Shown in pieces: positions 1 to 64,000 of a stretch of 64,000 bases of DNA. A program made the position numbers and the translations under genes. The notes beneath the pieces were generated by a model. It searched no databases and was not told the origin of the DNA. It worked only from the letters and a program-made list of their open reading frames with translations. Numbering within the stretch: the first letter of the stretch is position 1; every line of letters starts with the position of its first letter. The stretch lies in contig JBIOUU010000186.1 in NCBI GenBank assembly GCA_044867345.1, forward strand, positions 3,895 to 67,894. Direction: 5' to 3'. Source of the stretch: Actinomycetota bacterium (GTDB lineage: Bacteria; Actinomycetota; UBA4738; HRBIN12).

Positions 1-218
1 CCGCAGTGGGACATCCGGCACAGCCGGACGTCCCCGGCGTCTACCAGGTGATCATCCGAGCGAGCGCGCCGAACGGCGCGCTGGCCCGCCCCGCCACGCT
101 CGCCCTCACCGTCCAGCCGATCCCAACGCCCTCTCCGTCGCCGACGGTGAGCCCCACGGTGAGCCCGACGGCGACCCCGTCACCGAGCGCCTCGCCCACC
201 GGCTCACCCACCCCCTGA
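1..218 (+). CDS. 3' end of a CDS truncated by the window edge; protein with Pro/Thr/Ser-rich C-terminal tail
   Basis: The frame of track ORF 6..218 is open to the window edge and ends at TGA 216-218. Low-complexity tail PTPSPSPTVSPTVSPTATPSPSASPTGSPTP. No family recognised. Overlaps the convergent GDPD gene by 15 nt. Confidence 0.5.
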   Translation, partial: AVGHPAQPDVPGVYQVIIRASAPNGALARPATLALTVQPIPTPSPSPTVSPTVSPTATPSPSASPTGSPTP

Positions 219-995
219 GCCTGGCCGGCCGGCCAGGACCTCGAGCCCCATCGCAGGGTCGTTTGACGCGACCGCGTCCACCCCCCAATCCAGCAGGAGG
301 CCGAAGGTCTCCCGGTCATCGACCGTCCACGTGCCCACCCGAACGCCGGCCCGGTGGGCCCGCTCGACGAAGGCCTGGCCGGCCGGCACCAATGCCCGAT
401 GCCCGGGGAACACGAACTCGTGTCCCGCGTCGAGCGCGTGGGCCAAGGCGGCGTCGGGATCGATGGCTCGGGTGAACAGGAAGCCCGTAGGCAGGGTCGG
501 CGCCAGGCGCTTGGACGCGGAGATGGAGCGCGGGTTGAACGAGATGATCAGGACGGGTCCTCGGAATGCGCTGGCCTGCACCTCTGCCACGGCTGCCTCC
601 ACGATCGCCTCCCGCTCGTCGTCGTAGGCCGGCTCTCCCGGGATGTTCTTGATCTCGACGGCCAGGCCTCCCCGGCCGCTTACCGCGTCCAGCACCTCTC
701 GGAACGCCGGGATCCGCAGGGGTCCGTCGCCCGTCCCTGCGTTCGCTGCCCGGATCTCCTCGAAGGTCAGCTCGTGGACCCAGCCCGACCCGTCCGTGGT
801 CCGGGATAGGTCCGGGTCGTGGAGCACCACCGGGATCCCGTCGGCCGACAGCCGCACGTCGAGCTCGAGGACCGAGGCCCCCATGGCGAGCGCGGCCTCG
901 AAGGAGGCAAGGGTGTTCTCCGGGTGCGTGGAGGAGGCACCGCGGTGGGCCACCACCACCGGGAACGCACTGGGGTTGAACGAATGTTCAGCCAT
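204..995 (-). CDS. glycerophosphodiester phosphodiesterase (GDPD family)
   Basis: Track ORF 204..1172 trimmed to ATG 995 (MAEHSF). VVAHRGASSTHPENTLASFEAA and ELDVRLSADGIPVVLHD are GDPD signatures. Confidence 0.85.
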   Translation of the reverse strand: MAEHSFNPSAFPVVVAHRGASSTHPENTLASFEAALAMGASVLELDVRLSADGIPVVLHDPDLSRTTDGSGWVHELTFEEIRAANAGTGDGPLRIPAFREVLDAVSGRGGLAVEIKNIPGEPAYDDEREAIVEAAVAEVQASAFRGPVLIISFNPRSISASKRLAPTLPTGFLFTRAIDPDAALAHALDAGHEFVFPGHRALVPAGQAFVERAHRAGVRVGTWTVDDRETFGLLLDWGVDAVASNDPAMGLEVLAGRPGSGGG

Positions 996-1085
996 TGCTG
1001 TGGAAAACCGGCCGGAGTATATTCGGCGGCGCTCGGCCCCTCGCCCGCAGGGCCCCGAACGGTCGTCCGCGGGTGGGGGTAGGGC

Positions 1086-1340
1086 ATGGAATGGGTCCGG
1101 CAGGCCAGGTGCATCGGGGTCGACCCCGAGCTGTTCTTCCCCGTGGGGTCCACAGGGCCGGCACTTGCGCAAGTGGAGGCGGCCAAGGCCGTCTGCGCCA
1201 TGTGCCCGGTCCGCCCCGACTGCCTTCAGTGGGCTCTGGCCACCGGCCAGGACGCGGGGGTCTGGGGCGGTACCTCCGAGGAGGAGCGCCGGGCCATGCG
1301 CCAGATCGGGCCGCCCGAACGGGTACCCGCCCTGGGCTGA
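1086..1340 (+). CDS. WhiB-family Fe-S transcriptional regulator
   Basis: 84 aa with four Cys (C9, C37-x2-C40-x5-C46: VCAMCPVRPDC) and the GVWGG turn typical of WhiB-like proteins. Confidence 0.9.
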   Translation: MEWVRQARCIGVDPELFFPVGSTGPALAQVEAAKAVCAMCPVRPDCLQWALATGQDAGVWGGTSEEERRAMRQIGPPERVPALG

Positions 1341-1356
1341 TCGGCGGCGCCCGAAC

Positions 1357-2031
1357 CTAGACCCGGCTCGACGGGCACAGGTGGTTCACCGGGCAGATCT
1401 CGCACTTGGGGTTGCGAGCGGTGCAGAGCTTTCGTCCGTGTTCGATCAAGACGTAGGTGAACGGGAACCACTTCTTCCTCGGGACGAGTCGCATCAGATC
1501 GCGCTCGATCTTGTCCGGGTCCTTCTCCGTGCTGAAGCCCAGGCGCTCGGCCAGCCGGCGCACGTGGGTATCGACGGCGATCCCCTCCACCTTCTCAAAG
1601 GCGTTGCCCAGCACGATGTTCGCCGTCTTGCGGGCCACGCCCGGTAGCGTCAGGAGGTCGTCCATGGTGTCGGGGATCTGCCCCCCGTAGACCTCGACGA
1701 TCCGCTGGCAGGCCCCACGGATGGCCCTGGTCTTCTGGTTGAAGAAGCCGGTGGGCTTGATGTCGGCCGCCAGCTCGGCTTCGGGCACTCTCAGATAGTC
1801 CTCACACGTGCGGTACTTCTGGAACAGCGACGCCGTGACCTGATTCACACGCTCGTCCGTGCACTGCGCCGACAGGATGGTGGCGATGAGCATCTCGAGC
1901 GGGGTGGAGAAGTTGAGCGCCACCTTGGCCTCGGGATACGTCTCCGACAGGATGCGGATGATCCCGGGCGCCCGCTTCTCGATCGGGCTGTCCCGGGTGA
2001 GCTTCGATGGGCTCCGCGGCGTCCCGGTCAC
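1357..2031 (-). CDS. nth: endonuclease III (DNA glycosylase/AP lyase)
   Basis: HhH-GPD motif LLTLPGVARKTANIVL and Fe-S Cys ladder CTARNPKCEICPVNHLC. Start set to GTG 2031, which forms a GTGA overlap with the upstream stop; the track ORF extends to 2244. Confidence 0.85.
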   Translation of the reverse strand: MTGTPRSPSKLTRDSPIEKRAPGIIRILSETYPEAKVALNFSTPLEMLIATILSAQCTDERVNQVTASLFQKYRTCEDYLRVPEAELAADIKPTGFFNQKTRAIRGACQRIVEVYGGQIPDTMDDLLTLPGVARKTANIVLGNAFEKVEGIAVDTHVRRLAERLGFSTEKDPDKIERDLMRLVPRKKWFPFTYVLIEHGRKLCTARNPKCEICPVNHLCPSSRV

Positions 2032-2300
2032 AGCACTCGGTGCCAGATCCTGGTCTCCCACTCCAGGCCCACGGTTCCCGCGTCCTCCTGGAACGGATCC
2101 CCCCATCGCTCGGAGGACTCCATCATCTGATCGTGGGATTCCCACTCGGTCAGGGTGGTGACCTCGCTCGGGTTCGACTCGCTGTTCCAGACCTGCTGGT
2201 TGCGGGCACCGTCCTGCTCGAAGGTCGGATACCACTTCTCGCACGCGGCCCGGAACCGGCCCACGTCGGGCACCGTCACCCGGAACTGCACGAGCACCAT
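2028..2300 (-). CDS. small ABM/Dabb-like (ferredoxin-fold) protein, function unknown
   Basis: 90 aa from ATG 2300, preceded by GGAGG. MVLVQFRVTVPD... has a small alpha+beta appearance; the family call is weak. Confidence 0.5.
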   Translation of the reverse strand: MVLVQFRVTVPDVGRFRAACEKWYPTFEQDGARNQQVWNSESNPSEVTTLTEWESHDQMMESSERWGDPFQEDAGTVGLEWETRIWHRVL

Positions 2301-2340
2301 GGCATTCCCCTCCTCGCCTCGGATCGGTCGGGGCTTCGCA

Positions 2341-3084
2341 CTACACCCATGCGCTCCCGAGCGGGAGCGACCGGGAGAACGACTCGCCGGCACCGTAGTG
2401 CTCCCACTCCCCCCCGGCATGCAGATGGACCTTTCCCGAACCCATCACGGTCCACCGCTCCCCGTCGCCGGCGGCAGCCGTGTTCGTGTCGATCGCGAAC
2501 AGCAGCCAGCCCGGTGGGGTCCACCGCACGATCAGGTCGGTCAGCCCGGGGACGAAGCTGTCGAGCTCGTCCCAATGGGGGCCGAAGTTCGTGTCGCTGA
2601 ACAGGTCGAGCCCAGGATGCTCCATCACGCTCTCGTCGATCACCATCGCGTCGCTGTCGGGCGCAGCCGGGCCCAGGCAAGCCACCCCCGCGCTGCACCC
2701 CGCGTAGGGGACGCCCGCCTTCATCACTCGAAGCAGCTCTGCGAGGAAAGGCGTCTTCGCCAGCTTGGCCGAGAGCACCTTGGGGTTCCCGCCGGAGAAG
2801 AAGACGGCGGAGGCGCCTTCCAGCCTTCCCACGAGCTCCGGCCGGGCGGCGTCCTCGCGGCTCTTCAGCGGAACCACCTCGGCCGGGATCCCCGCGGAAC
2901 CGTAGTGATCGAGGCCCTTGTTCGCCCAGTGGTCGAAGATCTCGTCACCCTCGTGGGCCGCCGCCGTGGGCAGGATCAACACTGGGGCGCCGGGGTTGGC
3001 CGATCGTTCCATGAGCCAGCGGTCCACCTCCGCCTGCCATGGCTCGAACTCCCCCGACCCGAGCAGCCCGAACGCGAGCGTCAT
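2341..3084 (-). CDS. peptidase S51 family protein (dipeptidase E / cyanophycinase-like)
   Basis: FFSGGNPKVL and nucleophile-elbow GCSAGV motifs. ATGA overlap with the stop of the upstream PIG-L gene. Confidence 0.75.
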   Translation of the reverse strand: MTLAFGLLGSGEFEPWQAEVDRWLMERSANPGAPVLILPTAAAHEGDEIFDHWANKGLDHYGSAGIPAEVVPLKSREDAARPELVGRLEGASAVFFSGGNPKVLSAKLAKTPFLAELLRVMKAGVPYAGCSAGVACLGPAAPDSDAMVIDESVMEHPGLDLFSDTNFGPHWDELDSFVPGLTDLIVRWTPPGWLLFAIDTNTAAAGDGERWTVMGSGKVHLHAGGEWEHYGAGESFSRSLPLGSAWV

Positions 3085-3794
3085 GCCTTCACCGCCGCCA
3101 GGCGGAAGTACTCGCCCCGCATGGCCTCGCGGAAGATGTCCTCACCGAAAGCCTGGACCATCCCCTCGACCTGGCTGACGTGCTCCTGGATGGCCACGAG
3201 CTTCTGCTCCAGGATGTCGGGAGGGAGGTCGTACTCGATACCGAGCTCCTCCCGCGGGGTCACCGGCGGCGTGCCGGGTCGGAACACGTTGAACCGGTTG
3301 TATACCGGCACCCATCGTTCGGCCCAATCTGGGGTCATCGTGGCGTAGAAGAGCTTCGCTCCGGGCTTCCCGACCTCCTCGAACCCCTCGGTGGCCCACC
3401 GAGACACGGACTTGTGGCCGGCGTGATCGGTCATCCCATCGGGTCCGAACGTCAGCACGGTGTCCGGCTGCACCTCGTCCATGATGGACCGGACCTTGCC
3501 CGCGCCCCCCTCGGGGAGCGGGGTGTCCATGTCCACGTCCGGCAGGTCGAGCCACAGGTGCTCGTCCACGCCGAGCACGGCCAGCGATCGCAGGAGCTCC
3601 TTCTCCCTCACCTCGCCCATCGTCGCCGAGGGCCATTTCTCCTCGTCCATGGAGCCTCCTTCGCCACGCGTCGCGGTGACACAGACGACGCGCGAGCCGT
3701 TCCGAACGGCCCGAGCCATGAGGCCCGCTGTGGTGTAGGTCTCATCGTCCGGATGGGCCCAGACTCCGAGGATCGTCCCGAGCTCGTCGGCCAC
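3081..3794 (-). CDS. PIG-L/LmbE family deacetylase (MshB/Mca-like)
   Basis: LGVWAHPDDETYTTAG metal-binding motif near the N-terminus. Start set to GTG 3794 behind GGAGGAAGGGAG; the track ORF starts at TTG 3863. Confidence 0.8.
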   Translation of the reverse strand: MADELGTILGVWAHPDDETYTTAGLMARAVRNGSRVVCVTATRGEGGSMDEEKWPSATMGEVREKELLRSLAVLGVDEHLWLDLPDVDMDTPLPEGGAGKVRSIMDEVQPDTVLTFGPDGMTDHAGHKSVSRWATEGFEEVGKPGAKLFYATMTPDWAERWVPVYNRFNVFRPGTPPVTPREELGIEYDLPPDILEQKLVAIQEHVSQVEGMVQAFGEDIFREAMRGEYFRLAAVKA

Positions 3795-3865
3795 TCGATG
3801 CTCCCTTCCTCCGGTCGTGAGACTGGGATCGCCAACCGCGAATCCTAGCCTCCCCCGGCGCAAAC

Positions 3866-3895
3866 GAAGAACGACCCCTTTCGGGGTCGTTCTTC
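3866..3895 (-). terminator. stem-loop terminator after the small Cys/His protein gene
   Basis: Perfect 13-bp inverted repeat GAAGAACGACCCC-TTTC-GGGGTCGTTCTTC, lying between the stop at 3938 and the next gene start. Only a weak T-run (GTTTG) follows on the minus strand. Confidence 0.6.
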
Positions 3896-3937
3896 TTCAC
3901 GGATCCCGCGCATCGGGAGGGGGGAGCGCGGGTTCCG

Positions 3938-4126
3938 TTAGCTCCCTGGATCGACGAGCCGCTTCCCCCGGTAGTTCGGGAAGACGATCTCGGCGTGTTG
4001 CCAGCACCGATCCGACAGGTTGTAGATGGAGAGCTTCGTATGGCAGCCGGGATGGGAGCACACGCGGCCCTGGTCCTCCGTCCTGGAGGCGGGGGGCAGG
4101 TGCCCGGGTCGGGTTCCCTTCGTCAT
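3938..4126 (-). CDS. small Cys/His (zinc-finger-like) protein, third gene after sigH-rshA
   Basis: 62 aa from ATG 4126, with GAAGGAG 7 nt upstream. Motif C-x4-C-x12-C-x2-H (CSHPGCHTKLSIYNLSDRCWQH). Followed by a terminator hairpin. Confidence 0.5.
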   Translation of the reverse strand: MTKGTRPGHLPPASRTEDQGRVCSHPGCHTKLSIYNLSDRCWQHAEIVFPNYRGKRLVDPGS

Positions 4127-4227
4127 GGGAGCGCTCCTTCGCCCGAGCATTCGCCGCCGGGACCCGGGTGGTTCGGACGATCTGAAGAGCCAGGCCGGGG
4201 CTGGCGGTTGAGGGTGCGGTCACCCGG

Positions 4228-4476
4228 CTACAAGGAGGTCGGAGGGGTCTCCTGCAGCAAGGCGTGGACCCGCTGGAGCAGGTCCGCGGGCACCTCGTCG
4301 CACCCACACTTGGCCCGCAGCATGGCCTTCAGCCGCCGTTGGAACTCCGAGCGGTCGGCGCAGTTCCCACACGTGCCGATGTGCTCGTGTACCTCGGCGT
4401 GCAGGGACAGATCGAGCTCGCCGTCGAGATAGAGCTCGATCTGCGTCAGGACCTGGCGGCAATCAATCGGACACAA
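4228..4476 (-). CDS. rshA: zinc-associated anti-sigma factor (RsrA/RshA type)
   Basis: ZAS motif H-x3-C-x2-C (HIGTCGNC) plus additional Cys. TTG start overlapping the sigH stop by 14 nt. Confidence 0.85.
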
Positions 4477-5050
4477 GGCCTCTCTCCCGTACCGTTTCCC
4501 ACAACGCCTTCTCCAGCGCCCTTCTTCCCCGATGCAGCCGGGACATCACGGTCCCGATCGGGATGCCCAGGATCTCGGCGATCTCCTTGTACGAGAATCC
4601 CTCGACGTCGGCAAGCAGCACCGCCAGCCGGAACCCCTCCGGCAGGGCCTCCAGGGCCCTCTGGACGTCCTCGTCCGGCATGCTCCGGATGACCTCCGCC
4701 TCCGCCGAGGGCTCGACCCCGCTCTCCCCCAGCTTGTCGTACAGGTACCACTCGTCGAGATCGTCCTCCTGCACGGTCACCGGCTCCCGCTGCTTCTTCC
4801 GGTAGGAGTTGATGAAGGTGTTCGTGAGGATCCGGTACATCCAGGCTCGTAGGTTCGTCCCCTCCTCGAACCCCGAGAATCCCCGGTAGGCCCGCAGATA
4901 CGTCTCCTGGACCAGATCCTCCGCGTCGGCGGGGTTGCGGGTCATGCGGAGCGCGGCCGAGTACAGGTTGGGCAGCAGGGGCAGCACCTCGCGCTCGAAC
5001 CGTTCCCTGAGCGCCGGGTCGTCGGGCGGCGCCGCCTGGCTACGCGCCAT
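4463..5050 (-). CDS. sigH: ECF RNA polymerase sigma factor SigH/SigR type
   Basis: Region 2 ([14 protein letters not shown]) and region 4 ([23 protein letters not shown]). Track ORF 4463..5302 trimmed to ATG 5050. Followed by a ZAS anti-sigma gene. Confidence 0.9.
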
Positions 5051-5159
5051 GCGCCCCAGTATCCCGCATCGACTGGTTCGCGACCCTGAGACACGCCCCT
5101 TGCACCCATCGCGATGGCGAGCGGCCCGATGGCTGTCACACAGCTCATCCGGTGACAAG

Positions 5160-7196
5160 ATGGCTGCCATGGCGAACGGCAACGACCGGCGCAACCGGTG
5201 GTCCGGGTTCGATCTGGGCGGCGGCTCGGGAGAGCCTCGGCGCCTGCGCACCTCGCCGTGGGTCTGGGTCATCGGCTTCCTTGTGGTCCTGGTCCTGTTC
5301 AACTACTTCGCGGCGCCCCGACCGAGCAAGCTCGACTACTCGGACTTCCTCGAGAAGGTGAGCGCCGGCCAGATCGTGGGCACGGTGAAGATCTCGGCGA
5401 CCACCGTGACCGGAACGTATGCGGAGGAGGGCAAGAAGGTCGAGTTCACCGCCGACATCCCGCCGATCCTCCAGGGCACGACGCAGCTCACGGACCAGCT
5501 GGACCAGAAGGGAGTTCCGTACACGGGCGTGACGCCGAGCCCGATCTCGAGCTTCCTCATCGGGTGGGTGGTGCCGCTCCTGCTGTTCGGCTTGCTCTGG
5601 TTCTTCCTGATCCGAAGGATGAGCGGAGCCCAGACCTCGGCGGCCCTGAACCTGGGCCGCAACAAGGTCCGGATCTACGACCGCAAGGAGATGAAGACCA
5701 CCTTCTCGGACGTCGCCGGGTTGGACGAGGCCGTGGAGGAGCTCCGCGAGATCGTCGACTTCCTGAAGACGCCCAAGAAATACCAGCGTCTGGGAGGGAG
5801 GATCCCGAAGGGCGTGCTGCTGCTCGGGCCTCCGGGGTGCGGCAAGACGCTGCTGGCCCGGGCGGTGGCCGGTGAGGCCAACGTCCCGTTCTTCTTCATG
5901 TCCGGTTCGGAGTTCGTCGAGATGTTCGTGGGCCTGGGCGCGGCCCGGGTGCGAGAGCTGTTCAACCAGGCGAAGGAGCGTGCCCCCGCGCTCGTGTTCA
6001 TCGACGAGCTCGACACGATCGGCAAGGGCCGGGGCGGCGCGCTGGGGGCCGGGTTCGGCGCGCACGACGAGCGGGAGCAGACCCTGAACCAGCTGCTCGT
6101 GGAGATGGATGGGTTCGACTCGTCCAAGGGCGTGATCATCATGGCCGCCACGAACCGGCCGGACGTGCTGGATCCCGCGCTCACGCGCCCGGGCCGGTTC
6201 GACCGCCAGGTGGTCGTGGACCGGCCGGATCTGCGGGGCCGGGAGGCCATCCTGCGCGTGCACGCGCGGGGCGTGGCCCTGGACCCGAACGTGGACCTTC
6301 GGGTGCTGGCTTCCCGGACACCGGGGTTCACCGGCGCCGACCTGGCCAACGTGATCAACGAGGCGGCGCTCCTGGCCGCCCGGCGGGAGAAGAACTCCGT
6401 GACGATGGAGGAGCTCGAGGAGGCCATCGACCGGGTCACGGCCGGGCTGGAACGCAAGAGCCGGATCATGTCCGAGCGGGAGCGCGAGATCGTGGCCACC
6501 CACGAGATGGGCCACGCGCTCCTCGCGTTGGACATGCCCACGGCCGACCCGGTGCACCGGGTCTCGATCATCCCCCGTGGCGCGGCCGCGCTCGGCATGA
6601 CCATGCAGCGGCCGCTGGAGGACCGCTACCTGCTCACAGAGCCCGAGCTGAAGGACCGGCTGGCCATCCTGCTCGGCGGGCGCACGGCCGAGGAGATCTC
6701 CTTCAAGCAGGTCTCGACCGGCGCCCAGAACGACCTCCAGCGAGCCACCGAGATCGCCCGGGCGATGGTGACCGAGTACGGCATGAGCGACCGCGTGGGG
6801 CCGCTGTCCTTCGGCAACGACGGATTCCGAAGCCCCGAGGGTCGTCTGTTGTTCCCCGGCGCCGCGCAGGAACTCTCGCCCGAGCTCGCGTCCCTCGTCG
6901 ACGAAGAGGTGAAGCGTCTGGTCGATGAAGCCCACGAGCGGGCGAATCGGGTGCTCGAGGCCCAGCGCGACCTGCTGGACCGGCTCGCCGACCTCCTGAT
7001 GGTGATCGAGGTCATCGAGGGATCCGACCTCAAGGCGTACGTGGAGGGGGACAAGCCCATCCCCACGCCCGAGGAAGCGCGGGCGCGGCTGGCGGAGAGC
7101 GGCAACGGCCGCCGGAGCCCGTCGGGACCGGAAATCATCGGGCAACCCCAGACCCGGCCGATCCCCCCGCCGCCGCCCGCCGCGATCGACGGCTAG
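5160..7196 (+). CDS. ftsH: ATP-dependent zinc metalloprotease FtsH
   Basis: TM segments, Walker A GPPGCGKT, Walker B VFIDELD and zinc site HEMGH. Start ATG 5160 (MAAMANG), within track ORF 4935..7196. Confidence 0.95.
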
Positions 7197-8119
7197 GAAG
7201 GAGGCGGCTCGCCCCCGATCAGCAGGTCGAACCGCCCCCGGAACCTGTCCAGGAACCGGTAGTAGTTCCGCTTGGACCACTTCGCCCGCTCTGTCGGCGG
7301 GGTGTTGAACCACATCCGATGCTCGTGGCGGGTCACCGGCACCGGCACAACCACCGTTTTCAGCCCCGCCTCCTTCACCCGGAACGAGTACTCGATGTCG
7401 GCCGTCCGGTACCACTTGAACTTCTCGTCGAACAGCCCCACGTCGAGCAGGACCTCCCGCCGCATCGCCATGAGGTAGCCCTCGATGGCATCCACCTCCG
7501 GACCGTCGGAGGCCTCGAAGTCCTGCAGGTTGGACGTGACGATGCCGAACGGACCGACGATGCCGACCGCCGGGTCGGCCAGGGCCTCCTCGATCGGTCC
7601 GAAGACGTCGCCGGCGGGCTCGACCGAGCCGTCCACCACCAAGACGATCCGACCCAGCGATCGCTTCAGCCCGGCATTGCGGGCCGCGCCCCAGCCGGTC
7701 CCCTCGACGAGGGGGATGACCTCCACTTCCTCACCGAAGGAGGACGGACCCTGGCCCGTGACCTCCGCCACGACGTACTGGATGCGTCGGCCACTCTGAT
7801 GGGACCGGAACCCCTTCAGGGCCCGCGCGACGTCCTCAGGCCATCCCTCCACCACCCAGTGGACGGTGGCATCGGAGGTGGCCGGCTGCTCCAGGACCGA
7901 AGGGACGTCCTCCGGCCGAACCCTGGCGGGGGCTTCCTCGTCGGGACCTGCCGCCGCGGCGACGGGCTCCAGGCGAGGTCCGTCCGGCGAATCGACCACC
8001 GTGAACCCCAGATCCGAGATGCGGTCGCGGAGTCCGTCGGCGGCGGCGAAATCCTTGGCCTTCCGCCGCTCCTCGCGCTCGGCCGCCAGTCGTCGGACCT
8101 CGTCGGGCACGTCGCTCAC
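7193..8119 (-). CDS. GT-A fold glycosyltransferase (family 2-like) with CysRS-tail-like N-terminal extension
   Basis: The C-terminal ~200 aa look like GT2 (IVLVVDGS, DAIEGYLMAMRREV, DIEYSFR). The N-terminal ERRKAKDFAAADGLRDRISDLGFTVVDSPDG resembles the extreme C-terminus of cysteinyl-tRNA synthetase. GTG start. Confidence 0.7.
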   Translation of the reverse strand: MSDVPDEVRRLAAEREERRKAKDFAAADGLRDRISDLGFTVVDSPDGPRLEPVAAAAGPDEEAPARVRPEDVPSVLEQPATSDATVHWVVEGWPEDVARALKGFRSHQSGRRIQYVVAEVTGQGPSSFGEEVEVIPLVEGTGWGAARNAGLKRSLGRIVLVVDGSVEPAGDVFGPIEEALADPAVGIVGPFGIVTSNLQDFEASDGPEVDAIEGYLMAMRREVLLDVGLFDEKFKWYRTADIEYSFRVKEAGLKTVVVPVPVTRHEHRMWFNTPPTERAKWSKRNYYRFLDRFRGRFDLLIGGEPPPS

Positions 8120-8162
8120 GCCGGGTGCCTCCAGAAGCGCAGATCGGCCACGGCCGAGCGGC

Positions 8163-8582
8163 CTAGACCGGCTCCTTCGACACCGCCCGCAGGCGTCCCG
8201 CGATCGCCTCGAGTGTGTGGATGGCGATCGAAGGGTGCTCCTTCAGCAACCCGCGGAAGACCCATTCGGTGATGCCGAGAAGCCGGACGTCGGTGATGGC
8301 GGTGACCGTCGCCGTCCTCGGTCCGCCGTCGATGAGCGCGATCTCGCCGAAGAAGTCGCCGGGGCCAAGGATGGCCTTCTCCTTGCCCCCGATGGTCACG
8401 CGGCACTTCCCCTCGAGGATCAGGAACAGCCCGATCCCGTGCTCGCCCTCCCGGGCGATCACGGTCCCGGCCTTGTGCCGGACCTCCTTGGCCGCCTGGG
8501 CGATGACGGCGAGCTCCCGCTTGGAGCAGCCGGAGAAGAGCGGGACCTTGGCCAGTAGCTCCGTCACGTCGTCCTTCGCCAC
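8163..8582 (-). CDS. stand-alone cyclic-nucleotide-binding domain protein
   Basis: 139 aa; CAP-effector-domain pattern with phosphate-binding cassette FFGEIALIDGGPRTATV; no HTH. Confidence 0.85.
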   Translation of the reverse strand: MAKDDVTELLAKVPLFSGCSKRELAVIAQAAKEVRHKAGTVIAREGEHGIGLFLILEGKCRVTIGGKEKAILGPGDFFGEIALIDGGPRTATVTAITDVRLLGITEWVFRGLLKEHPSIAIHTLEAIAGRLRAVSKEPV

Positions 8583-8692
8583 CCGTCGACCCCCTCACGC
8601 GGCGGCCGCGAACCGCCTGGTCCGAGCAGGCTGGGATCCTATCGCGATCGGACCGCACGGCGCGAAGGACGGCCGGCCCATAGGATGAGCGC

Positions 8693-8857
8693 GTGACCGA
8701 AGGCCGCCGTTTCGCCGCGATCGTGGTGCTGTTCCTGCTCGGGTTCGCCATGGTGGCGTTGGCGAACGCCCTCGACGCGTACTGGCCCCTCTTCGTGACG
8801 CCGCTGCCGTACGCGATCATCCCCTGGCTGGTCGTCCACGCCGACGACCAGGACTGA
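8693..8857 (+). CDS. possible small membrane protein (54 aa, below track length cut-off)
   Basis: GTG start after AGGA. The frame has almost all codons ending in G/C. Hydrophobic FAAIVVLFLLGFAMVALA and PYAIIPWLVV segments. No homology recognised. Confidence 0.35.
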   Translation: MTEGRRFAAIVVLFLLGFAMVALANALDAYWPLFVTPLPYAIIPWLVVHADDQD

Positions 8858-8927
8858 CCACCGACTCCAGGGCCGATCGACGGCTCTCTTGAGACCGTTG
8901 TCGCCGGTCGCTACCCTGCATGGCCTC

Positions 8928-11129
8928 ATGGCCGAACGATTCAGCTGCCCCACGTGCGGGCACGAGAACGAGGCCGGCCAGCGCTTCTGCGGCTCCTGCG
9001 GCGGCCGGCTCGTGCTCACCTGCGAGGTGTGCGGGGGGGCCAACCCGCTCGACTCGAGGTTCTGCGGGAACTGCGGCGCGGACCTGCTCGCCTCGACGGC
9101 GTCGGAGCCGTCGGGGGAGGAGCGCCGTGTGATCACCGTCCTCTTCGCCGACCTGGTGGGGTTCACCTCGCGCGCGGAGCGGCTCGATCCGGAAGACGTC
9201 CGAGCCATCCTCACCCCGTATTACGCCCGGCTTCGTCAGGAGATCGAGGCGTTCGGCGGCACCGTGGAGAAGTTCATCGGTGATGCCGTGATGGCGGTGT
9301 TCGGCGCCCCGGTGGCATACGGTGACGACCCCGAGAGGGCCGTACGCGCCGCTCTCCGGATCCGCGACACCGTCGGCGAGATGAACGTGGCCGATCCGGG
9401 ACTCGACCTCCAGGTGCGGATCGCCGTCAACACCGGGGAGGCGATCGTCGCCCTCGGCGCGAGGCCACGGGACGGAGAGGCGATGGTCGCGGGCGATGTC
9501 GTCAACACGGCGGCGCGGCTGCAGACCGCGGCGCCGGTGGACACGATCCTCGTCGGGGAGGAAACGTTCCGAAGCACCAGGTCCACGGTCGAGTACGAGC
9601 AGGTCGAGCCGATCGCCGCCAAGGGCAAGCAGGCTCCCGTCCCAGCGTGGCGAGCGCTTGTCGCGGCACGCGCGCCCGGTGAGCGCAGGGCCTTGGGGGT
9701 CCCGATGATCGGTCGACAGGACGAGCTCTCGGCGCTTCGCGAGATCTGGGAGCACGTCGTCGACCACAGGTATCCGCACATCGTCACGATCTTCGGCCCG
9801 CCGGGGGTCGGGAAGTCGCGGCTCTCAGCCGAGTTCGCCGCGGCGATTGCGGCCAGCGGGGGGCAGACGATCAGGGGGCGGTCGCTCCCCTACGGTGAGA
9901 GCGGTGCCTACGGAGCCTTCGCCCAGCAGGTCAAGCAGGTGGCCGGCATCTTCGACAACGACCCGGCTCCCGCGGCCTGGGAGAAGCTCCATGAGTCCGT
10001 CGCGGCGTTCGTCGGGCCGGAGGAGGCGGACCAGGTTGCCTCGCACGTCGCGACGTTGCTCGGCCTCGATACGAACGGCGGACCTGCCGCAGATCGCCAC
10101 ATGCTCTTCCTCTCCGCGAGACGGCTCGTGGAAGCCATCGCCGACCAATTACCGACCTTGCTCCTCTTCGAGGACCTGCACTGGGCCGACCCAAGCCTCC
10201 TCGATCTCTTGGAGCTCCTTGCCTCCCGCATCCGCGAGACGCCCTTGCTCATCCTGGCACTGGCCCGACCCGATCTCGTTGCCGACCGGCCGGGCTGGGG
10301 TGCCGGACTTCCCGCGTACACCTCGATGCCCCTCGAGCCGCTGGGGGACGAGGATTCGAAGGACCTGGCCCGGCGGCTCCTGGCCCGCGCGTCCAGCGAG
10401 ACCACGGGGCCGGTCGCGGCCGAGTTGGCCGAGGCGGGTGAGGGGAATCCCCTGTTCATCGAGGAGCTGGTCGCCTCGCTCGCCGAACGAGCAACGTCCG
10501 ATACGCAGGAGCTTCCCACGAGCATCCGCGGGATCGTCGCCGCTCGCCTCGACGCCCTTCCCCGCGCGGAGCGGTCGCTCCTGCTTCACGCGTCGGTGGT
10601 CGGCAAGATCTTCTGGAGCGGCGCGCTGGCGCGTTTCAGCCAGTTCGAGGACCGGCTGCCCGTGCTGCTCGATTCGCTGGAGGGACGAGACCTCATCCGA
10701 CGCGAGTCGGTCTCCCGATTCCAGGGGCAGCAGCAATTCAGATTCAAGCACGTGCTGATCCGCGATGTCGCGTACGCCACTCTGCCGCGAGCCAAGCGAC
10801 GCGAGGCGCACGCTTCGGTCGCTGCCTTTCTCGAGGAGGTATCGGCGGAGCGAGAATCGCCGGCGACCCTTGGCTACCACTGGCGTGAGGCCGGCGAGAA
10901 CGAGCGAGCCGTCGAGTCCCTGCTCACCGCCGCCGAGCAGGCCAGTCGGGGGTGGGCCAAGGAGGAAGCCGTCAGGCTCTACAAGGAGGCGTTCGAACTC
11001 GTCCCGTCCGAGGACGAAGGGCGGCGCCGCGCGATCCGGATCCGATGGGCCGTCGCCGACCAGATGCTTTTCCACGTGCCCGATGCGGAACGGCTCGCGC
11101 GCACCCAGGATCAGCCGAGCGAGGAATAG
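8928..11129 (+). CDS. class III adenylate/guanylate cyclase fused to P-loop (AAA_16/STAND-like) ATPase and helical repeats
   Basis: N-terminal double zinc ribbon (CPTCG..CGSCG..CEVCG..CGNCG), cyclase core (VLFADLVGFTS, FIGDAVMAVFGAP) and P-loop GPPGVGKS. No C-terminal HTH seen. Start ATG 8928. Confidence 0.85.
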   Translation: MAERFSCPTCGHENEAGQRFCGSCGGRLVLTCEVCGGANPLDSRFCGNCGADLLASTASEPSGEERRVITVLFADLVGFTSRAERLDPEDVRAILTPYYARLRQEIEAFGGTVEKFIGDAVMAVFGAPVAYGDDPERAVRAALRIRDTVGEMNVADPGLDLQVRIAVNTGEAIVALGARPRDGEAMVAGDVVNTAARLQTAAPVDTILVGEETFRSTRSTVEYEQVEPIAAKGKQAPVPAWRALVAARAPGERRALGVPMIGRQDELSALREIWEHVVDHRYPHIVTIFGPPGVGKSRLSAEFAAAIAASGGQTIRGRSLPYGESGAYGAFAQQVKQVAGIFDNDPAPAAWEKLHESVAAFVGPEEADQVASHVATLLGLDTNGGPAADRHMLFLSARRLVEAIADQLPTLLLFEDLHWADPSLLDLLELLASRIRETPLLILALARPDLVADRPGWGAGLPAYTSMPLEPLGDEDSKDLARRLLARASSETTGPVAAELAEAGEGNPLFIEELVASLAERATSDTQELPTSIRGIVAARLDALPRAERSLLLHASVVGKIFWSGALARFSQFEDRLPVLLDSLEGRDLIRRESVSRFQGQQQFRFKHVLIRDVAYATLPRAKRREAHASVAAFLEEVSAERESPATLGYHWREAGENERAVESLLTAAEQASRGWAKEEAVRLYKEAFELVPSEDEGRRRAIRIRWAVADQMLFHVPDAERLARTQDQPSEE

Positions 11130-11135
11130 TCCGGA

Positions 11136-11417
11136 TCAGAGTGGGAAGTCGTCTGGCGTGACGTCGCCGCCTATCTCGTACACCTCATTGACGACGTGAC
11201 TGCCGAGGAGCTCGGCATGCGCGCGGACCATCTCCTCGCTGGGGGCCACGTAGACGCAGTAGGACTTCAGGGTCCCCTTCTTGTCCACGACGACGTGGCT
11301 GTGCTCCCAGACGATCTCGGGGAATTTCTCTGCGGCGATGCGCTTGGATCTCCGGCCGATCTCGGGCATCTGGTCTTCCCCAACGTCGTATGTCCGATCG
11401 ATCAGGTACTTGGGCAT
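11136..11417 (-). CDS. DUF4242-like small protein
   Basis: 93 aa from ATG 11417 (MPKYLIDRTY...). The pattern recalls the DUF4242 (nickel-binding type) family; this rests on recollection only. Confidence 0.6.
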   Translation of the reverse strand: MPKYLIDRTYDVGEDQMPEIGRRSKRIAAEKFPEIVWEHSHVVVDKKGTLKSYCVYVAPSEEMVRAHAELLGSHVVNEVYEIGGDVTPDDFPL

Positions 11418-11560
11418 CTTGCCTCGCCCCTTCCGCAAGGACTCGCTCTCCGAGGATTGTATACCGAGTGGTCAGGGCCCCGATGTGCCCTCGCGATTCG
11501 GCCCGTCTCCTTAGCCGCTACGGGAGTAGCATGCACCCGGAGCAGGGGAAGGAGGTCACC

Positions 11561-12190
11561 ATGCATGACGTGGAGGATCCCAGGAGGGAGGGGTACACGC
11601 CGCCGTGGGGCGGCGCGCCGGAGGCGCCCCCCGAGCCGGCGCCACCACCGGCGCCGTCGGCAGAGCCACCTCGGGAGAGCACGTGGGATTCCGTCGATCG
11701 GGTGGCGGAGCGGGCAGGGGAGATGGTCGGGTCGGGTACGGCAGAGGCCAAGAAGGTCGTGAAGCGGGCCCGCACCACCGGGAAGAAGGTGACCACGCGG
11801 GCACGGGGGGCGGCGAAGAAGGCCGTCCGCAAGGCGAAGTCCTCGGCGAAGAAGGCCACCACCAGGGGGAAGAAGGCCGCGACCCGCAGGCGCACGACCG
11901 GCAAGAAGGTGACGAGGCGGGCCAGAGCGACCGGCAAGAAGGCCACCACCCGAGCCAGGGCCGGAGCCAAGAAGGTCACCAGACGGGCCCGCTCCACCGG
12001 CAAGAAGGCCACCACCCGAGCCAGAACCGGAGCCAAGAAGGTCACCAGGCGGGCCCGCTCCACCGGCAAGAAGGCCACCACCCGGGCCAGGGCCGTGGCG
12101 AAGAGGGCGACGGGCCGTAGGAAGACCGCGGCCCGCAAGTCGAGTGGGCGCAAATCGACGACCCGGAGGAAGTCGGCGGCTCGCCGATAG
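11561..12190 (+). CDS. histone H1-like Lys/Arg/Thr/Ala-rich repeat protein (putative nucleoid-associated)
   Basis: ATG 11561 behind GAAGGAGG. Acidic/Pro-rich N-terminus, then ~150 aa of TGKKATTRARxGAKKVTRRARS-type repeats. Confidence 0.6.
   Translation: MHDVEDPRREGYTPPWGGAPEAPPEPAPPPAPSAEPPRESTWDSVDRVAERAGEMVGSGTAEAKKVVKRARTTGKKVTTRARGAAKKAVRKAKSSAKKATTRGKKAATRRRTTGKKVTRRARATGKKATTRARAGAKKVTRRARSTGKKATTRARTGAKKVTRRARSTGKKATTRARAVAKRATGRRKTAARKSSGRKSTTRRKSAARR
11897..12100 (+). repeat. intragenic 66-bp (22-codon) tandem repeat
   Basis: Units 11930..11995 and 11996..12061 are 63/66 identical by direct comparison. Degenerate partial units flank them on both sides. Confidence 0.8.
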
Positions 12191-12207
12191 GAGTAGCTGA
12201 GAAACAC

Positions 12208-12239
12208 GTGAGCGGCCCGCCGAAGGCGGGCCCGCTCAC
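12208..12239 (+). terminator. GC-rich stem-loop after the histone-like gene
   Basis: GTGAGCGGCCCGCC-GAAG-GCGGGCCCGCTCAC, about 13 bp with one bulge, 18 nt after the stop. No clear U-tract. Confidence 0.5.
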
Positions 12240-12244
12240 CCTTG

Positions 12245-12318
12245 TCGCGGGGACGGGATTTGAACCCGTGACCTCTGGGTTATGAGCCCAGCGAGCTACC
12301 GGACTGCTCCACCCCGCA
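12245..12318 (-). tRNA. initiator tRNA-Met (CAU)
   Basis: Cloverleaf read by eye: TGCGGGG-TGGAGCAGTCCGGTAGCTCGCTGGGCTCATAACCCAGAGGTCACGGGTTCAAATCCCGTCCCCGCG-A. Anticodon CAU, three G:C pairs closing the anticodon stem and A11:U24 are initiator hallmarks. CCA is not encoded. Confidence 0.9.
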
Positions 12319-12443
12319 GAGGGATGCTAGCAACCTCCATAGCGAGCGCCAAGCCCATCGACTCGGCCACAAGTCTCGAACCTTCACACATCGTTAACCC
12401 GGTGGGGGCTTCGTCCCCGATCGCGGCCCGTAGTCTCGAAGAC

Positions 12444-12905
12444 ATGGACCGACCGATCGGCATCCCCGTCAACCCGAACGACGAGTCGCCCCGCAAGGCG
12501 GTGCTCGCGCTCGTGGCCCACGACGAGAAGAAGGACGACCTCCTGCGCCTGGCCAAGCGGTATCGCTCGAGCCTGGCCCGGCTGCACCTGCTGGCCACTG
12601 CCCACACTGGGACCGTGCTCTCGGAGGAGATCGGCCTTCCCGTCGAGCGTTTCCGGAGCGGGCCCGAAGGTGGCGACATCCAGATCGGCGCTCGGATCGT
12701 TCAGGGCGACGTGGACGCCGTCGTGTTCCTCCGCGATCCCCTGACCGCCCATCCCCACGAGCCGGACATCCAGGCGCTCCTCAAGGTCTGCGACGTGCAC
12801 GGGGTGCCGGTGGCCACCAACCTCGCGTCGGCCGAGATCCTGCTCCGGTCGCTCTCGCAGGCCATCTGGTGGGGGCGGGACGCCGCGGCCGCGTCCCACG
12901 CCTAG
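12444..12905 (+). CDS. mgsA: methylglyoxal synthase
   Basis: LALVAHDEKKDDLL, LLATAHTGTVL, GPEGGDIQIG and DPLTAHPHEPDIQALLKVCDVH motifs. Start ATG 12444, within track ORF 12282..12905. Confidence 0.9.
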   Translation: MDRPIGIPVNPNDESPRKAVLALVAHDEKKDDLLRLAKRYRSSLARLHLLATAHTGTVLSEEIGLPVERFRSGPEGGDIQIGARIVQGDVDAVVFLRDPLTAHPHEPDIQALLKVCDVHGVPVATNLASAEILLRSLSQAIWWGRDAAAASHA

Positions 12906-12928
12906 GCGCCGGCTCTCCTTCCTTCAGC

Positions 12929-15823
12929 TCAGCCCGACGGGCTCGCCGTGGGCGACGCGCTGGGCGTCACAGACGGTGAAGGTGACGGTGAGCCCGTACT
13001 GCTCCTCGAAACCAACTGCTCGGCCCGACGGATGGCGGCCTGGGCTGCGTTCACCTCGGCCTGGTAGGTCGCGAGGTTCCCCGCCTTCAGCGCCGCGTCG
13101 GCCGCGGCGAAGTGGTTCAAGGCCTGTTGCAGCAGTTGCGCGATCTGCCGCTGGACGTTTCCCCCAGGCGTCGGCCCGCCGCCGCCCGGTGGCGGCACGA
13201 CGGTCGCGCCGAACGAGTCGTTCAGCGCCTCCGTCAGCGTGCTCCCCAGACCGACGTCGCCGCCGTTCGTTACCAGGACTCGCTTCAGCTCGGGGATGGC
13301 GGTCTCCTGCGCGGACCGGACGTAGACGGGCTCCACGTACAGCAGGCCGGTCCCGATGGGGATGATCAGGAAGTCCCCGAACCTGATCTCCGAGCCGCTC
13401 TGGCCGAACAGGGTCTGGTCGGCGGAGAACCTGGGGTCCTGGCGCATCCGGGCGAACACCTGCGACGGCCCGTCCACGTTCTGGCCCGGGGGGAACTCGT
13501 ACGCGACGATCTTCCCGTAATCCGGACCTGCATCGGACTTGGCCGCCATCCAGGCCACCACGTTCTGTCGCCCCTCGGGGTTGAACGGCAGGACCAGGAC
13601 GAACGATTCCTCCGCGTCACCGGGGAGGCGCAAGAGTAGGTAGTACGGGCGCATCGGGACGTTCACGTTGCTGTTCGTGTTCGCCGGGATCGTGGGATCG
13701 AACGGCACCTGCCAGAAGTCCTGCTTCTGGTAGAAGACGCTCGCATCCGTGACGTGATAGTTGGCGAACTGGTAGGCCTGCACCTGGAACAGGTTCTCCG
13801 GGTAGCGGAAGTGGGCGGCCAGCTCCGCGGGGGCCTGATCGATCGGCGTGAACAGATCGGGAAAGGCGTTCTCCCACACCTTGATGATCGGGTCCGTCGC
13901 GTCGGCAACGTAATAGGTCATCGTGCCGTCGTACGCGTCCACGACCACCTTGACGGAGTTGCGCACGTAGTTCGCCGCACCGTGCAGCCCGCTCTGGCCG
14001 GCGTCGAGCGGGGTGGCCTGGTCCAGGGGGACCTCCTGCGAGTACGGGTAGCCGTCCGTCGTGGTGTAGGCGTCCCAGATCCACTTCACCCGGCCGCCGA
14101 CGATCGCCGCGTACGGGTCGGAGTCGAACGTGAGGAACGGGGCGGCCTTCGGCACGCGGTCCTGGATGTCCCGGAAGATCAGGATCCGCGAGTTGTCCTG
14201 GATGAGCCCGGAGATCAACAGGTTGACGTCGCGGAACCGCCAGGCGAACAGGGCGCGCTTGAGGAACCCGCCGATGGGGATGCCCCCCTTCCCCTGGTAC
14301 GTGCTTGAGACCTGCTGGCTGCTGCCTTCGGTGGAGGCATAGTCGAGCTCCTTGGTCCCCGTGTCGACCACGACGAACGGCGCGCCGGCCCGATTCTCCC
14401 CGTAGTAGATCCGAGGCTGCACGTCCAGGGGCGGCTGCCCCACCGGCGGGATGTCCGACAGCGTGAACTGCGGCGCGCCCTCGGCGGTGGCTGTGTTCAC
14501 CGGCGCCGCGACGGCGCCGAAGCCATGGGTATACACCAGGTGCTTGTTCTGCCACGTGGCGCCGCCACCGGGGATGGAGTCCTGGTTGACCTCACGGGCC
14601 GACAGCATGACGACCCGTCTCTCGCCGTTCAGGTCGTACCGGTCGACGTCGACGTCCTGGAACACGTAGTACTGGCGGATCCGTTGGAGGGATTCGTAGT
14701 TCTCCCGGAGGATGTCCGGTCGCCACAGCCGGATGTTGGACACGGTCGCATCGTTCCCCTCGACCTGTTGCGGCGCCACGGTGGCCGACACGGGACGCGG
14801 TTGCGCCTGGATCGTGTCGAGGCCGAACGCCGCGCGGGTGGCGGCGATGTTGCGGTCGATGTACAGGCGCTCGCGTTGGAGCTCCTGCGGGCCAACCTGG
14901 AACCGCTGGACGAACGCCGGATACGCGGCGCCGGCAGTGATCGACACCAGCGCAAGCAAGCCGAGGGCGATGACGGGGATGGCCCAACCCCGCATCCGGA
15001 TGTTCACCAGGAACAGGATCGCGCACGCGACGGCGATGAACGTCAGGATGCGAAGCGCCGGAAGCTGCGCTTTCACGTCGGTGAACGAGGCACCTTCCAC
15101 GACCCCGCGTCGGGACGTGAGCAGGTCGAACGTTCCGAGGTAGTACCCCCACGCCTTCGTCAGCACGATGATCCCGAGCAGGACCGACAGGTGCGCCTTG
15201 ACCTGGGGCGTGACCTTCTCGGTGAACGCGGGGGCCTGGGGTCGGATCCCCCCCCACAGGTAGTGGGCGACGGCCGTGATGAAGGTGATCCCCACGAGCG
15301 AGGAGAAGAGCCACCCCTGCACGAACTCAAGCCAGGGAAGGCCGAACACGTAGAACGCCGGATCCCGGTGGAACACGGGATCCGTCGAGCCGAACGTGAC
15401 GCCGGAGGAGTTGCGCCACAACAGGAAGGTTCTCCATTGCGTGGTCACGCCCAAGCCGACGAACAGTGCGATGACGCCCGCGATGACCGGCAGCAGCCAC
15501 CAGGCGTAGGGCTCGAACGCCAGCCGGTACCGCTCGATCACCTCTTGCTCGGGGCCTATGGCCCGGTAGCTCGGCGTGAGGAGCCGGACGATCAGCAGGT
15601 TCGCGTACAGGATGGCGAAGAACGCGGCCCCGAAGATGAGGCCGAGGGCGATCTTCGTCCGAAGGATCGTCCAGAAGACCTGGCTGAAACCTACCTCTCG
15701 GAACCACAACAGATCGACGAAGAAGCCGGAAAGGGCAGTGAAGCCAGCAAGGAGCAACACCAGCGCGACCCCGGCGATGATCAGCCACCGCCGCCCGCGT
15801 CCGGCTTGGACGACGCGCGCCAC
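12929..15823 (-). CDS. UPF0182 family large membrane protein
   Basis: 964 aa. N-terminal multi-TM region (FFVDLLWFREVGF) and a large C-terminal domain, recalling COG1615/UPF0182 (mycobacterial Rv3193c type). Ser/Pro-rich C-terminal tail. Confidence 0.85.
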   Translation of the reverse strand: MARVVQAGRGRRWLIIAGVALVLLLAGFTALSGFFVDLLWFREVGFSQVFWTILRTKIALGLIFGAAFFAILYANLLIVRLLTPSYRAIGPEQEVIERYRLAFEPYAWWLLPVIAGVIALFVGLGVTTQWRTFLLWRNSSGVTFGSTDPVFHRDPAFYVFGLPWLEFVQGWLFSSLVGITFITAVAHYLWGGIRPQAPAFTEKVTPQVKAHLSVLLGIIVLTKAWGYYLGTFDLLTSRRGVVEGASFTDVKAQLPALRILTFIAVACAILFLVNIRMRGWAIPVIALGLLALVSITAGAAYPAFVQRFQVGPQELQRERLYIDRNIAATRAAFGLDTIQAQPRPVSATVAPQQVEGNDATVSNIRLWRPDILRENYESLQRIRQYYVFQDVDVDRYDLNGERRVVMLSAREVNQDSIPGGGATWQNKHLVYTHGFGAVAAPVNTATAEGAPQFTLSDIPPVGQPPLDVQPRIYYGENRAGAPFVVVDTGTKELDYASTEGSSQQVSSTYQGKGGIPIGGFLKRALFAWRFRDVNLLISGLIQDNSRILIFRDIQDRVPKAAPFLTFDSDPYAAIVGGRVKWIWDAYTTTDGYPYSQEVPLDQATPLDAGQSGLHGAANYVRNSVKVVVDAYDGTMTYYVADATDPIIKVWENAFPDLFTPIDQAPAELAAHFRYPENLFQVQAYQFANYHVTDASVFYQKQDFWQVPFDPTIPANTNSNVNVPMRPYYLLLRLPGDAEESFVLVLPFNPEGRQNVVAWMAAKSDAGPDYGKIVAYEFPPGQNVDGPSQVFARMRQDPRFSADQTLFGQSGSEIRFGDFLIIPIGTGLLYVEPVYVRSAQETAIPELKRVLVTNGGDVGLGSTLTEALNDSFGATVVPPPGGGGPTPGGNVQRQIAQLLQQALNHFAAADAALKAGNLATYQAEVNAAQAAIRRAEQLVSRSSTGSPSPSPSVTPSASPTASPSG

Positions 15824-15888
15824 ACGGGTCCTTTCGGTTCCGGGAAACGCGTCAGCCTATCATCGGGGCTTCGGTCGGGCGGACCCGG

Positions 15889-16875
15889 TCACGATCCCTT
15901 CCCCAGGTAGTCCAACGCATCCTGGAACGACGACACGGGCACGAGATCCATGCCGTCGCCTCCCGCCGCTTTCGCCGCCACGAGGTTACCTTCGGGCACG
16001 AGGAACACCGACGCTCCGGCATGCTCGGCGGCCACGACCTTCTCCTCGATGCCGCCGATGGGATAGACCGTGCCATCCAACCCGATCTGTCCGGTCCCGG
16101 CGATGGTCCGGTCGCCTGTCAGATCGCCCGGGGTGAGGAGGTCGTACAGCCCCAGGGCCCACATCAGCCCCGCCGACGGACCCCCGACGTCGCCACTCTC
16201 GATCCGTACCCCGAACGGGAAGTTCGAGATGAGCGACACCCCGACCAGGGGCTCGTCTCTTCCGCCACAGGGCGCCCTGCGGAGGTCCACGCGGTGCTGC
16301 TCTCCACCAGCTCTGATCTCGAACGTGAGCGTCGACCCTGAGGGTGCGGATTCGATGAGCCTGCTGGCTTGGGCCGCCCCTCCGATGGTTTGGCCGTCGA
16401 TCGCCTTGATGAGGTCACCGGGGTAGAGCACCCCGTCGGCCGCGCAGCCGGCGACCACGCCCTCGACCAACGCCCCGGGGCGGTGTTCCTTGGGGTAGCC
16501 GGTGAGATCCGACAGCGCCACGGAGGTCGCGTCGAGCTTGCTCTGGTCCATCTGCGAGATGGCCCGCTGGTGCTCTTCGGTCTTGGTCTCCCCCGGTGTG
16601 AACAGGTCCGACCTGGGTACGACAGCCTGGTCCGGGTCGAGCCAGGCGAGGAGCGCACCGAGTGCCGTGAGCTGCCGGAACCGTACGGAGGTCATCACGA
16701 AGCGGCCAGAAGATCCGTACTCGGGATGGCCGGTCACCTGGATGAGCGGCAGGACCTCTCGTGCGGGGCCCGGACCCAGCGAGTACAGCGGGAGCCAGAC
16801 CGTGCCGGACAGCACGAATGCGGCGACCAGCGACAGGACCAGGCCGATCTTGATGAGGCGCTTCGCGGGCGGCAT
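15889..16875 (-). CDS. PDZ domain plus Lon-like S16 peptidase domain membrane protein
   Basis: N-terminal TM segment, PDZ (PGDLIKAIDGQTI) and Lon C-terminal proteolytic-domain motif DVGGPSAGLMWALGLYD. Confidence 0.8.
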   Translation of the reverse strand: MPPAKRLIKIGLVLSLVAAFVLSGTVWLPLYSLGPGPAREVLPLIQVTGHPEYGSSGRFVMTSVRFRQLTALGALLAWLDPDQAVVPRSDLFTPGETKTEEHQRAISQMDQSKLDATSVALSDLTGYPKEHRPGALVEGVVAGCAADGVLYPGDLIKAIDGQTIGGAAQASRLIESAPSGSTLTFEIRAGGEQHRVDLRRAPCGGRDEPLVGVSLISNFPFGVRIESGDVGGPSAGLMWALGLYDLLTPGDLTGDRTIAGTGQIGLDGTVYPIGGIEEKVVAAEHAGASVFLVPEGNLVAAKAAGGDGMDLVPVSSFQDALDYLGKGS

Positions 16876-16950
16876 CGGGTCCCATGCTACGGGCGCCGCA
16901 TTCGCCCGGGGGGGAACCGGAGGGCGTACCCTCTCGTCGGAAGGTCGTTG

Positions 16951-17310
16951 ATGAACCCCGTGGCCATCATCGGGATCGCCCTCGGCGTGGGCCTCATGGT
17001 CTACGCGTTGTCGCTACGCAATGAGGAAGACGTGCTCCTCGCCGGGCGCATCCGCCCAGATGCCAAGGCGGCCCGGCGAGGGCGAGAGGACGAACCGCGT
17101 GCCGTGGGCTTCGGTCGGGGTGAGGATGTGCCTGGAGACTCGTTCGTCTACGTGCCGGTGATCACCACCCCGGCCACGATTCGCACCCGGCTCATGGGCC
17201 TCGGAGGCCTGATCCTGTTGGTCGTGATGTCCGCAGCGTTCCTGGCCCTGGCCATCTATCAGGCCGGGCACGTCATCAATCAGACCCTGGCCCGGTTCCT
17301 GGGCAAGTGA
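16951..17310 (+). CDS. hypothetical two-TM membrane protein
   Basis: ATG 16951 (MNPVAIIGIALGVGLMVYAL) within track ORF 16369..17310. A second TM segment lies near the C-terminus. No family recognised. Confidence 0.5.
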   Translation: MNPVAIIGIALGVGLMVYALSLRNEEDVLLAGRIRPDAKAARRGREDEPRAVGFGRGEDVPGDSFVYVPVITTPATIRTRLMGLGGLILLVVMSAAFLALAIYQAGHVINQTLARFLGK

Positions 17311-17316
17311 TCGGGT

Positions 17317-18324
17317 TCAGCGTCGCCTGACGAGCTGGAACGAGCTTCGATACTCGTCGAGGTGGTCCAGCATGGCCCCCGCTCCGAGGACCACGGTCTC
17401 GAGCGGGCGCTCGGTGAGGTGGACGGGGACCTCGCATTCCTGCGCGAGGAGCAGGTCCATCCCCCGAACGAGTCCGCCCCCTCCGGTCAGGAACATGCCG
17501 GTCTCCAGGACGTCGTGGGTGAGCTCGGGTGGAGCCTCGGCCAGGGTCTGGCGCGCCGCGTCGACGATGGCCTGAACCGGCTCGGCCATGGCCAGGCGGA
17601 TCTCGTCCTCGGTGACCCGGACCTTCCTCGGCGCGCCGCTCGCGATGTCCCGCCCGGTCACCACGGCGACCATTCGGGCAGGCGTGGGGAACGCGGCTCC
17701 GATGGCCACCTTCAGCTCCTCGGCCGCCCGCTCTCCGATGGTCACGCCGTACCGCGTGCGGAAGTGGTCCCGGATGGACCCGTCCATGTCGAACCCGCCG
17801 GTGCGGACGGAGCGGCCGCTCACGACCCCGCCCATGGACACCACGGCCATCTCCGTCGTCCCGCCTCCGATGTCGATGATCAGGTTGCCGACCGGCTCGT
17901 TGATGGGCAGCCCGGCCCCGATCGCCGCCGACAGGCCCTCCTCCACCAGCACGGGGTTCCGTCCCCCGGCGAACCGAATCGCCTCTCGGACGGCTCGGAG
18001 CTCGACGGGACTGCTCTCCGACGAGACGGACACTACGACCCTCGGCTTGGGGAACTTCGACACACCGATCTTTCGGAGCACGAGGGCGATCATCTGCTGC
18101 GTCATGTCGAACTCCGTCATGACCCCGTGGCGGAGCGGCCGCACCACCGACCGATTCCCGGCCGAGCCGCCGAGCATCTGCCAGGCCTCGGCCCCCGCGA
18201 ACTCGACTTTCCCCGTCGATCCGTTCAAGGCGATGACGGTGGGCTCGTTGAACACGATCCCCTCGCCCTGCCGGTACACGAGCGTGTTGGCCGTTCCCAG
18301 GTCGATCGCGATCTCGCGGCCCAC
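17317..18324 (-). CDS. mreB: rod-shape/actin-like protein MreB
   Basis: IAIDLGTANTLVY phosphate-1 motif, IIDIGGGTTE and LTGGGGLVRG. Start set to GTG 18324, overlapping the moaE TAG by 1 nt; the track ORF extends to 18456. Confidence 0.85.
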   Translation of the reverse strand: MGREIAIDLGTANTLVYRQGEGIVFNEPTVIALNGSTGKVEFAGAEAWQMLGGSAGNRSVVRPLRHGVMTEFDMTQQMIALVLRKIGVSKFPKPRVVVSVSSESSPVELRAVREAIRFAGGRNPVLVEEGLSAAIGAGLPINEPVGNLIIDIGGGTTEMAVVSMGGVVSGRSVRTGGFDMDGSIRDHFRTRYGVTIGERAAEELKVAIGAAFPTPARMVAVVTGRDIASGAPRKVRVTEDEIRLAMAEPVQAIVDAARQTLAEAPPELTHDVLETGMFLTGGGGLVRGMDLLLAQECEVPVHLTERPLETVVLGAGAMLDHLDEYRSSFQLVRRR

Positions 18325-18749
18325 TAGCTCCCCGTCACCCAGTGGGACTCGCCTTCGGCGAGGTGCTCCTTCTTCCAGATGGGAACGTCTTCCTTCAGCC
18401 GTTCGATCCCGTACCGGCAGGCGTCGAAGGCCTCGGCGCGATGGGGGGCCGAGCACGCCACGACGACGGAGCCCTCCCCGATGGCCAGGTCACCGGTTCG
18501 GTGCAGGAGCGCCACCTTGCGGACCGGCCACCTCTCGAGCATCACCCCGCCGATCTCCTCCAGGCGCTTGGTCGCCAGTTCCTCCCAGGCCTCGTAGGTG
18601 AGGCCGGTGACCGTGCCCGCGGCCGATTGATTTCGGACCGTTCCCAGGAAGACACAGGTACCGCCGGCAGCCGGATCGGCCACGAAGGCGGCCGCCTCAT
18701 CGGCGCCGATCGGCTCGGGTGTGATCCGGATCAACAGTCGGTCTGGCAT
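18324..18749 (-). CDS. moaE: molybdopterin synthase catalytic subunit MoaE
   Basis: 141 aa. GTCVFLGTVRN..., ALLHRTGDLAIGEGSVVVACSAPHRAEAF and PIWKKE are typical of MoaE. Confidence 0.85.
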   Translation of the reverse strand: MPDRLLIRITPEPIGADEAAAFVADPAAGGTCVFLGTVRNQSAAGTVTGLTYEAWEELATKRLEEIGGVMLERWPVRKVALLHRTGDLAIGEGSVVVACSAPHRAEAFDACRYGIERLKEDVPIWKKEHLAEGESHWVTGS

Positions 18750-18813
18750 GGCCCCATTCTAGGGAGGCAGGGAACGACCTCCGGGGACGGCGTAACGAAA
18801 GCCCCCACCTACA

Positions 18814-20001
18814 ATGGTCGGCATGGACGAGCCGCGCGAGCCGCAGCAGAATCCGTTCTCAATCGGGGACGCGTGGGCGGATGCCCCCCTGCTCCGGGAG
18901 ATCCAGCGCGTGTTGCTGTCCTCGACCGGGCCGGTGAACTGGGAGCTGGCCCGCCAGATCGGCATCGCCTCGGCGTCGTGGGGCGGAGGGGACTCGGCAC
19001 CCACAGACGACGATCGGCGGACCTTCGAGGAAGCCGTCCGCCTGGCCGAGCTGAAGGTCCAGGCGTCCACCGGCCTCGAACCCCCTCACGACATTCCCCG
19101 CGTCGACCCGGTTCGCCGGGGACAGTGGGTCCAGGCCAACATCGATGGGCTGAAGGCCATCGTCGAGCCGGCCGCGTCGAAGCTCGCCGAGGCAGTGGAG
19201 CGGGCTCAGGGCGAGGCGGCACCCGCGGAGACGGGCGGGTTCGCCCAGCAGATGCTCCGACAGCTCTCCCCGCTCTTACTCGGGGCCCAGGTCGGGTCCG
19301 TTCTCGGCTACCTCGCGCAACACGTCCTGGGGCAGTACGACATCGCCGTCCCTCGTTCGGACCCGCCGGCGCTCATGTTCGTGGTTCCCAACATCGCCGC
19401 CTTCGAGCGCGACTGGAGCCTGCCGCCCACGGAGTTCCGCACCTGGGTGGCGCTCCATGAGGTCACGCACCGGTTCGAGTTCGCCCGGCCGTGGTCCCTC
19501 GGACGGTTCCGCTCGCTGCTCGAGGACTTCCTCTCCACCGTGGAGCTGGACGTCACTGGCCTCCAGGCCCGCCTCGAGTCATTCGACACGTCCGATCCGC
19601 AAGCCATGCAGGACATGCTCCAGGGCGAGGAGGGCCTGTTCGGCACGGTGCTCGACCAGGAGCAGCGGCTCAAGCTGGGGAGGATCCAGTCATTCATGGC
19701 CTCGGCCGAGGGCTACGGGGACCACGTGACGCACGCGATCGGACGAGAGCTGCTCTCCTCGTACGGCCGGATCGAGGAGGCCATGCGGCGGTACCGTGAG
19801 ACCGAGCAGGGCGACCCGGTGTTCGAGCGGCTCCTGGGGATCGAGATGAAGCGTGAGCAGTACCGGTTGGGCAGGCACTTCTGCGACGCCGTCGTCGAGG
19901 TCACCGATGAGCGGACGCTGGCCAGGATGTGGGAATCGCAGGACTCGCTCCCCTCGCTCCCCGAGCTCGAGGAGCCACGGCTGTGGCTGGCCAGGATCTG
20001 A
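18814..20001 (+). CDS. zinc-dependent metalloprotease-like protein (DUF2342 type)
   Basis: HExxH (ALHEVTHRFEF). The overall pattern recalls the actinobacterial DUF2342 / F420-biosynthesis-associated hydrolase family. Confidence 0.75.
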   Translation: MVGMDEPREPQQNPFSIGDAWADAPLLREIQRVLLSSTGPVNWELARQIGIASASWGGGDSAPTDDDRRTFEEAVRLAELKVQASTGLEPPHDIPRVDPVRRGQWVQANIDGLKAIVEPAASKLAEAVERAQGEAAPAETGGFAQQMLRQLSPLLLGAQVGSVLGYLAQHVLGQYDIAVPRSDPPALMFVVPNIAAFERDWSLPPTEFRTWVALHEVTHRFEFARPWSLGRFRSLLEDFLSTVELDVTGLQARLESFDTSDPQAMQDMLQGEEGLFGTVLDQEQRLKLGRIQSFMASAEGYGDHVTHAIGRELLSSYGRIEEAMRRYRETEQGDPVFERLLGIEMKREQYRLGRHFCDAVVEVTDERTLARMWESQDSLPSLPELEEPRLWLARI

Positions 20002-20046
20002 CGGGGGCCGCGCGGGGCCACTGACCTCCGATATCCTTTCCGCCCG

Positions 20047-20844
20047 ATGACCGTCGGAGAGCTCGTCTTCGCGAGCGTCGTGGATCAGCGGGTCTACGCT
20101 GCGCAGGGCGAACGGGGATCGAACGGCGTCTACCTCCTGGGCGTCCCCGGACGAGCCCTGCCCTTCGTGTTGTACCGGGGCTGGAAGATCGGGACCGGCA
20201 TGGTCACCGAGAGCGTGGACTTCTACGGACCGTCCGGGCGTCTCGTCTATCGATGGGGTCCGGTGGTCCGCCGGATGCTCGGCATGATGGATCTGACCGA
20301 GGAACGTGATCTCGTCGAGGACGCGCAGTTCGACGAGACGGGCATGTACGTCGTCTCGTTCGTCGTCGAGGACGAGATCGTGGGCGAGATCGAATGCCCG
20401 GTGTTCGTCCAGACCGCTCCGGCCAAGCTACCGAAGGACATCGAGGACGGCCTGCGAGGCTCCGACGTCATCTGGGTGGGACCGGAGCAGAACGGGAAGC
20501 CCAGCGCGGTCCCCGTGTGGTTCGTGTACCGGAACGGAAGGATCTACGTCCTGTCGAAGAAGGAGCCGGGGCCGGAGGAGCAGACCGTCCCCGGGATCCC
20601 CGGAGCGTCGGACGTGATCGTGGTGACCCGGTACAAAGCCACGAACCCCGAGCGACGGGGTCGCGACGCCGCGCTGCGGGAATTCCACGCCACCGTGCGG
20701 ACGCTGGAGGGCCCGGAGTGGGAGGAGGCCGCGAAGCTCCTCGTGGACCGGCGCCGGAGCCGGGCGGGGCCGCCGGCCGAGTGGATCGAGCGGTGGCGCG
20801 GATCGTGCGCGATCGCCGAGCTCACCCCGGTGATCCCGCTGTGA
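20047..20844 (+). CDS. hypothetical two-domain protein; C-terminal half resembles a split-barrel (PNPOx/DUF385-like) fold
   Basis: 265 aa. VPVWFVYRNGRIYVLS...VIVVTRY...ATVRTLEGPEWEEAAKLL resembles the flavin/deazaflavin split-barrel family. N-terminal ~130 aa unrecognised. Confidence 0.55.
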   Translation: MTVGELVFASVVDQRVYAAQGERGSNGVYLLGVPGRALPFVLYRGWKIGTGMVTESVDFYGPSGRLVYRWGPVVRRMLGMMDLTEERDLVEDAQFDETGMYVVSFVVEDEIVGEIECPVFVQTAPAKLPKDIEDGLRGSDVIWVGPEQNGKPSAVPVWFVYRNGRIYVLSKKEPGPEEQTVPGIPGASDVIVVTRYKATNPERRGRDAALREFHATVRTLEGPEWEEAAKLLVDRRRSRAGPPAEWIERWRGSCAIAELTPVIPL

Positions 20845-20866
20845 GACCCGCGATCGGCGCGAGCGC

Positions 20867-21883
20867 CTAGACGAGCTGGCGGCCGAGCGCGAGCGCCAGG
20901 GCGTTCAGGTCCTTCGACAGCTCCAACAGATCCCCAGGCGTGAGGGCCTGAGGCCCGTCGCAGAGCGCCTCGCCGGGATCGTGGTGGACGTCGATCATCA
21001 CGCCGTCGGCGCCCGCCGCGATCGCGGCGCGGGCCATGGGCGCGACGAGCTCACGGTGGCCCATCGCATGGGACGGGTCCACGATCACGGGAAGGTGGCT
21101 CTCCAGCTGGGCGACCACCATGCCGCCGAGGTCGAGCGTGTTCCTGGTGGCGGTCTCGAACGTCCGGATCCCTCGTTCGCACAGGATGATCTCGGAGTTT
21201 CCTCGCTGTGCGACGTACTCCGCCGCCATCAGCCACTCCTCGACGGTCGCGGAGAAGCCCCGCTTGAGGAGGACGGGCTTGCTCGTCGCGCCGACCTCCT
21301 TCAGCAGGGCGAAGTTCTGCATGTTGCGGGTGCCTACCTGGAGGGCATCGGCCCACGACGCCACGAGCTCCACGTCCCGTGGCTCCATCACCTCGGTCAC
21401 GACCGGTAGCCCGGTGTCCTCCCGGCATCGGGCCAGGATCTCGAGGCCTCGTTCCCCCAGCCCCTGGAACGAGTACGGCGAGGTGCGGGGTTTGTACGCC
21501 CCGCCCCGCAGGATCGTGGCGCCCGCTGCCTTGGCCCCTTGCGCCGCGGCGAGGGCCTGCTCGTCGCTTTCCACCGCGCACGGTCCGGCGATGATCGTGA
21601 ACGTCTCGCGCCCGACCGCGGCCGGACCCACCTTCACGGTCGTGGGCTGAGGGTGGAGCGCCCTGGCCACCATCTTGTAGGGCTTCCCCACCTGGATCAG
21701 GTGGTCCACGCCGGGGAAGTTGTCCAGGCCGAGCCCCATGAACGATGCCGTGTCGCCGACCAGACCGATGATCGTGTGCACCGCGCCGCGCGAGACGAAG
21801 GCCTCCCCGCCGGCCTCGCGGACCTTCTCGGAGACGCGTTCGATGTCCGCCTCCGTCGCGTCCCTCTTCATCACCACGACCAT
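20867..21883 (-). CDS. aroF: 3-deoxy-7-phosphoheptulonate (DAHP) synthase, type I-beta with N-terminal regulatory domain
   Basis: N-terminal ferredoxin-like domain (MKRDATEADIERV), then IIAGPCAVES and ILRGGAYKPRTSPYSFQGLG KDO8P/DAHP-synthase motifs. Confidence 0.9.
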   Translation of the reverse strand: MVVVMKRDATEADIERVSEKVREAGGEAFVSRGAVHTIIGLVGDTASFMGLGLDNFPGVDHLIQVGKPYKMVARALHPQPTTVKVGPAAVGRETFTIIAGPCAVESDEQALAAAQGAKAAGATILRGGAYKPRTSPYSFQGLGERGLEILARCREDTGLPVVTEVMEPRDVELVASWADALQVGTRNMQNFALLKEVGATSKPVLLKRGFSATVEEWLMAAEYVAQRGNSEIILCERGIRTFETATRNTLDLGGMVVAQLESHLPVIVDPSHAMGHRELVAPMARAAIAAGADGVMIDVHHDPGEALCDGPQALTPGDLLELSKDLNALALALGRQLV

Positions 21884-21920
21884 GGCAACCTCCGCATCCG
21901 GCGGGCCGCCCGGGAGGATG

Positions 21921-21948
21921 AGAAAACCCCGGGCGTTCGGCCCGGGGT
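21921..21948 (-). terminator. intrinsic-terminator-like hairpin inside the aroF 5' leader (candidate attenuator terminator)
   Basis: Minus-strand RNA ACCCCGGGC-CGAAC-GCCCGGGGU followed directly by UUUCU. Perfect 9-bp stem, about 28 nt upstream of the aroF RBS GGAGG (21893..21889). Confidence 0.55.
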
Positions 21949-21975
21949 CCCCTGCGCTCCGTTCGGCTCAGGCGA

Positions 21976-22029
21976 CTACGCCGGGCCCCGCCCGCCGTAG
22001 AAGAACCAGTCACCGAGGACGTGCCGCAT
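21976..22029 (-). CDS. candidate 17-aa leader peptide MRHVLGDWFFYGGRGPA (aromatic-codon sensor)
   Basis: ATG 22029 to TAG 21978..21976, translated codon by codon. TGG TTC TTC TAC lie at 22008..21997. Only a weak RBS (AGG), so it may be near-leaderless. Located between the divergent upp and aroF genes. Confidence 0.5.
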   Translation of the reverse strand: MRHVLGDWFFYGGRGPA

Positions 22030-22135
22030 CAGGCGCCTATCGTGCCAGGCCAGCACGGCGATGGCAACCGATCCGGCCTGGACCGATCCCGTCGCCCTCA
22101 GGCACGGCACCGAGGCTTCGGACTAGGATGCGCGC

Positions 22136-22756
22136 GTGTCGGTGACCGTGGTCGCGCATCCGTTGGCGGAGCACCTCCTGACCCAGCTCCGTGACCGCGA
22201 CACCCCCCCGCCGGTCTTCCGCACGCTCGCCAAGCGCCTGGCCCTGGCCATAACGTTCGAGGCCATCCGGGACCTCCCCACCGAGGAGGTCAAGATCGAG
22301 ACGCCGCTCGAGCCGACGACGGGCCGGGTCCTGGCCGACACCCTGGTGGCCGTGCCGATCCTTCGGGCGGGCCTGGGGATGCTGGAGGCCGTGACGGAGC
22401 TGTTCCCGGAGGTGGCCGTGGGCTACATCGGGCTTGAACGCGACGAGGCCTCCCTGCTTCCGCAGTCGTACTACCGCAAGCTCCCGGAGGTGGCCGGTCG
22501 CCACGTGCTCGTGCTCGACCCCATGCTGGCCACCGGGGGATCGGGCGCGGCGGCCTGCGCAGCAGTGAAGGAGGGCGACCCCGCGTCGGTCCGGTTCGTG
22601 TGCGTCGTCTCTGCGCCCGAGGGGATCGGCAAGATGCAGGCCGAACACCCGGACGTCCCCATCTTCACCGCCGCGGTCGACCGGCAGCTGAACGATCGCG
22701 GATACATCCTGCCCGGCCTCGGTGACTTCGGGGATCGGCTGTTCGGGACGGAGTGA
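22136..22756 (+). CDS. upp: uracil phosphoribosyltransferase
   Basis: VVAHPLAEHLLTQLRD N-terminus and PRPP-binding loop VLVLDPMLATGGS. GTG start. Confidence 0.9.
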   Translation: MSVTVVAHPLAEHLLTQLRDRDTPPPVFRTLAKRLALAITFEAIRDLPTEEVKIETPLEPTTGRVLADTLVAVPILRAGLGMLEAVTELFPEVAVGYIGLERDEASLLPQSYYRKLPEVAGRHVLVLDPMLATGGSGAAACAAVKEGDPASVRFVCVVSAPEGIGKMQAEHPDVPIFTAAVDRQLNDRGYILPGLGDFGDRLFGTE

Positions 22757-22827
22757 GGATCGGGCCCGTCTGCCTGGATGGACGCTTGCGTATGATTCGT
22801 CGGGAAGGTGAGAGAAGGAGGGGGCTG

Positions 22828-23910
22828 ATGAGGAAACTCCTACGGTTCGTCGCCGTCTTCGGACTGTTCGCGCTGGTCACGTCGGCCTGCGCAAAGAGCA
22901 GCGAGGAGGGCGCGAACCCGACCGGCGGGGCCCTGCCCGGTGCCGGGATGTCGGGGTGCGAGGTCACCGACACGGGTGGCATCGATGACAAGAGCTTCAA
23001 CGCCACCGCGTACAAGGGCCTCACCGATGCTGAGAACGACGTTGGGATCAAGGCCAGCTATCTCGAGTCGCAGACCCAGCAGGACTACACGCCCAACATC
23101 CGGGCCTTCCTGGGCAAGTGCGACCTCATCGTAACGGTTGGGTTCTTCCTGGGCGACGCCACGGCTGCCGCGGCCAAGGCGAACCCCGACCAGAAGTTCG
23201 CCATCGTCGACTTCGCGTACGACCCGCCGATCAAGAACGTCCTCGGGCTCACGTTCCAGACGGATCAGGCGGCGTTCCTTGCCGGCTACCTGGCCGCAGG
23301 CATGTCCAAGTCCGGCAAGATCGGGACCTTCGGCGGGGCCAACATCCCGACGGTCACGATCTTCATGAACGGGCTGGCGGCGGGTATCGGACGATACAAC
23401 CAGGACAATGGCACCAGCGTGAAGCTCTTGGGTTGGAACCCGGCGAAGCAAGACGGCACGTTCACCGGCGACTTCGAGAACCAGGACAACGGCAGGCGGG
23501 TGACCGAGGACCTGATCTCGGAGGGCGCCGACATCATCCTGCCGGTCGCCGGCCCGGTCGGTCTCGGGGCTGCCGCGGCTGCGCAGGACGCCGGCGGGGT
23601 CAACCTGATCTGGGTCGACGTGGACGGCTGCGTCTCGGCCTCCGAGTACTGCAGCCTGTTCCTCACGAGCATCGAGAAGCACATGGATATCGCCGTCCAT
23701 GAGGCAATGAAGAGCGTCGTGGATGGAACATTCCAGGGCGGCACCAACTACTCGGGGACGCTCGAGAACGACGGCGTGGGCATCGCCCCGTACCACGACT
23801 TCGAGAGCCAAGTCCCGCCAGAGCTCAGCAGCAAGATCGACGAGCTCAAGCAGGGGATCATCGGAGGGACCGTCTCCGTCGATCCCAAGGACTACCTGAA
23901 GTACCTGTAA
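22828..23910 (+). CDS. BMP-family (PnrA-like) ABC transporter substrate-binding lipoprotein, probably nucleoside-binding
   Basis: ATG 22828 behind GAAGGAGGGGG. Lipobox LVTSAC. GIDDKSFNATAYKGL and FAIVDFAY motifs of Bmp/PnrA proteins. Confidence 0.85.
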   Translation: MRKLLRFVAVFGLFALVTSACAKSSEEGANPTGGALPGAGMSGCEVTDTGGIDDKSFNATAYKGLTDAENDVGIKASYLESQTQQDYTPNIRAFLGKCDLIVTVGFFLGDATAAAAKANPDQKFAIVDFAYDPPIKNVLGLTFQTDQAAFLAGYLAAGMSKSGKIGTFGGANIPTVTIFMNGLAAGIGRYNQDNGTSVKLLGWNPAKQDGTFTGDFENQDNGRRVTEDLISEGADIILPVAGPVGLGAAAAAQDAGGVNLIWVDVDGCVSASEYCSLFLTSIEKHMDIAVHEAMKSVVDGTFQGGTNYSGTLENDGVGIAPYHDFESQVPPELSSKIDELKQGIIGGTVSVDPKDYLKYL

Positions 23911-23929
23911 GCGGGCACGACGACGGGCG

Positions 23930-23945
23930 CCGGGAAAATTCCCGG
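23930..23945 (+). other. short intercistronic stem-loop between the binding-protein and ATPase genes
   Basis: CCGGGAA-AA-TTCCCGG palindrome, 20 nt after the stop of the binding-protein gene. Possibly an mRNA-stabilising or partial terminator structure. Confidence 0.3.
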
Positions 23946-23988
23946 TGGCCCCCCGTATGCTTTCCGCTGACCGGATGGGAGGCCGCCG

Positions 23989-25515
23989 GTGCGCCTGGAG
24001 TTGAGGGGGATCACCAAGCGCTTCCCGGGCGTCGTGGCCAACGATCACGTCGACCTCGAGGTCGAGGAGGGCGAGATCCTGGCGCTCCTCGGCGAGAACG
24101 GTGCCGGCAAGACCACCCTCATGAACATCCTCTACGGCCTGTACCACGCCGACGAGGGGGAGATCCTGATCGACGCGGAGCCGGTCAAGTTCCGCGACCC
24201 GGGCGACGCGATCCGCGCAGGGCTCGGCATGGTGCACCAGCACTTCATGCTGATCCCGGTGTTCACGGTCACCGAGAACGTCATCCTCGGCATCGAGCCG
24301 ACGGGGCCGCTCGGCTGGCTCGACCGCCGGCGGGCCCGCACGAGGGTCTCGGAGCTCAGCCAGACCTACGGCCTGGCCGTTCCACCAGACGCGATGGTGG
24401 AGGAGCTGCCGGTGGGCGTGCAGCAACGAGTGGAGATCCTGAAGGCGCTCTACCGCGAGGCCCAGGTCCTGATCCTGGACGAGCCGACCGCCGTGCTCAC
24501 GCCCCAGGAAACCGAGGAGCTCTTCGCCGTGATGCGATCGCTCAAGGCGGGCGGCAAGTCGGTCATCTTCATCACGCACAAGCTGAAAGAGGTGCTCGCG
24601 GTGGCCGACCGGATCACGGTCCTCCGGGGTGGCAAGGTCGTCGGGACGACGACGCCGGAGGCGGCCAGGGAGGCCGAGCTCGCATCGATGATGGTTGGCC
24701 GGGCGGTCAGCCTCACCGTGGAGAAGGGCCCGCCGGCGCCCAAGGAACCGGTGCTGGAGGTGGCGGACCTCGTCGTGCTGGACGACCGGGCCCAGGTGGC
24801 CGTGGACGGAGTTTCGTTCGACGTGCGGGCCGGCGAGATCGTGTGCGTCGCCGGCGTCCAGGGCAACGGGCAGACGGAGCTCGTGGAAGCGCTGACGGGG
24901 CTCCGGCAGTCGGCTTCGGGCGAGGTTCGGCTGAAGGATCGCGACATCGCGAAGGCCACGCCAAAGCAGGTCCTCGAGGCGGGAGTGGGACACGTACCGG
25001 AGGATCGCCAGCGCGACGGCCTGATCGTGGACTTCACGATCGCCGACAACCTGGTCTTGAACACGTACGACCGCTCGCCGTTCGCCCGCCGGATGGTTCG
25101 GGATCAGGGAGCGATCCGCGAGTCGGCCCTCGCGCGCGTGCGCGAGTTCGACATCCGGACACCGTCGGTCGACATCCCGGCCAGGAACCTCTCGGGTGGG
25201 AACCAGCAGAAGGTCGTGGTGGCGCGGGAGCTCTCACGTCCCATCTCCCTGCTCATCGCAAGCCAGCCCACCCGCGGCCTGGATGTCGGATCGATCGAGT
25301 ACATCCATCGGCAGATCGTGAAGCAGCGGGACGCGGGCATCGCGGTGCTGATCGTCTCCTCCGAGCTCGACGAGGTGCTCGCCCTGGGCGACCGGATCGC
25401 GGTCATGTATCGAGGCCGGATCGTGGACATCGTCCAGGCGAAGGAGGCCACTCGGGACGAGCTCGGCCTGATGATGGCCGGCGCGACCGAAGCGAAGGCG
25501 GCGGCGAGTGGCTGA
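23989..25515 (+). CDS. ABC transporter ATP-binding protein (duplicated ABC domains, sugar/nucleoside type)
   Basis: Walker A GENGAGKTT, signature-like LPVGVQQRVEI and LSGGNQQKVVVA, Walker B VLILDEPT. 508 aa tandem-cassette layout. Confidence 0.9.
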   Translation: MRLELRGITKRFPGVVANDHVDLEVEEGEILALLGENGAGKTTLMNILYGLYHADEGEILIDAEPVKFRDPGDAIRAGLGMVHQHFMLIPVFTVTENVILGIEPTGPLGWLDRRRARTRVSELSQTYGLAVPPDAMVEELPVGVQQRVEILKALYREAQVLILDEPTAVLTPQETEELFAVMRSLKAGGKSVIFITHKLKEVLAVADRITVLRGGKVVGTTTPEAAREAELASMMVGRAVSLTVEKGPPAPKEPVLEVADLVVLDDRAQVAVDGVSFDVRAGEIVCVAGVQGNGQTELVEALTGLRQSASGEVRLKDRDIAKATPKQVLEAGVGHVPEDRQRDGLIVDFTIADNLVLNTYDRSPFARRMVRDQGAIRESALARVREFDIRTPSVDIPARNLSGGNQQKVVVARELSRPISLLIASQPTRGLDVGSIEYIHRQIVKQRDAGIAVLIVSSELDEVLALGDRIAVMYRGRIVDIVQAKEATRDELGLMMAGATEAKAAASG

Positions 25516-26767
25516 GCAGGTCATCGCGGAGAAGGTCGAGCAACCGGAGGCCCCGGCCCCGCAGCCGGCCCAGCCCAAAGAACACTGGTGGGACAGGCTC
25601 ATCGTCCCCGCCCTCGCGGTGATCACGGCCCTGGCCATCGGCGCGCTCGTGATCGTGTTCTCCGACACCGACATCCTGAAGAGCTGGTCGGGATTCTTCG
25701 TGCATCCGGCGGACACGCTCCGCATCTCCGGCCAAGCTATCTGGGACTCGTATTACGCCCTGTTCACGGGGGCGTTCGGAAGCCCCACGGAGCTCTGGCG
25801 CGGGATCACCTCGGGGAGTTGGACGGAGTTCCAGAACGCGCTCTACCCGCTCTCCGAGACCATCGTCACCGCCACACCGTTGATCTTCGCCGGCCTGGCC
25901 GTGGCGATCGGATTCCACGCCGGTTTGTTCAACATCGGCGCGGAGGGCCAGATCACGGTGGGGGCCGTCGTCGCGGCCGCGGTGGGATTCTCGTTCCCGG
26001 GCCTGCCGGGGTTCCTCCACGTCATCCTGATCGTCCTGGCTGGCTTCGTGGGTGGCGCGGTCTGGGGTTTCATCCCCGGCATCCTGAAGGCGAAGACCGG
26101 GGCCCACGAGGTCATCGTCACGATCATGCTGAACTGGATCTCCTATCCTCTGGCCTTCTACTTCCTCAGCCATAGCTTCTTCCAGCGACCGGGCCGGACC
26201 GACCCCATCTCGAAGCCGGTCCACGGGGCGTTCCCATTGCTCCTGGGGTCAGGGTTGCGAGTGCATGCCGGGATCCTCCTGGCACTCCTGGTTGCGGCAG
26301 CGGTGGGGTTCCTCATCTACCGGACCACCAACGGCTTCGAGTTCCGCGCGGTCGGTGCGAACCCCGACGCCGCCCGGGCGGCCGGGATCAGCCCGGGCCG
26401 CACGTATGTGCTCGTCATGACGCTCGCCGGCGGTCTTGCGGGGCTCGCCGGATCCAATCAGCTGCTTTCCGTTACGCCCAGCCTCACACCCGGGTTCTCC
26501 TCTGGCTTCGGTTTCGACGCCATCGCGCTCGCCCTCCTCGGGCGCTCGAACCCGTGGGGGGTGGCTACCGCGGCCATCCTGTTCGGCGCGATGCGAGCAG
26601 GTTCCCGAGCCATGCAGGCTGCCACCGCGACGCCCGTCGACATCGTCGTCGTGATCCAGGCGCTCGTGATCGTGTTCATCGCCGCCCCGTCGCTCGTCCG
26701 GGCCATCTATCGGATCAAGGTGAAGCGGCCCGAGGGCCTCGAGATCCTCACGAAGGGGCTGGCCTGA
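25508..26767 (+). CDS. ABC transporter permease (BMP/nucleoside system)
   Basis: Multi-TM protein overlapping the ATPase stop by 8 nt, in the usual position of the first permease of Bmp-type transporters. Confidence 0.85.
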   Translation: MAEQVIAEKVEQPEAPAPQPAQPKEHWWDRLIVPALAVITALAIGALVIVFSDTDILKSWSGFFVHPADTLRISGQAIWDSYYALFTGAFGSPTELWRGITSGSWTEFQNALYPLSETIVTATPLIFAGLAVAIGFHAGLFNIGAEGQITVGAVVAAAVGFSFPGLPGFLHVILIVLAGFVGGAVWGFIPGILKAKTGAHEVIVTIMLNWISYPLAFYFLSHSFFQRPGRTDPISKPVHGAFPLLLGSGLRVHAGILLALLVAAAVGFLIYRTTNGFEFRAVGANPDAARAAGISPGRTYVLVMTLAGGLAGLAGSNQLLSVTPSLTPGFSSGFGFDAIALALLGRSNPWGVATAAILFGAMRAGSRAMQAATATPVDIVVVIQALVIVFIAAPSLVRAIYRIKVKRPEGLEILTKGLA

Positions 26768-28047
26768 TGGCGGTCTCCCCGACCGCGATCCGCGGCCAGG
26801 TCGTCGCCGAGACCACGACCAGGGCTCGGGTCCTCGGGATCCTGTTCCTGCTGTTTGCCCTGGCCATACTGTTGCTCTTCGGCCTTGGCTCCGACCCCGC
26901 CTTGAGGACGACGTTCCAGCTGAACCAGACCGGTACGGGGACCACTGCGTTGCGGCTCCCCGACCTGGTGATCCCGTCCAGGGGAACCGCTTTTCTCCTG
27001 TCGGCGATCTGCGCGTTCCTGGCCGGCGTGCAGCTCACCCGGGGCTTCGGCCGACGGACGAACCTGATCCTCGGCATCGTCGTGTTCGTCTTCGTGTTCG
27101 CCTTCCTGACGTGGGCCGCGCGGGACAACTCCCTGAACCTCCTCGGGATGCTGCAGAGCACGCTGCTGCGATCGGTGCCCATCACGTTCGGAGCGCTCTC
27201 CGGCGTGTTGTGCGAGCGATCGGGGATCATCAACATCGCGATCGAGGGCATGCTCCTCTCCGCGGCATTCACGGGGTCGGTGGTCGGCAGTGCGACGCAC
27301 AGCCTGTGGATGGGTTTGATCGGCGGGGCGATCGTCGGTGGGCTGCTCGGGGCGTTCCTGGCGCTCCTGTCGATCCGCTACGTCGTCAACCAGATCATCG
27401 CCGGCACGGTCATCAACATCTTCGCCCTGGGCATCACGGGATTCCTCTCCGCACGGATCCTCGAGCAGTATCAGAACCTCAACAATCCAGGACGGTTCGA
27501 GCCCGTCACCATCCCGCTGCTCTCCAAGATCCCCGTCCTCGGGCCCGTGCTGTTCGACGAGAACGTCTTCGTCTACATCATGTTCGTGTTGATCGTCGCC
27601 ATCTACCTGGGACTGTTCGAGACGCGTTGGGGCCTCCGCGTGCGAGCCGTGGGCGAGCACCCCCGAGCCGCCGACACGGTCGGGATCAAGGTGCTCTACA
27701 CGAGATATCGCAACGTGATCCTCGGGGGGATGGTCGCCGGGATCGGGGGCGCGTACTTCACGCTCGGCTCGGTGGGACGGTTCGACGAGAACATGACGGC
27801 CGGCCGCGGGTTCATCGGCCTGGCCGCGATGATCTTCGGCCGGTGGAATCCCGTCGGGGCGTTCCTCGCGGCCCTGGTCTTCGGCTTCGCGGACTCGCTC
27901 CAGACCAAGCTGTCGATCCTGCAGGTCCCCATCCCCTCGGAGTTCCTGCAGATGGCCCCGTACCTCGTGACGATCTTCGTCGTGGCCGGGGTCGTGCGCA
28001 AGGCAAGGCCGCCGGCCGCAGACGGACAGCCCTACCTCAAGGAGTAG
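26767..28047 (+). CDS. ABC transporter permease (second subunit)
   Basis: ATG 26767 overlaps the upstream TGA by 1 nt. Multi-TM protein. Track ORF 26554..28047 trimmed. Confidence 0.85.
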   Translation: MAVSPTAIRGQVVAETTTRARVLGILFLLFALAILLLFGLGSDPALRTTFQLNQTGTGTTALRLPDLVIPSRGTAFLLSAICAFLAGVQLTRGFGRRTNLILGIVVFVFVFAFLTWAARDNSLNLLGMLQSTLLRSVPITFGALSGVLCERSGIINIAIEGMLLSAAFTGSVVGSATHSLWMGLIGGAIVGGLLGAFLALLSIRYVVNQIIAGTVINIFALGITGFLSARILEQYQNLNNPGRFEPVTIPLLSKIPVLGPVLFDENVFVYIMFVLIVAIYLGLFETRWGLRVRAVGEHPRAADTVGIKVLYTRYRNVILGGMVAGIGGAYFTLGSVGRFDENMTAGRGFIGLAAMIFGRWNPVGAFLAALVFGFADSLQTKLSILQVPIPSEFLQMAPYLVTIFVVAGVVRKARPPAADGQPYLKE

Positions 28048-28639
28048 CCGCGCCCGCTCTCGGCGCGCCTGCCACGGATTCGCCGATCCGACGCAACTCA
28101 TCGTCCACCGTGGTCAGGGTGATCTGCGGTGCGAACCCGTTCGCCAGCCCGAGGGCGCGCTCGTGTGCATCCGCCGTCGCGCCACGGCAGGCATCGGCCA
28201 CGATCCGCACGAACATGCCGTCGTCGGCGGCGGGGAGCGCCGTGGAGATCACGCAGCAGTCGGTAGCGACTCCGCAGAGCACCAGCGTCTTCGACGCCCC
28301 CGCCAAGGTCCGAAGCTCCGGCCCCCATTTGGAGAACCGCTCCTTGTCCAGGGTGGGGACCCGCCGCGACGCCCACGGCTCGACCAGCTCCAGCCACTCG
28401 CGGCGCTCCGGTTTCGCCACTTCGCTCCACAGCTCGAAGTAAGGCACCCAGCTCCCCTCGGGATGCTCGGGCACGCCGTAGCGAGTAAACACGACCCTGT
28501 CGCCGAACGCGCCAACGAGCCTGTCGATGGGCTCGACGATCTCGTCGAACCCGGGGGTGGCCCACGGGCTCTCAGGGTCGCGGAAGACGTGCTGCATGTC
28601 GACGACGACGAGCAGCGGGGACGAGACCGGCTCGCTCAT
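28037..28639 (-). CDS. isochorismatase-family cysteine hydrolase
   Basis: LLVVVDMQHVF (Asp) and LVLCGVATDCCV (catalytic Cys) motifs. This is the C-terminal 200 aa of track ORF 28037..29995. ATGA overlap with the NCS1 stop. Confidence 0.8.
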   Translation of the reverse strand: MSEPVSSPLLVVVDMQHVFRDPESPWATPGFDEIVEPIDRLVGAFGDRVVFTRYGVPEHPEGSWVPYFELWSEVAKPERREWLELVEPWASRRVPTLDKERFSKWGPELRTLAGASKTLVLCGVATDCCVISTALPAADDGMFVRIVADACRGATADAHERALGLANGFAPQITLTTVDDELRRIGESVAGAPRAGAATP

Positions 28640-30126
28640 GATTGGCCCGCCATCGCGGATCTCGCGGCCGAACGGGCTGGCACGAGCTTGCTCAAGACGG
28701 CGTAGAGGGCTCCCGCCAGGATGAACCCGATGAACAGACCGATGCTGCTCGAGGCGAGCGCGGAGTCCTCCCAGCCGAACCACCGCAGCAGGTAGCCGAC
28801 CCACGAGAAGATCGGGGCAGACGACGTGACCAGGCCGAGCCCCACGAACGAGGCCACCAGGAACGCGACGACGCCCGCCGGGTTGACCGTGCCGTAGATC
28901 CCTTCGCTCGCGTACAGATCGCGCTCCGAATACCCGCCCCGTCTCCGGAACACGGCCATGTCGGTGAGGAAGATCGCGGCCCATGCTGCGAGAAGGACGC
29001 CGAGCGTGATCAGGAATCCGATGAACGGGCCCACGAAGTTCGGCGCGAAGAAGAGGAGGTAGATGTTCCCCACGATCATGAGGGCGCCATCGATGGCCAC
29101 GGACTGGTACCGCGGGATCTTCAGCCCGAGCGTGAGCAGGTTGAGTCCCGAGGAGTAGATGTCGAGCACCGCCCCGGCCACCAGTCCGCCCACCGCGACG
29201 AGCATGTACGGCACGAGGAACCAGGTCGGCAGGGGTTCGGCCAGCACGCCGATCGGGTTGGCCGAGGTGGCCAGAGCCTGATTGTTCGCCGCGAGGAGCA
29301 CCCCGAAGATGATGAGGATGATCGGGGCGACGCTCGCACCGAACACGGTCCACCCCACTACCGCCCGCGAGCTCGAGGACCTGGGCAGGTACCGGCTGTA
29401 GTCGGCGGCGGCGTTCACCCAGCCGATCCCCAGGCCGGCCATGATGATGGAGGTGCCCCCCACGAGCCCTCCCCAGAACGGGCCGGATGGGAGGGAGGTC
29501 ACCTTGCCCCAGTCGATCTCCGACCACACGAGCGCCATGAACACCACCGTGAGCACGGCGAAGGCCCAGGTGAACCAGGTCTGGATCCTGACGATCGTGG
29601 CGTGGCCGAGAAGCCCCACGGCGATCGTGGCCGCCGCGACGATCACGAACGAGACCGCGAGCGCCAGGTCCCCGTGCACCCAGCCCAACCTGGCCAGCAC
29701 CGTCTCGGCGGCGAACGTGGATAGGGCCACCAGGATGATCTCCCAACCGACCAACGAGATGTAGCTGACCAGTGTGGGGAGCGCGTTGCCGACCACCCCG
29801 AACGACGCCCGGGACAGGATCAGCGTCGGTGCTCCGCCGAGCTTGCCCGCAAGGCTCACGTAGCCGACCAGGAAGAACGACAGGACCGTACCGACGGCTG
29901 CGGCCAGCACGGCCTGGGGCAGGTTCAGGCCGTAGAAGACGACCAGGAACGCGCCGTAGGTGACGCCCAGGATGCTGATGTTGGCGGCGCACCACACCCA
30001 GAACAGCTCGATCGGCGCCCCATGCCGGTCCGACTCGGGGATGGGGTCGATCCCGTGGGTCTCGATGCTCCAGACCCGGTCGCTCTCCGGCTGCCCCCCC
30101 GTCGTTCGCTCAACCTCAATGCCCAT
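28636..30126 (-). CDS. NCS1-family nucleobase:cation symporter (cytosine/purine/allantoin permease type)
   Basis: 12-TM-like profile. N-terminal IETHGIDPIPESDRHG...LFWVWCAANISI is typical of NCS1/CodB-like permeases. Start ATG 30126. Confidence 0.8.
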   Translation of the reverse strand: MGIEVERTTGGQPESDRVWSIETHGIDPIPESDRHGAPIELFWVWCAANISILGVTYGAFLVVFYGLNLPQAVLAAAVGTVLSFFLVGYVSLAGKLGGAPTLILSRASFGVVGNALPTLVSYISLVGWEIILVALSTFAAETVLARLGWVHGDLALAVSFVIVAAATIAVGLLGHATIVRIQTWFTWAFAVLTVVFMALVWSEIDWGKVTSLPSGPFWGGLVGGTSIIMAGLGIGWVNAAADYSRYLPRSSSSRAVVGWTVFGASVAPIILIIFGVLLAANNQALATSANPIGVLAEPLPTWFLVPYMLVAVGGLVAGAVLDIYSSGLNLLTLGLKIPRYQSVAIDGALMIVGNIYLLFFAPNFVGPFIGFLITLGVLLAAWAAIFLTDMAVFRRRGGYSERDLYASEGIYGTVNPAGVVAFLVASFVGLGLVTSSAPIFSWVGYLLRWFGWEDSALASSSIGLFIGFILAGALYAVLSKLVPARSAARSAMAGQS

Positions 30127-30229
30127 GGCACCCCCTGGTGGGCGATTGTCGCCGCCCACGGTTCGAGGCGTCAACGAGGATGCTCGTGGGACACTACGCG
30201 CGAGGGGAGACGTGGGGTCGAGCACTTCG

Positions 30230-30640
30230 ATGATCGACGATATCCGGGAGCGGTTCGCTCGATCCGGATTCCACACCTGGATCGGGCTGCGCTTGGAGCG
30301 CGTGGAGCCCGGTGAGGTCGACGTCGCCCTCGATCTCGAACCGCATCATCTGAACCTCCTGGGCCTCCTGCATGGTGGCCTGATCGCCACGCTCGCCGAC
30401 ACGGCCACCGGTCTCGCCTATCGCACGGTCCTCGCGCCCGGCACGCGCCACGTGACGACCCACCTGTGCGTGGCGTTCCTTTCCCCCGGACGCGCCGGAA
30501 CGGTCACGGCCCGGGGGAAGGTGGTGAAGGCCGGTGAGCGGTTCGGCTATGCGGAGGCCGATGTCGTCGGCCCGGAGGACGAGCTCCTGGCCCGGGCGAC
30601 GGCGACGTTCACCGTGTCACCGGAGCCCGCGGGTCAGTAG
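30230..30640 (+). CDS. PaaI-family hotdog thioesterase
   Basis: 136 aa. LLHGGLIATLADTATG motif. ATG 30230, within track ORF 29960..30640. Confidence 0.8.
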   Translation: MIDDIRERFARSGFHTWIGLRLERVEPGEVDVALDLEPHHLNLLGLLHGGLIATLADTATGLAYRTVLAPGTRHVTTHLCVAFLSPGRAGTVTARGKVVKAGERFGYAEADVVGPEDELLARATATFTVSPEPAGQ

Positions 30641-31017
30641 TCGACGTCCATCTCCTGCATGACCTTCGGCAGCTCGGAGATCGCCCCCTGCAGCTGCATC
30701 AGCAGCATCATGTTGCCGGAGATCCGGAGCTTCCCGCTCATGAACGCCGTGACCGGATTGAGCTCGCTCTTGGCCAGCGCCACCGCCGTGTCGTAGTCCT
30801 GCGTGATGGTGGCGTCGGGGGTTCCGATCTCGCCCTGGCCCATGTCGATCGAGCCGCCCTGGATCTTGATCCAGTAGCGACGCTCCCCGTCGGGGCCGGT
30901 GATGACCTGCTGGAGCGTGGCGGAGGCCGACCCGGCCGCCTTCTTGAAGGAGTCGGTCGCGTTCAGCCGGCCCTTCAGCTCGGCCGTCCACTCTTCGGAG
31001 AGGAACTGCACGGGCAC
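30634..31017 (-). CDS. SCP2 (sterol carrier protein 2-like) domain protein
   Basis: 127 aa. The C-terminal ...LNPVTAFMSGKLRISGNMMLLMQLQ is characteristic of SCP-2 domains. Confidence 0.7.
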   Translation of the reverse strand: MPVQFLSEEWTAELKGRLNATDSFKKAAGSASATLQQVITGPDGERRYWIKIQGGSIDMGQGEIGTPDATITQDYDTAVALAKSELNPVTAFMSGKLRISGNMMLLMQLQGAISELPKVMQEMDVDY

Positions 31018-31135
31018 GAAAGCCTCCTGGGGTCGCCGGGGTCGGAAGCCAGGCAGTATAGCCAGTGCGCGTTACCGAATGCCGCCGATCGCTGTCAAAG
31101 CCAACCGTACGGAGACAGCCAGAGGAGGTGTGCTC

Positions 31136-31465
31136 ATGTACGTCTTCGCGACAGTGGCCTTTCTGGGTCTTGCAGTGGCCAAGCTCGTCGATCTGGTGGG
31201 TGGCTACGTGAACGTCCGCCGCCCGGTCCGGCCGTTCCTCGCATTCCTGGCCGGCATCGGCATCGCCTGGGCCGCGGACCTCTCGATGTTCGCCGGGTTC
31301 GGCATCGGCCTTCGGACCCTGTGGATGGGACCGGTGGCGACGGGCCTCGTGATCGGTGGCCTGGCCTGCGCGTGGCACGAGGTGCTCGACGTCCTGGCCT
31401 CGTACGCCCGCCGGGTGAACGACCAGGCCACGGAGATCGAGACCAGGATTCCGCGGGCCGCGTAG
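31136..31465 (+). CDS. hypothetical small membrane protein
   Basis: ATG 31136 behind AGAGGAGG. Three hydrophobic segments. No family recognised. Confidence 0.5.
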   Translation: MYVFATVAFLGLAVAKLVDLVGGYVNVRRPVRPFLAFLAGIGIAWAADLSMFAGFGIGLRTLWMGPVATGLVIGGLACAWHEVLDVLASYARRVNDQATEIETRIPRAA

Positions 31466-31484
31466 CGGTTCGGGGTAGGACGAT

Positions 31485-31517
31485 GGAGGGCCGCCCGCGA
31501 ACGCGGGGCGGCCCTCC
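31485..31517. terminator. strong GC hairpin between convergent genes
   Basis: GGAGGGCCGCCCGCG-AA-CGCGGGGCGGCCCTCC, 15 bp with one bulged G. Followed on the plus strand by GCGAGCUGUUUCA. Confidence 0.6.
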
Positions 31518-31527
31518 GCGAGCTGTT

Positions 31528-32175
31528 TCACTGCTGGAACAGCTGAGGGTCCGACAGGTGGAGCACGTCGTTCAGGAACCGGACCCGCCGGCTCGATCCC
31601 TCGACCTCCACCGAGTTCAGCGAGCTGTTCTCCGGCAGGAAGAACATCTCGTTCTCGACCAGCAACAGCGGCCCGAGGTAGGCGTTGATCACGCCGCCGT
31701 GGGCCACGACGAAGACGTCGCCCACGGCATGCCGCTCCAGGATCGACTCGATGGCGTCGTGCACGCGCGTGCGGAACGCATCAATCGCCTCTCCACCCGG
31801 CGCCCGATGCCAGATCGCCCGCTGGCTCCGGACCAGGCCCACGAGCTCGGGATCCGACGCCAGGATGTCCTCGAAGCTCACGTTCTCCCACCGTCCGATG
31901 TGGGCCTCCATGAGGTCGTCGTCGTAGGTCACCTCGATCCCCGAGGCGTCCGCGAACGGCGCGATGGTCTGCCGAGCTCGACGAAGCGGGGATGAGTACA
32001 CCGCCGCGGGCCGCTCCATCAGCACGAGCCGGCGGGCCAGGAGCTCGGCCTGCTCCCGGCCCACGTCGTCGAGCGGCGGGTCCCACTGTGGACCCCTCGG
32101 CGTGTCCAGGAGGTCGTTCGAGGATTGGTCGGACCGGCCGTGGCGGATCAGGAACAGGATCCGGGACGCGTTCAC
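31528..32175 (-). CDS. histidine phosphatase (phosphoglycerate mutase) family protein
   Basis: LFLIRHGRSD catalytic RHG motif and VVAHGGVI. Start set to GTG 32175 (GTGA overlap with the upstream stop); the track start is 32208. Confidence 0.8.
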   Translation of the reverse strand: MNASRILFLIRHGRSDQSSNDLLDTPRGPQWDPPLDDVGREQAELLARRLVLMERPAAVYSSPLRRARQTIAPFADASGIEVTYDDDLMEAHIGRWENVSFEDILASDPELVGLVRSQRAIWHRAPGGEAIDAFRTRVHDAIESILERHAVGDVFVVAHGGVINAYLGPLLLVENEMFFLPENSSLNSVEVEGSSRRVRFLNDVLHLSDPQLFQQ

Positions 32176-32501
32176 CGGGCGCGGCGATCGGCCCGTCTGC
32201 GGTTCCACGCCCGGGCGAAGGCCTCGACATCCTCACGCCGCCACACGCGTCCCGAGGCCAGTCGCGCCACCGGCTCGGGGAACGATCCCCGGTCCACGTA
32301 GGTGATCACTCGCCGGCGGTCCCATCCCAGGATCGCGGCGGCCTCGGCCACGCCGGCCAGCGCCGGAGTGACCTCGACGATCAACGACACGCCGTGTCCG
32401 GCGGCTCGGCGCAGCCTGGCCAGGCAGCGGGCTCGCGACGATCCCGAGACTTGGACGCCCGTGGATGGGATGCGGCCGGTCCAGCCATCGCGCGTGGGCA
32501 T
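32172..32501 (-). CDS. small DNA-binding protein with C-terminal MerR/excisionase-type HTH
   Basis: The last 109 aa of artefactual track ORF 32172..33755, from ATG 32501. GVAEAAAILGWDRRRVITYVDRG...VWRREDVEAF is HTH_17-like. Confidence 0.55.
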   Translation of the reverse strand: MPTRDGWTGRIPSTGVQVSGSSRARCLARLRRAAGHGVSLIVEVTPALAGVAEAAAILGWDRRRVITYVDRGSFPEPVARLASGRVWRREDVEAFARAWNRRRADRRAR

Positions 32502-32554
32502 GAGGGTCGCCCGGACCTGCCGAGTGGGCACCGGCCGATGATAGCGACGGCGGC

Positions 32555-32818
32555 TCAGCGGCCCCGGGTCCTGCGGAGCTCGCTCCGCCAGCACTCGGTG
32601 TGCCAGTGCCGGCGCTCGTCGGGCTGGTCCTGCGGGACCACCACCAGGTGCCAGACATCCGCGCGGATCTCGTGGTCGCAGCCCGGACAGCGGTAGGGCT
32701 TGTCGCTGCTTACCCGGCGGACGTCGAACCCCGGGGCGAGGGCCCAGGTCGGCCCCGCCGACTGCGGCACCCGGGCCGCCTCGACCGGCTCCGGCGCACG
32801 GCGGTTCTTCCTCGGCAT
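32555..32818 (-). CDS. conserved small zinc-ribbon-like protein
   Basis: 87 aa with YRCPGCDHEI ... RRHWHTECW. Start overlaps the upstream stop by 1 nt (TGATG). Confidence 0.6.
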   Translation of the reverse strand: MPRKNRRAPEPVEAARVPQSAGPTWALAPGFDVRRVSSDKPYRCPGCDHEIRADVWHLVVVPQDQPDERRHWHTECWRSELRRTRGR

Positions 32819-33492
32819 CAGCCGGTACCCGCCACACGCAGCACGAAGGGGACGGCCAGCCCGGCGACGGTCTCGCCGACCTCCCGCCCGTCGCGCTTGC
32901 GTCCCCGCAGGTTGAACGAGTGGTCGCCTCCTTCGATCGGCACGTGTTCCGCCGCCCGCCCAACCTTGCGAAGGACCTTCCGGACCACCTCGGGCTTGGC
33001 GAACGGATCGGCCGTCCCCTGGATGAACAGCATGGGGACCGCGATCCGGTACAGGTGGTCGTCGCGGACCCGCTCCGGCTTGCCCGGCGGGTGGAACGGA
33101 TAGCCCAGGAACACCAGGCCGGCGGCGGGCATCCCATCGGCCGCGGCCATCGAGGCGATCCGCCCGCCGAGGGACTTGCCGCCGGCCAGCACCGGGCGGC
33201 CGTCCGATCGGGACCGGGCATCCTCGAACGCGGCCAGCCAGGTCGCTCGCAGCACCCCCTCGGGATCCGGCGACCGCCGGCCCCGCTCGATGTACGGGAA
33301 GTTGAACCGGAACGTCGCGACGCCGTGCTCGGCGATGGCCCTGGCGAACCCGGCCATGAAGGGATGGTCCATCCCGGCGCCTGCGCCGTGGGCGACGACC
33401 AGCGTCGCCACGGCGCCGCCCGGCGCGATCCAGGCCGCGCTGATGGAGCTCGGCCCCGCGTCGATCTCGCTGCGAACCTCCGGCGTGACCAT
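32818..33492 (-). CDS. alpha/beta hydrolase (dienelactone hydrolase / KANL3-Tex30-like)
   Basis: 224 aa. VVAHGAGAGMDHPFM and nucleophile elbow GKSLGGR. C-terminal IEGGDHSF. Confidence 0.75.
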   Translation of the reverse strand: MVTPEVRSEIDAGPSSISAAWIAPGGAVATLVVAHGAGAGMDHPFMAGFARAIAEHGVATFRFNFPYIERGRRSPDPEGVLRATWLAAFEDARSRSDGRPVLAGGKSLGGRIASMAAADGMPAAGLVFLGYPFHPPGKPERVRDDHLYRIAVPMLFIQGTADPFAKPEVVRKVLRKVGRAAEHVPIEGGDHSFNLRGRKRDGREVGETVAGLAVPFVLRVAGTG

Positions 33493-33512
33493 GTCTGGGA
33501 TGATTGTCCCCG

Positions 33513-34259
33513 ATGGCGGGCGCGCTCTACACGGGGACTTCCGGATTCGCCTACGACGAGTGGAAGCACGGCGTGTTCTATCCGGAAGGGCTGAAGAACG
33601 CCGACATGCTCTCCTACTACGCCAGCAGGTTCCGCTCGGTGGAGATCAACTACACGTTCCGCCGATTCCCCACGGAGAAGACTCTCGCCGGCTGGCGGGA
33701 GGGGACGCCGGACGGGTTCGCGTTCACGCTCAAGGCGAACCAGCGGATCACGCACTTCAAGCGCCTGGCCGACGCCGACGACGACGTTCGTGACTTCCTG
33801 CGCCTCGCCAAGCTCCTGGGCGATCGCCTAGGTACCGTGCTGTTCCAGTGCCCGCCGACGCTGAAGTACGACCGACAGCTCATCGAGCAGTTCGTCGGGT
33901 CGCTCCCACCCGACGTGCGGGCCGTGATGGAGTTCCGCGACCCGTCCTGGAACGAGGCCCGCGAGTTCCTCCACGAGCAGCGCGTGGCCTGGTGCGTCGC
34001 GGAGACCGACGAGAAGGACCCCGGCCCCGACGACCTCTCGTGGGACCCGTACGGCTACCTCCGGCTGCGCAAGACCGACTACTCGGACGAGGAGCTACAG
34101 GGGTGGGCCGACCGCATCGAGCCGGCGCTGGCGGCGGGAAGCGATGTCTACTGCTACTTCAAGCACGAGGGCGAGGGCATGAGCCCTCGGATGGCCGAGC
34201 GACTCGAGGCGCTGGTGCCCTCGCTCGGATCGCCGGCCTCAGGACCTTCGCCCGAGTAG
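33513..34259 (+). CDS. DUF72 (YecE-like) family protein
   Basis: YTGTSGFAYDEWKHGVFYP and YYASRFRSVEINYTFRRFP are typical of DUF72. ATG 33513 preferred over the track TTG 33504. Confidence 0.8.
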   Translation: MAGALYTGTSGFAYDEWKHGVFYPEGLKNADMLSYYASRFRSVEINYTFRRFPTEKTLAGWREGTPDGFAFTLKANQRITHFKRLADADDDVRDFLRLAKLLGDRLGTVLFQCPPTLKYDRQLIEQFVGSLPPDVRAVMEFRDPSWNEAREFLHEQRVAWCVAETDEKDPGPDDLSWDPYGYLRLRKTDYSDEELQGWADRIEPALAAGSDVYCYFKHEGEGMSPRMAERLEALVPSLGSPASGPSPE

Positions 34260-34265
34260 TCGGCC

Positions 34266-36719
34266 TCAAGATCGCGCCCGGGCGGCCACGGTCCGCTCGA
34301 GCTCGGCGATCCGCTCGCGGTCCTCGAGCTTCCGGCCAAGGTCGTCCCTGACGTAGAACACGTCCACCACGCGATGTCCGTACGTCGCCACCTTGGCCAG
34401 ATGCACGTCGAGGCGCAGCTCGGCGAGCGTGCGGGTGATGTCGAACAGCAGCCCGATCCGATCGGGCGCACCAACCTCGACCACCGTGAAGAAGTCCGAG
34501 GCGTCGTTGTGCACACCGATCTCCACGGGGACCGTGGCGCTCGGCCCCGGGTAGTGCTTGCGCTTCTGCGTCACGCGGTGCTCGAGCGAGAGCCGACCCT
34601 CGAGCGCCTTGCGGAGCGTGTTGCGGAACTCGCGCCAGCGGTCCTCACCGATCTGGGCCTCGAACGCCCCCTCCACCTCGAACACGTCCAGGGCCACTCC
34701 GTCGTCGGTGGTGAAGACCTGCGCCGTGAGGATCGACAGCCCGGCGAGCGAAAGGGACCCGGCGATCAAGGACAACAAGCCGGGACGGTCCGAGGCGACG
34801 ACCGTGAGCGCGTAGGTGCCCGGCCGGGGGCTCTGGCCCGAGAGCGTGCGGACCTCGTGCGCGCCCACGGGTGGTCGGAGGAGCGGGAAGTGCCGCGCGG
34901 CCTGCTCAGCCGGCGTCGCCAGGAGATAGCTGCGAGGCATCCGTTCCAGGAATCGGTCGACCTCGGCCGGCTGCTCGTTCGGCAGCAATTCCCGGAGGCC
35001 GGCTCCGAGTGCCTCCAAGCGCTCCGCCGCCCGAGGGCCAATCTCTCCACGCTCCAGGACCCGCTGGACCTTGGCCACGAGCTCGCGGACGAGCGTGGCC
35101 CGCCACGGCGTCCATGCGAGCGGACCGGTGGCCATCGCATCGGCCACCGTCAGCAGGTACAGCCCCGCCAGCCGTTCGGGATCGCCGACCCTGGCCGCGA
35201 CGTCGAGCACCAGGTCGTCGTCCTCCAGGTCGCGGCGGGTCGCGGTGTCCGACAGCAGCAGGTGCTCCCCGACCAGGAAGAGCGCGAGGTCGCGCGTCCG
35301 GGTCGGTAGGCGCATACGCTCGAGCGCGGCGGTCGCCTGGTCCACCCCGACCGCCACGTGGTTGCCCCTGCCCGTCTTCCCGATGTCGTGCAACAGCGCG
35401 CCGAGAAACAGTGCATCCCGATCCTCTGTCGCAGCGGCGGCCTCGGCCACGAGCGGGTCACTCTCGTCGCCGCCGTCGAGCAGCCGGGACATCCCGGCCA
35501 GGGTGTGGAGCAGGTGCACGTCCACCGAGTTCCGGTGGTACGGATCCCGCTGGGGCCGGCACCGGACGGGTCCCCATTCCGGCAGGAATCGGGCCAGGAT
35601 GCCGATCCGGTCCAACGTCTCCAACGATCGTGCTCCCTCTTCTCCGGCCCGCAGGATCACCAGGAAGGCGTGGCGAACGTCGTCGGACCATTCGACCTGG
35701 TCTTCGATCCCCATCTCCTCGATGCGATCCAGGGCCGGCGCGCCCATCACGCCTCGCTCCGCCGCCACCTTGGCGAAGGCGCGCAAGACCCCGGCCGGCG
35801 TGTCCTCGAACGCCAGCGCATCGGACTCGCCACGCATGTACCGGTCGAACACCGAGCGGGAGACGTGTTCGACCTGGCGCGCGTGCTCGAACACGGCTCG
35901 CATCAGCCCGTCCACCGCGGGAAGGCCGGGCTCGTCCTCGAACCCCATGGCCCGGGCGATCGCGGGCTGATGGTCGAGGAACAGCCGGTCGGTCCTCCGG
36001 CCGGTCTCGAGGTGCAGCGCGCTCCGGACCCGGACCAGGAACCCCTCCGCCGATTCCAGGGCCTCGCGCTCGGCTTGCCGCAGGAAGCCGGCTTCCTCGA
36101 GCGAGCGGACACCGTGCCGGCCGGTGAGCACGATGGCCAGCCACCCCAGCGCGTGCAGGTCCCGGAGCCCGCCACTTCCTTCCTTGAGGTCCGGCTCGAG
36201 CAGCGAGGAGACCGACCCGAACCGCTCTCGCCGGTCCGAGGCGTTCATCGCCAGGCGTTCGGCGAACCCCCGAGGATCCTTCCCCGTCGACGAACGGAGG
36301 CGATCGCTCACCTCGTCCCAGGCGGCGACATCCCCGGCCAGCGGACGCGCATCGAGCATCGCGGTCGTCACGTCGAGGCGTTCGGAAGCCAGCGCCAGGC
36401 ATTCGTCCGCCGTCCGTACGCCGTGGCCGACCGTCAGGCCGGCGTCCCATAGCGGGTACAGCAACCGCTCGGCGAGTCCCTCGATCTCCTCGGCGTGATC
36501 GCCGTCGTGGAGGATGAGCAGATCCACATCCGAGAACGGCGCCAGCTCTCCCCGGCCGTAGCCCCCGAGTGCGACGAGGGCAACCTGCGGGGGCGCCGAG
36601 CCCTCTTCGAAGAGCTCGACGACGCAGGCGTCGACGAGCTCGGAGCGACGCGCCGCCGACCACCGTCCGTGATGGCCGGTCGAGTAGGCGGCATCCAGGG
36701 CTCCAAGCTCGTCCCGCAG
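34266..36719 (-). CDS. glnD: [protein-PII] uridylyl/adenylyl-transferase GlnD (start codon unresolved)
   Basis: NTase motif GGYGRGELAPFSDVDLLILHDG, HD domain (ALLHDIGK) and two C-terminal ACT-like regions. The gene follows glnB. The 5' end is placed provisionally at the in-frame CTG 36719 because no ATG/GTG/TTG exists upstream of 36527. Confidence 0.8.
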   Translation of the reverse strand: MRDELGALDAAYSTGHHGRWSAARRSELVDACVVELFEEGSAPPQVALVALGGYGRGELAPFSDVDLLILHDGDHAEEIEGLAERLLYPLWDAGLTVGHGVRTADECLALASERLDVTTAMLDARPLAGDVAAWDEVSDRLRSSTGKDPRGFAERLAMNASDRRERFGSVSSLLEPDLKEGSGGLRDLHALGWLAIVLTGRHGVRSLEEAGFLRQAEREALESAEGFLVRVRSALHLETGRRTDRLFLDHQPAIARAMGFEDEPGLPAVDGLMRAVFEHARQVEHVSRSVFDRYMRGESDALAFEDTPAGVLRAFAKVAAERGVMGAPALDRIEEMGIEDQVEWSDDVRHAFLVILRAGEEGARSLETLDRIGILARFLPEWGPVRCRPQRDPYHRNSVDVHLLHTLAGMSRLLDGGDESDPLVAEAAAATEDRDALFLGALLHDIGKTGRGNHVAVGVDQATAALERMRLPTRTRDLALFLVGEHLLLSDTATRRDLEDDDLVLDVAARVGDPERLAGLYLLTVADAMATGPLAWTPWRATLVRELVAKVQRVLERGEIGPRAAERLEALGAGLRELLPNEQPAEVDRFLERMPRSYLLATPAEQAARHFPLLRPPVGAHEVRTLSGQSPRPGTYALTVVASDRPGLLSLIAGSLSLAGLSILTAQVFTTDDGVALDVFEVEGAFEAQIGEDRWREFRNTLRKALEGRLSLEHRVTQKRKHYPGPSATVPVEIGVHNDASDFFTVVEVGAPDRIGLLFDITRTLAELRLDVHLAKVATYGHRVVDVFYVRDDLGRKLEDRERIAELERTVAARARS

Positions 36720-36750
36720 CCGCGCGGCGGGGGCAGAGCGGTGGGCCTTC

Positions 36751-37131
<381 letters not shown>

Positions 37132-37187
37132 TCACGGGTGACCGGAGTCCAACGACCCGGCTCGCGGAGCTGAGGACGAAGGGGGGA

Positions 37188-38054
37188 TCAGCCGGTGGCG
37201 GCCTTCTTCCGCGGCGCGGCGGCCTTCTTGGCCGCGGTCTTCTTGGCCCCTGACTTGGCCTTCGGGCGCGCGCCGGGTGTCTTCTTCTTCGCCGCCTCGA
37301 CGGAGGCCTTCAGGGCGTCCATGAGGTCGACGACCCGAGCCGGCGCGGCCTCCGGCGCGACCTCGATCTCCTCGCCGGCGATCTTCTTCTCCACGAGCTC
37401 GAGGAGCGCCTCACGGTACTCGTCCTTGTACGCGGCCGGGTTCCACGGCTCCGTCAGGTTGTCGATGAGGGCCTTGGCCATCTCGACCTCCTGTGGCCGA
37501 ACCTTGGCGCCGGTGTGGACCGTCTCGAACTCGGCGGCCCGGATCTCGTCCGGCCAGTACATGGTCTCCAGGACGAACACGTCGCCGTCGAACCGCAGGG
37601 CGGCCAGGTGCTCCTTGTCGCGGAACGAGACCTTGGCGATGCCGACCTTGCTCTCCTCGGACAAGGCCGTGCGGAGGAGCGCGTAGGCCTTCGCGCCCGT
37701 CTCATCGGGAATCAGGTAGTAGGACTTCTTGTACAGGATGGGGTCGATCTCCTCGAGCTCCACGAACTGCTGGATGTCGATGGACCGGCTGGACTCCAGG
37801 GGCACCTTCTCCATGTCATCGTCGGTGAGCACCACGTAGTGGCCCTTCTCGTACTCGAACCCCTTGACGATGTGCTCGAACGAGACCTCCTGGCCGTCGA
37901 TCTCGCACACCCGCTTGTAGCGGATCCGGCCGCTGTCCTCGTCGTGGAGCTGGTTGAACTTCAGCGACCTCTCCTCGGTCGCGGGGAACACCGCGACCGG
38001 GATGGTCACCAGGCCGAAGGAGATGGCCCCTTTCCACATGGCTCTGGGTGGCAT
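37188..38054 (-). CDS. ku: NHEJ DNA end-binding protein Ku
   Basis: MWKGAISFGLVTIPV N-terminus and Lys/Ala-rich basic C-terminal tail. ATG 38054 behind GGAGG. Divergent from ligD. Confidence 0.9.
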   Translation of the reverse strand: MPPRAMWKGAISFGLVTIPVAVFPATEERSLKFNQLHDEDSGRIRYKRVCEIDGQEVSFEHIVKGFEYEKGHYVVLTDDDMEKVPLESSRSIDIQQFVELEEIDPILYKKSYYLIPDETGAKAYALLRTALSEESKVGIAKVSFRDKEHLAALRFDGDVFVLETMYWPDEIRAAEFETVHTGAKVRPQEVEMAKALIDNLTEPWNPAAYKDEYREALLELVEKKIAGEEIEVAPEAAPARVVDLMDALKASVEAAKKKTPGARPKAKSGAKKTAAKKAAAPRKKAATG

Positions 38055-38130
38055 CGCGTACCTCCAGGGACGGTCGGTTCCAAGGACCACGGATTCTAGC
38101 GGTCCCACCCAGTCGTTTTACCATCGGGGG

Positions 38131-40710
38131 ATGACGCCGGCGAAGAAACGTGCCTCGGGGCCACCGTTCACGATCAAGTTCCCAGCTTCCCTACCCGCCG
38201 AACAGCGCGGGGAGGCCTGGTGGATGCAGGCCGACGGGCGGGAGCTCCGGCTGTCCAACCTGGACAAGGTGTTCTGGCCCGAGGAGGGGTACACGAAGGG
38301 CGACGTCATCGCCTACTACTTGAACGTCGCGGACTTGATCCTGCCGCACCTCCTCGAGCGGCCCCTGACGATGAAGCGGATGCCCGACGGGATCGCCGGC
38401 CCGTTCTTCTACGAGAAGAGCGCGCCCTCGCATACGCCGGACTGGCTTCCCCGGTGCCCCGTCGAGAGCGAGGAGGCGAAGACCGGGATCATCGACTATC
38501 TGATGGTCGAGGACACGGCCGGGGTTCTGTTCATCGCCAACCTCGGATGCATCGAGTTCCACCCCCTGCATTCGCGGTGCCGGTCGATCGAATCGCCCGA
38601 CTACCTGTTCTTCGACCTGGATCCGTTCCCACCGATCACTTTCGACGACGTCCTCGCGGTGGCGATGCATGTGAAGGCGTCCCTCGATGCGCTGGGCCTG
38701 GTGGGCTACCCGAAGACGAGCGGAGCGACGGGGATGCAGATCTACGTGCCGGTCGAGCCGGGCTACTCCTACGAGCAGGTCCGCGAGTTCGTCGGCGCTG
38801 TGGGCAGGATGATCGAGCGGGCCGACCGGGACCGGGTGACGATGGCCTGGCAGGTGTCGAAGCGCTCCGGGAAGGTCTTCATCGACCACAACATGAACCG
38901 GGCCGGAGCGAACATCTCCGCCGCGTACTCGCTCCGGCCCGAGGCAGGGGCCACGGTCTCCACCCCGCTCACGTGGGACGAGGTGAAGAAGGGCGTCACG
39001 CCGCAGCAGTTCACGATCCAGACGGTGTGGAAGCGGTTCGCGAAGGTCGGGGACCTGTTCGACGGGGTCCGGACCAAGCCGCAGGCCCTCGGCTCCGCGC
39101 TGGAGGCCATGGGGCTCCCGCCGGAGAAGGCGCTGGCCCCGAAATCCGCGAAGGCGACCACCAAAGCCGCGAAGGAGCCGACGAGGGGCGCCAAGAGGTC
39201 GAACCCGGCGAATCCCCGGACCAGCGAGGAGGTCATCGCCGAGTCGAAGGACCCGAAGCTGGCCGAGTACCTCCGCAAGCGAGACTTCGAGGGCACGCCC
39301 GAGCCCGCTCCCGGCGCGTCGAAGGGCACGGGCAACTCGTTCGTGATCCAGAAGCACCGGGCCACCCGGCTCCACTACGACCTCCGCCTGGAGAAGGACG
39401 GCGCGCTACCCTCCTGGGCCGTGCCCCGGGGCCTTCCGATCGCGTTCGGCGACAAGCGGCTGGCCGTTCGGACCGAGGACCACCCGCTCGAGTACGGCAG
39501 TTTCGAGGGCACGATCCCCGAAGGCCATTACGGCGCCGGCGAGGTCCGCATCTTCGACAACGGCACGTACGAGCCCATCGAATGGACGGAGAAGAAGGTG
39601 AGCTTCCGTCTCCACGGGCGCCGGTACCGCGGCCTCGAGTACCACCTGGTGAAGACTCGCACCGACTGGCTGATCTTCCTGGCCAGCCACCAGGATGCGC
39701 CGCTCATCGCCCAGCCGCCGCCGCTCCAGCCCATGCTGGCGGAAGGCGGCCATCAGCCGTTCGACGATCCCAAGTGGCGGTTCGAGCCCAAGCTGGACGG
39801 GATCAGGGCGCTCGCCTTCCTCACGACGGACCTCACGCGGCCGATCACGCGACGGGGCCGCGACGTCACGACGCAGTATCCGGAGCTGCACATGATCCAC
39901 GAGCTGGTGGACCAGGTGAACGCGGTGATGGATGGCGAGATCGTGGCCTTCGACGAGGACGGGAAGAACTCCTTCGAAGCCCTCCAGCAGCGGATGAACC
40001 TGGCGAACGAGCGGGAGATCAAGCGGATCGCCAAGCAGATCCCGGTGGCGCTCGTGGCGTTCGACCTCCTGTGGCTGGATGGCCGGAACCTCACGGAACA
40101 GCCGTTGGACGAACGCCGGGAACTGCTCCAGGCCGTGGTGGAGGAGGACGAACGGCTCCAGCTCGTCACCTTCGTCGAGGGCGAGGGGAAGCAGCTGGTC
40201 GAGGCGGCGCGGTCGCACGGCCTGGAGGGCGTGGTGGCCAAACGCCACCGCTCGAAGTACTTCCCCGGCCGGCGCTCGCCCGACTGGAGGAAGATCAAGC
40301 TCACGAACACCCAGGACTGCGTGGTGCTGGGATGGACGCCGGGCCAGGGCGGGCGCGCCGGGACGTTCGGAGCCCTCCTGGTCGGGGCCTACGACGACGG
40401 GAAGCTCCGGTGGATCGGCCAGGTGGGCACGGGGTTCACCGACAAGATGCTGGCCACGGTGATGGAGCTGCTCTCGCCGCTCGTGACGAAGGAACCGCCC
40501 ACCGACGACCCCGAGCTCAAGGCGATCAAGGGCGCGACGTTCGTCCGCCCCGAGATCGTGTGCGAGGTCGAGTACCTGGAGATCACCAGGAGCACGAAGA
40601 AGATGCGAGCCCCCTCGTTCAAGGGCTTGCGGACGGACAAGGCGCCCGAGGACTGCATCCTCGAGCCGCCGGCGGTCAGCCGAGCGTCAGGAAGGCGTTC
40701 AGCAGGATGA
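38131..40710 (+). CDS. ligD: multifunctional NHEJ DNA ligase LigD (Pol - phosphoesterase - ligase order)
   Basis: Pol domain (LSNLDKVFWPEEGYTKGDVIAYY), PE domain (FVIQKHRATRLHYDLRLE) and ligase adenylation motif EPKLDGIRA. Start ATG 38131, within track ORF 37954..40710. Confidence 0.9.
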   Translation: MTPAKKRASGPPFTIKFPASLPAEQRGEAWWMQADGRELRLSNLDKVFWPEEGYTKGDVIAYYLNVADLILPHLLERPLTMKRMPDGIAGPFFYEKSAPSHTPDWLPRCPVESEEAKTGIIDYLMVEDTAGVLFIANLGCIEFHPLHSRCRSIESPDYLFFDLDPFPPITFDDVLAVAMHVKASLDALGLVGYPKTSGATGMQIYVPVEPGYSYEQVREFVGAVGRMIERADRDRVTMAWQVSKRSGKVFIDHNMNRAGANISAAYSLRPEAGATVSTPLTWDEVKKGVTPQQFTIQTVWKRFAKVGDLFDGVRTKPQALGSALEAMGLPPEKALAPKSAKATTKAAKEPTRGAKRSNPANPRTSEEVIAESKDPKLAEYLRKRDFEGTPEPAPGASKGTGNSFVIQKHRATRLHYDLRLEKDGALPSWAVPRGLPIAFGDKRLAVRTEDHPLEYGSFEGTIPEGHYGAGEVRIFDNGTYEPIEWTEKKVSFRLHGRRYRGLEYHLVKTRTDWLIFLASHQDAPLIAQPPPLQPMLAEGGHQPFDDPKWRFEPKLDGIRALAFLTTDLTRPITRRGRDVTTQYPELHMIHELVDQVNAVMDGEIVAFDEDGKNSFEALQQRMNLANEREIKRIAKQIPVALVAFDLLWLDGRNLTEQPLDERRELLQAVVEEDERLQLVTFVEGEGKQLVEAARSHGLEGVVAKRHRSKYFPGRRSPDWRKIKLTNTQDCVVLGWTPGQGGRAGTFGALLVGAYDDGKLRWIGQVGTGFTDKMLATVMELLSPLVTKEPPTDDPELKAIKGATFVRPEIVCEVEYLEITRSTKKMRAPSFKGLRTDKAPEDCILEPPAVSRASGRRSAG

Positions 40711-41038
40711 CGGCCACGACCGCCGCGACCACCACGAGAACCGAACCGGCGATGACCCCGGTCCAGGCCATCCAGGCCCGGCGAGGACGTGTCCGGCCGG
40801 CGAGGCCTGCGAACAGCGCGAGCAGGCCGAAGCCGGGAACCGAGCCATACAGTGCCGAGGCCGCCGCGTCGGGGAGTGAGTCGAGGAACGGCGCGCCGGA
40901 CGTGCCGGCGACGATCAGGCCCACGGCCACGAGTCCGAGCACGGCGAACGCGAGCGAGGCGACGGCCCACGGGTTGCCCTCGTCGTCCTGGGTCCCGGCC
41001 CACCGGTCGCTCCGCCGCGGCGCCTCGATCCCCATCAA
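40676..41038 (-). CDS. hypothetical membrane protein
   Basis: 120 aa with three hydrophobic segments. Its 3' end overlaps the ligD 3' end by 35 nt (convergent). No family recognised. Confidence 0.45.
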   Translation of the reverse strand: MMGIEAPRRSDRWAGTQDDEGNPWAVASLAFAVLGLVAVGLIVAGTSGAPFLDSLPDAAASALYGSVPGFGLLALFAGLAGRTRPRRAWMAWTGVIAGSVLVVVAAVVAVILLNAFLTLG

Positions 41039-41077
41039 GCCAACTTCTCCGGGCCGCCGGTCGGGCGGCTCACGTGA

Positions 41078-41596
41078 TCAGAACGGTTCGTAGCCCGCCC
41101 GAACGAGGAGCGAACGGACCTCCCGCTCGTCGATCCCCCGAGCCAGGAGCTCTTTGTACAGGCGGAGCGCCGCGAGGGATCGGCCGCACCTCGGGCAGAA
41201 TTGGAAATCCTGTTCGCACGGCGTCTCGCACCACGGGCAGCGCGTGATCTGGATCTGACGGTCGGGTTGCAGGCCGGTGTCGGTGAGGGCATCGATGTAG
41301 CCCTTGCCGTAGTCCCACTGGATGTACTCGTCCTCGTGGACCTCGAAGGCCGGCTCGTGCATCCGCGGCTCGCCGGTCCTCAGCATGTGCTCGAGGTTCT
41401 CCCGGAGCAGGTCCCATTCGTAGAAGTGGTTCTCGCCGCAATCGGGACAGGCGATGACCACGCCCTTCACCCCCTGGGGGCCGAAGATCTCTCGCATGCC
41501 GTGCAGGTCATCGAGGTCCGCGCGGACGTTGTTCGCCTCGTCGGGATCGAGGCTGGGCGGGGCCTCGTCCCCCGGGTCGGCCGGTTCCTCCATCAT
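41078..41596 (-). CDS. conserved actinobacterial protein with two CxxC zinc-ribbon pairs (DUF5319-like, by recollection)
   Basis: ACPDCGENHFYEWD and RCPWCETPCEQDFQFCPRCG. ATG 41596 forms an ATGA overlap with the stop of the upstream PIG-L gene. Confidence 0.6.
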   Translation of the reverse strand: MMEEPADPGDEAPPSLDPDEANNVRADLDDLHGMREIFGPQGVKGVVIACPDCGENHFYEWDLLRENLEHMLRTGEPRMHEPAFEVHEDEYIQWDYGKGYIDALTDTGLQPDRQIQITRCPWCETPCEQDFQFCPRCGRSLAALRLYKELLARGIDEREVRSLLVRAGYEPF

Positions 41597-42312
41597 CGTT
41601 CCTCTGCCTCTTCCTCTTCCTTCAGGGAGAACGCCAGGAACCCCTCCGCGTACTCCACCCCGCCCTTCTCGCCGAGCTCCTTCGCCCGGTCCCGGACCCA
41701 CTGGAGGTCGTCTTCGACCCCCTGGGACCGGTGCTTCGTCAGGGCCTCAACCTTCGCGTCGATCGTCTTGGTGATGTCCACGTACGTATCGGGCTCCTCG
41801 GTGGACAACCAAAGGTTCGGGACCTCGTAGGGCTCGAACCCCGCCTCCAGGAGCTCGGGGAACTGGGGTCGGGATGGGGCGTCGGGCATGACGGCGCACA
41901 GCGCGAGCTCCCCCGCGGCCCGATGGTCGGCATGGTTGATGTACCGCCGGCCGAACCACAGCCTCGAGGGGTCGGGAGCGACCAGCACCTCCGGCCGGAG
42001 CCGGCGGACCTCGCGGGTCACGGCCATCCGGGTCTCCAGGTTCACCTCGAGCATCCCGTCGGGGAAGTCCAGGAAGGTCACCGTCCTGACGCCGAGGACC
42101 CGCGCCGCCTCGTCCTGTTCGGGCTTGCGGATCCCCGAGATCTGCTCCCTGGTCATGCCCGGCTCGTTCGAGCCGGCCGACCCGTCGGTGACGACCACGT
42201 AATGGACCTCGGTCCCGTTGCGCGCCCATGCGGCGACGGTCCCGCCGCACATGTACTCGGCATCGTCGGGATGGGCGAACAGCACCAGCGCGCTTGCGAA
42301 CCCCACGAGCAT
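41593..42312 (-). CDS. PIG-L/LmbE family deacetylase (second copy)
   Basis: LVLFAHPDDAEYMCGGT N-terminal motif and VTDGSAGS. Acidic C-terminal tail. Confidence 0.8.
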   Translation of the reverse strand: MLVGFASALVLFAHPDDAEYMCGGTVAAWARNGTEVHYVVVTDGSAGSNEPGMTREQISGIRKPEQDEAARVLGVRTVTFLDFPDGMLEVNLETRMAVTREVRRLRPEVLVAPDPSRLWFGRRYINHADHRAAGELALCAVMPDAPSRPQFPELLEAGFEPYEVPNLWLSTEEPDTYVDITKTIDAKVEALTKHRSQGVEDDLQWVRDRAKELGEKGGVEYAEGFLAFSLKEEEEAEER

Positions 42313-42742
42313 GAGCCTACTGGACCCCGCCCTCAGCAGGCAGACTGGCGGAGTGGGGGATCAGGGCGAGGATGGCGGAGCGCCGCCGGGCCGGGACCAG
42401 GGACTGAAGGACGAGTACCCCCAGACGTCCGGATTGGCCGCGACGGCCGGCGCCGGAGCGGCGTGGGGGTTCCTCGGCTACACCGTCCTGTGGCAGGGCG
42501 TCCCGTTCGGCGTGAACCGGCGGTTCGTCGAGACTGTGGTCGGCACGCTCGTGCTGTTCCCCGTTCGAACCGTCCTGTGGGGCGTGCACCTCGGCGAGCG
42601 GATGGCGGGCCGGCCGTTCGACTTCGCCGACGACAACTGGTGGATCGGCGTGGCGGCCGCCGTGGTCGGCGGGGCCATCGGCGCCCTCGCGTTCATCGCG
42701 GTCCGGTCCGGCGTCCGGGCCATCCGCGCGTTACGGTCCTGA
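42311..42742 (+). CDS. hypothetical membrane protein (start uncertain)
   Basis: The C-terminal ~100 aa have high GC3 and three hydrophobic segments. The first ~35 codons look less coding-like, so the true start may lie downstream. Confidence 0.45.
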   Translation: MSLLDPALSRQTGGVGDQGEDGGAPPGRDQGLKDEYPQTSGLAATAGAGAAWGFLGYTVLWQGVPFGVNRRFVETVVGTLVLFPVRTVLWGVHLGERMAGRPFDFADDNWWIGVAAAVVGGAIGALAFIAVRSGVRAIRALRS

Positions 42743-42767
42743 CGGACGACGGGCGCTCGGCGAGGGC

Positions 42768-43310
42768 CTAGGACCCGTAACCGCCGTATCCGCCGCCACC
42801 GCTGCCGGACGAACCACCGCTCCCCGCACCCGACGTGCTGGTGCCCGACGCCGAGACCGCGAACCACACGCCCTGGATCCCCTGTCCGGTCGCCTGGCCC
42901 GACGCCGAGTCGCCCGAGTACGTGTACAGGGGCATGCCGTTGATCGTGAGTTGCGTGGTGCCGTCTGGGCGCATGATCGTGCCGAACGTCCCTTTGATCA
43001 TCCCCGTGTCCTGCGGGAGCGAGCCCGTCACGAGCACCGGCGGCCAGAACGACGCGCACCCTCCCGTGCATACGATCTTGGTGCCCGTTTCCTTCGTGTT
43101 GTGGTACAGCGTCAGGCCGGCGCCGTTCGCAAGGACCGTCCCGATGCCGGAGACCGAGTCCGTCTGCACCGACAACGCCGTTCCCGACGGCGAGGGGGAG
43201 CCGCCCCCCGACGACGTGCTGCCACTGCTACGGCCGCACGCGGCCAGGAGCAGAGCAGTGAGAGCGATCACGGCCAGACCCGGGCGTCGCCTTCCGTATC
43301 GGAGCCTCAT
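42768..43310 (-). CDS. secreted lipoprotein with COG4315-type repeats
   Basis: Lipobox LLLAAC after a signal peptide (ATG 43310). GLTLYHNTKE...CTGGCASFWPP and GMPLYTYSGD repeats. Gly/Ser-rich tail. Confidence 0.65.
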   Translation of the reverse strand: MRLRYGRRRPGLAVIALTALLLAACGRSSGSTSSGGGSPSPSGTALSVQTDSVSGIGTVLANGAGLTLYHNTKETGTKIVCTGGCASFWPPVLVTGSLPQDTGMIKGTFGTIMRPDGTTQLTINGMPLYTYSGDSASGQATGQGIQGVWFAVSASGTSTSGAGSGGSSGSGGGGYGGYGS

Positions 43311-43391
43311 CACACACACCTCCTGCGTTTGGACGGTACCCGGGAGGTGTACGGCCGAACGCGGGACACGGCTTCGTTCCCACGGAGACTT

Positions 43392-44816
43392 CTACGACTT
43401 CGGCACAGCGTGGTACCGGGACGCGATCGTCGCCTCGATGGCCTGGCCCTGCGCCAGCACGCTCGACGGTGAGGGCCCTCCGGGCGTCGACCGGGCCCGG
43501 ACCGATCGGTCGGGATCGAGGAGCGAAGCGCCCTCGGGCAGTCCGAGGTCGCGCCACTCGTCGGGTCCAAGGGATCGGAGCGAACGGTGCTCGGCGTCGA
43601 GTCGTTTCAGCAGCTCGCCGATACGCCGATGGGCCAGGCGGAACGGCACGCCGGCCCGGACCAGGTCCTCAGCCAGGTCGGTCGCATAGAGGGCCTCGGC
43701 CTCAGCGGCCTCCCGCATGGCGGCCTCGTCGAAGCGCAGCGTCTCGACGCACCCGGCCAACGCTCCGAGGGTCGCCTCCACCGTGTCCGCCGCGTCGAAC
43801 GCCGGGCCCTTGTCCTCCTGGAGATCACGGTGGTAGCCGAGGGGCAGGCCGGCGAGCATCGACGCCAACGCGACGACGTTGCCGCCCAACCGTGCCGCCT
43901 TGGCCCGGACGAGCTCGGCCACGTCGGGATTCCGCTTCTGGGGCATCATGCTCGACCCGGTGGCGTAGGCGTCGTCGATCGACGCCCACCCCGACGACTC
44001 GTCGGTCCACCGGAGGAGATCGGCGGCCAGCCGAGACAGGTGCGTTCCGAGGATGGCCGCGTCGGCCACGAACTCCTGAACGAAGTCCCGGTCGGACACC
44101 GCGTCGATCGAGTTTTCGAAGACGCGGTCGAGGCCGAGGCGGGCCGCCGTCGTCTCCGGATCCAGTCCGAGCGTCGAGGTGGCGAGGGCCCCAGCCCCCA
44201 GCGCGGACACGCTCGCCCTGGCCGCCCACTGGTCGAGACGCTCGAGGTCGCGGAGCAGGGCCCAGGCGTGTGCCAGCAGATGGTGGCCGAGCGTGACGGG
44301 CTGCGCCGCTCGGCCGTGGGTCGTCCCCGGCATGACCGCTTCGGCACGGTCGCGCGCGCTCGCCACGAGCGCCCGGATCAGACGGACGATGCCACGGTCG
44401 ATCCGCCGTCGCGCCGCGAGCAGCCACAGCCGAAGGTCCGTGACGACCAGGTCGTTCCGGCTCCGGCCCGCGTGCAGCTTGGCGCCGACGTCGCCCAGGC
44501 GGTCCGTCACTCCCCGTTCGATGGCCGAGTGCACGTCCTCGTCGGCCGGGTGGAACGCGAAGCGACCGGCGGCGATCTCCTCTCCAACCTCGCGAAGCGC
44601 CTTCTCCAGGGCCGCCGCCTCGCCGGCGGAAAGCAGTCCGGCGTCCTCGAGCGCGTGCGCGTGCGCGACGGAGGACTCGACGTCGTGCGGAGCCAGGCGA
44701 ACGTCGACGGACAGGCTCCGCGACAGCGCTGCGGCCTCCCGAGCCGGCGCCGTGCCGAACCGCCCACTCCACAGTGGCTCATCGGTCTCCGAGCCGGGTG
44801 CATCCGGCTGGCTCAT
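43392..44816 (-). CDS. argH: argininosuccinate lyase
   Basis: LWSGRF N-terminus and fumarate-lyase signature GSSMMPQKRNPD. ATG 44816 forms an ATGA overlap with the argG stop. Confidence 0.95.
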   Translation of the reverse strand: MSQPDAPGSETDEPLWSGRFGTAPAREAAALSRSLSVDVRLAPHDVESSVAHAHALEDAGLLSAGEAAALEKALREVGEEIAAGRFAFHPADEDVHSAIERGVTDRLGDVGAKLHAGRSRNDLVVTDLRLWLLAARRRIDRGIVRLIRALVASARDRAEAVMPGTTHGRAAQPVTLGHHLLAHAWALLRDLERLDQWAARASVSALGAGALATSTLGLDPETTAARLGLDRVFENSIDAVSDRDFVQEFVADAAILGTHLSRLAADLLRWTDESSGWASIDDAYATGSSMMPQKRNPDVAELVRAKAARLGGNVVALASMLAGLPLGYHRDLQEDKGPAFDAADTVEATLGALAGCVETLRFDEAAMREAAEAEALYATDLAEDLVRAGVPFRLAHRRIGELLKRLDAEHRSLRSLGPDEWRDLGLPEGASLLDPDRSVRARSTPGGPSPSSVLAQGQAIEATIASRYHAVPKS

Positions 44817-46000
44817 CGACGTCCCTGCCGGGCCGACCACACCTTCAGGGGCATGCCCCACAACCTGATGAAGCCCTCGGCGTGGCGATGGTCGAACGCG
44901 TCCTCCGGTCCGTACGTCGCCAGGCCGACGTCGTAGAGCGAGGCCTCAGAGCGCCTCCCGACCACCGTGCACTCGCCGGGCGAGAACTGAAGCCGAACCT
45001 CACCGCTCACGTGCTCCTGGGTGGACTCGACGAACGCGTCGAGCGCGGCGCGAAGCGGGGAGAACCACAGGCCGTCGTAGACGAGCTCGGCCCACCGTTG
45101 TTCGATCGCCGGCTTCGCGTGCGCCACCTCGCGTTCGAGGGTCAGATCCTCGAGCGCCCGATGCGCCGAGATGAGGGCCATCGCCCCGGGAACCTCGTAG
45201 AGCTCGCGCGACTTGATCCCGACCCTGCGGTTCTCGATCATGTCCACCCGTCCGAAGCCGTATCGGCCGCCGAGCGCGTCCACGGCACGGACCAGGTCCG
45301 GGAGCGCCGTGAGATCGCCGTCGAGCATGACGGGCACCCCCTGCTCGAAACCCACCGCCGTTTCGGTGGGCTCGGACGGCCGGTCCGAGGTGGCGGCGGT
45401 CCGGGCGAACGCGTCCTCGGGTGGCGCCATCCACGGGTCCTCGAGCGGCCCGCACTCGGCGGTGCGCCCCCACAGGTTCTCATCGATCGAGTACGCAGTC
45501 GCCACGTGGGCGATGGGAATGCCCCACTCGGCGGCCAGGCCGAGGGCCTTCTCCCGGGGGATGCCGGCGTCGCGGATCGGCGCGAGAACCTGGAGGTCGG
45601 GGGCCAGGACGCCGAACGAGACCTCGAACCGCACCTGGTCGTTGCCCTTGCCGGTGCACCCGTGGGCCACGGCATCGGCGCCGACCTCTCGGGCCACCTT
45701 CACCACCTCGTCGGCGATGAGCGGCCGCGCCAGGGACGACACGAGCGGATACTTCCCTTCATACAGGGCGTTCGCCTTGACCGCCCGGGCAAGGAACTCC
45801 CCGGCGAACCGATCGACGGCCGGGACCACCCGGACCTCGGCCGCGCCGGCCAGGACGCCGCGCTCCCCGATGGCGTCGAAGTCCTCCTGCTGCCCCACGT
45901 CAACGGCGACGGCGAACACCTCGTAGCCCTGCTCGACCAGCCACCGGATCGTGACCGACGTGTCCAGGCCGCCGGAATACGCCAGAACCGCTCGCTTCAT
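44813..46000 (-). CDS. argG: argininosuccinate synthase
   Basis: AYSGGLDTSV ATP-binding motif and GCTGKGNDQVRFE. Confidence 0.95.
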   Translation of the reverse strand: MKRAVLAYSGGLDTSVTIRWLVEQGYEVFAVAVDVGQQEDFDAIGERGVLAGAAEVRVVPAVDRFAGEFLARAVKANALYEGKYPLVSSLARPLIADEVVKVAREVGADAVAHGCTGKGNDQVRFEVSFGVLAPDLQVLAPIRDAGIPREKALGLAAEWGIPIAHVATAYSIDENLWGRTAECGPLEDPWMAPPEDAFARTAATSDRPSEPTETAVGFEQGVPVMLDGDLTALPDLVRAVDALGGRYGFGRVDMIENRRVGIKSRELYEVPGAMALISAHRALEDLTLEREVAHAKPAIEQRWAELVYDGLWFSPLRAALDAFVESTQEHVSGEVRLQFSPGECTVVGRRSEASLYDVGLATYGPEDAFDHRHAEGFIRLWGMPLKVWSARQGRR

Positions 46001-46031
46001 CGCTCGTCCTCCATCGTGTTCGTGGCGCCGG

Positions 46032-46508
46032 TCATCGCTTCTCCATGGCCTTGCGCAACGCTCGTTCCACCGAGCGGGCCGAGACCCCGTCCGCGGGGAC
46101 GACCAGGATCGTGTTGTCGCCGGCCACCGTTCCCGCCACCCCGGCCAGGGGGGCGGTGTCGATGGCCTCGGCCAACGCGCTCGCCGCGCCGGGCGGGGTC
46201 CGCACGAGCAGCAGGCGATTCGCGGCGACGAAGGAGAGGGCGAACTCCCGCAGGGCGTGGCGAAGCAAGGTGGCCGGCGCGCTCGAGAGGCCTCGGCCGG
46301 GAACGACGTAGCGCACGCCCTCCGGATCGTGCACGCGGGCCAGCCCGAGCTCCTCGATGTCGCGGGAGATCGTGGACTGCGTGGCCGGCAGGCCCATTCG
46401 GCGCAGGCGGGCCCGGATCTCCTCCTGCGAGCCCAGCCGCTCCCGCCCGAGGAGCGACAGGATGGCCTGTTGCCGCCGAGCCTTGGTCGCGCCGCCGTTG
46501 CGGTTCAC
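46032..46508 (-). CDS. argR: arginine repressor
   Basis: Winged-helix N-terminus (QEEIRARLRRMGLPATQSTISRDIEELGL) and C-terminal oligomerisation domain (GTVAGDNTILVV). Confidence 0.9.
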   Translation of the reverse strand: MNRNGGATKARRQQAILSLLGRERLGSQEEIRARLRRMGLPATQSTISRDIEELGLARVHDPEGVRYVVPGRGLSSAPATLLRHALREFALSFVAANRLLLVRTPPGAASALAEAIDTAPLAGVAGTVAGDNTILVVPADGVSARSVERALRKAMEKR

Positions 46509-47407
46509 GGCGTCCCCTCCTCGGCTGGGGCGTCGACCGCGATCATCGTGCCGATCCCCTCCGGCGTGAACAGTTCCAGGACCAGCGCGTGCTCCACCCG
46601 CCCATCGAGGAAGTGCACCCGTGGCACGCCCGCCTTCAGCGCGCGCACGGCGCTCTCGAGCTTGGGGATCATGCCGCCTTCGACGGCGTCCGGGTGAGCC
46701 AGGAGATCGAGGACCTCCTGCACGCCGAGCTCCGAGAGCAAGTCGCCGTCCGGCCCGATCAGCCCGGGTACGTCGTTCATGTACACGAGCTTCTCCGCTG
46801 ACAGGGCAACCGCGAGCTCCGCGGCGACGACATCGGCGTTCACGTTGTACGCGTGTCCGTCGTCCCCGATCGCGATCGAGGCGATCACCGGGACGAAGCG
46901 CTGATCCATGAGCGCCCGGACGACCGCCCCGTTCACCCGGACCACCTCGCCGACGAACCCGAGGTCCGGAGGCTCCCGCCGGCGTGCCACCACCAGTCCT
47001 CCGTCCACGCCCGAGAGTCCGACGGCCTGGACCCCGCAGCCGAGGAGGGTCCCGACGACCTCGGTGTTCACCTTCCCGGCGAGGACCATCGTGGCCACGT
47101 CGAGTGTCGGTTCGTCGGTGATCCTGAGCCCTCCCACGAACATCGTGGGTAGGCCGAGGCGGGTCGAGACCTCCGTCACCTGTGGTCCTCCGCCGTGAAC
47201 GATCAAGGGGTGGATGCCGACGTGCTGGAGCAGTGCCAGGTCGTTCCCGAACGACCTCGACAGGGGGGCACGCTCCATCGCCGCGCCGCCGTACTTGACG
47301 ACGATGGTCTTGCCCCAGTGCTCCTTGATGAACGGGAGGGCCTCGAGGAGCGTCCGGGCCTTGGACACGGTTCGTTCCCGGATCTTCGGCGGCTGGTCGA
47401 CGCTCAC
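46505..47407 (-). CDS. argB: acetylglutamate kinase
   Basis: VVKYGGAAM, IVHGGGPQ and NVNADVVAAELA motifs. 4-nt overlaps with both neighbours. Confidence 0.95.
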   Translation of the reverse strand: MSVDQPPKIRERTVSKARTLLEALPFIKEHWGKTIVVKYGGAAMERAPLSRSFGNDLALLQHVGIHPLIVHGGGPQVTEVSTRLGLPTMFVGGLRITDEPTLDVATMVLAGKVNTEVVGTLLGCGVQAVGLSGVDGGLVVARRREPPDLGFVGEVVRVNGAVVRALMDQRFVPVIASIAIGDDGHAYNVNADVVAAELAVALSAEKLVYMNDVPGLIGPDGDLLSELGVQEVLDLLAHPDAVEGGMIPKLESAVRALKAGVPRVHFLDGRVEHALVLELFTPEGIGTMIAVDAPAEEGTP

Positions 47408-48597
47408 GTCGAGTACTCCGCGTTGATCTTCACGTAGTCGTACGACAGGTCGACGCCGAGGGCCCGGCTGTGGCCGGGACCGTTGCCCACCGAGACCCCG
47501 ATCACGACCTCCCGCTCCCTCACGGCCGCCCGGGCCTCCTCCAGGCCAGCCTCGCGATACGCGGCCGGGATCTCCCCGCCCGCGATCACCTGGATGTCGC
47601 CGATGAACGCGTCGACCAGCTGCGGTAGGAACGACGCCCCGGAGGACCCCACCGCCTGCAGGATGCGCCCCGGATTGGGGTCCCCTCCGAACACGGCGGT
47701 CTTCACGAGCAACGAGTCCGCAACCGCCTTCGCCACCATGCGGGCCTCCGACACCGACTCGGCCCCCGACACCTCCACCAGGACGACGTGGCCGGCCCCC
47801 TCGGCATCCGCGGCGAGCTGGAGCAGGAGGGACGTGCCCACCTCATCCAGCGCCGCCGACACGTCCTCCCACGGGGAGGTCCCCGGCACGACGAGGTCGC
47901 CACCCGCAGCCCCGCTGGCGAAGACCAGGACGGTGTCGTTGGTGCTGGTGCAGCCGTCGACGGTGAGCGACTCGAACTTCGGCTCCAGCACGTCGGCCGC
48001 GAGCTTTCGAAGCTCGGCCGAGGGGACGGGGGCGTCCGTCGTGACGAACGCGAGCATCGTGGCCAGATGGAGATCGGGCGCGATCATCCCCACGCCTTTC
48101 GCGCATCCGCCCACCCGGTAGGGGCCACGCTCGGCTCGGGCCTGCTTGGGCTTCGTGTCGGTGGTCATGATGGCTTCGGCGAAGCGCTCGCCGCCCTCCG
48201 GCGAGAGCGAGCCGGCCAGCCCGGGGAGCGCCGCGAGCAGCTGGTCCATGTGGAGCGGTTCGCCGATGACACCGGTGGAGCAGGCCAGCACCGCATCAGG
48301 CTCGATGTCGAGCAGCTCGGCGGCCGCGCCGGTGGAGCGCTCGGCGTCGTTGTCGCCCGACAGCCCGGTCCCCGCGTTCGCCTGGCCGCTGTTGACGAGC
48401 ACCGCCCGGGCCCCGCCCCGAGCGACGCGGTGTCGGGACAGGCGGACCGGCGCGGCGGCGAACGCGTTCGTGGTGAACAGGCCGGCGGCCGAGCGGCCCT
48501 CGTCGGCGACCAACAGGCCGAGGTCCGGCCGGCCGGAGGGCTTCATCCCGGCCGTCACCCCCGCTGCGCGGAACCCCCGGGCGAACGTCACGCTCAC
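47404..48597 (-). CDS. argJ: bifunctional ornithine acetyltransferase / N-acetylglutamate synthase
   Basis: FRAAGVTAGMK N-terminus and autoprocessing site region ATMLAFVTTDA. GTG 48597 forms a GTGA overlap with the argC stop. Track ORF 47404..49299 is over-extended. Confidence 0.9.
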   Translation of the reverse strand: MSVTFARGFRAAGVTAGMKPSGRPDLGLLVADEGRSAAGLFTTNAFAAAPVRLSRHRVARGGARAVLVNSGQANAGTGLSGDNDAERSTGAAAELLDIEPDAVLACSTGVIGEPLHMDQLLAALPGLAGSLSPEGGERFAEAIMTTDTKPKQARAERGPYRVGGCAKGVGMIAPDLHLATMLAFVTTDAPVPSAELRKLAADVLEPKFESLTVDGCTSTNDTVLVFASGAAGGDLVVPGTSPWEDVSAALDEVGTSLLLQLAADAEGAGHVVLVEVSGAESVSEARMVAKAVADSLLVKTAVFGGDPNPGRILQAVGSSGASFLPQLVDAFIGDIQVIAGGEIPAAYREAGLEEARAAVREREVVIGVSVGNGPGHSRALGVDLSYDYVKINAEYST

Positions 48598-49655
48598 GGG
48601 TACACCGCCGTCGCCGTGAGCCCGGTGGTCTGCTCGAAACCGGCCATGAGGTTCATGTTCTGCACGGCCTGGCCGGCGGCCCCTTTCACCAGATTGTCGA
48701 GCGCGCCGGCGACGATGGCCGTCCCGGTTCTGCGATCCGCCACCGCCTGGAGCTCGACCAGGTTCGACCCCCGGGTCCGTTTGGTGTCGGCCATGTCGCC
48801 CGGAGGCAGCACCCGCACGAACGGCGCGCCCGCGTAAGCGGAATCGAGGCAGCCGGTCAGCGAATCCGTGGTCGCCCCTGGTGCCAGTGGTGCGTAGCAC
48901 GTCACCAGCACGCCGCGAACGGACGGAACGAGGTGAGGGACGAACGAGACCGCGACAGGGATGCCGGAGGCGAGCTCGAGGACACGCTCCATCTCTGGCG
49001 TGTGCTGATGCCTCGGGAAACGGTAGGGGCGAACGCTCTCCTCGGTCGCAGCGTACGAGGTTGCCTCGGCGAGCGCCCTGCCCGCGCCGGACAGCCCGGT
49101 CTTGCCGTCCACCACGATCGGCTCGGACCCGATCTGTCCTGCCGCAAGGAGCGGGGCGAGGCCGAGGACGACCGGCGTCGGGTAGCAGCCCGGATTGGCC
49201 ACGAGCGACGCCCCGGCGATTTCGTCGGCGAAGACCTCGGGCAGCCCGTAGACGGCCTTCTCCAGCCAGGACGGGGCGGGATGCTCGAACCCGTACCACT
49301 CCGGATACGCGGTCGCCGGGAGCCGGAAGTCGCCGGCCAGGTCCACCACCCGGAGACCGGCGTCCAGCATCGCGGGGGCGATGGCCGCGCTGGCCCCGTG
49401 CGCAAGCGAGAGGAACGCAAAGGACGCCTGATCGGCCACCGAGGCGGGGTCGAGCGGAGCCAGCACCCGTCCCCCGACGGGAGAGGCGGCGAGGTGAGGA
49501 TGGACCTCCGCCAGCTCGCGGCCGGCCGACTCGTTCGCCGCCAGATGCCCGATCTTCACGTTCGGATGCGCCAGGAGCAGGCGCACCAGCTCGCCCCCGG
49601 CATAGCCGGAGGCACCGAGAACGGCCACGCGCAGACGGGCGCTCTCACCGAGCAT
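48594..49655 (-). CDS. argC: N-acetyl-gamma-glutamyl-phosphate reductase
   Basis: VAVLGASGYAGGELVRLL Rossmann motif and active-site NPGCYPT. An alternative in-frame GTG start exists at 49628. Confidence 0.93.
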   Translation of the reverse strand: MLGESARLRVAVLGASGYAGGELVRLLLAHPNVKIGHLAANESAGRELAEVHPHLAASPVGGRVLAPLDPASVADQASFAFLSLAHGASAAIAPAMLDAGLRVVDLAGDFRLPATAYPEWYGFEHPAPSWLEKAVYGLPEVFADEIAGASLVANPGCYPTPVVLGLAPLLAAGQIGSEPIVVDGKTGLSGAGRALAEATSYAATEESVRPYRFPRHQHTPEMERVLELASGIPVAVSFVPHLVPSVRGVLVTCYAPLAPGATTDSLTGCLDSAYAGAPFVRVLPPGDMADTKRTRGSNLVELQAVADRRTGTAIVAGALDNLVKGAAGQAVQNMNLMAGFEQTTGLTATAVYP

Positions 49656-49657
49656 GC

Positions 49658-49692
49658 TGCATATTCATGCATAGGTTGCATGAACATGTCAA
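49658..49692 (-). promoter_or_regulatory. tandem ARG-box-like operator (probable ArgR binding site) upstream of argC
   Basis: TGCATATTCATGCATA (49658..49673) and TTGCATGAACATGTCAA (49676..49692). Palindromic TGCAT/ATGCA half-sites. One of the most AT-rich stretches I noticed by eye, directly upstream of the arg operon that encodes ArgR. Confidence 0.6.
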
Positions 49693-49812
49693 TGGCCCCG
49701 GGAACCGGCGCCTTCCTCCCCGTCATTGCCTTACGGAAAGGACTGGGAGGACATACCATCCTGCACGCTCTTCGCCGGCAGGAGGCTGGGGCTGGTCGGG
49801 AATGGAGGTCAC

Positions 49813-50304
49813 ATGCGAAGACTGATGGTCGTGATCACGGCGGTGGGGCTCCTCGGCGGGGCGGCGTGGGCCGTCGGTGCTCAGACCATCGGCGGCGTGA
49901 CCCCAGTGAAGTGCATGGACTCCGTGTGGCAGACCACCGCCCAGTCCACGTCCTCGACGCAGTGGGCGAACGTTCCTGGATTCAGCGACCACCCCATCGC
50001 GATCTACCCCATCGCGATCGACGTCAGCGCGCTCGTCTCCGGAGGACCGGTGGAGTTCCGCATCCTGAGCACCAACGTGGGCGGGCAGACCTTCGTCAGC
50101 AAGCCGGGTCCGACTCGGTTCGTCGCCGGCGGGGGCGGCCCCAACTCATTCGCGTACCGATGGATCGAGCGGGACCAGGTGGCGGCCACCCACGGAAACT
50201 CCCTCCGGCTGCAATGGCGGAGCCCGAGCGGCGCTGCCGTCCAGCTTCAGCGAGGCGACATGTCGGTGCTGTACACGACGGACGTGTGCCAGGGGTCCTC
50301 GTAG
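49813..50304 (+). CDS. hypothetical secreted protein
   Basis: ATG 49813 behind GGAGG. Signal peptide MRRLMVVITAVGLLGGAAWAVGA. No family recognised. Confidence 0.5.
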   Translation: MRRLMVVITAVGLLGGAAWAVGAQTIGGVTPVKCMDSVWQTTAQSTSSTQWANVPGFSDHPIAIYPIAIDVSALVSGGPVEFRILSTNVGGQTFVSKPGPTRFVAGGGGPNSFAYRWIERDQVAATHGNSLRLQWRSPSGAAVQLQRGDMSVLYTTDVCQGSS

Positions 50305-50357
50305 AGCGCCGGGCTTCGTGCCGGCATCCATCGCGCTCGGCTCCCGACGGCCAGCCT

Positions 50358-50594
50358 TTACGAGCTGCGTTTGCGGGCCGAGGCCCTGCCGCCCTTGCGA
50401 CCTGCCGCCTTCTTCTGCGCGGTCGTGCCACCTTGCGAGGCGGATGACCGGCCGCCTGAGCCGGACTTTCGGCCGCCCCTGCTGGACGCGCCCGGCGAGT
50501 TGGCGATCCTTGCCGCCCGCTCCTTCGACATCCCCTTCCGCTACACCGCCTCGTACTGCTTCTCGTTCTTCACGCTCGGGCGCTTGTCAGGCAT
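50358..50594 (-). pseudogene. small Lys/Arg/Gly/Ser-rich protein gene (DUF7218 / Rho_N-like family, by recollection) interrupted by an in-frame TAG
   Basis: ATG 50594 behind AAAAGGAGG. TAG at 50543..50541 after 17 codons. The same frame continues for 60 codons to TAA 50360..50358. Family-like sequence lies on both sides of the stop. Confidence 0.6.
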
Positions 50595-50679
50595 GGCGAC
50601 CTCCTTTTGTCCACGTTCAGTGATTCCCCGATTCGTTCGGAGGAAACGGGTGTGGTAGAAGGTTGACGGTTCAAAGGGG

Positions 50680-51621
50680 GTGGGCGAGATGTCCGCAACT
50701 CGTCGTCGGCTGACGCTGTGCGTCACCGTCTCGCTCGCGGCGCTGTCCCTGCTCGTTCTCGCCGTGCCGGCCTGGGCCGCCGACTCCGGCACGGACGATC
50801 CCCAGATCGTGTTGACCGGCCAGGTGGTGGTTGCCGCGGGCCAGACCGTCGGCGACGTGGTGATCTTCAACGGTCCGGCCACCATCGAGGGGACGGTACG
50901 GGGCTCCGTCACCTCCTTCAACGGCGACGTATCGATCTCGGGCACTGTCACCGGCGACGTCACGTCGTTCAACGGAGACGTCACCGTGGCCTCCGGCGCC
51001 CGGATCGGCGGGGATCTGGTGACCCAGTCGGCGCCGAACGTCGCCTCCGGGGCGACGGTCGAGGGCGACCGCCGGCGGGTGAACCGCGACGTGATCTTCG
51101 GCCGCTTCACCTGGATCAGCCGGTTCGCCGTGTGGGTGGCCGTCTCGGTCTCGATCCTGGTGCTCGGGCTGCTCCTCCTCCTGTTCGCGCCGAGGGCGGC
51201 CGAGTCCGTCGCCGTCGCGGCGAGGGAACGGATCGGTGCGTCGATCGGCTGGGGGGTCGGCCTGTTCTTCGGGCTCCCCATCGTGTCCGTGATCGCGCTG
51301 GTCACCATCGTGGGCATCCCGTTCGGCGTGGGGATGCTCCTCGGTCTCGCGCTCATCTACTCGCTCGGGTACACGGCCTCGTGCCTCGCCCTGGGTCGGG
51401 CCCTGATCAAGCCGCCGACCAGCCGATACCTGGCGTTCCTCGCGGGGTGGGCCATCGTTCGCGTCGCATCGCTCGTCCCGTTCGTCTCCGGCCTGGTGTG
51501 GTTCGTGGCGGTCGTGTACGGGCTCGGCATCCTCGCGGTGGCGGCTCGCCGCAAGGAGGCGATGGTGGGCGTCGCGGCGCCGGCGACGATGCCTCTACCA
51601 CCGCCGCCCGCTCCGGCCTGA
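50680..51621 (+). CDS. membrane protein with N-terminal bactofilin-like beta-helix repeats and C-terminal multi-TM domain
   Basis: Signal/TM segment, then repeats GTVRGSVTSFNGDVSISGTVTGDVTSFNGDVTVASGARIGGDLV, then 5-6 hydrophobic helices. Confidence 0.6.
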   Translation: MGEMSATRRRLTLCVTVSLAALSLLVLAVPAWAADSGTDDPQIVLTGQVVVAAGQTVGDVVIFNGPATIEGTVRGSVTSFNGDVSISGTVTGDVTSFNGDVTVASGARIGGDLVTQSAPNVASGATVEGDRRRVNRDVIFGRFTWISRFAVWVAVSVSILVLGLLLLLFAPRAAESVAVAARERIGASIGWGVGLFFGLPIVSVIALVTIVGIPFGVGMLLGLALIYSLGYTASCLALGRALIKPPTSRYLAFLAGWAIVRVASLVPFVSGLVWFVAVVYGLGILAVAARRKEAMVGVAAPATMPLPPPPAPA

Positions 51622-51643
51622 CGGCAGCAGTACCATCGCCCTC

Positions 51644-52708
51644 ATGACCAAGGCTCCGGCCATCCACATGGTCCACGTGGCGGGCTCCCACCGGGAGGTG
51701 GGGGCGCAGATCGGATCGGCATGCGCGGACGTCCTGCGTGAGGCTGTGGAGTTCGACGCCGAGATTCCTCCGGGCCGCACCCGGGCCGATCAGCTGGCCC
51801 TGGCAGATCGGTACCGAGCGGTGACGGCCGAGGCGCACCCCTGGTACCTGGACGAGGTCGAGGGAGCCGCGGAGGCAGCCGAGGTGGATTCCCTGGCCCT
51901 TTTCGCGTGCGCCACCGAGGAGATCTGGCACGAGCCGCGCACCCATGCCCTCAAGGGCCGGTGCAGCGACCTGGTCGCCGTCCCGCCCGCCACCGCCGAC
52001 GACCGCGTCCTCGTGGCCCACAACAACGACATGCATCGCAAGTACCAGGAGCAGCTCGTCGCGATCGAGTGGGAGGTCCCGGGCGATCCCGTCGTGCTCA
52101 CCATCGGCAACGGGATCTGGATCAGCGTGGGGTGGAACTCGGCGGGGCTGTCGCTCACGGGAAACGAGCTCTCGCCGAACGACGAGCGGATCGGGGTCCC
52201 CCGCGAGATCCAGGTGCGATCCATGCTCCGGGGACCCACCATGGACATGATGGTCGGCGAGGCCCTCCGTCACGATCGCGCATCCTCCTACAACAACGTG
52301 CTCGTCTCCCGCGGGGGCGAGGTGGTGAACGTCGAGGGCTCGGCCATGTCCGCCGAGATGACCGAGCCGGACGAACGTGGCCACCTGGTCCACACCAACC
52401 ACTATGTCTGCGAGGGCATGCTCGGCTACGAGGGCGACCCCGACTACGCCGAGCATTCCGCCGTTCGGTACCGGCGGGCAACCGAGCTCCTCCGAGCCGA
52501 AGAGCCGGGCACGGTGACGGCCGACCGGCTGCGGACCATGCTGTCCGACCACGAGAACCCGCCCGACGCGCTGTGCCGGCACCCCGAGCGGTGGGGAGGC
52601 GACACGGCCACCGCGTTCTGGTGCGTGGCCGACGTGACCGACATGCGGATCACGTTCGGCCGCGGAAACCCCTGCGACTCGGTGGCGCAGGAGTACGCGT
52701 TCGCCTAG
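51644..52708 (+). CDS. peptidase C45 / acyl-CoA:6-APA acyltransferase-like Ntn hydrolase
   Basis: 354 aa. The pattern (GSHREVGAQIG..., GRCSDL putative nucleophile, VLVAHNND, HTNHY) recalls the C45 family. Confidence 0.65.
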   Translation: MTKAPAIHMVHVAGSHREVGAQIGSACADVLREAVEFDAEIPPGRTRADQLALADRYRAVTAEAHPWYLDEVEGAAEAAEVDSLALFACATEEIWHEPRTHALKGRCSDLVAVPPATADDRVLVAHNNDMHRKYQEQLVAIEWEVPGDPVVLTIGNGIWISVGWNSAGLSLTGNELSPNDERIGVPREIQVRSMLRGPTMDMMVGEALRHDRASSYNNVLVSRGGEVVNVEGSAMSAEMTEPDERGHLVHTNHYVCEGMLGYEGDPDYAEHSAVRYRRATELLRAEEPGTVTADRLRTMLSDHENPPDALCRHPERWGGDTATAFWCVADVTDMRITFGRGNPCDSVAQEYAFA

Positions 52709-52825
52709 CGGATCGCCGGCCGAGCCGGAGTGCGACGTGCCTCGCCTGCGGGCGTCGGTGCCGTCGAGTAGGCTTTCCGCCGCTCGAAGCTCCCCGTCCC
52801 TCGTCCCCCGCCGGAGGCTCACCGA

Positions 52826-54268
52826 ATGGCGCTCGACGTAGCGAAGGAGGCCGTCGAGGCGGCGCGAGCCGCCGGCGCCCACTATGCGGACGCACGGTTC
52901 GTCCACGAGGAGTCCGAGTCGATCACGGTCCGCAACCAGGAGATGGAGGGGATCGACCGGGCGACCTCCGAGGGCGTCGGCGTGCGCGTGCTGGTCGACG
53001 GGTACTGGGGCTTCGCCGCCACCGCCCGTCCCGAGGGCGACGAGATCGCCCGGACCGCCGGCCTGGCCGTCGAGATCGCCCGGGCCGCGGCTCGACTTCC
53101 CCGGGATCCGGTGACGCTCACCTGGGTGGAGCCTGCCTCCGGCACGTGGGCCAGCCCGTTCCAGGACGACCCGTTCAACGTGTCGCTGGAGGAGAAGGTG
53201 GCCCTGTTGATGGAGGCCACCCGGCGCATGCAGGAGGTCGACGGCCTGGCCTTCGCCGAGGGGGGCATCGACCTTTTTCGGGTTCGGACGTCCTTCGCCT
53301 CGTCCGAGGGGAGCGAGATCGAGCAGACCGTCCTGCACTCGGGGGCCGGCCTCGACGCCACCGCTGTGGCCGAGGGTGAGCTCCAGCGGCGCTCGTACCC
53401 GAATTCGTTCCGCGGACACATCGCCGCGGCCGGCTGGGAACACATCGCCAAGCTCGGACTGCTGGAGGAGGCGGAACGGACCGCGACCGAGGCGGTGGAG
53501 CTGCTCTCGGCCACGGACTGCCCGGCCGAAGTGACCACCCTGGTCCTGGACTCCGGCCAGATGGAGCTCCAGGTCCACGAGTCGATCGGCCATGCCGTGG
53601 AGCTCGACCGTGTGCTCGGCATGGAGGAATCCTACGCGGGCTCCTCGTTCGTCTCGCCGGGCGATCGGGGCAAGCTCCGCTACGCGAGCGACCTCGTATC
53701 GATCACGGCGGATGCGACCATCCCGGGTGGCCTCGGCTCGTTCGGATGGGACGATGAGGGCGTCCCGGCGCAACGAGTCCCCATCATCGTCGACGGGACG
53801 TTCCAGGACTTCATCTCCAGCCGCGAGACGGCCGCCGCGATCGGCGGTACGTCCACGGGGGCCATGCGGGCGGACGGCTGGCAGAACCTCCCGCTGATCC
53901 GCATGACCAACATCAACATCGAGCCCGGCGAAGGATCGCTCGCCGACATCATCGGCGACACGAAGGACGGCATCTTCATGGCCACGAACCAGTCGTGGTC
54001 CATCGACGACAAGCGGGTGAACTTCCAGTTCGGGTGCGAGATCGCTTGGCGCATCAAGGGCGGCAAGCTCACGCAGATGTACCGGAACCCCAACTACACC
54101 GGCATCACCACGGAATTCTGGCGTTCGTGCGACGCGGTGGGAGGCCGGGAGGACTGGACCCTGTGGGGCACGCCGAACTGTGGCAAGGGGCAGCCCGCCC
54201 AGACCGCCCGGGTGGGTCACGGGACGGCGCCGGCGCGCTTTCACAACGTGCAGGTGGGGGTGCGCTGA
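52826..54268 (+). CDS. tldD: TldD-family metalloprotease subunit
   Basis: YADARF, GVGVRVLVDGYWGFA and the C-terminal HGTAP... pattern of the TldD/PmbA superfamily. 480 aa. Confidence 0.85.
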   Translation: MALDVAKEAVEAARAAGAHYADARFVHEESESITVRNQEMEGIDRATSEGVGVRVLVDGYWGFAATARPEGDEIARTAGLAVEIARAAARLPRDPVTLTWVEPASGTWASPFQDDPFNVSLEEKVALLMEATRRMQEVDGLAFAEGGIDLFRVRTSFASSEGSEIEQTVLHSGAGLDATAVAEGELQRRSYPNSFRGHIAAAGWEHIAKLGLLEEAERTATEAVELLSATDCPAEVTTLVLDSGQMELQVHESIGHAVELDRVLGMEESYAGSSFVSPGDRGKLRYASDLVSITADATIPGGLGSFGWDDEGVPAQRVPIIVDGTFQDFISSRETAAAIGGTSTGAMRADGWQNLPLIRMTNINIEPGEGSLADIIGDTKDGIFMATNQSWSIDDKRVNFQFGCEIAWRIKGGKLTQMYRNPNYTGITTEFWRSCDAVGGREDWTLWGTPNCGKGQPAQTARVGHGTAPARFHNVQVGVR

Positions 54269-55617
54269 TGCCGGGGGTGATCGGACCCGACCGGGTCCGC
54301 ATCGTCGCCGAGCCGGCCCTCACGGTGCCGGGCGTGGACGGCGTCGAGGTCCTGTTCATCCACGAATGGACCGGGCTCACCCGGTTCGCCTCCTCGGCCA
54401 TCCATCAGAGCACCTGGCAGGAGGACACCGGCATCCGGGTTCGCGTGGTGAAGGGCGGACGGATCGGGGTGGCCGCCTCCAACGATTTCTCCGAGGAGGG
54501 GGCCCGGCGGGCGGCCGAGAGCGCCCGAGAGATGGCGGAGGTGGTGGCGCCCGACCCGCTGTTCCCGGGACTCGCGCCTCCGCAACCCGTGCTCAAGAGC
54601 GACCGCTTCGACGAGGCCACGGCCTCCACCACACCGGACCATCGCGCGAAGGGGGTCGCGACGCTGATCGCCCAATGCGGGCGAGGTCTGGTGGCCTCCG
54701 GCGCCTTCGAGACCGCCGCGAGCGAGGTGGCGTTGCTCAACACCGAGGGCCAGTTCTGTTGGGCTCCTTCCACGCAGGCCTCGGTCACCACGGTCGTCAC
54801 CGCCGACGAAGGCGGGAGCGGCTTCGCCGAGACGTTCGCCTCCACCCTGGCGGAGGTCGATCCGGGTGCTGTGGGCCGGCGCGCGGCGACGAAAGCCGCC
54901 GCCTCGCGCAGGCCGATCGATCTCGACCCCGGCCGGTACCCGGTGGTGCTCGAGCCCGCCGCGGTCTCGACGTTGGTGGGGTTCCTGGCCTGGATCGGTT
55001 TCGGCGGGCGGTCGCTGGCCGAAGGGCGGTCCTGCTTCTCGGGGAAGCAGGGGCAGCAGGTGGCCCAGCCGGCCATCACGATCTACGAGGACGCCACGTC
55101 GCCGGACACCATCGGGCTGCCCTTCGACTTCGAGGGAACGCCCCGTCGCCGCGTCGACCTCATCCGGGACGGCGTGTTCCTCGACGCGGTGTACGACCGA
55201 CGCACGGCCAAGCAGGCCGGCACGGAAACGACCGGCCACGCCCTGCCCCCGCCGAACCCGGAGGGTCCGTTCCCGCTCAACCTGTTCATGGAGCCCGGGG
55301 AGGCCTCGTTGGAGGGCATGATCGCCTCGACCGACCGGGGCCTGCTCGTCACCCGGTTCCACTACTCGAACGTCGTGCACCCCCTGGAGTCGACCATCAC
55401 AGGGATGACGCGCGACGGGACGTTCCTGATCGAGTCCGGAGAGGTGACTCGTCCGGTGAAGAACTTCCGGTTCACCCAATCCATCCTCGAGGCCCTCCGG
55501 ACGGCGTCGATGGTGGGCCGGGACACCGAGCTGGCGAGCGAGTTCTTCTTCTCCGCCTCTCGCGTGCCGGCCCTGAAGGTGGACTCGTTCCACTTCACCG
55601 GCCGCTCGGATCACTGA
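54268..55617 (+). CDS. pmbA: PmbA/TldE-family metalloprotease subunit
   Basis: ATG 54268 overlaps the tldD TGA by 1 nt. IRVRVVKGGRIGVAASND and the C-terminal VTRFHYSN..GTFLIESGE pattern. Confidence 0.85.
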   Translation: MPGVIGPDRVRIVAEPALTVPGVDGVEVLFIHEWTGLTRFASSAIHQSTWQEDTGIRVRVVKGGRIGVAASNDFSEEGARRAAESAREMAEVVAPDPLFPGLAPPQPVLKSDRFDEATASTTPDHRAKGVATLIAQCGRGLVASGAFETAASEVALLNTEGQFCWAPSTQASVTTVVTADEGGSGFAETFASTLAEVDPGAVGRRAATKAAASRRPIDLDPGRYPVVLEPAAVSTLVGFLAWIGFGGRSLAEGRSCFSGKQGQQVAQPAITIYEDATSPDTIGLPFDFEGTPRRRVDLIRDGVFLDAVYDRRTAKQAGTETTGHALPPPNPEGPFPLNLFMEPGEASLEGMIASTDRGLLVTRFHYSNVVHPLESTITGMTRDGTFLIESGEVTRPVKNFRFTQSILEALRTASMVGRDTELASEFFFSASRVPALKVDSFHFTGRSDH

Positions 55618-55706
55618 CGGCGCGACGGAGCAGGATTTCACCATGGCCGCCCCGTTCCGGTACCCTCGCAGGTGGGCCTTCCCCAGCTCCACGACGGAGG
55701 TGACCG

Positions 55707-56159
55707 ATGCAGGTCGGAGACGTGATGAAGAGCGCCGTGAAGACGACGACCCCGGATCAGACGTTCGCCCACGTCGCCAAGCTCCTGAAGGACAACGCCA
55801 TCTCCTCCGTCGTCGTGATGGATGGCGACCGGCTGGCCGGCATCGTGACCGAGCGCGACCTGGTGAATCTGGTGGCGGACGGCCTGGATCCGCACGCCGC
55901 CAAGGTCGCCGACCGCATGAGCACCAATCTCGACACGGTCGAGCCCCGGACCGACATCGCCGAGGCCGCCGAGCACATGGCCAGGCTTCGGATCCGCCAC
56001 CTGCCGGTCCTGGACAAGGGGACGCTCGTGGGGATCATCTCCATCCGCGACCTGACCAACTGGGCGGTTGCGGAGATCACCGGCGGCCACGAGCTCCCGG
56101 ATTTGGAGCGCAGCCACACGACGCTGTCGGCCGCGGCCGAGATCAACCGGAACCGCTGA
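55707..56159 (+). CDS. CBS domain pair protein
   Basis: Two CBS repeats (VGDVMKSAVKT...GIVTERDL and ...HLPVLDKGTLVGIISIRDL). RBS GGAGG. Confidence 0.85.
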   Translation: MQVGDVMKSAVKTTTPDQTFAHVAKLLKDNAISSVVVMDGDRLAGIVTERDLVNLVADGLDPHAAKVADRMSTNLDTVEPRTDIAEAAEHMARLRIRHLPVLDKGTLVGIISIRDLTNWAVAEITGGHELPDLERSHTTLSAAAEINRNR

Positions 56160-56175
56160 GGGGCCCGCTCCGGAG

Positions 56176-57480
56176 CTACTCGCCCTCCGCGGCGCGTTCG
56201 AACGCGTCGCGGGGATGGTGGATCGATCCGAGCTGGGCCACGTCGCGAGGGAAGAGCAACCCCACGGTCCAGTCCATCACGATTCGGACCTTCCGGTTCA
56301 GGGTCGGCATCATCAACAGGTGATAGCTGCGGTGGAGGAACCACGCGGGGAACCCCCTGACCTTCACGCCGAGCACGAGGGCGGCCCCCTTGAACCGGCC
56401 CAGTGAGGCCAGCTGCCCCAGATTTCGCCACCGGAAGGGCTCCAGCGGTTCCCGGCGCAGCGAGGCGATCACGTTCTTCCCCAGCCGCCGGGCCTGGCGG
56501 AGCGCGTGTTGCGCCGTTGGCGGGGATACCCCACCCGTGGAGAGGTCGGGCACCGCGGCGTTGTCGCCGGCGGCCCAGGCGTCCTCGACGCCGCGCACCC
56601 GCAGGAACTCGTCCACGACCACACGTCCCCGCTCGTCGACGGGGAAGTTCGAGCGGGCGCCGAGCGGCTCCGGCTTCACCCCCGCCGTCCACACCAGCGT
56701 GTCGGCGTGGAAGTGCATCCCGTTCGAGAGGCGCATCATCCCGCCCTCGGCCGATTCGAGCGTCGTGTTCACCAGCACCTCGATCCCCCGTATCCGAAGC
56801 CGCGAGTTCACGTACGTCGCCAGGTCGGGGCTGAGCTCGGGGAGGATGCGTGACGTGGCCTCCACCAGGACCCATCGCATGTCGTCGGGGTGCAGCGTGG
56901 GGTAGTAGTCGAGCGCCGAACGGGCCATGTCCTCCAGTTCCGCCATTGCTTCCACCCCGGCGTACCCGGCTCCCACGAAGAGGAAGGTGAGGGCGGCACG
57001 ACGATGGTCCTCGTCGCGCTCCTCGGCGGCGGCGTCCAGCCGGGACAACACGTGGTTGCGAAGGAAGATGGCCTCGGCCACGGTCTTGAACCCCACCCCG
57101 CGCTCGGCCAGGCCCGGGACGGGCAGGACCCTCGATCGCGACCCCGCGCCCAGCACCAGGATGTCGTAGGGAACGTCGATGTCCTCCCGGTTCGGGGTCC
57201 GCACGGTGGCGACTCGGCCCTCGTGATCGATGCGCTGCACCTCGCCGACCAGGACGGTGGTCTTCTTCAGGACCTGCCGGAGCGGGACGACGACATGGCG
57301 GGGCTCGATGTTGCCCGAGGCCACCTCGGGCAGGAACGGTTGGTACTGCATGTAGTTCTCCTGGTTCACCAGGGTCAGGTCATGCCCCGCCCGGGCCAGC
57401 TCGCCTTGCATCTCCAGCGCCGCGTACATGCCCACGTAGCCGCCCCCGACGATCAGCACGCGCCGTGCTCCGGGCTTCAT
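56176..57480 (-). CDS. ndh: type II NADH dehydrogenase (NDH-2) family FAD/NAD(P) oxidoreductase
   Basis: VLIVGGGYVGMY and FVGAGYAGVE dinucleotide-binding motifs. 434 aa, typical NDH-2 length. Confidence 0.8.
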   Translation of the reverse strand: MKPGARRVLIVGGGYVGMYAALEMQGELARAGHDLTLVNQENYMQYQPFLPEVASGNIEPRHVVVPLRQVLKKTTVLVGEVQRIDHEGRVATVRTPNREDIDVPYDILVLGAGSRSRVLPVPGLAERGVGFKTVAEAIFLRNHVLSRLDAAAEERDEDHRRAALTFLFVGAGYAGVEAMAELEDMARSALDYYPTLHPDDMRWVLVEATSRILPELSPDLATYVNSRLRIRGIEVLVNTTLESAEGGMMRLSNGMHFHADTLVWTAGVKPEPLGARSNFPVDERGRVVVDEFLRVRGVEDAWAAGDNAAVPDLSTGGVSPPTAQHALRQARRLGKNVIASLRREPLEPFRWRNLGQLASLGRFKGAALVLGVKVRGFPAWFLHRSYHLLMMPTLNRKVRIVMDWTVGLLFPRDVAQLGSIHHPRDAFERAAEGE

Positions 57481-57484
57481 CCGG

Positions 57485-58321
57485 CTATCCCGAGGCGGCG
57501 AGGGCGCGGAGCGCCCGGAACTGAACAGGATCGGTCGTCACCGACCCGAGCCGTACCGGGTCGTAGCGCGTCCCGTGGCAGTCTGAACCGCCGGTGATCA
57601 CCAGGCCGAGCCGCTTGGCCAGGCCCCGGTAGTGCTCGCGCTGCTCCGGGGTGTGGTCGCTGTGGTCGGCCTCCAGGCCCGCCATCCCTGACTCGGCCAT
57701 GGCCTCGATGAGCTCCTCGGGGACCGGGGCCTCGGCGCTCCACATGCCCGGGTGGGCGAGCACGCATGCGCCGCCCGCCCGGCGGACGAGCGCGAGCGCG
57801 TCGAGTGGATCGAGGGCGTGCTTGGGGACGTACGCGGGCCCGTCGTCGCCGATCAGGCGGTCGAAGGCCTCCTCTTCGTCGGCCACCACCCCGGCCTCGA
57901 CCAGCGCCTGGGCCACGTGGGGTCGCACGATGTTGCCGCTGCCGGCGATCTGGGTGACCCGTTCGAACGAGATCGGGTACCCGAGCGACCGGAGCTTCTC
58001 CACCATGGTTTCCCCACGGAGGAACCGCTCGGAGCGCAGGCGGACGAGCTCCGCCTGGAGCTCCTGGTGCTCTGGATCCATCCAGTAGCACAGGACGTGG
58101 ACGCTCGTACCTCCATGCTCGGCCGAGAGCTCGACACCGGGAACGACCTCGACGCTTTCCTCGAGCCCGGCAGCCGCCGCCTCCTCGAGCCCATCCGTCG
58201 TGTCGTGATCGGTGATGGCGACGACCTCGAGGCCGCGCTCCGATGCGAGCTTCACGAGCTCCGAGGGCGAGAACGTCCCGTCGGAACGCTTCGTGTGCGT
58301 GTGGAGATCGATCCCGCCCAT
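57485..58321 (-). CDS. PHP-domain metal-dependent phosphoesterase (TrpH/YciV type)
   Basis: IDLHTHTKRSDG and VVAITDHDTTDG PHP motifs. Confidence 0.8.
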   Translation of the reverse strand: MGGIDLHTHTKRSDGTFSPSELVKLASERGLEVVAITDHDTTDGLEEAAAAGLEESVEVVPGVELSAEHGGTSVHVLCYWMDPEHQELQAELVRLRSERFLRGETMVEKLRSLGYPISFERVTQIAGSGNIVRPHVAQALVEAGVVADEEEAFDRLIGDDGPAYVPKHALDPLDALALVRRAGGACVLAHPGMWSAEAPVPEELIEAMAESGMAGLEADHSDHTPEQREHYRGLAKRLGLVITGGSDCHGTRYDPVRLGSVTTDPVQFRALRALAASG

Positions 58322-58371
58322 GGACGGGCCATGGTGTCATAGGGACTGCGCGGCCGTCATCGACCGAGGGA

Positions 58372-59139
58372 TCAGCGGGCGCGGGCCGACAGGCGGCCCG
58401 CGCCCATCTCCCTGGACAGGCTCCGGGCGGTCTGCCGAACCGCCGCCACCACATGCGGCGAGGGCCCGTCGCCCAGCAGCCGTTCGACCGGCCCGGCCAC
58501 GCCGATCGCGCCGACCGGCGTACCCGCGTAGTTGAACACCGTCGCCGCGATCTCGGCCTCCCCCACGATGGCCTCCTGGTCTTCCAGGGCCACGCCACGT
58601 CTGGCCACCTGATCGAGCTCGCGCTCCAGGACCGCCGGGTCGCACACCGTCTTGCCGGTCAAGCGGACAAGGTCCTCGTCGAGGAGCTCGCTGCGACGAT
58701 CGCTTTCCAAGTACGCGGCCATGGCTTTGCCCAGGGCGCAGGCATGCCACGGGATCGACGCCCCCACCTCCAGGATCTGCACCGAGTTGTCCGGCCGGAA
58801 CACGTGGTGGACGATCAGCACCCGCCGGCCGTTCAGGACGCCCACCCTGACCGCCTCCTCCACCCGGCTGGCCAGCGATTCGGCCCAGAGCAGCGATCTG
58901 GCTCGGAGCTCGTGGTTGTCCAGGAAGGCGTTCCCCAGCTGGAGCATGGCCGGGCCCAGGCGGTACTTACCCGCCTCGTCGTCCCGCTCCACGAGCTGCT
59001 CCGCCTCCAAGGTCCGCAACAGCCCGAAGACCGTGGCCTTGGCCAGGCCGAGGCGCTCGCCGAGCTCCGTCACGCCCAGGCGGGGGGAGGACCCCAGCTC
59101 CTTCAGGATCAGCGCGGCTCGATGCACCGACCGGATCAC
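58372..59139 (-). CDS. IclR-family transcriptional regulator (GylR-like by context)
   Basis: N-terminal wHTH (SVHRAALILKELG...LGVTELGERLGLAKATVFGLLRTL) plus IclR effector domain. GTG 59139 forms a GTGA overlap with the upstream stop. Track ORF 58372..59499 is over-extended. Confidence 0.85.
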   Translation of the reverse strand: MIRSVHRAALILKELGSSPRLGVTELGERLGLAKATVFGLLRTLEAEQLVERDDEAGKYRLGPAMLQLGNAFLDNHELRARSLLWAESLASRVEEAVRVGVLNGRRVLIVHHVFRPDNSVQILEVGASIPWHACALGKAMAAYLESDRRSELLDEDLVRLTGKTVCDPAVLERELDQVARRGVALEDQEAIVGEAEIAATVFNYAGTPVGAIGVAGPVERLLGDGPSPHVVAAVRQTARSLSREMGAGRLSARAR

Positions 59140-59858
59140 GGCCGCTCTCCCGTCGCACCGTCCGCGCCCCCGGCAGCCCGCTCGAGCGCGGAGAACAGCA
59201 TCGCCGTGGACGTGGCCCCCGGATCCTGATGACCCACGCTCCGGGGGCCGAGGTAGGACGCCCGGCCCTTCCGGGCCTGGAGGGGCACGGTGGCCCGCAT
59301 CCCCTCTTCGGCTGCCTCCCGGGCCCTCTTGGCGGCGGCGGGCCAGCCCTCCCCGGCCCGAAGCCCCCGCTCGAAGGCCGCCAGTCCCGGGACGAATGCG
59401 TCGACGATGGTCTTGTCGCCCACGGCGGCCGCCCCGAGCCTCTGGATGGCCTCCAGGGCTGCGCGAAGCGCGACCAAAAGGTCTTCCGGTCCGAACCATT
59501 GGTTGGACCCCAAGGCCTGACCCAGACCTCGGAACCCGCTCCCGTAGAGCGGACCGGCCGCGCCGCCGACGGTGAAGGTGAGCGCCGTCCCGACCGCCTC
59601 GAGGATGGTCCCCGGCGGCTCCTCTCTCATACCCTCGAGCTTGGCCACCGCGGCCGTGAGGCCCCGATCGAGGTTGATCCCGTGGTCCGCGTCGCCGATC
59701 GCCGCGTCGAGCTGGGTCAGGTAATCACGCTGATCCCGGACCGCGCGGGCCAGCTCGTTCACCCACTGCAGGACGAACGCCGCTCCCAGGGAAGCGTCTC
59801 CGTCCCCCGCCGCCATCCCCGCCAACCCTTTGGAGCGCTGCTCTCGCATCTCTTCCAC
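59136..59858 (-). CDS. DhaL-like (Dak2 domain) protein, second paralogue
   Basis: [21 protein letters not shown] and VGGAAGPLYG nucleotide-binding motifs of the DhaL/Dak2 domain. Start uncertain (GTG 59858, ATG 59849 or ATG 59816). Confidence 0.75.
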   Translation of the reverse strand: MEEMREQRSKGLAGMAAGDGDASLGAAFVLQWVNELARAVRDQRDYLTQLDAAIGDADHGINLDRGLTAAVAKLEGMREEPPGTILEAVGTALTFTVGGAAGPLYGSGFRGLGQALGSNQWFGPEDLLVALRAALEAIQRLGAAAVGDKTIVDAFVPGLAAFERGLRAGEGWPAAAKRAREAAEEGMRATVPLQARKGRASYLGPRSVGHQDPGATSTAMLFSALERAAGGADGATGERP

Positions 59859-60115
59859 GTTCCGCTTCTCCGGGGCCGCCTGTCAAGCACGTGCTCGGCG
59901 CCGGCCGACGGCCTCGACAGGGGAGCGTGGCGTTCGACGATGCCGAACGCCGTCTTGAACTGAATCGATTTGACATCCGAGACCGAACGATCTTGGCTTT
60001 TGTGGAAAGCGCCACCCGTGATCTTCTGACGGGAGAAAGGGGGTGAGCCCGGTATTGCTCGCCCGGGCCGAGGGGCCCAGGTTGCTTGCCCTGTCGTCTC
60101 GAGAAGGGGGTGGTC

Positions 60116-60829
60116 ATGAACCACTTGTTCTGGTCGGAGATGGTTGGCACCGGCATCCTCATCTTGTTCGGCGACGGAGTCGTCGCCGGCGTGGTGCTCA
60201 ACAAGACCAAGTCGCAGAACTCGGGGTGGATCGTCATCACGTTCGGATGGGGGCTGGCCGTCGCTATCGCGGTCTATGCGGTGGGACGCTTCCCGAGCGG
60301 TGCTCTTATCAACCCGGCGGTAGCGTTGTCACTGGCCGTCACCGATCAGGGAGTGGCGTGGAAGAATCTGCCCGCGCTGATCGGTGGAGAGTTCGCAGGC
60401 GCGATTAGCGGTGCAATCCTTGTCTATCTTGCCTACTTCCCCCATTGGGCCCCGACGGAGGACCCCGGGACCAAGCTCGCCGTGTTCTGCACGGGGCCGG
60501 CCATCCGCAACTACGCGGCCAACTTCATCACGGAGGTCATCGGGACGGGCGCCCTGCTGCTCGGCGTGCTCGCGATCCTCGGCAACGACCTGACCACGGG
60601 CTTCGCCCCGCTGCTGATCGGCCTGCTGGTCCTGGGCATCGGCCTCTCGCTGGGCGGCCCGACCGGGTACGCCATCAACCCGGCCCGGGACCTCGGCCCC
60701 CGGATCGCGCACTTCGTCCTGCCGATCCCGGGCAAGCGCGACTCGGATTGGTCCTACGCGTGGATCCCGGTGGTGGCTCCCCTCGTAGGAGGCATCATCG
60801 GGGCGTGGTTCTACAAGGTCGCGTTCTAA
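60116..60829 (+). CDS. glpF: MIP-family glycerol uptake facilitator
   Basis: Two NPA boxes (LINPAVAL, INPARDLGPR). ATG 60116 behind GAAGGGGGTGG. Confidence 0.9.
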   Translation: MNHLFWSEMVGTGILILFGDGVVAGVVLNKTKSQNSGWIVITFGWGLAVAIAVYAVGRFPSGALINPAVALSLAVTDQGVAWKNLPALIGGEFAGAISGAILVYLAYFPHWAPTEDPGTKLAVFCTGPAIRNYAANFITEVIGTGALLLGVLAILGNDLTTGFAPLLIGLLVLGIGLSLGGPTGYAINPARDLGPRIAHFVLPIPGKRDSDWSYAWIPVVAPLVGGIIGAWFYKVAF

Positions 60830-60859
60830 GCTGAGCATTCAAAGCGGAAAGGAGGCCAT

Positions 60860-61861
60860 GTGAAGAAGCTGATCAACAAGCCGGAGGACGTCGTCACCGA
60901 GACGCTCCAGGGCATCGCGGCGGCACATCCAGACCTCGTACGGGTCCACACGAACCCGAACTTCATCGTTCGGGCCGATGCGCCCGTGCAGGGCAAGGCG
61001 GCCCTGGTCTCGGGGGGCGGCTCCGGCCACGAACCCATGCATGGTGGCTTCGTGGGGATGGGCATGCTCGACGCGGCGTGCCCGGGCGAGGTGTTCACCT
61101 CCCCCACCCCGGACCAGATGCTTGAAGCGACGAAGGCAGTGAACGGCGGCGCGGGCGTCGTCCACATCGTGAAGAACTACACGGGCGACGTCATGAACTT
61201 CGACATGGCGGCCGAGATGGCCAGAGGCGAGGGCATCGAGGTCGAATCGGTCCTGGTCGACGACGACGTGGCGGTACAGGACAGCCTGTACACCGCAGGT
61301 CGTCGAGGCGTCGGCACGACCGTGCTCATGGAGAAGATCGCCGGAGCGGCGGCGGAGGAACGTCGGGCGCTGAAGGAGGTCGCCGAGATCGCACGGCACG
61401 TGAACGCGAACGGGCGAAGCATGGGAATGGCCCTGACTTCGTGCACGGTGCCGGCGGCCGGAAAGCCCACCTTCGAGATCGGCGACGACGAGATCGAGAT
61501 CGGCATCGGGATCCACGGCGAGCCCGGCCGGCAGCGGATGAAGCTCAAGCCGGTCCATGAGATCGTGGAGATGATGGCGGTCGCCGTCGTGGAGGACATC
61601 CCATACACGAAGGGCGACGAAGTCCTGGCGTTCGTGAACGGCATGGGCGGCACGCCCCTCATCGAGCTCTACGTGGTGTACAACGAGGTGAACAGGTTCC
61701 TGGAGGGACGGGGCGTCAAGATCACCAGGAACCTGATCGGCTCGTACATCACGTCGCTCGAGATGGCGGGGTTCTCCATCACGCTGCTCAAGCTGGACGA
61801 CGAGCTCACGAAGCTGTGGGACGCGCCGGTCAAGACCCCCGCGTTGCGCTGGGGCGTTTGA
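60860..61861 (+). CDS. dhaK: dihydroxyacetone kinase subunit DhaK
   Basis: [12 protein letters not shown]-terminus and [19 protein letters not shown] motif. GTG start behind AGGAGG. Confidence 0.9.
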
Positions 61862-61886
61862 GCATCTCACGAGGCGGCCGGTCCGG

Positions 61887-62555
61887 ATGCCGGCGAGCGT
61901 GGAAGGAGGGTCGGTGAGCGTCCCGTACGACCAGGTGGTCCGGTTCGTTCGGACGTTCGCCAAGGTGGTGTCGGAGAACCGGGAATACCTGACCGACCTG
62001 GACTCCGCCATCGGCGACGCTGACCACGGGATCAACATGGATCGCGGGATGAGCGCCGCCCTCGCCAAGCTCGACGGCGTGCCGGAGGGAGACGTCGGCA
62101 ACCTGTTCAAGACGGTGGGGATGACCCTGGTCTCCACCGTGGGGGGCGCCGGGGGACCCCTGTACGGCACGCTGTTCATGCAGATGGGCATGGCCGTGAC
62201 AGGAAAACCCGAGCTCTCCTCGCAGGACTGGGCCGAGGCCCTCACGAAAGGGCTGGAGGGCGTGGTCATGCGGGGGAAGGCCGAGCTCGGTGACAAGACG
62301 ATGGTCGACGCGCTGACGCCGGCTCGAGACGCATTGAAGGAGGCCCTCGACGAGGGGGCCTCCTTCGGCGACGCGCTCCGGCGCTCGGCCGCCGCGGCCG
62401 AGGAGGGGATGAAGGGCACGATCCCCCTGGTGGCCCGGAAGGGACGGGCCAGTTACCTCGGCGAGCGGAGCGCCGGCCATCAGGATCCAGGGGCCACGTC
62501 GACCTATCTGCTGCTGAAGACGGCGGTCGACACGTGGGCCGACGCCGACCCGTAG
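61887..62555 (+). CDS. dhaL: dihydroxyacetone kinase subunit DhaL
   Basis: [21 protein letters not shown] and [10 protein letters not shown]. It follows dhaK directly. Confidence 0.85.
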
Positions 62556-62583
62556 AGGAGGAAGAGGAGGAGAAGGAGGCGCC

Positions 62584-64000
62584 ATGGCGGAGTATGCAGG
62601 AGCGCTCGACCAGGGCACGACCAGCACGCGGTTCATGATCTTCGACCACAGCGGGAAGGTGGTCGGGATCGACCAGAAGGAGCACGAGCAGATCTATCCG
62701 AAGCCCGGGTTGGTCGAGCACGACCCGATGGAGATCTGGCAGCGCTCCGAGGATGTCATCACCGGAGGCCTGAAGAAGGCCAAGATCAAGGCGAGCGACC
62801 TCGCAGCGGTGGGCATCACGAACCAGCGCGAGACCACCGTGGTATGGGAGAAGTCCTCGGGCAAGCCGGTCTACAACGCCATCGTGTGGCAGGACACGCG
62901 GACCGACAAGATCTGCAACGACCTTGCCAAGGACGGCGGCCAGGACCGGTTCCGTTCGAAGGTCGGGCTCCCGCTCGCCACGTACTTCTCGGGGCCGAAG
63001 ATCAAGTGGATCCTCGACAACGTCGACGGCGTGCGCGAGCGCGCCCAGCGGGGCGAGGTGCTGTTCGGCAACATCGACACCTGGTGCATCTGGAACCTCA
63101 CCGGCGGCCCGGACGGCGGGGCGCACGTCACCGATGTGTCCAACGCCAGCCGGACCATGCTCATGAACCTGGAGACGCTCGACTGGGACGACGAGATCCT
63201 GGGCATCATGGGCGTCCCCCGGGCCATGCTGCCGCAGATCAAGGCCTCGAGCGAGGTCTACGGTGAGGCCAAGGGCGCGCTGGCGGGGATCCCGGTAGCC
63301 GGCGACCTCGGCGACCAGCAGGCGGCGCTGTTCGGCCAGACCGCCTTCGACGTCGGCGACGCCAAGAACACCTACGGCACCGGGAACTTCATGCTCCTGA
63401 ACACGGGAACGAAGCCCGTCCAGTCCAAGAGCGGCTTGCTCACGACGCTCGGGTACAAGATCGGCAGCCAGCCCGCCGTCTACTGCCTGGAAGGCGCCAT
63501 CGCCATCACCGGCGCCCTCGTGCAGTGGCTGCGGGACAACCTGGGGCTGATCAAGAAGTCGCCCGAGGTGGAGGATCTCGCCAAGACGGTGGAGGACAAC
63601 GGCGGGATCTACTTCGTGCCGGCCTTCTCCGGCCTGTTCGCCCCGTACTGGAGGGGCGACGCCCGTGGCGCGATCGTGGGGCTCACGCGGTACGTCAACA
63701 GGGGCCACATCGCCCGGGCGGCCCTGGAGGCCACGGCATGGCAGACCCGCGAGGTGCTGGATGCCATGAACGCGGACTCCGGCGTCGCGCTGAAGGAGCT
63801 GAAGGTCGACGGCGGCATGGTCTACAACGACCTGCTGATGCAGTTCCAGGCCGACGTCCTCGGCGTGCCCGTGATCCGGCCGAGCGTGGCCGAGACCACG
63901 GCGCTGGGCGCGGCCTACGCGGCAGGCCTTGCCGTCGGGTTCTGGAAGGAGGTCAACGACCTGCGGGCCAACTGGGGCAAGGACAAGGACTGGAGCCCCA
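62584..64000 (+). CDS. glpK: glycerol kinase (3' end beyond window)
   Basis: Absent from the track because no stop falls in the window. ATG 62584 behind [37 protein letters not shown] and [12 protein letters not shown]-kinase motifs, translated by eye. Confidence 0.95.

Follow-up and report, generated by a model that had tools for sequence, protein, structure and literature searches.

Comparison of the DNA upstream of aroF with related loci leads us to conclude that this DAHP synthase gene, the first enzyme gene of the common aromatic pathway, is very probably controlled by a ribosome-mediated leader-peptide attenuator of the Escherichia coli trp type. The gene lies in a 64 kb stretch of actinobacterial DNA (64,000 nucleotides, here called the window), and its leader carries a short open reading frame (ORF) rich in aromatic codons, followed by segments that can fold into alternative helices (Table 1). 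Most likely, the leader turns on aroF transcription upon a shortage of aromatic amino acids. The window sequence taken alone is statistically unremarkable, and comparison with relatives is decisive. The comparison set comprised DAHP synthase orthologues at 61–91% identity from 80 loci across Actinomycetota, the nearest relative being that of an uncultured Actinomycetota metagenome-assembled genome (MAG) at 91% identity.

Table 1. Positions of the aroF gene and of the elements of its putative leader in the window
Feature	Position	Strand	Basis or remark
Regulated gene aroF, type I-beta DAHP synthase with N-terminal ferredoxin-like domain, 338 aa	20867..21883	(-)	Pfam
aroF Shine-Dalgarno sequence GGAGG	21889..21893	(-)	5 nt 5' of the aroF ATG; outside all three helices
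Fifth CCCGGG segment, 3' of the U-tract, can pair with the terminator 3' arm	21909..21914	(-)	Fold
U-tract UUUCU, extending the paired U at 21926	21921..21925	(-)	Direct reading
Predicted 3:4 terminator hairpin, 9-bp stem ACCCCGGGC/GCCCGGGGU, loop CGAAC	21926..21948	(-)	Fold, covariation
Predicted 2:3 antiterminator hairpin, 5' strand 21987..21969, 3' strand 21954..21939	21939..21987	(-)	Fold, covariation
Predicted 1:2 hairpin, CUACG-G-CGGGC / GGG / GCCCG-G-CGUAG	21976..22000	(-)	Fold, clade pairing
Leader ORF, 17 codons and TAG, MRHVLGDWFFYGGRGPA	21976..22029	(-)	Direct reading
Putative regulatory codons TGG TTC TTC TAC (Trp, Phe, Phe, Tyr)	21997..22008	(-)	Direct reading
-10-like TGG and CACGAT, extended -10 shape	22039..22047	(-)	Ends 9 nt 5' of the leader ATG
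-35-like hexamer TTGCCA	22062..22067	(-)	Conserved in clade

The leader reading frame and a promoter-like element

The aroF product matches PF00793 (1.9e-81) and PF18152 (1.7e-18), and the divergently oriented neighbor upp encodes a uracil phosphoribosyltransferase by Pfam (PF14681). An initial annotation had drawn attention to the 252-nt spacer between the two genes and, within it, to a 17-codon ORF with four aromatic codons; re-reading of the sequence returned the same spacer length and the same coordinates throughout, with the ATG at 22029..22027 and the TAG at 21978..21976 of the minus strand. The annotation also expected such a mini-ORF to be conserved among relatives, and a scan upstream of the orthologues bore this out, finding an aromatic-codon mini-ORF ahead of the DAHP synthase gene in 61 of the 80 related loci, with about 19 loci lacking such a leader. 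A short ORF with at least four aromatic residues within five occurs in 42 of 81 sense upstream regions, and the same criterion was satisfied by none of 81 antisense regions, one of 810 shuffles and none of 679 random pieces. Within the window's own clade the ATG, reading frame and stop are kept in all 14 members, where leader lengths of 17–19 codons including the stop differ by whole codons; family-wide, Trp, Phe and Tyr are all represented in 47 of 59 leaders. A functional tie to the divergent upp gene was considered and rejected: upp adjoins only in the window's clade, and the leader is far more widespread.

Upstream of the ORF lies a conserved promoter-like element. Its -35-like hexamer, at a fixed distance of about 32–33 nt from the leader ATG, reads TTGCCA in 11 clade members, TTGTCA in two and TTGCCG in one; at the -10-like position the clade keeps CAnnAT, preceded by TGn in about 8 of the 14 members. 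In the window TTGCCA and CACGAT are spaced by 17 nt, and the window has a single match to TTGCCA-N16-18-CANNAT, against an expectation of 0.04. CACGAT deviates from the actinobacterial TAnnnT, and other clades of the leader family have TAnnnT, 7 nt, then ATG. A generic sigma-70 consensus scan reported no promoter, at thresholds unsuited to actinobacterial promoters. Judged by the -10-like spacing, transcription would start 2–4 nt 5' of the leader ATG, and because the conserved element abuts the ORF, we infer that the leader peptide is made by leaderless or near-leaderless translation.

Alternative helices of the leader RNA

In the 1:2 hairpin the region of the Tyr codon is base-paired to the UAG stop, and the GGG and CCG codons make up its inner stem. 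It folds alone at -17.3 kcal/mol and is formed by all 14 clade members, with 88.3% of cells paired; slid registers do not exceed 49.4%. The clade-level structures were taken from the window sequence, and this derivation itself gives them an advantage over slid controls. In one member, L010, a C:G pair has become U:A alongside a TAG-to-TAA change, and in three members a G:C pair has become U:G. Folding predicts that in the absence of a ribosome this hairpin would sequester segment 2.

For the antiterminator, the initial annotation had proposed pairing between GGCCCGG (21987..21981) and CCGGGCC (21945..21939). The complementarity is there and carries compensatory changes, but the helix is longer than 7 bp, forming an imperfect hairpin of about 49 nt that holds the conserved UCGCCUG and CAGGGGAC blocks. 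Its 5' strand contains the leader stop codon, and its 3' strand overlaps the terminator 5' arm, the two sharing 21948..21939. In nascent RNA in which segment 4 is not yet made, the hairpin has a predicted energy of -31.3 kcal/mol. Within the clade 87% of the cells of the extended helix are paired, against no more than 55.7% in slid registers, and there are four compensatory pairs, the compensatory changes of this leader being only a handful of independent events. Over 38 distinct loci the antiterminator core has a covariation of 0.119, compared with 0.062 in shuffles, none of 500 being as good; core pair 6:31 is GC in 21, AU in eight, UA in one and GU in one family-wide. Cognate pairings between leader and arm exceed non-cognate ones, the observed value being reached by 2 of 5000 permutations. 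Hence the annotation's outline of a terminator opposed by an antiterminator stood, lacking the conserved 1:2 hairpin and the promoter-like element, and the folding check it suggested found the two structures to be mutually exclusive, with compensatory changes in both.

An intrinsic terminator is predicted between the leader ORF and aroF. On the minus strand its arms ACCCCGGGC (21948..21940) and GCCCGGGGT (21934..21926) enclose the loop CGAAC, and the hairpin folds alone at -19.4 kcal/mol. Across the 38 distinct loci the share of paired cells is 94.1% (at most 65.8% in slid registers), with five compensatory pairs and a covariation of 0.259 against 0.147 in shuffles, a value that none of 500 shuffles reached. 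The pattern CCCCGGG-N(3-12)-CCCGGGG has a single occurrence in the window, where 13% of shuffled windows hold it at least once, and is found in 41 of the 80 loci, always just 5' of the DAHP synthase gene; a single further match lies elsewhere. We therefore rejected a generic genomic repeat or terminator as an explanation for the hairpin, the motif being unique in the window and locus-specific in relatives. The terminator shape that the initial annotation had described, a GC stem running into UUUCU, was correctly placed, and a hairpin with a T-rich tail lies 3' of the mini-ORF in 59 of the 61 loci that have such an ORF. Family-wide, in motif-anchored alignment, the T fraction is 0.83, 0.67 and 0.81 at positions +2 to +4 past the stem, over a background of 0.165. 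With UUUUCU the window has a short U-tract, and that of some relatives, such as L004, is poor. A consensus terminator scan reported nothing, which may be due to the G-U stem extension using up one T of the tail.

Could the mini-ORF instead govern Rho-dependent termination or polarity, in place of or besides an intrinsic terminator? The hairpin would then be mainly a pause or structural element, and a translating or stalled ribosome would prevent Rho from loading on the leader. Rho-dependent termination plays a prominent part in Actinomycetota, where canonical intrinsic terminators are comparatively uncommon. The U-tract, moreover, is short and in some relatives degenerate. Very few intrinsic terminators have been predicted in Actinobacteria (PMC2965389). 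We nevertheless consider this reading quite unlikely, since the GC stem and its directly adjoining T-rich tract are kept family-wide, with a T fraction of up to 0.83 against 0.165 in the background, and since three mutually exclusive, covarying helices suit an intrinsic-terminator switch and would be needless for Rho control. The leader is also rich in G as well as C, which is atypical of a rut site.

The region 3' of the U-tract bears on a second alternative, translational control, in which the leader structures would alter access to the aroF ribosome-binding site or mRNA stability without premature termination. Pairing of the fifth CCCGGG segment with the terminator 3' arm (hairpin 21934..21908, -14.2 kcal/mol) would fit this reading, as would the minimum free energy (MFE) structure of the whole leader, in which part of the ORF region is base-paired to the ribosome-binding region. 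We regard it as very unlikely: the GGAGG sequence (21893..21889) stays outside all three conserved helices, the long-range MFE pairing does not surpass that of shuffles (z = -0.64), and the ORF stop, about 90 nt from the aroF start, is too distant for coupling or reinitiation. Translational control would also leave the conserved T-tract after the stem without a role.

By eye, most clade members have a segment resembling the fifth CCCGGG. The pairing of the terminator 3' arm with a downstream segment was exposed by a strongest-hairpin finder, which was dropped on account of inconsistent structures; a T-tract-anchored finder and then motif anchoring were used.

How much of this could be read from the window alone? 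The z value of the whole-leader fold is uninformative at 69% GC, where the MFE mixes in long-range pairs. The 5'-arm pairing of the window alone is matched by 15% of shuffled leaders, and antiterminator duplex energies compared with those of shuffled leaders give a mean z of only -1.1, not significant for the window alone. Family-wide folding of nascent RNA sequesters the 5' arm in 83% of real loci and 54% of shuffles, a result in favor of the model but of poor discrimination. Given the weak duplex-energy statistic, we relied on covariation instead. With the window-only fold and antiterminator pairing within chance, one may think of a chance ORF beside an unrelated GC hairpin, for instance a 5' stabilizing stem-loop or an insulator between the aroF and upp promoters. 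This reading is contradicted by the comparative data and scarcely credible: the ORF, its frame, the aromatic codons and the hairpin are kept in 59–61 of the 80 loci with controls near zero, the leader remains with the DAHP synthase gene in loci that have a neighbor other than upp, and the range of protein identities, 61–91%, argues against assembly artefacts and against the recent spread of one sequence by transfer.

A proposed model for attenuation at aroF

We propose the following model for the control of aroF. Transcription would begin at the leader ATG or a few nucleotides earlier, and a ribosome would translate the 17-codon ORF while RNA polymerase makes the leader. A shortage of charged tRNA-Trp, tRNA-Phe or tRNA-Tyr would make the ribosome stall on UGG UUC UUC UAC and cover segment 1, leaving segment 2 (21987..21969) free to pair with the emerging segment 3; this 2:3 pairing would occupy the terminator 5' arm and permit read-through into the DAHP synthase gene. 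With ample supply the ribosome would reach the UAG within segment 2 and mask that segment, so that 3:4 could form and transcription would stop at the U-tract, about 40 nt 5' of the aroF start codon. Without translation, 1:2 and then the 3:4 hairpin would form, again leading to termination. Computed folds are consistent with this scheme. The competing conformations of the leader are near-equal in energy (antiterminator -37.3 kcal/mol, terminator -38.8 kcal/mol), and the ribosome-free MFE structure consists of 1:2 and 3:4. In constrained folds, a ribosome with its A site on UGG makes the antiterminator the MFE structure, and one at the leader stop leaves the terminator alone possible. Termination in vivo and a response to the supply of aromatic aminoacyl-tRNAs are what we infer from the sequence features together.

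A different sensor has also to be weighed, either the nascent peptide, through TnaC-like arrest in response to free aromatic amino acids, or a trans-acting factor or RNA-binding protein on the CCCCGGG/CCCGGGG hairpin. The 7-bp stem core is sequence-invariant across distant orders, the ORF end is conserved among leaders as Y-G/F-G-x-x-P-A/G-stop, and the clade uses TAG in 13 of its 14 members though TGA dominates family-wide. RNA pairing, however, explains these invariant nucleotides. The TAC codon pairs with TAG in 1:2, with the compensated TAA variant, the GGG and CCG codons form the inner stem of the same hairpin, and all conserved codons of the ORF end are accounted for by the 1:2 and 2:3 pairings; the stem core for its part must pair with two alternative partners. 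Where pairing permits, the amino acids do vary, as in the change from Gly to Asp in the leader peptide at a covarying GGC/GAC position, and no Rfam protein-binding leader family matches. We thus hold a peptide or protein sensor to be highly improbable, and favor the ribosome-mediated switch.

It is conceivable, if unlikely, that the invariant CCCGGG cores and the conserved ORF tail reflect an extra layer of control in a phylum-wide RNA family. Such a layer might come from a trans-acting factor recognizing the hairpin or from an effect of the nascent peptide or stop codon; perhaps the slowly decoded UUU and UAU codons are deliberately used in other clades. If it existed, such a layer would tune one multivalent sensor for the supply of Trp, Phe and Tyr.

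Relation to known attenuators and relevance for the pathway

The proposed organization closely follows the textbook account of E. coli trpL (RF00513), with four segments forming 1:2, a 2:3 antiterminator and a 3:4 terminator with its U-tract, regulatory codons in or just before segment 1, a stop near segment 2, and termination predicted for the untranslated leader. Unlike trpL, the aroF leader has codons for three amino acids rather than one, shows no sequence or covariance-model similarity to it, and probably has its ORF at the 5' end or only a few nucleotides from it, instead of behind a Shine-Dalgarno leader; in addition, all of its predicted pairing segments share one palindromic CCCGGG core. 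Outside Proteobacteria, it would be a clear example of a four-segment attenuator of the trp type, all three helices being supported by covariation.

Multivalent attenuators, such as those of ilvGMEDA and thr, allow one leader to respond to several amino acids. As in these and in E. coli pheL (RF01859), the codon content of the aroF leader mirrors the end products of the pathway. pheL encodes the leader peptide of the E. coli pheA attenuator (PMC3082878); it belongs to another phylum and to a terminal branch, unlike the aroF leader, which stands at the first common step and has no Rfam match. Leaderless attenuators, namely ilvL, trpL and leuL, have been described in Corynebacterium and Streptomyces (PMC8079986, PMC1262725). 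They likewise place a short ORF at or beside the transcription start (here a predicted one), followed by hairpins, whereas members of the window's clade have 9 nt between the -10-like element and the ATG, which leaves room for a very short 5' UTR.

The closest analogue appears to be the aroR-aroF attenuator of Corynebacterium glutamicum, which the initial annotation had correctly named (PMC4046766, PMC11802643). It was first noted in PMC4046766, and the work of Neshat et al. 2014 on it is summarized in PMC11802643, which describes an AroR peptide with Phe-Tyr-Phe and no Trp, and a reported response to Phe, not Tyr. Both systems have a short ORF with aromatic codons 5' of an actinobacterial DAHP synthase gene, at the same pathway step, and in aroR-aroF stalling upon aromatic limitation raises transcription, the logic proposed here. 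They differ in that the present leader has Trp-Phe-Phe-Tyr in place of Phe-Tyr-Phe, with Trp, Phe and Tyr together in most of its family. The enzymes differ as well, the present one being of type I-beta with a ferredoxin-like domain and C. glutamicum aroF encoding a type I-alpha enzyme. We suggest that the leader works like aroR-aroF, and do not class it as a member of that system.

Among the openly accessible texts, our literature search found no prior description of the present leader family, only C. glutamicum aroR emerging, and openly accessible published lists of actinobacterial leaders contain no aro leader of this type. An Rfam scan of the whole window at gathering thresholds matched tRNA only, and cmscan of 21500..22500 at E-values up to 10 gave no leader-family match on the element, including Trp_leader (RF00513) and Phe_leader (RF01859). 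A T-box or riboswitch was rejected, there being no T-box match at E-values up to 10 and the leader of about 110 nt up to the terminator being too short for a T-box and filled by the ORF. The mechanism is thus a textbook one, of which a conserved actinobacterial version appears to be unannotated; with neither an Rfam match nor a description found, a covariance model would improve annotation.

What would such a leader contribute to the cell? Through DAHP synthase, carbon is committed to the entire aromatic pathway, and one leader with codons for Trp, Phe and Tyr would gate entry into it by the charging of three tRNAs; the ferredoxin-like domain of DAHP synthase also gives allosteric control. Removal of the leader would offer an engineering handle to raise shikimate-pathway flux, as has been done with aroR in C. 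glutamicum (PMC7356990). Cultured carriers of the leader family include Nocardiopsis lucentensis DSM 44048, Microbispora siamensis NBRC 104113, Planotetraspora mira NBRC 15435 and Nocardioides szechwanensis. We found the element in genera of Streptosporangiales, in Glycomyces and Nocardioides, and in MAGs labelled Frankiales, Mycobacteriales and Nanopelagicales, and the lineages that carry it include producers of aromatic-derived natural products.

The aroF leader and its surroundings

The elements of the predicted attenuator and the neighboring genes are collected in the table below. When the minus strand was reread, every coordinate of the initial annotation, which had proposed a translation-coupled attenuator ahead of the DAHP synthase gene (aroF), proved correct. 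The terminator hairpin begins 27 nt past the leader stop, and at this locus there is no upstream minus-strand gene that could own it as a 3' terminator. The convergent 265-aa ORF makes it probable that the DAHP synthase gene is monocistronic.

Features of the aroF leader region and flanking genes
Feature	Position	Strand	Basis or remark
TTGCCA, then 17-nt spacer	22067..22062	−	conserved in the clade
CAnnAT (CACGAT here, preceded by TGG)	22044..22039	−	conserved in the clade
Leader ORF, 17 codons, MRHVLGDWFFYGGRGPA	ATG 22029..22027 to TAG 21978..21976	−	direct reading
Aromatic codons TGG TTC TTC TAC	22008..21997	−	direct reading
1:2 hairpin, CUACG-G-CGGGC / GGG / GCCCG-G-CGUAG	22000..21976	−	−17.3 kcal/mol
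Terminator hairpin, ACCCCGGGC, loop CGAAC, GCCCGGGGT	21948..21940, 21934..21926	−	direct reading
T-tract TTTCT, directly after hairpin	21925..21921	−	direct reading
GGAGG (Shine-Dalgarno)	21893..21889	−	direct reading
DAHP synthase ATG	21883	−	direct reading
DAHP synthase, type I family, N-terminal ferredoxin-like domain	20867..21883	−	PF00793 1.9e-81, PF18152 1.7e-18
Uracil phosphoribosyltransferase (upp), divergent	22136..22756	+	domain search
265-aa ORF, convergent with DAHP synthase gene	20047..20844	+	no Pfam match
tRNA-Met, anticodon CAT	12244..12318	−	sole RNA gene detected in the 64-kb window

The divergent promoters have ~106 nt in common, from the leader ATG to the upp start. This gene order is kept in 10 of the related loci (L001–L007, L009, L012, and L045), all within the clade of 14 members around the window, and in none of the others; a link to upp is excluded, since upp adjoins only in this clade. 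The promoter-like element stops 9 nt short of the leader ATG, and the window has a single match to its combined pattern versus 0.04 expected. From these motifs we infer a transcription start at the leader. In other clades, including the Streptosporangiales-type, the arrangement is GCGC-TAnnnT, 7 nt, ATG, and TAnnnT-7 nt-ATG is the spacing typical for leaderless actinobacterial transcripts; leaderless translation is thus implied. Leaderless leader peptides are known in Streptomyces and Corynebacterium (PMC8079986, PMC4046766).

Conservation of the aromatic mini-ORF

Taken by itself, the single sequence does not stand out. Shuffles of the 177-nt leader fold as well as the leader itself (z = −0.64), a consensus scan for promoters and terminators lists none, 15% of shuffled leaders match the real leader's pairing with the 5' arm, and 13% of shuffled windows contain the hairpin pattern at least once. 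Hairpins are cheap in 69% GC DNA, and the case therefore rests on comparing relatives.

Among genomes scanned one per species, 80 loci encode the same enzyme at 61–91% identity (L001–L080). The closest belong to uncultured Actinomycetota (L045, 91%; L001–L004, 81–82%); other sources include Streptosporangiales genera, Glycomyces, Nocardioides, and MAGs labelled Frankiales, Mycobacteriales, and Nanopelagicales. In 61 of these loci, a short ORF with a run of Trp, Phe, and Tyr codons as its core precedes the gene by ~60–150 nt (e.g., MRTSFGYWFFYGGRGPA, MQGSSGYWFAYFGRDPG, and MRQQFWFWYGYRPGIRTVARQTMR). When a short ORF had to contain at least four aromatic residues among five consecutive ones, 42 of the 81 upstream regions qualified on the sense strand, versus 0/81 antisense regions, 1/810 shuffles, and 0/679 random pieces of the same loci. 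The mini-ORF is thus kept in relatives, with controls near zero, and 59 of the 61 loci also have, past the ORF, a strong hairpin and T-rich tail, as the reading from sequence had anticipated. A chance ORF and hairpin, cheap as the latter may be, is excluded by these comparative data.

The codon content fits the pathway: all three aromatic residues are present in 47/59 leaders, and the leader is therefore probably a multivalent sensor. Throughout the 14-member clade ATG, reading frame, and stop are kept, with leaders of 17, 18, or 19 codons, so that length differences are whole codons.

Some 19 of the 80 loci, both Streptomyces loci included, have no aromatic mini-ORF upstream even under relaxed criteria (L013, L014, L016, L019–L021, L023, L031, L032, L034, L049, L051, L056, L059, L060, L066, L069, L075, and L076), indicating that the leader was lost or replaced in some lineages. 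L013 and L014 retain a GC hairpin followed by TTTTCAC.

Three alternative helices

The terminator stem (3:4) is conserved in sequence itself, not just in shape. The pattern CCCCGGG-N(3-12)-CCCGGGG occurs once in the 64-kb window and in 41 of the 80 loci, where it invariably sits immediately 5' of the DAHP synthase gene, with one stray match elsewhere; this distribution rules out a generic repeat or house terminator. In an alignment of the family leaders (A2), with every segment anchored solely on its own invariant 4-mer, 94.1% of terminator cells are paired, compared with at most 65.8% in control registers with the strands slid against each other. Five pairs carry compensatory changes, and covariation is 0.259 versus 0.147 in shuffles (0/500 as high). 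With motif-only anchoring, T frequencies at +2, +3, and +4 after the stem are 0.83, 0.67, and 0.81 (background, 0.165).

The initial annotation foresaw the terminator and an antiterminator and missed a third structure: in the absence of a ribosome, the minimum free energy (MFE) fold of the leader is the terminator plus a local hairpin (1:2) that joins the Tyr codon region to the stop codon, burying the antiterminator 5' strand. Within the clade, covariation in 1:2 is 0.099 versus 0.040 in shuffles (0/500 as high). A G:C pair becomes U:G in three clade members, and L010, the only one with a TAA stop, carries a compensating C-to-U change. The stop is TAG in 13/14 clade members; family-wide TGA is commonest (35/59). 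Pairing in 1:2 explains both the invariant GGG Gly codon and the clade's TAG stop.

The proposed GGCCCGG:CCGGGCC antiterminator pairing (2:3) is genuine, though it makes up just the core of a larger hairpin (21987..21939) that also joins the stop codon and a conserved UCGCCUG to CAGGGGAC, another conserved block, immediately 5' of the terminator arm. In nascent RNA that does not yet include the terminator 3' arm, this hairpin folds at −31.3 kcal/mol. For RNA 21992..21921 the antiterminator and terminator conformations are predicted to be nearly isoenergetic (−37.3 and −38.8 kcal/mol). In the core of 38 distinct loci three bases change together, those 5' of the ORF CCCG, 3' of the 5'-arm CGGG, and 5' of the 3'-arm CCCG: G/C/G in many loci, A/T/A in L001–3, L008–9, and the Streptosporangium-Microbispora group, and T/A/T in L063. 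Pair 6:31 is GC in 21, AU in 8, UA in 1, and GU in 1 of these loci. Core covariation is 0.119 versus 0.062 in shuffles (0/500 as high), with slid registers at 53.6% or less. At pair 6:31 Gly changes to Asp while pairing stays, and the constraint thus acts on the RNA.

Within the clade, where the structures come from the window sequence and have few independent evolutionary events behind them, 1:2 is formed by 14/14 members (88.3% of cells paired versus ≤49.4% slid) and the extended 2:3 helix is 87% paired versus ≤55.7%, with four compensatory pairs. The cognate leader-arm duplex reaches −21.95 kcal/mol versus −20.8 for non-cognate ones, a value attained in 2/5000 permutations. The 5' arm is sequestered in 83% of real loci versus 54% of shuffles, folding alone separating poorly in such composition.

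All pairing segments have a palindromic CCCGGG core in common (21981..21987, 21940..21948, 21926..21934, and 21909..21914), and in A2 the sequence of a 7-bp stem core, not merely its structure, is invariant across distant orders. It is probably frozen by the need for two alternative partners; a trans-acting factor may also bind it. A fifth CCCGGG segment (21914..21909, minus strand) lies past the U-tract and can pair with the terminator 3' arm (21908..21934, −14.2 kcal/mol), with counterparts, judged by eye, in most clade members. Positioned after the termination point, it has no part in the termination decision; one possibility is that it may stabilize the read-through conformation.

Streptosporangiales-type leaders have a common tail, ...YRPGxRTVARQTLR-stop, whose nucleotides are conserved too (L025, L033, L036, L037, L040, L042, L047, L064, and others). 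In nascent-RNA folds it supplies inner stems for an extended antiterminator hairpin, and the constraint on it is therefore probably on the RNA.

Model for attenuation and related systems

The feature is real, and its parts together very probably constitute a four-segment, trp-type attenuator; anatomy, conservation, covariation, and energetics support and extend the original proposal. A ribosome stalled with UGG, UUC, UUC, or UAC in the A site would cover segment 1 and, if it shields ~13 nt on the 3' side of the A site, leave segment 2 wholly free, or all but 2 nt. The 2:3 helix would then form first and block the terminator; when UGG occupies the A site, the antiterminator is the MFE structure. 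Folding with ribosome positions suggests that a ribosome at UAG would occupy segment 2, making 3:4 alone possible, while without translation 1:2 and next 3:4 would form. We infer that termination takes place in vivo and responds to tRNA charging.

Rho-dependent control may contribute, but would leave the conserved T-tract and three covarying helices unexplained. Purely translational control is unlikely, with the Shine-Dalgarno sequence outside every helix and ~90 nt between the ORF stop and the gene. A peptide or protein as the sensor is disfavored, RNA pairing accounting for the conserved nucleotides. Neither a T-box nor a riboswitch has Rfam support.

The characterized analogue of this attenuator is aroR-aroF of C. 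glutamicum. As the initial annotation noted, an attenuator precedes aroF there: the aroR leader contains Phe-Tyr-Phe, and Phe limitation raises read-through (PMC11802643, PMC4046766). Engineered strains have had this leader deleted so as to deregulate aroF (PMC7356990). The aro genes go unmentioned in a 2005 survey of actinobacterial attenuators and in a premature-terminator survey, no aro leader figures in the attenuator table for S. lividans, and Rfam 15 contains no matching family. The literature search, with subscription papers mostly outside it and an earlier description thus possible, returned nothing on such a leader before a type I-beta DAHP synthase. The mechanism is textbook, its principle no surprise to the specialist, and the leader appears to belong to an unannotated, widely conserved family of leader-peptide attenuators. 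Its breadth, three-amino-acid leader, shared palindromic core, and clean covariation in all three helices merit a brief description and a covariance model.

Leaders outside the window's clade (L018–L080; e.g., L036:2814-2888) use the rare codons TTT for 54/129 Phe codons and TAT for 38/91 Tyr codons, ~42% each, versus 0.8% and 1.8% in the DAHP synthase genes next to them (Fisher p = 4e-32 and 3e-21). Selection may have favored codons whose slow decoding sharpens the sensor, or an unstructured region. The window's clade uses TTC and TAC, with 3 TTT in 40 Phe codons.
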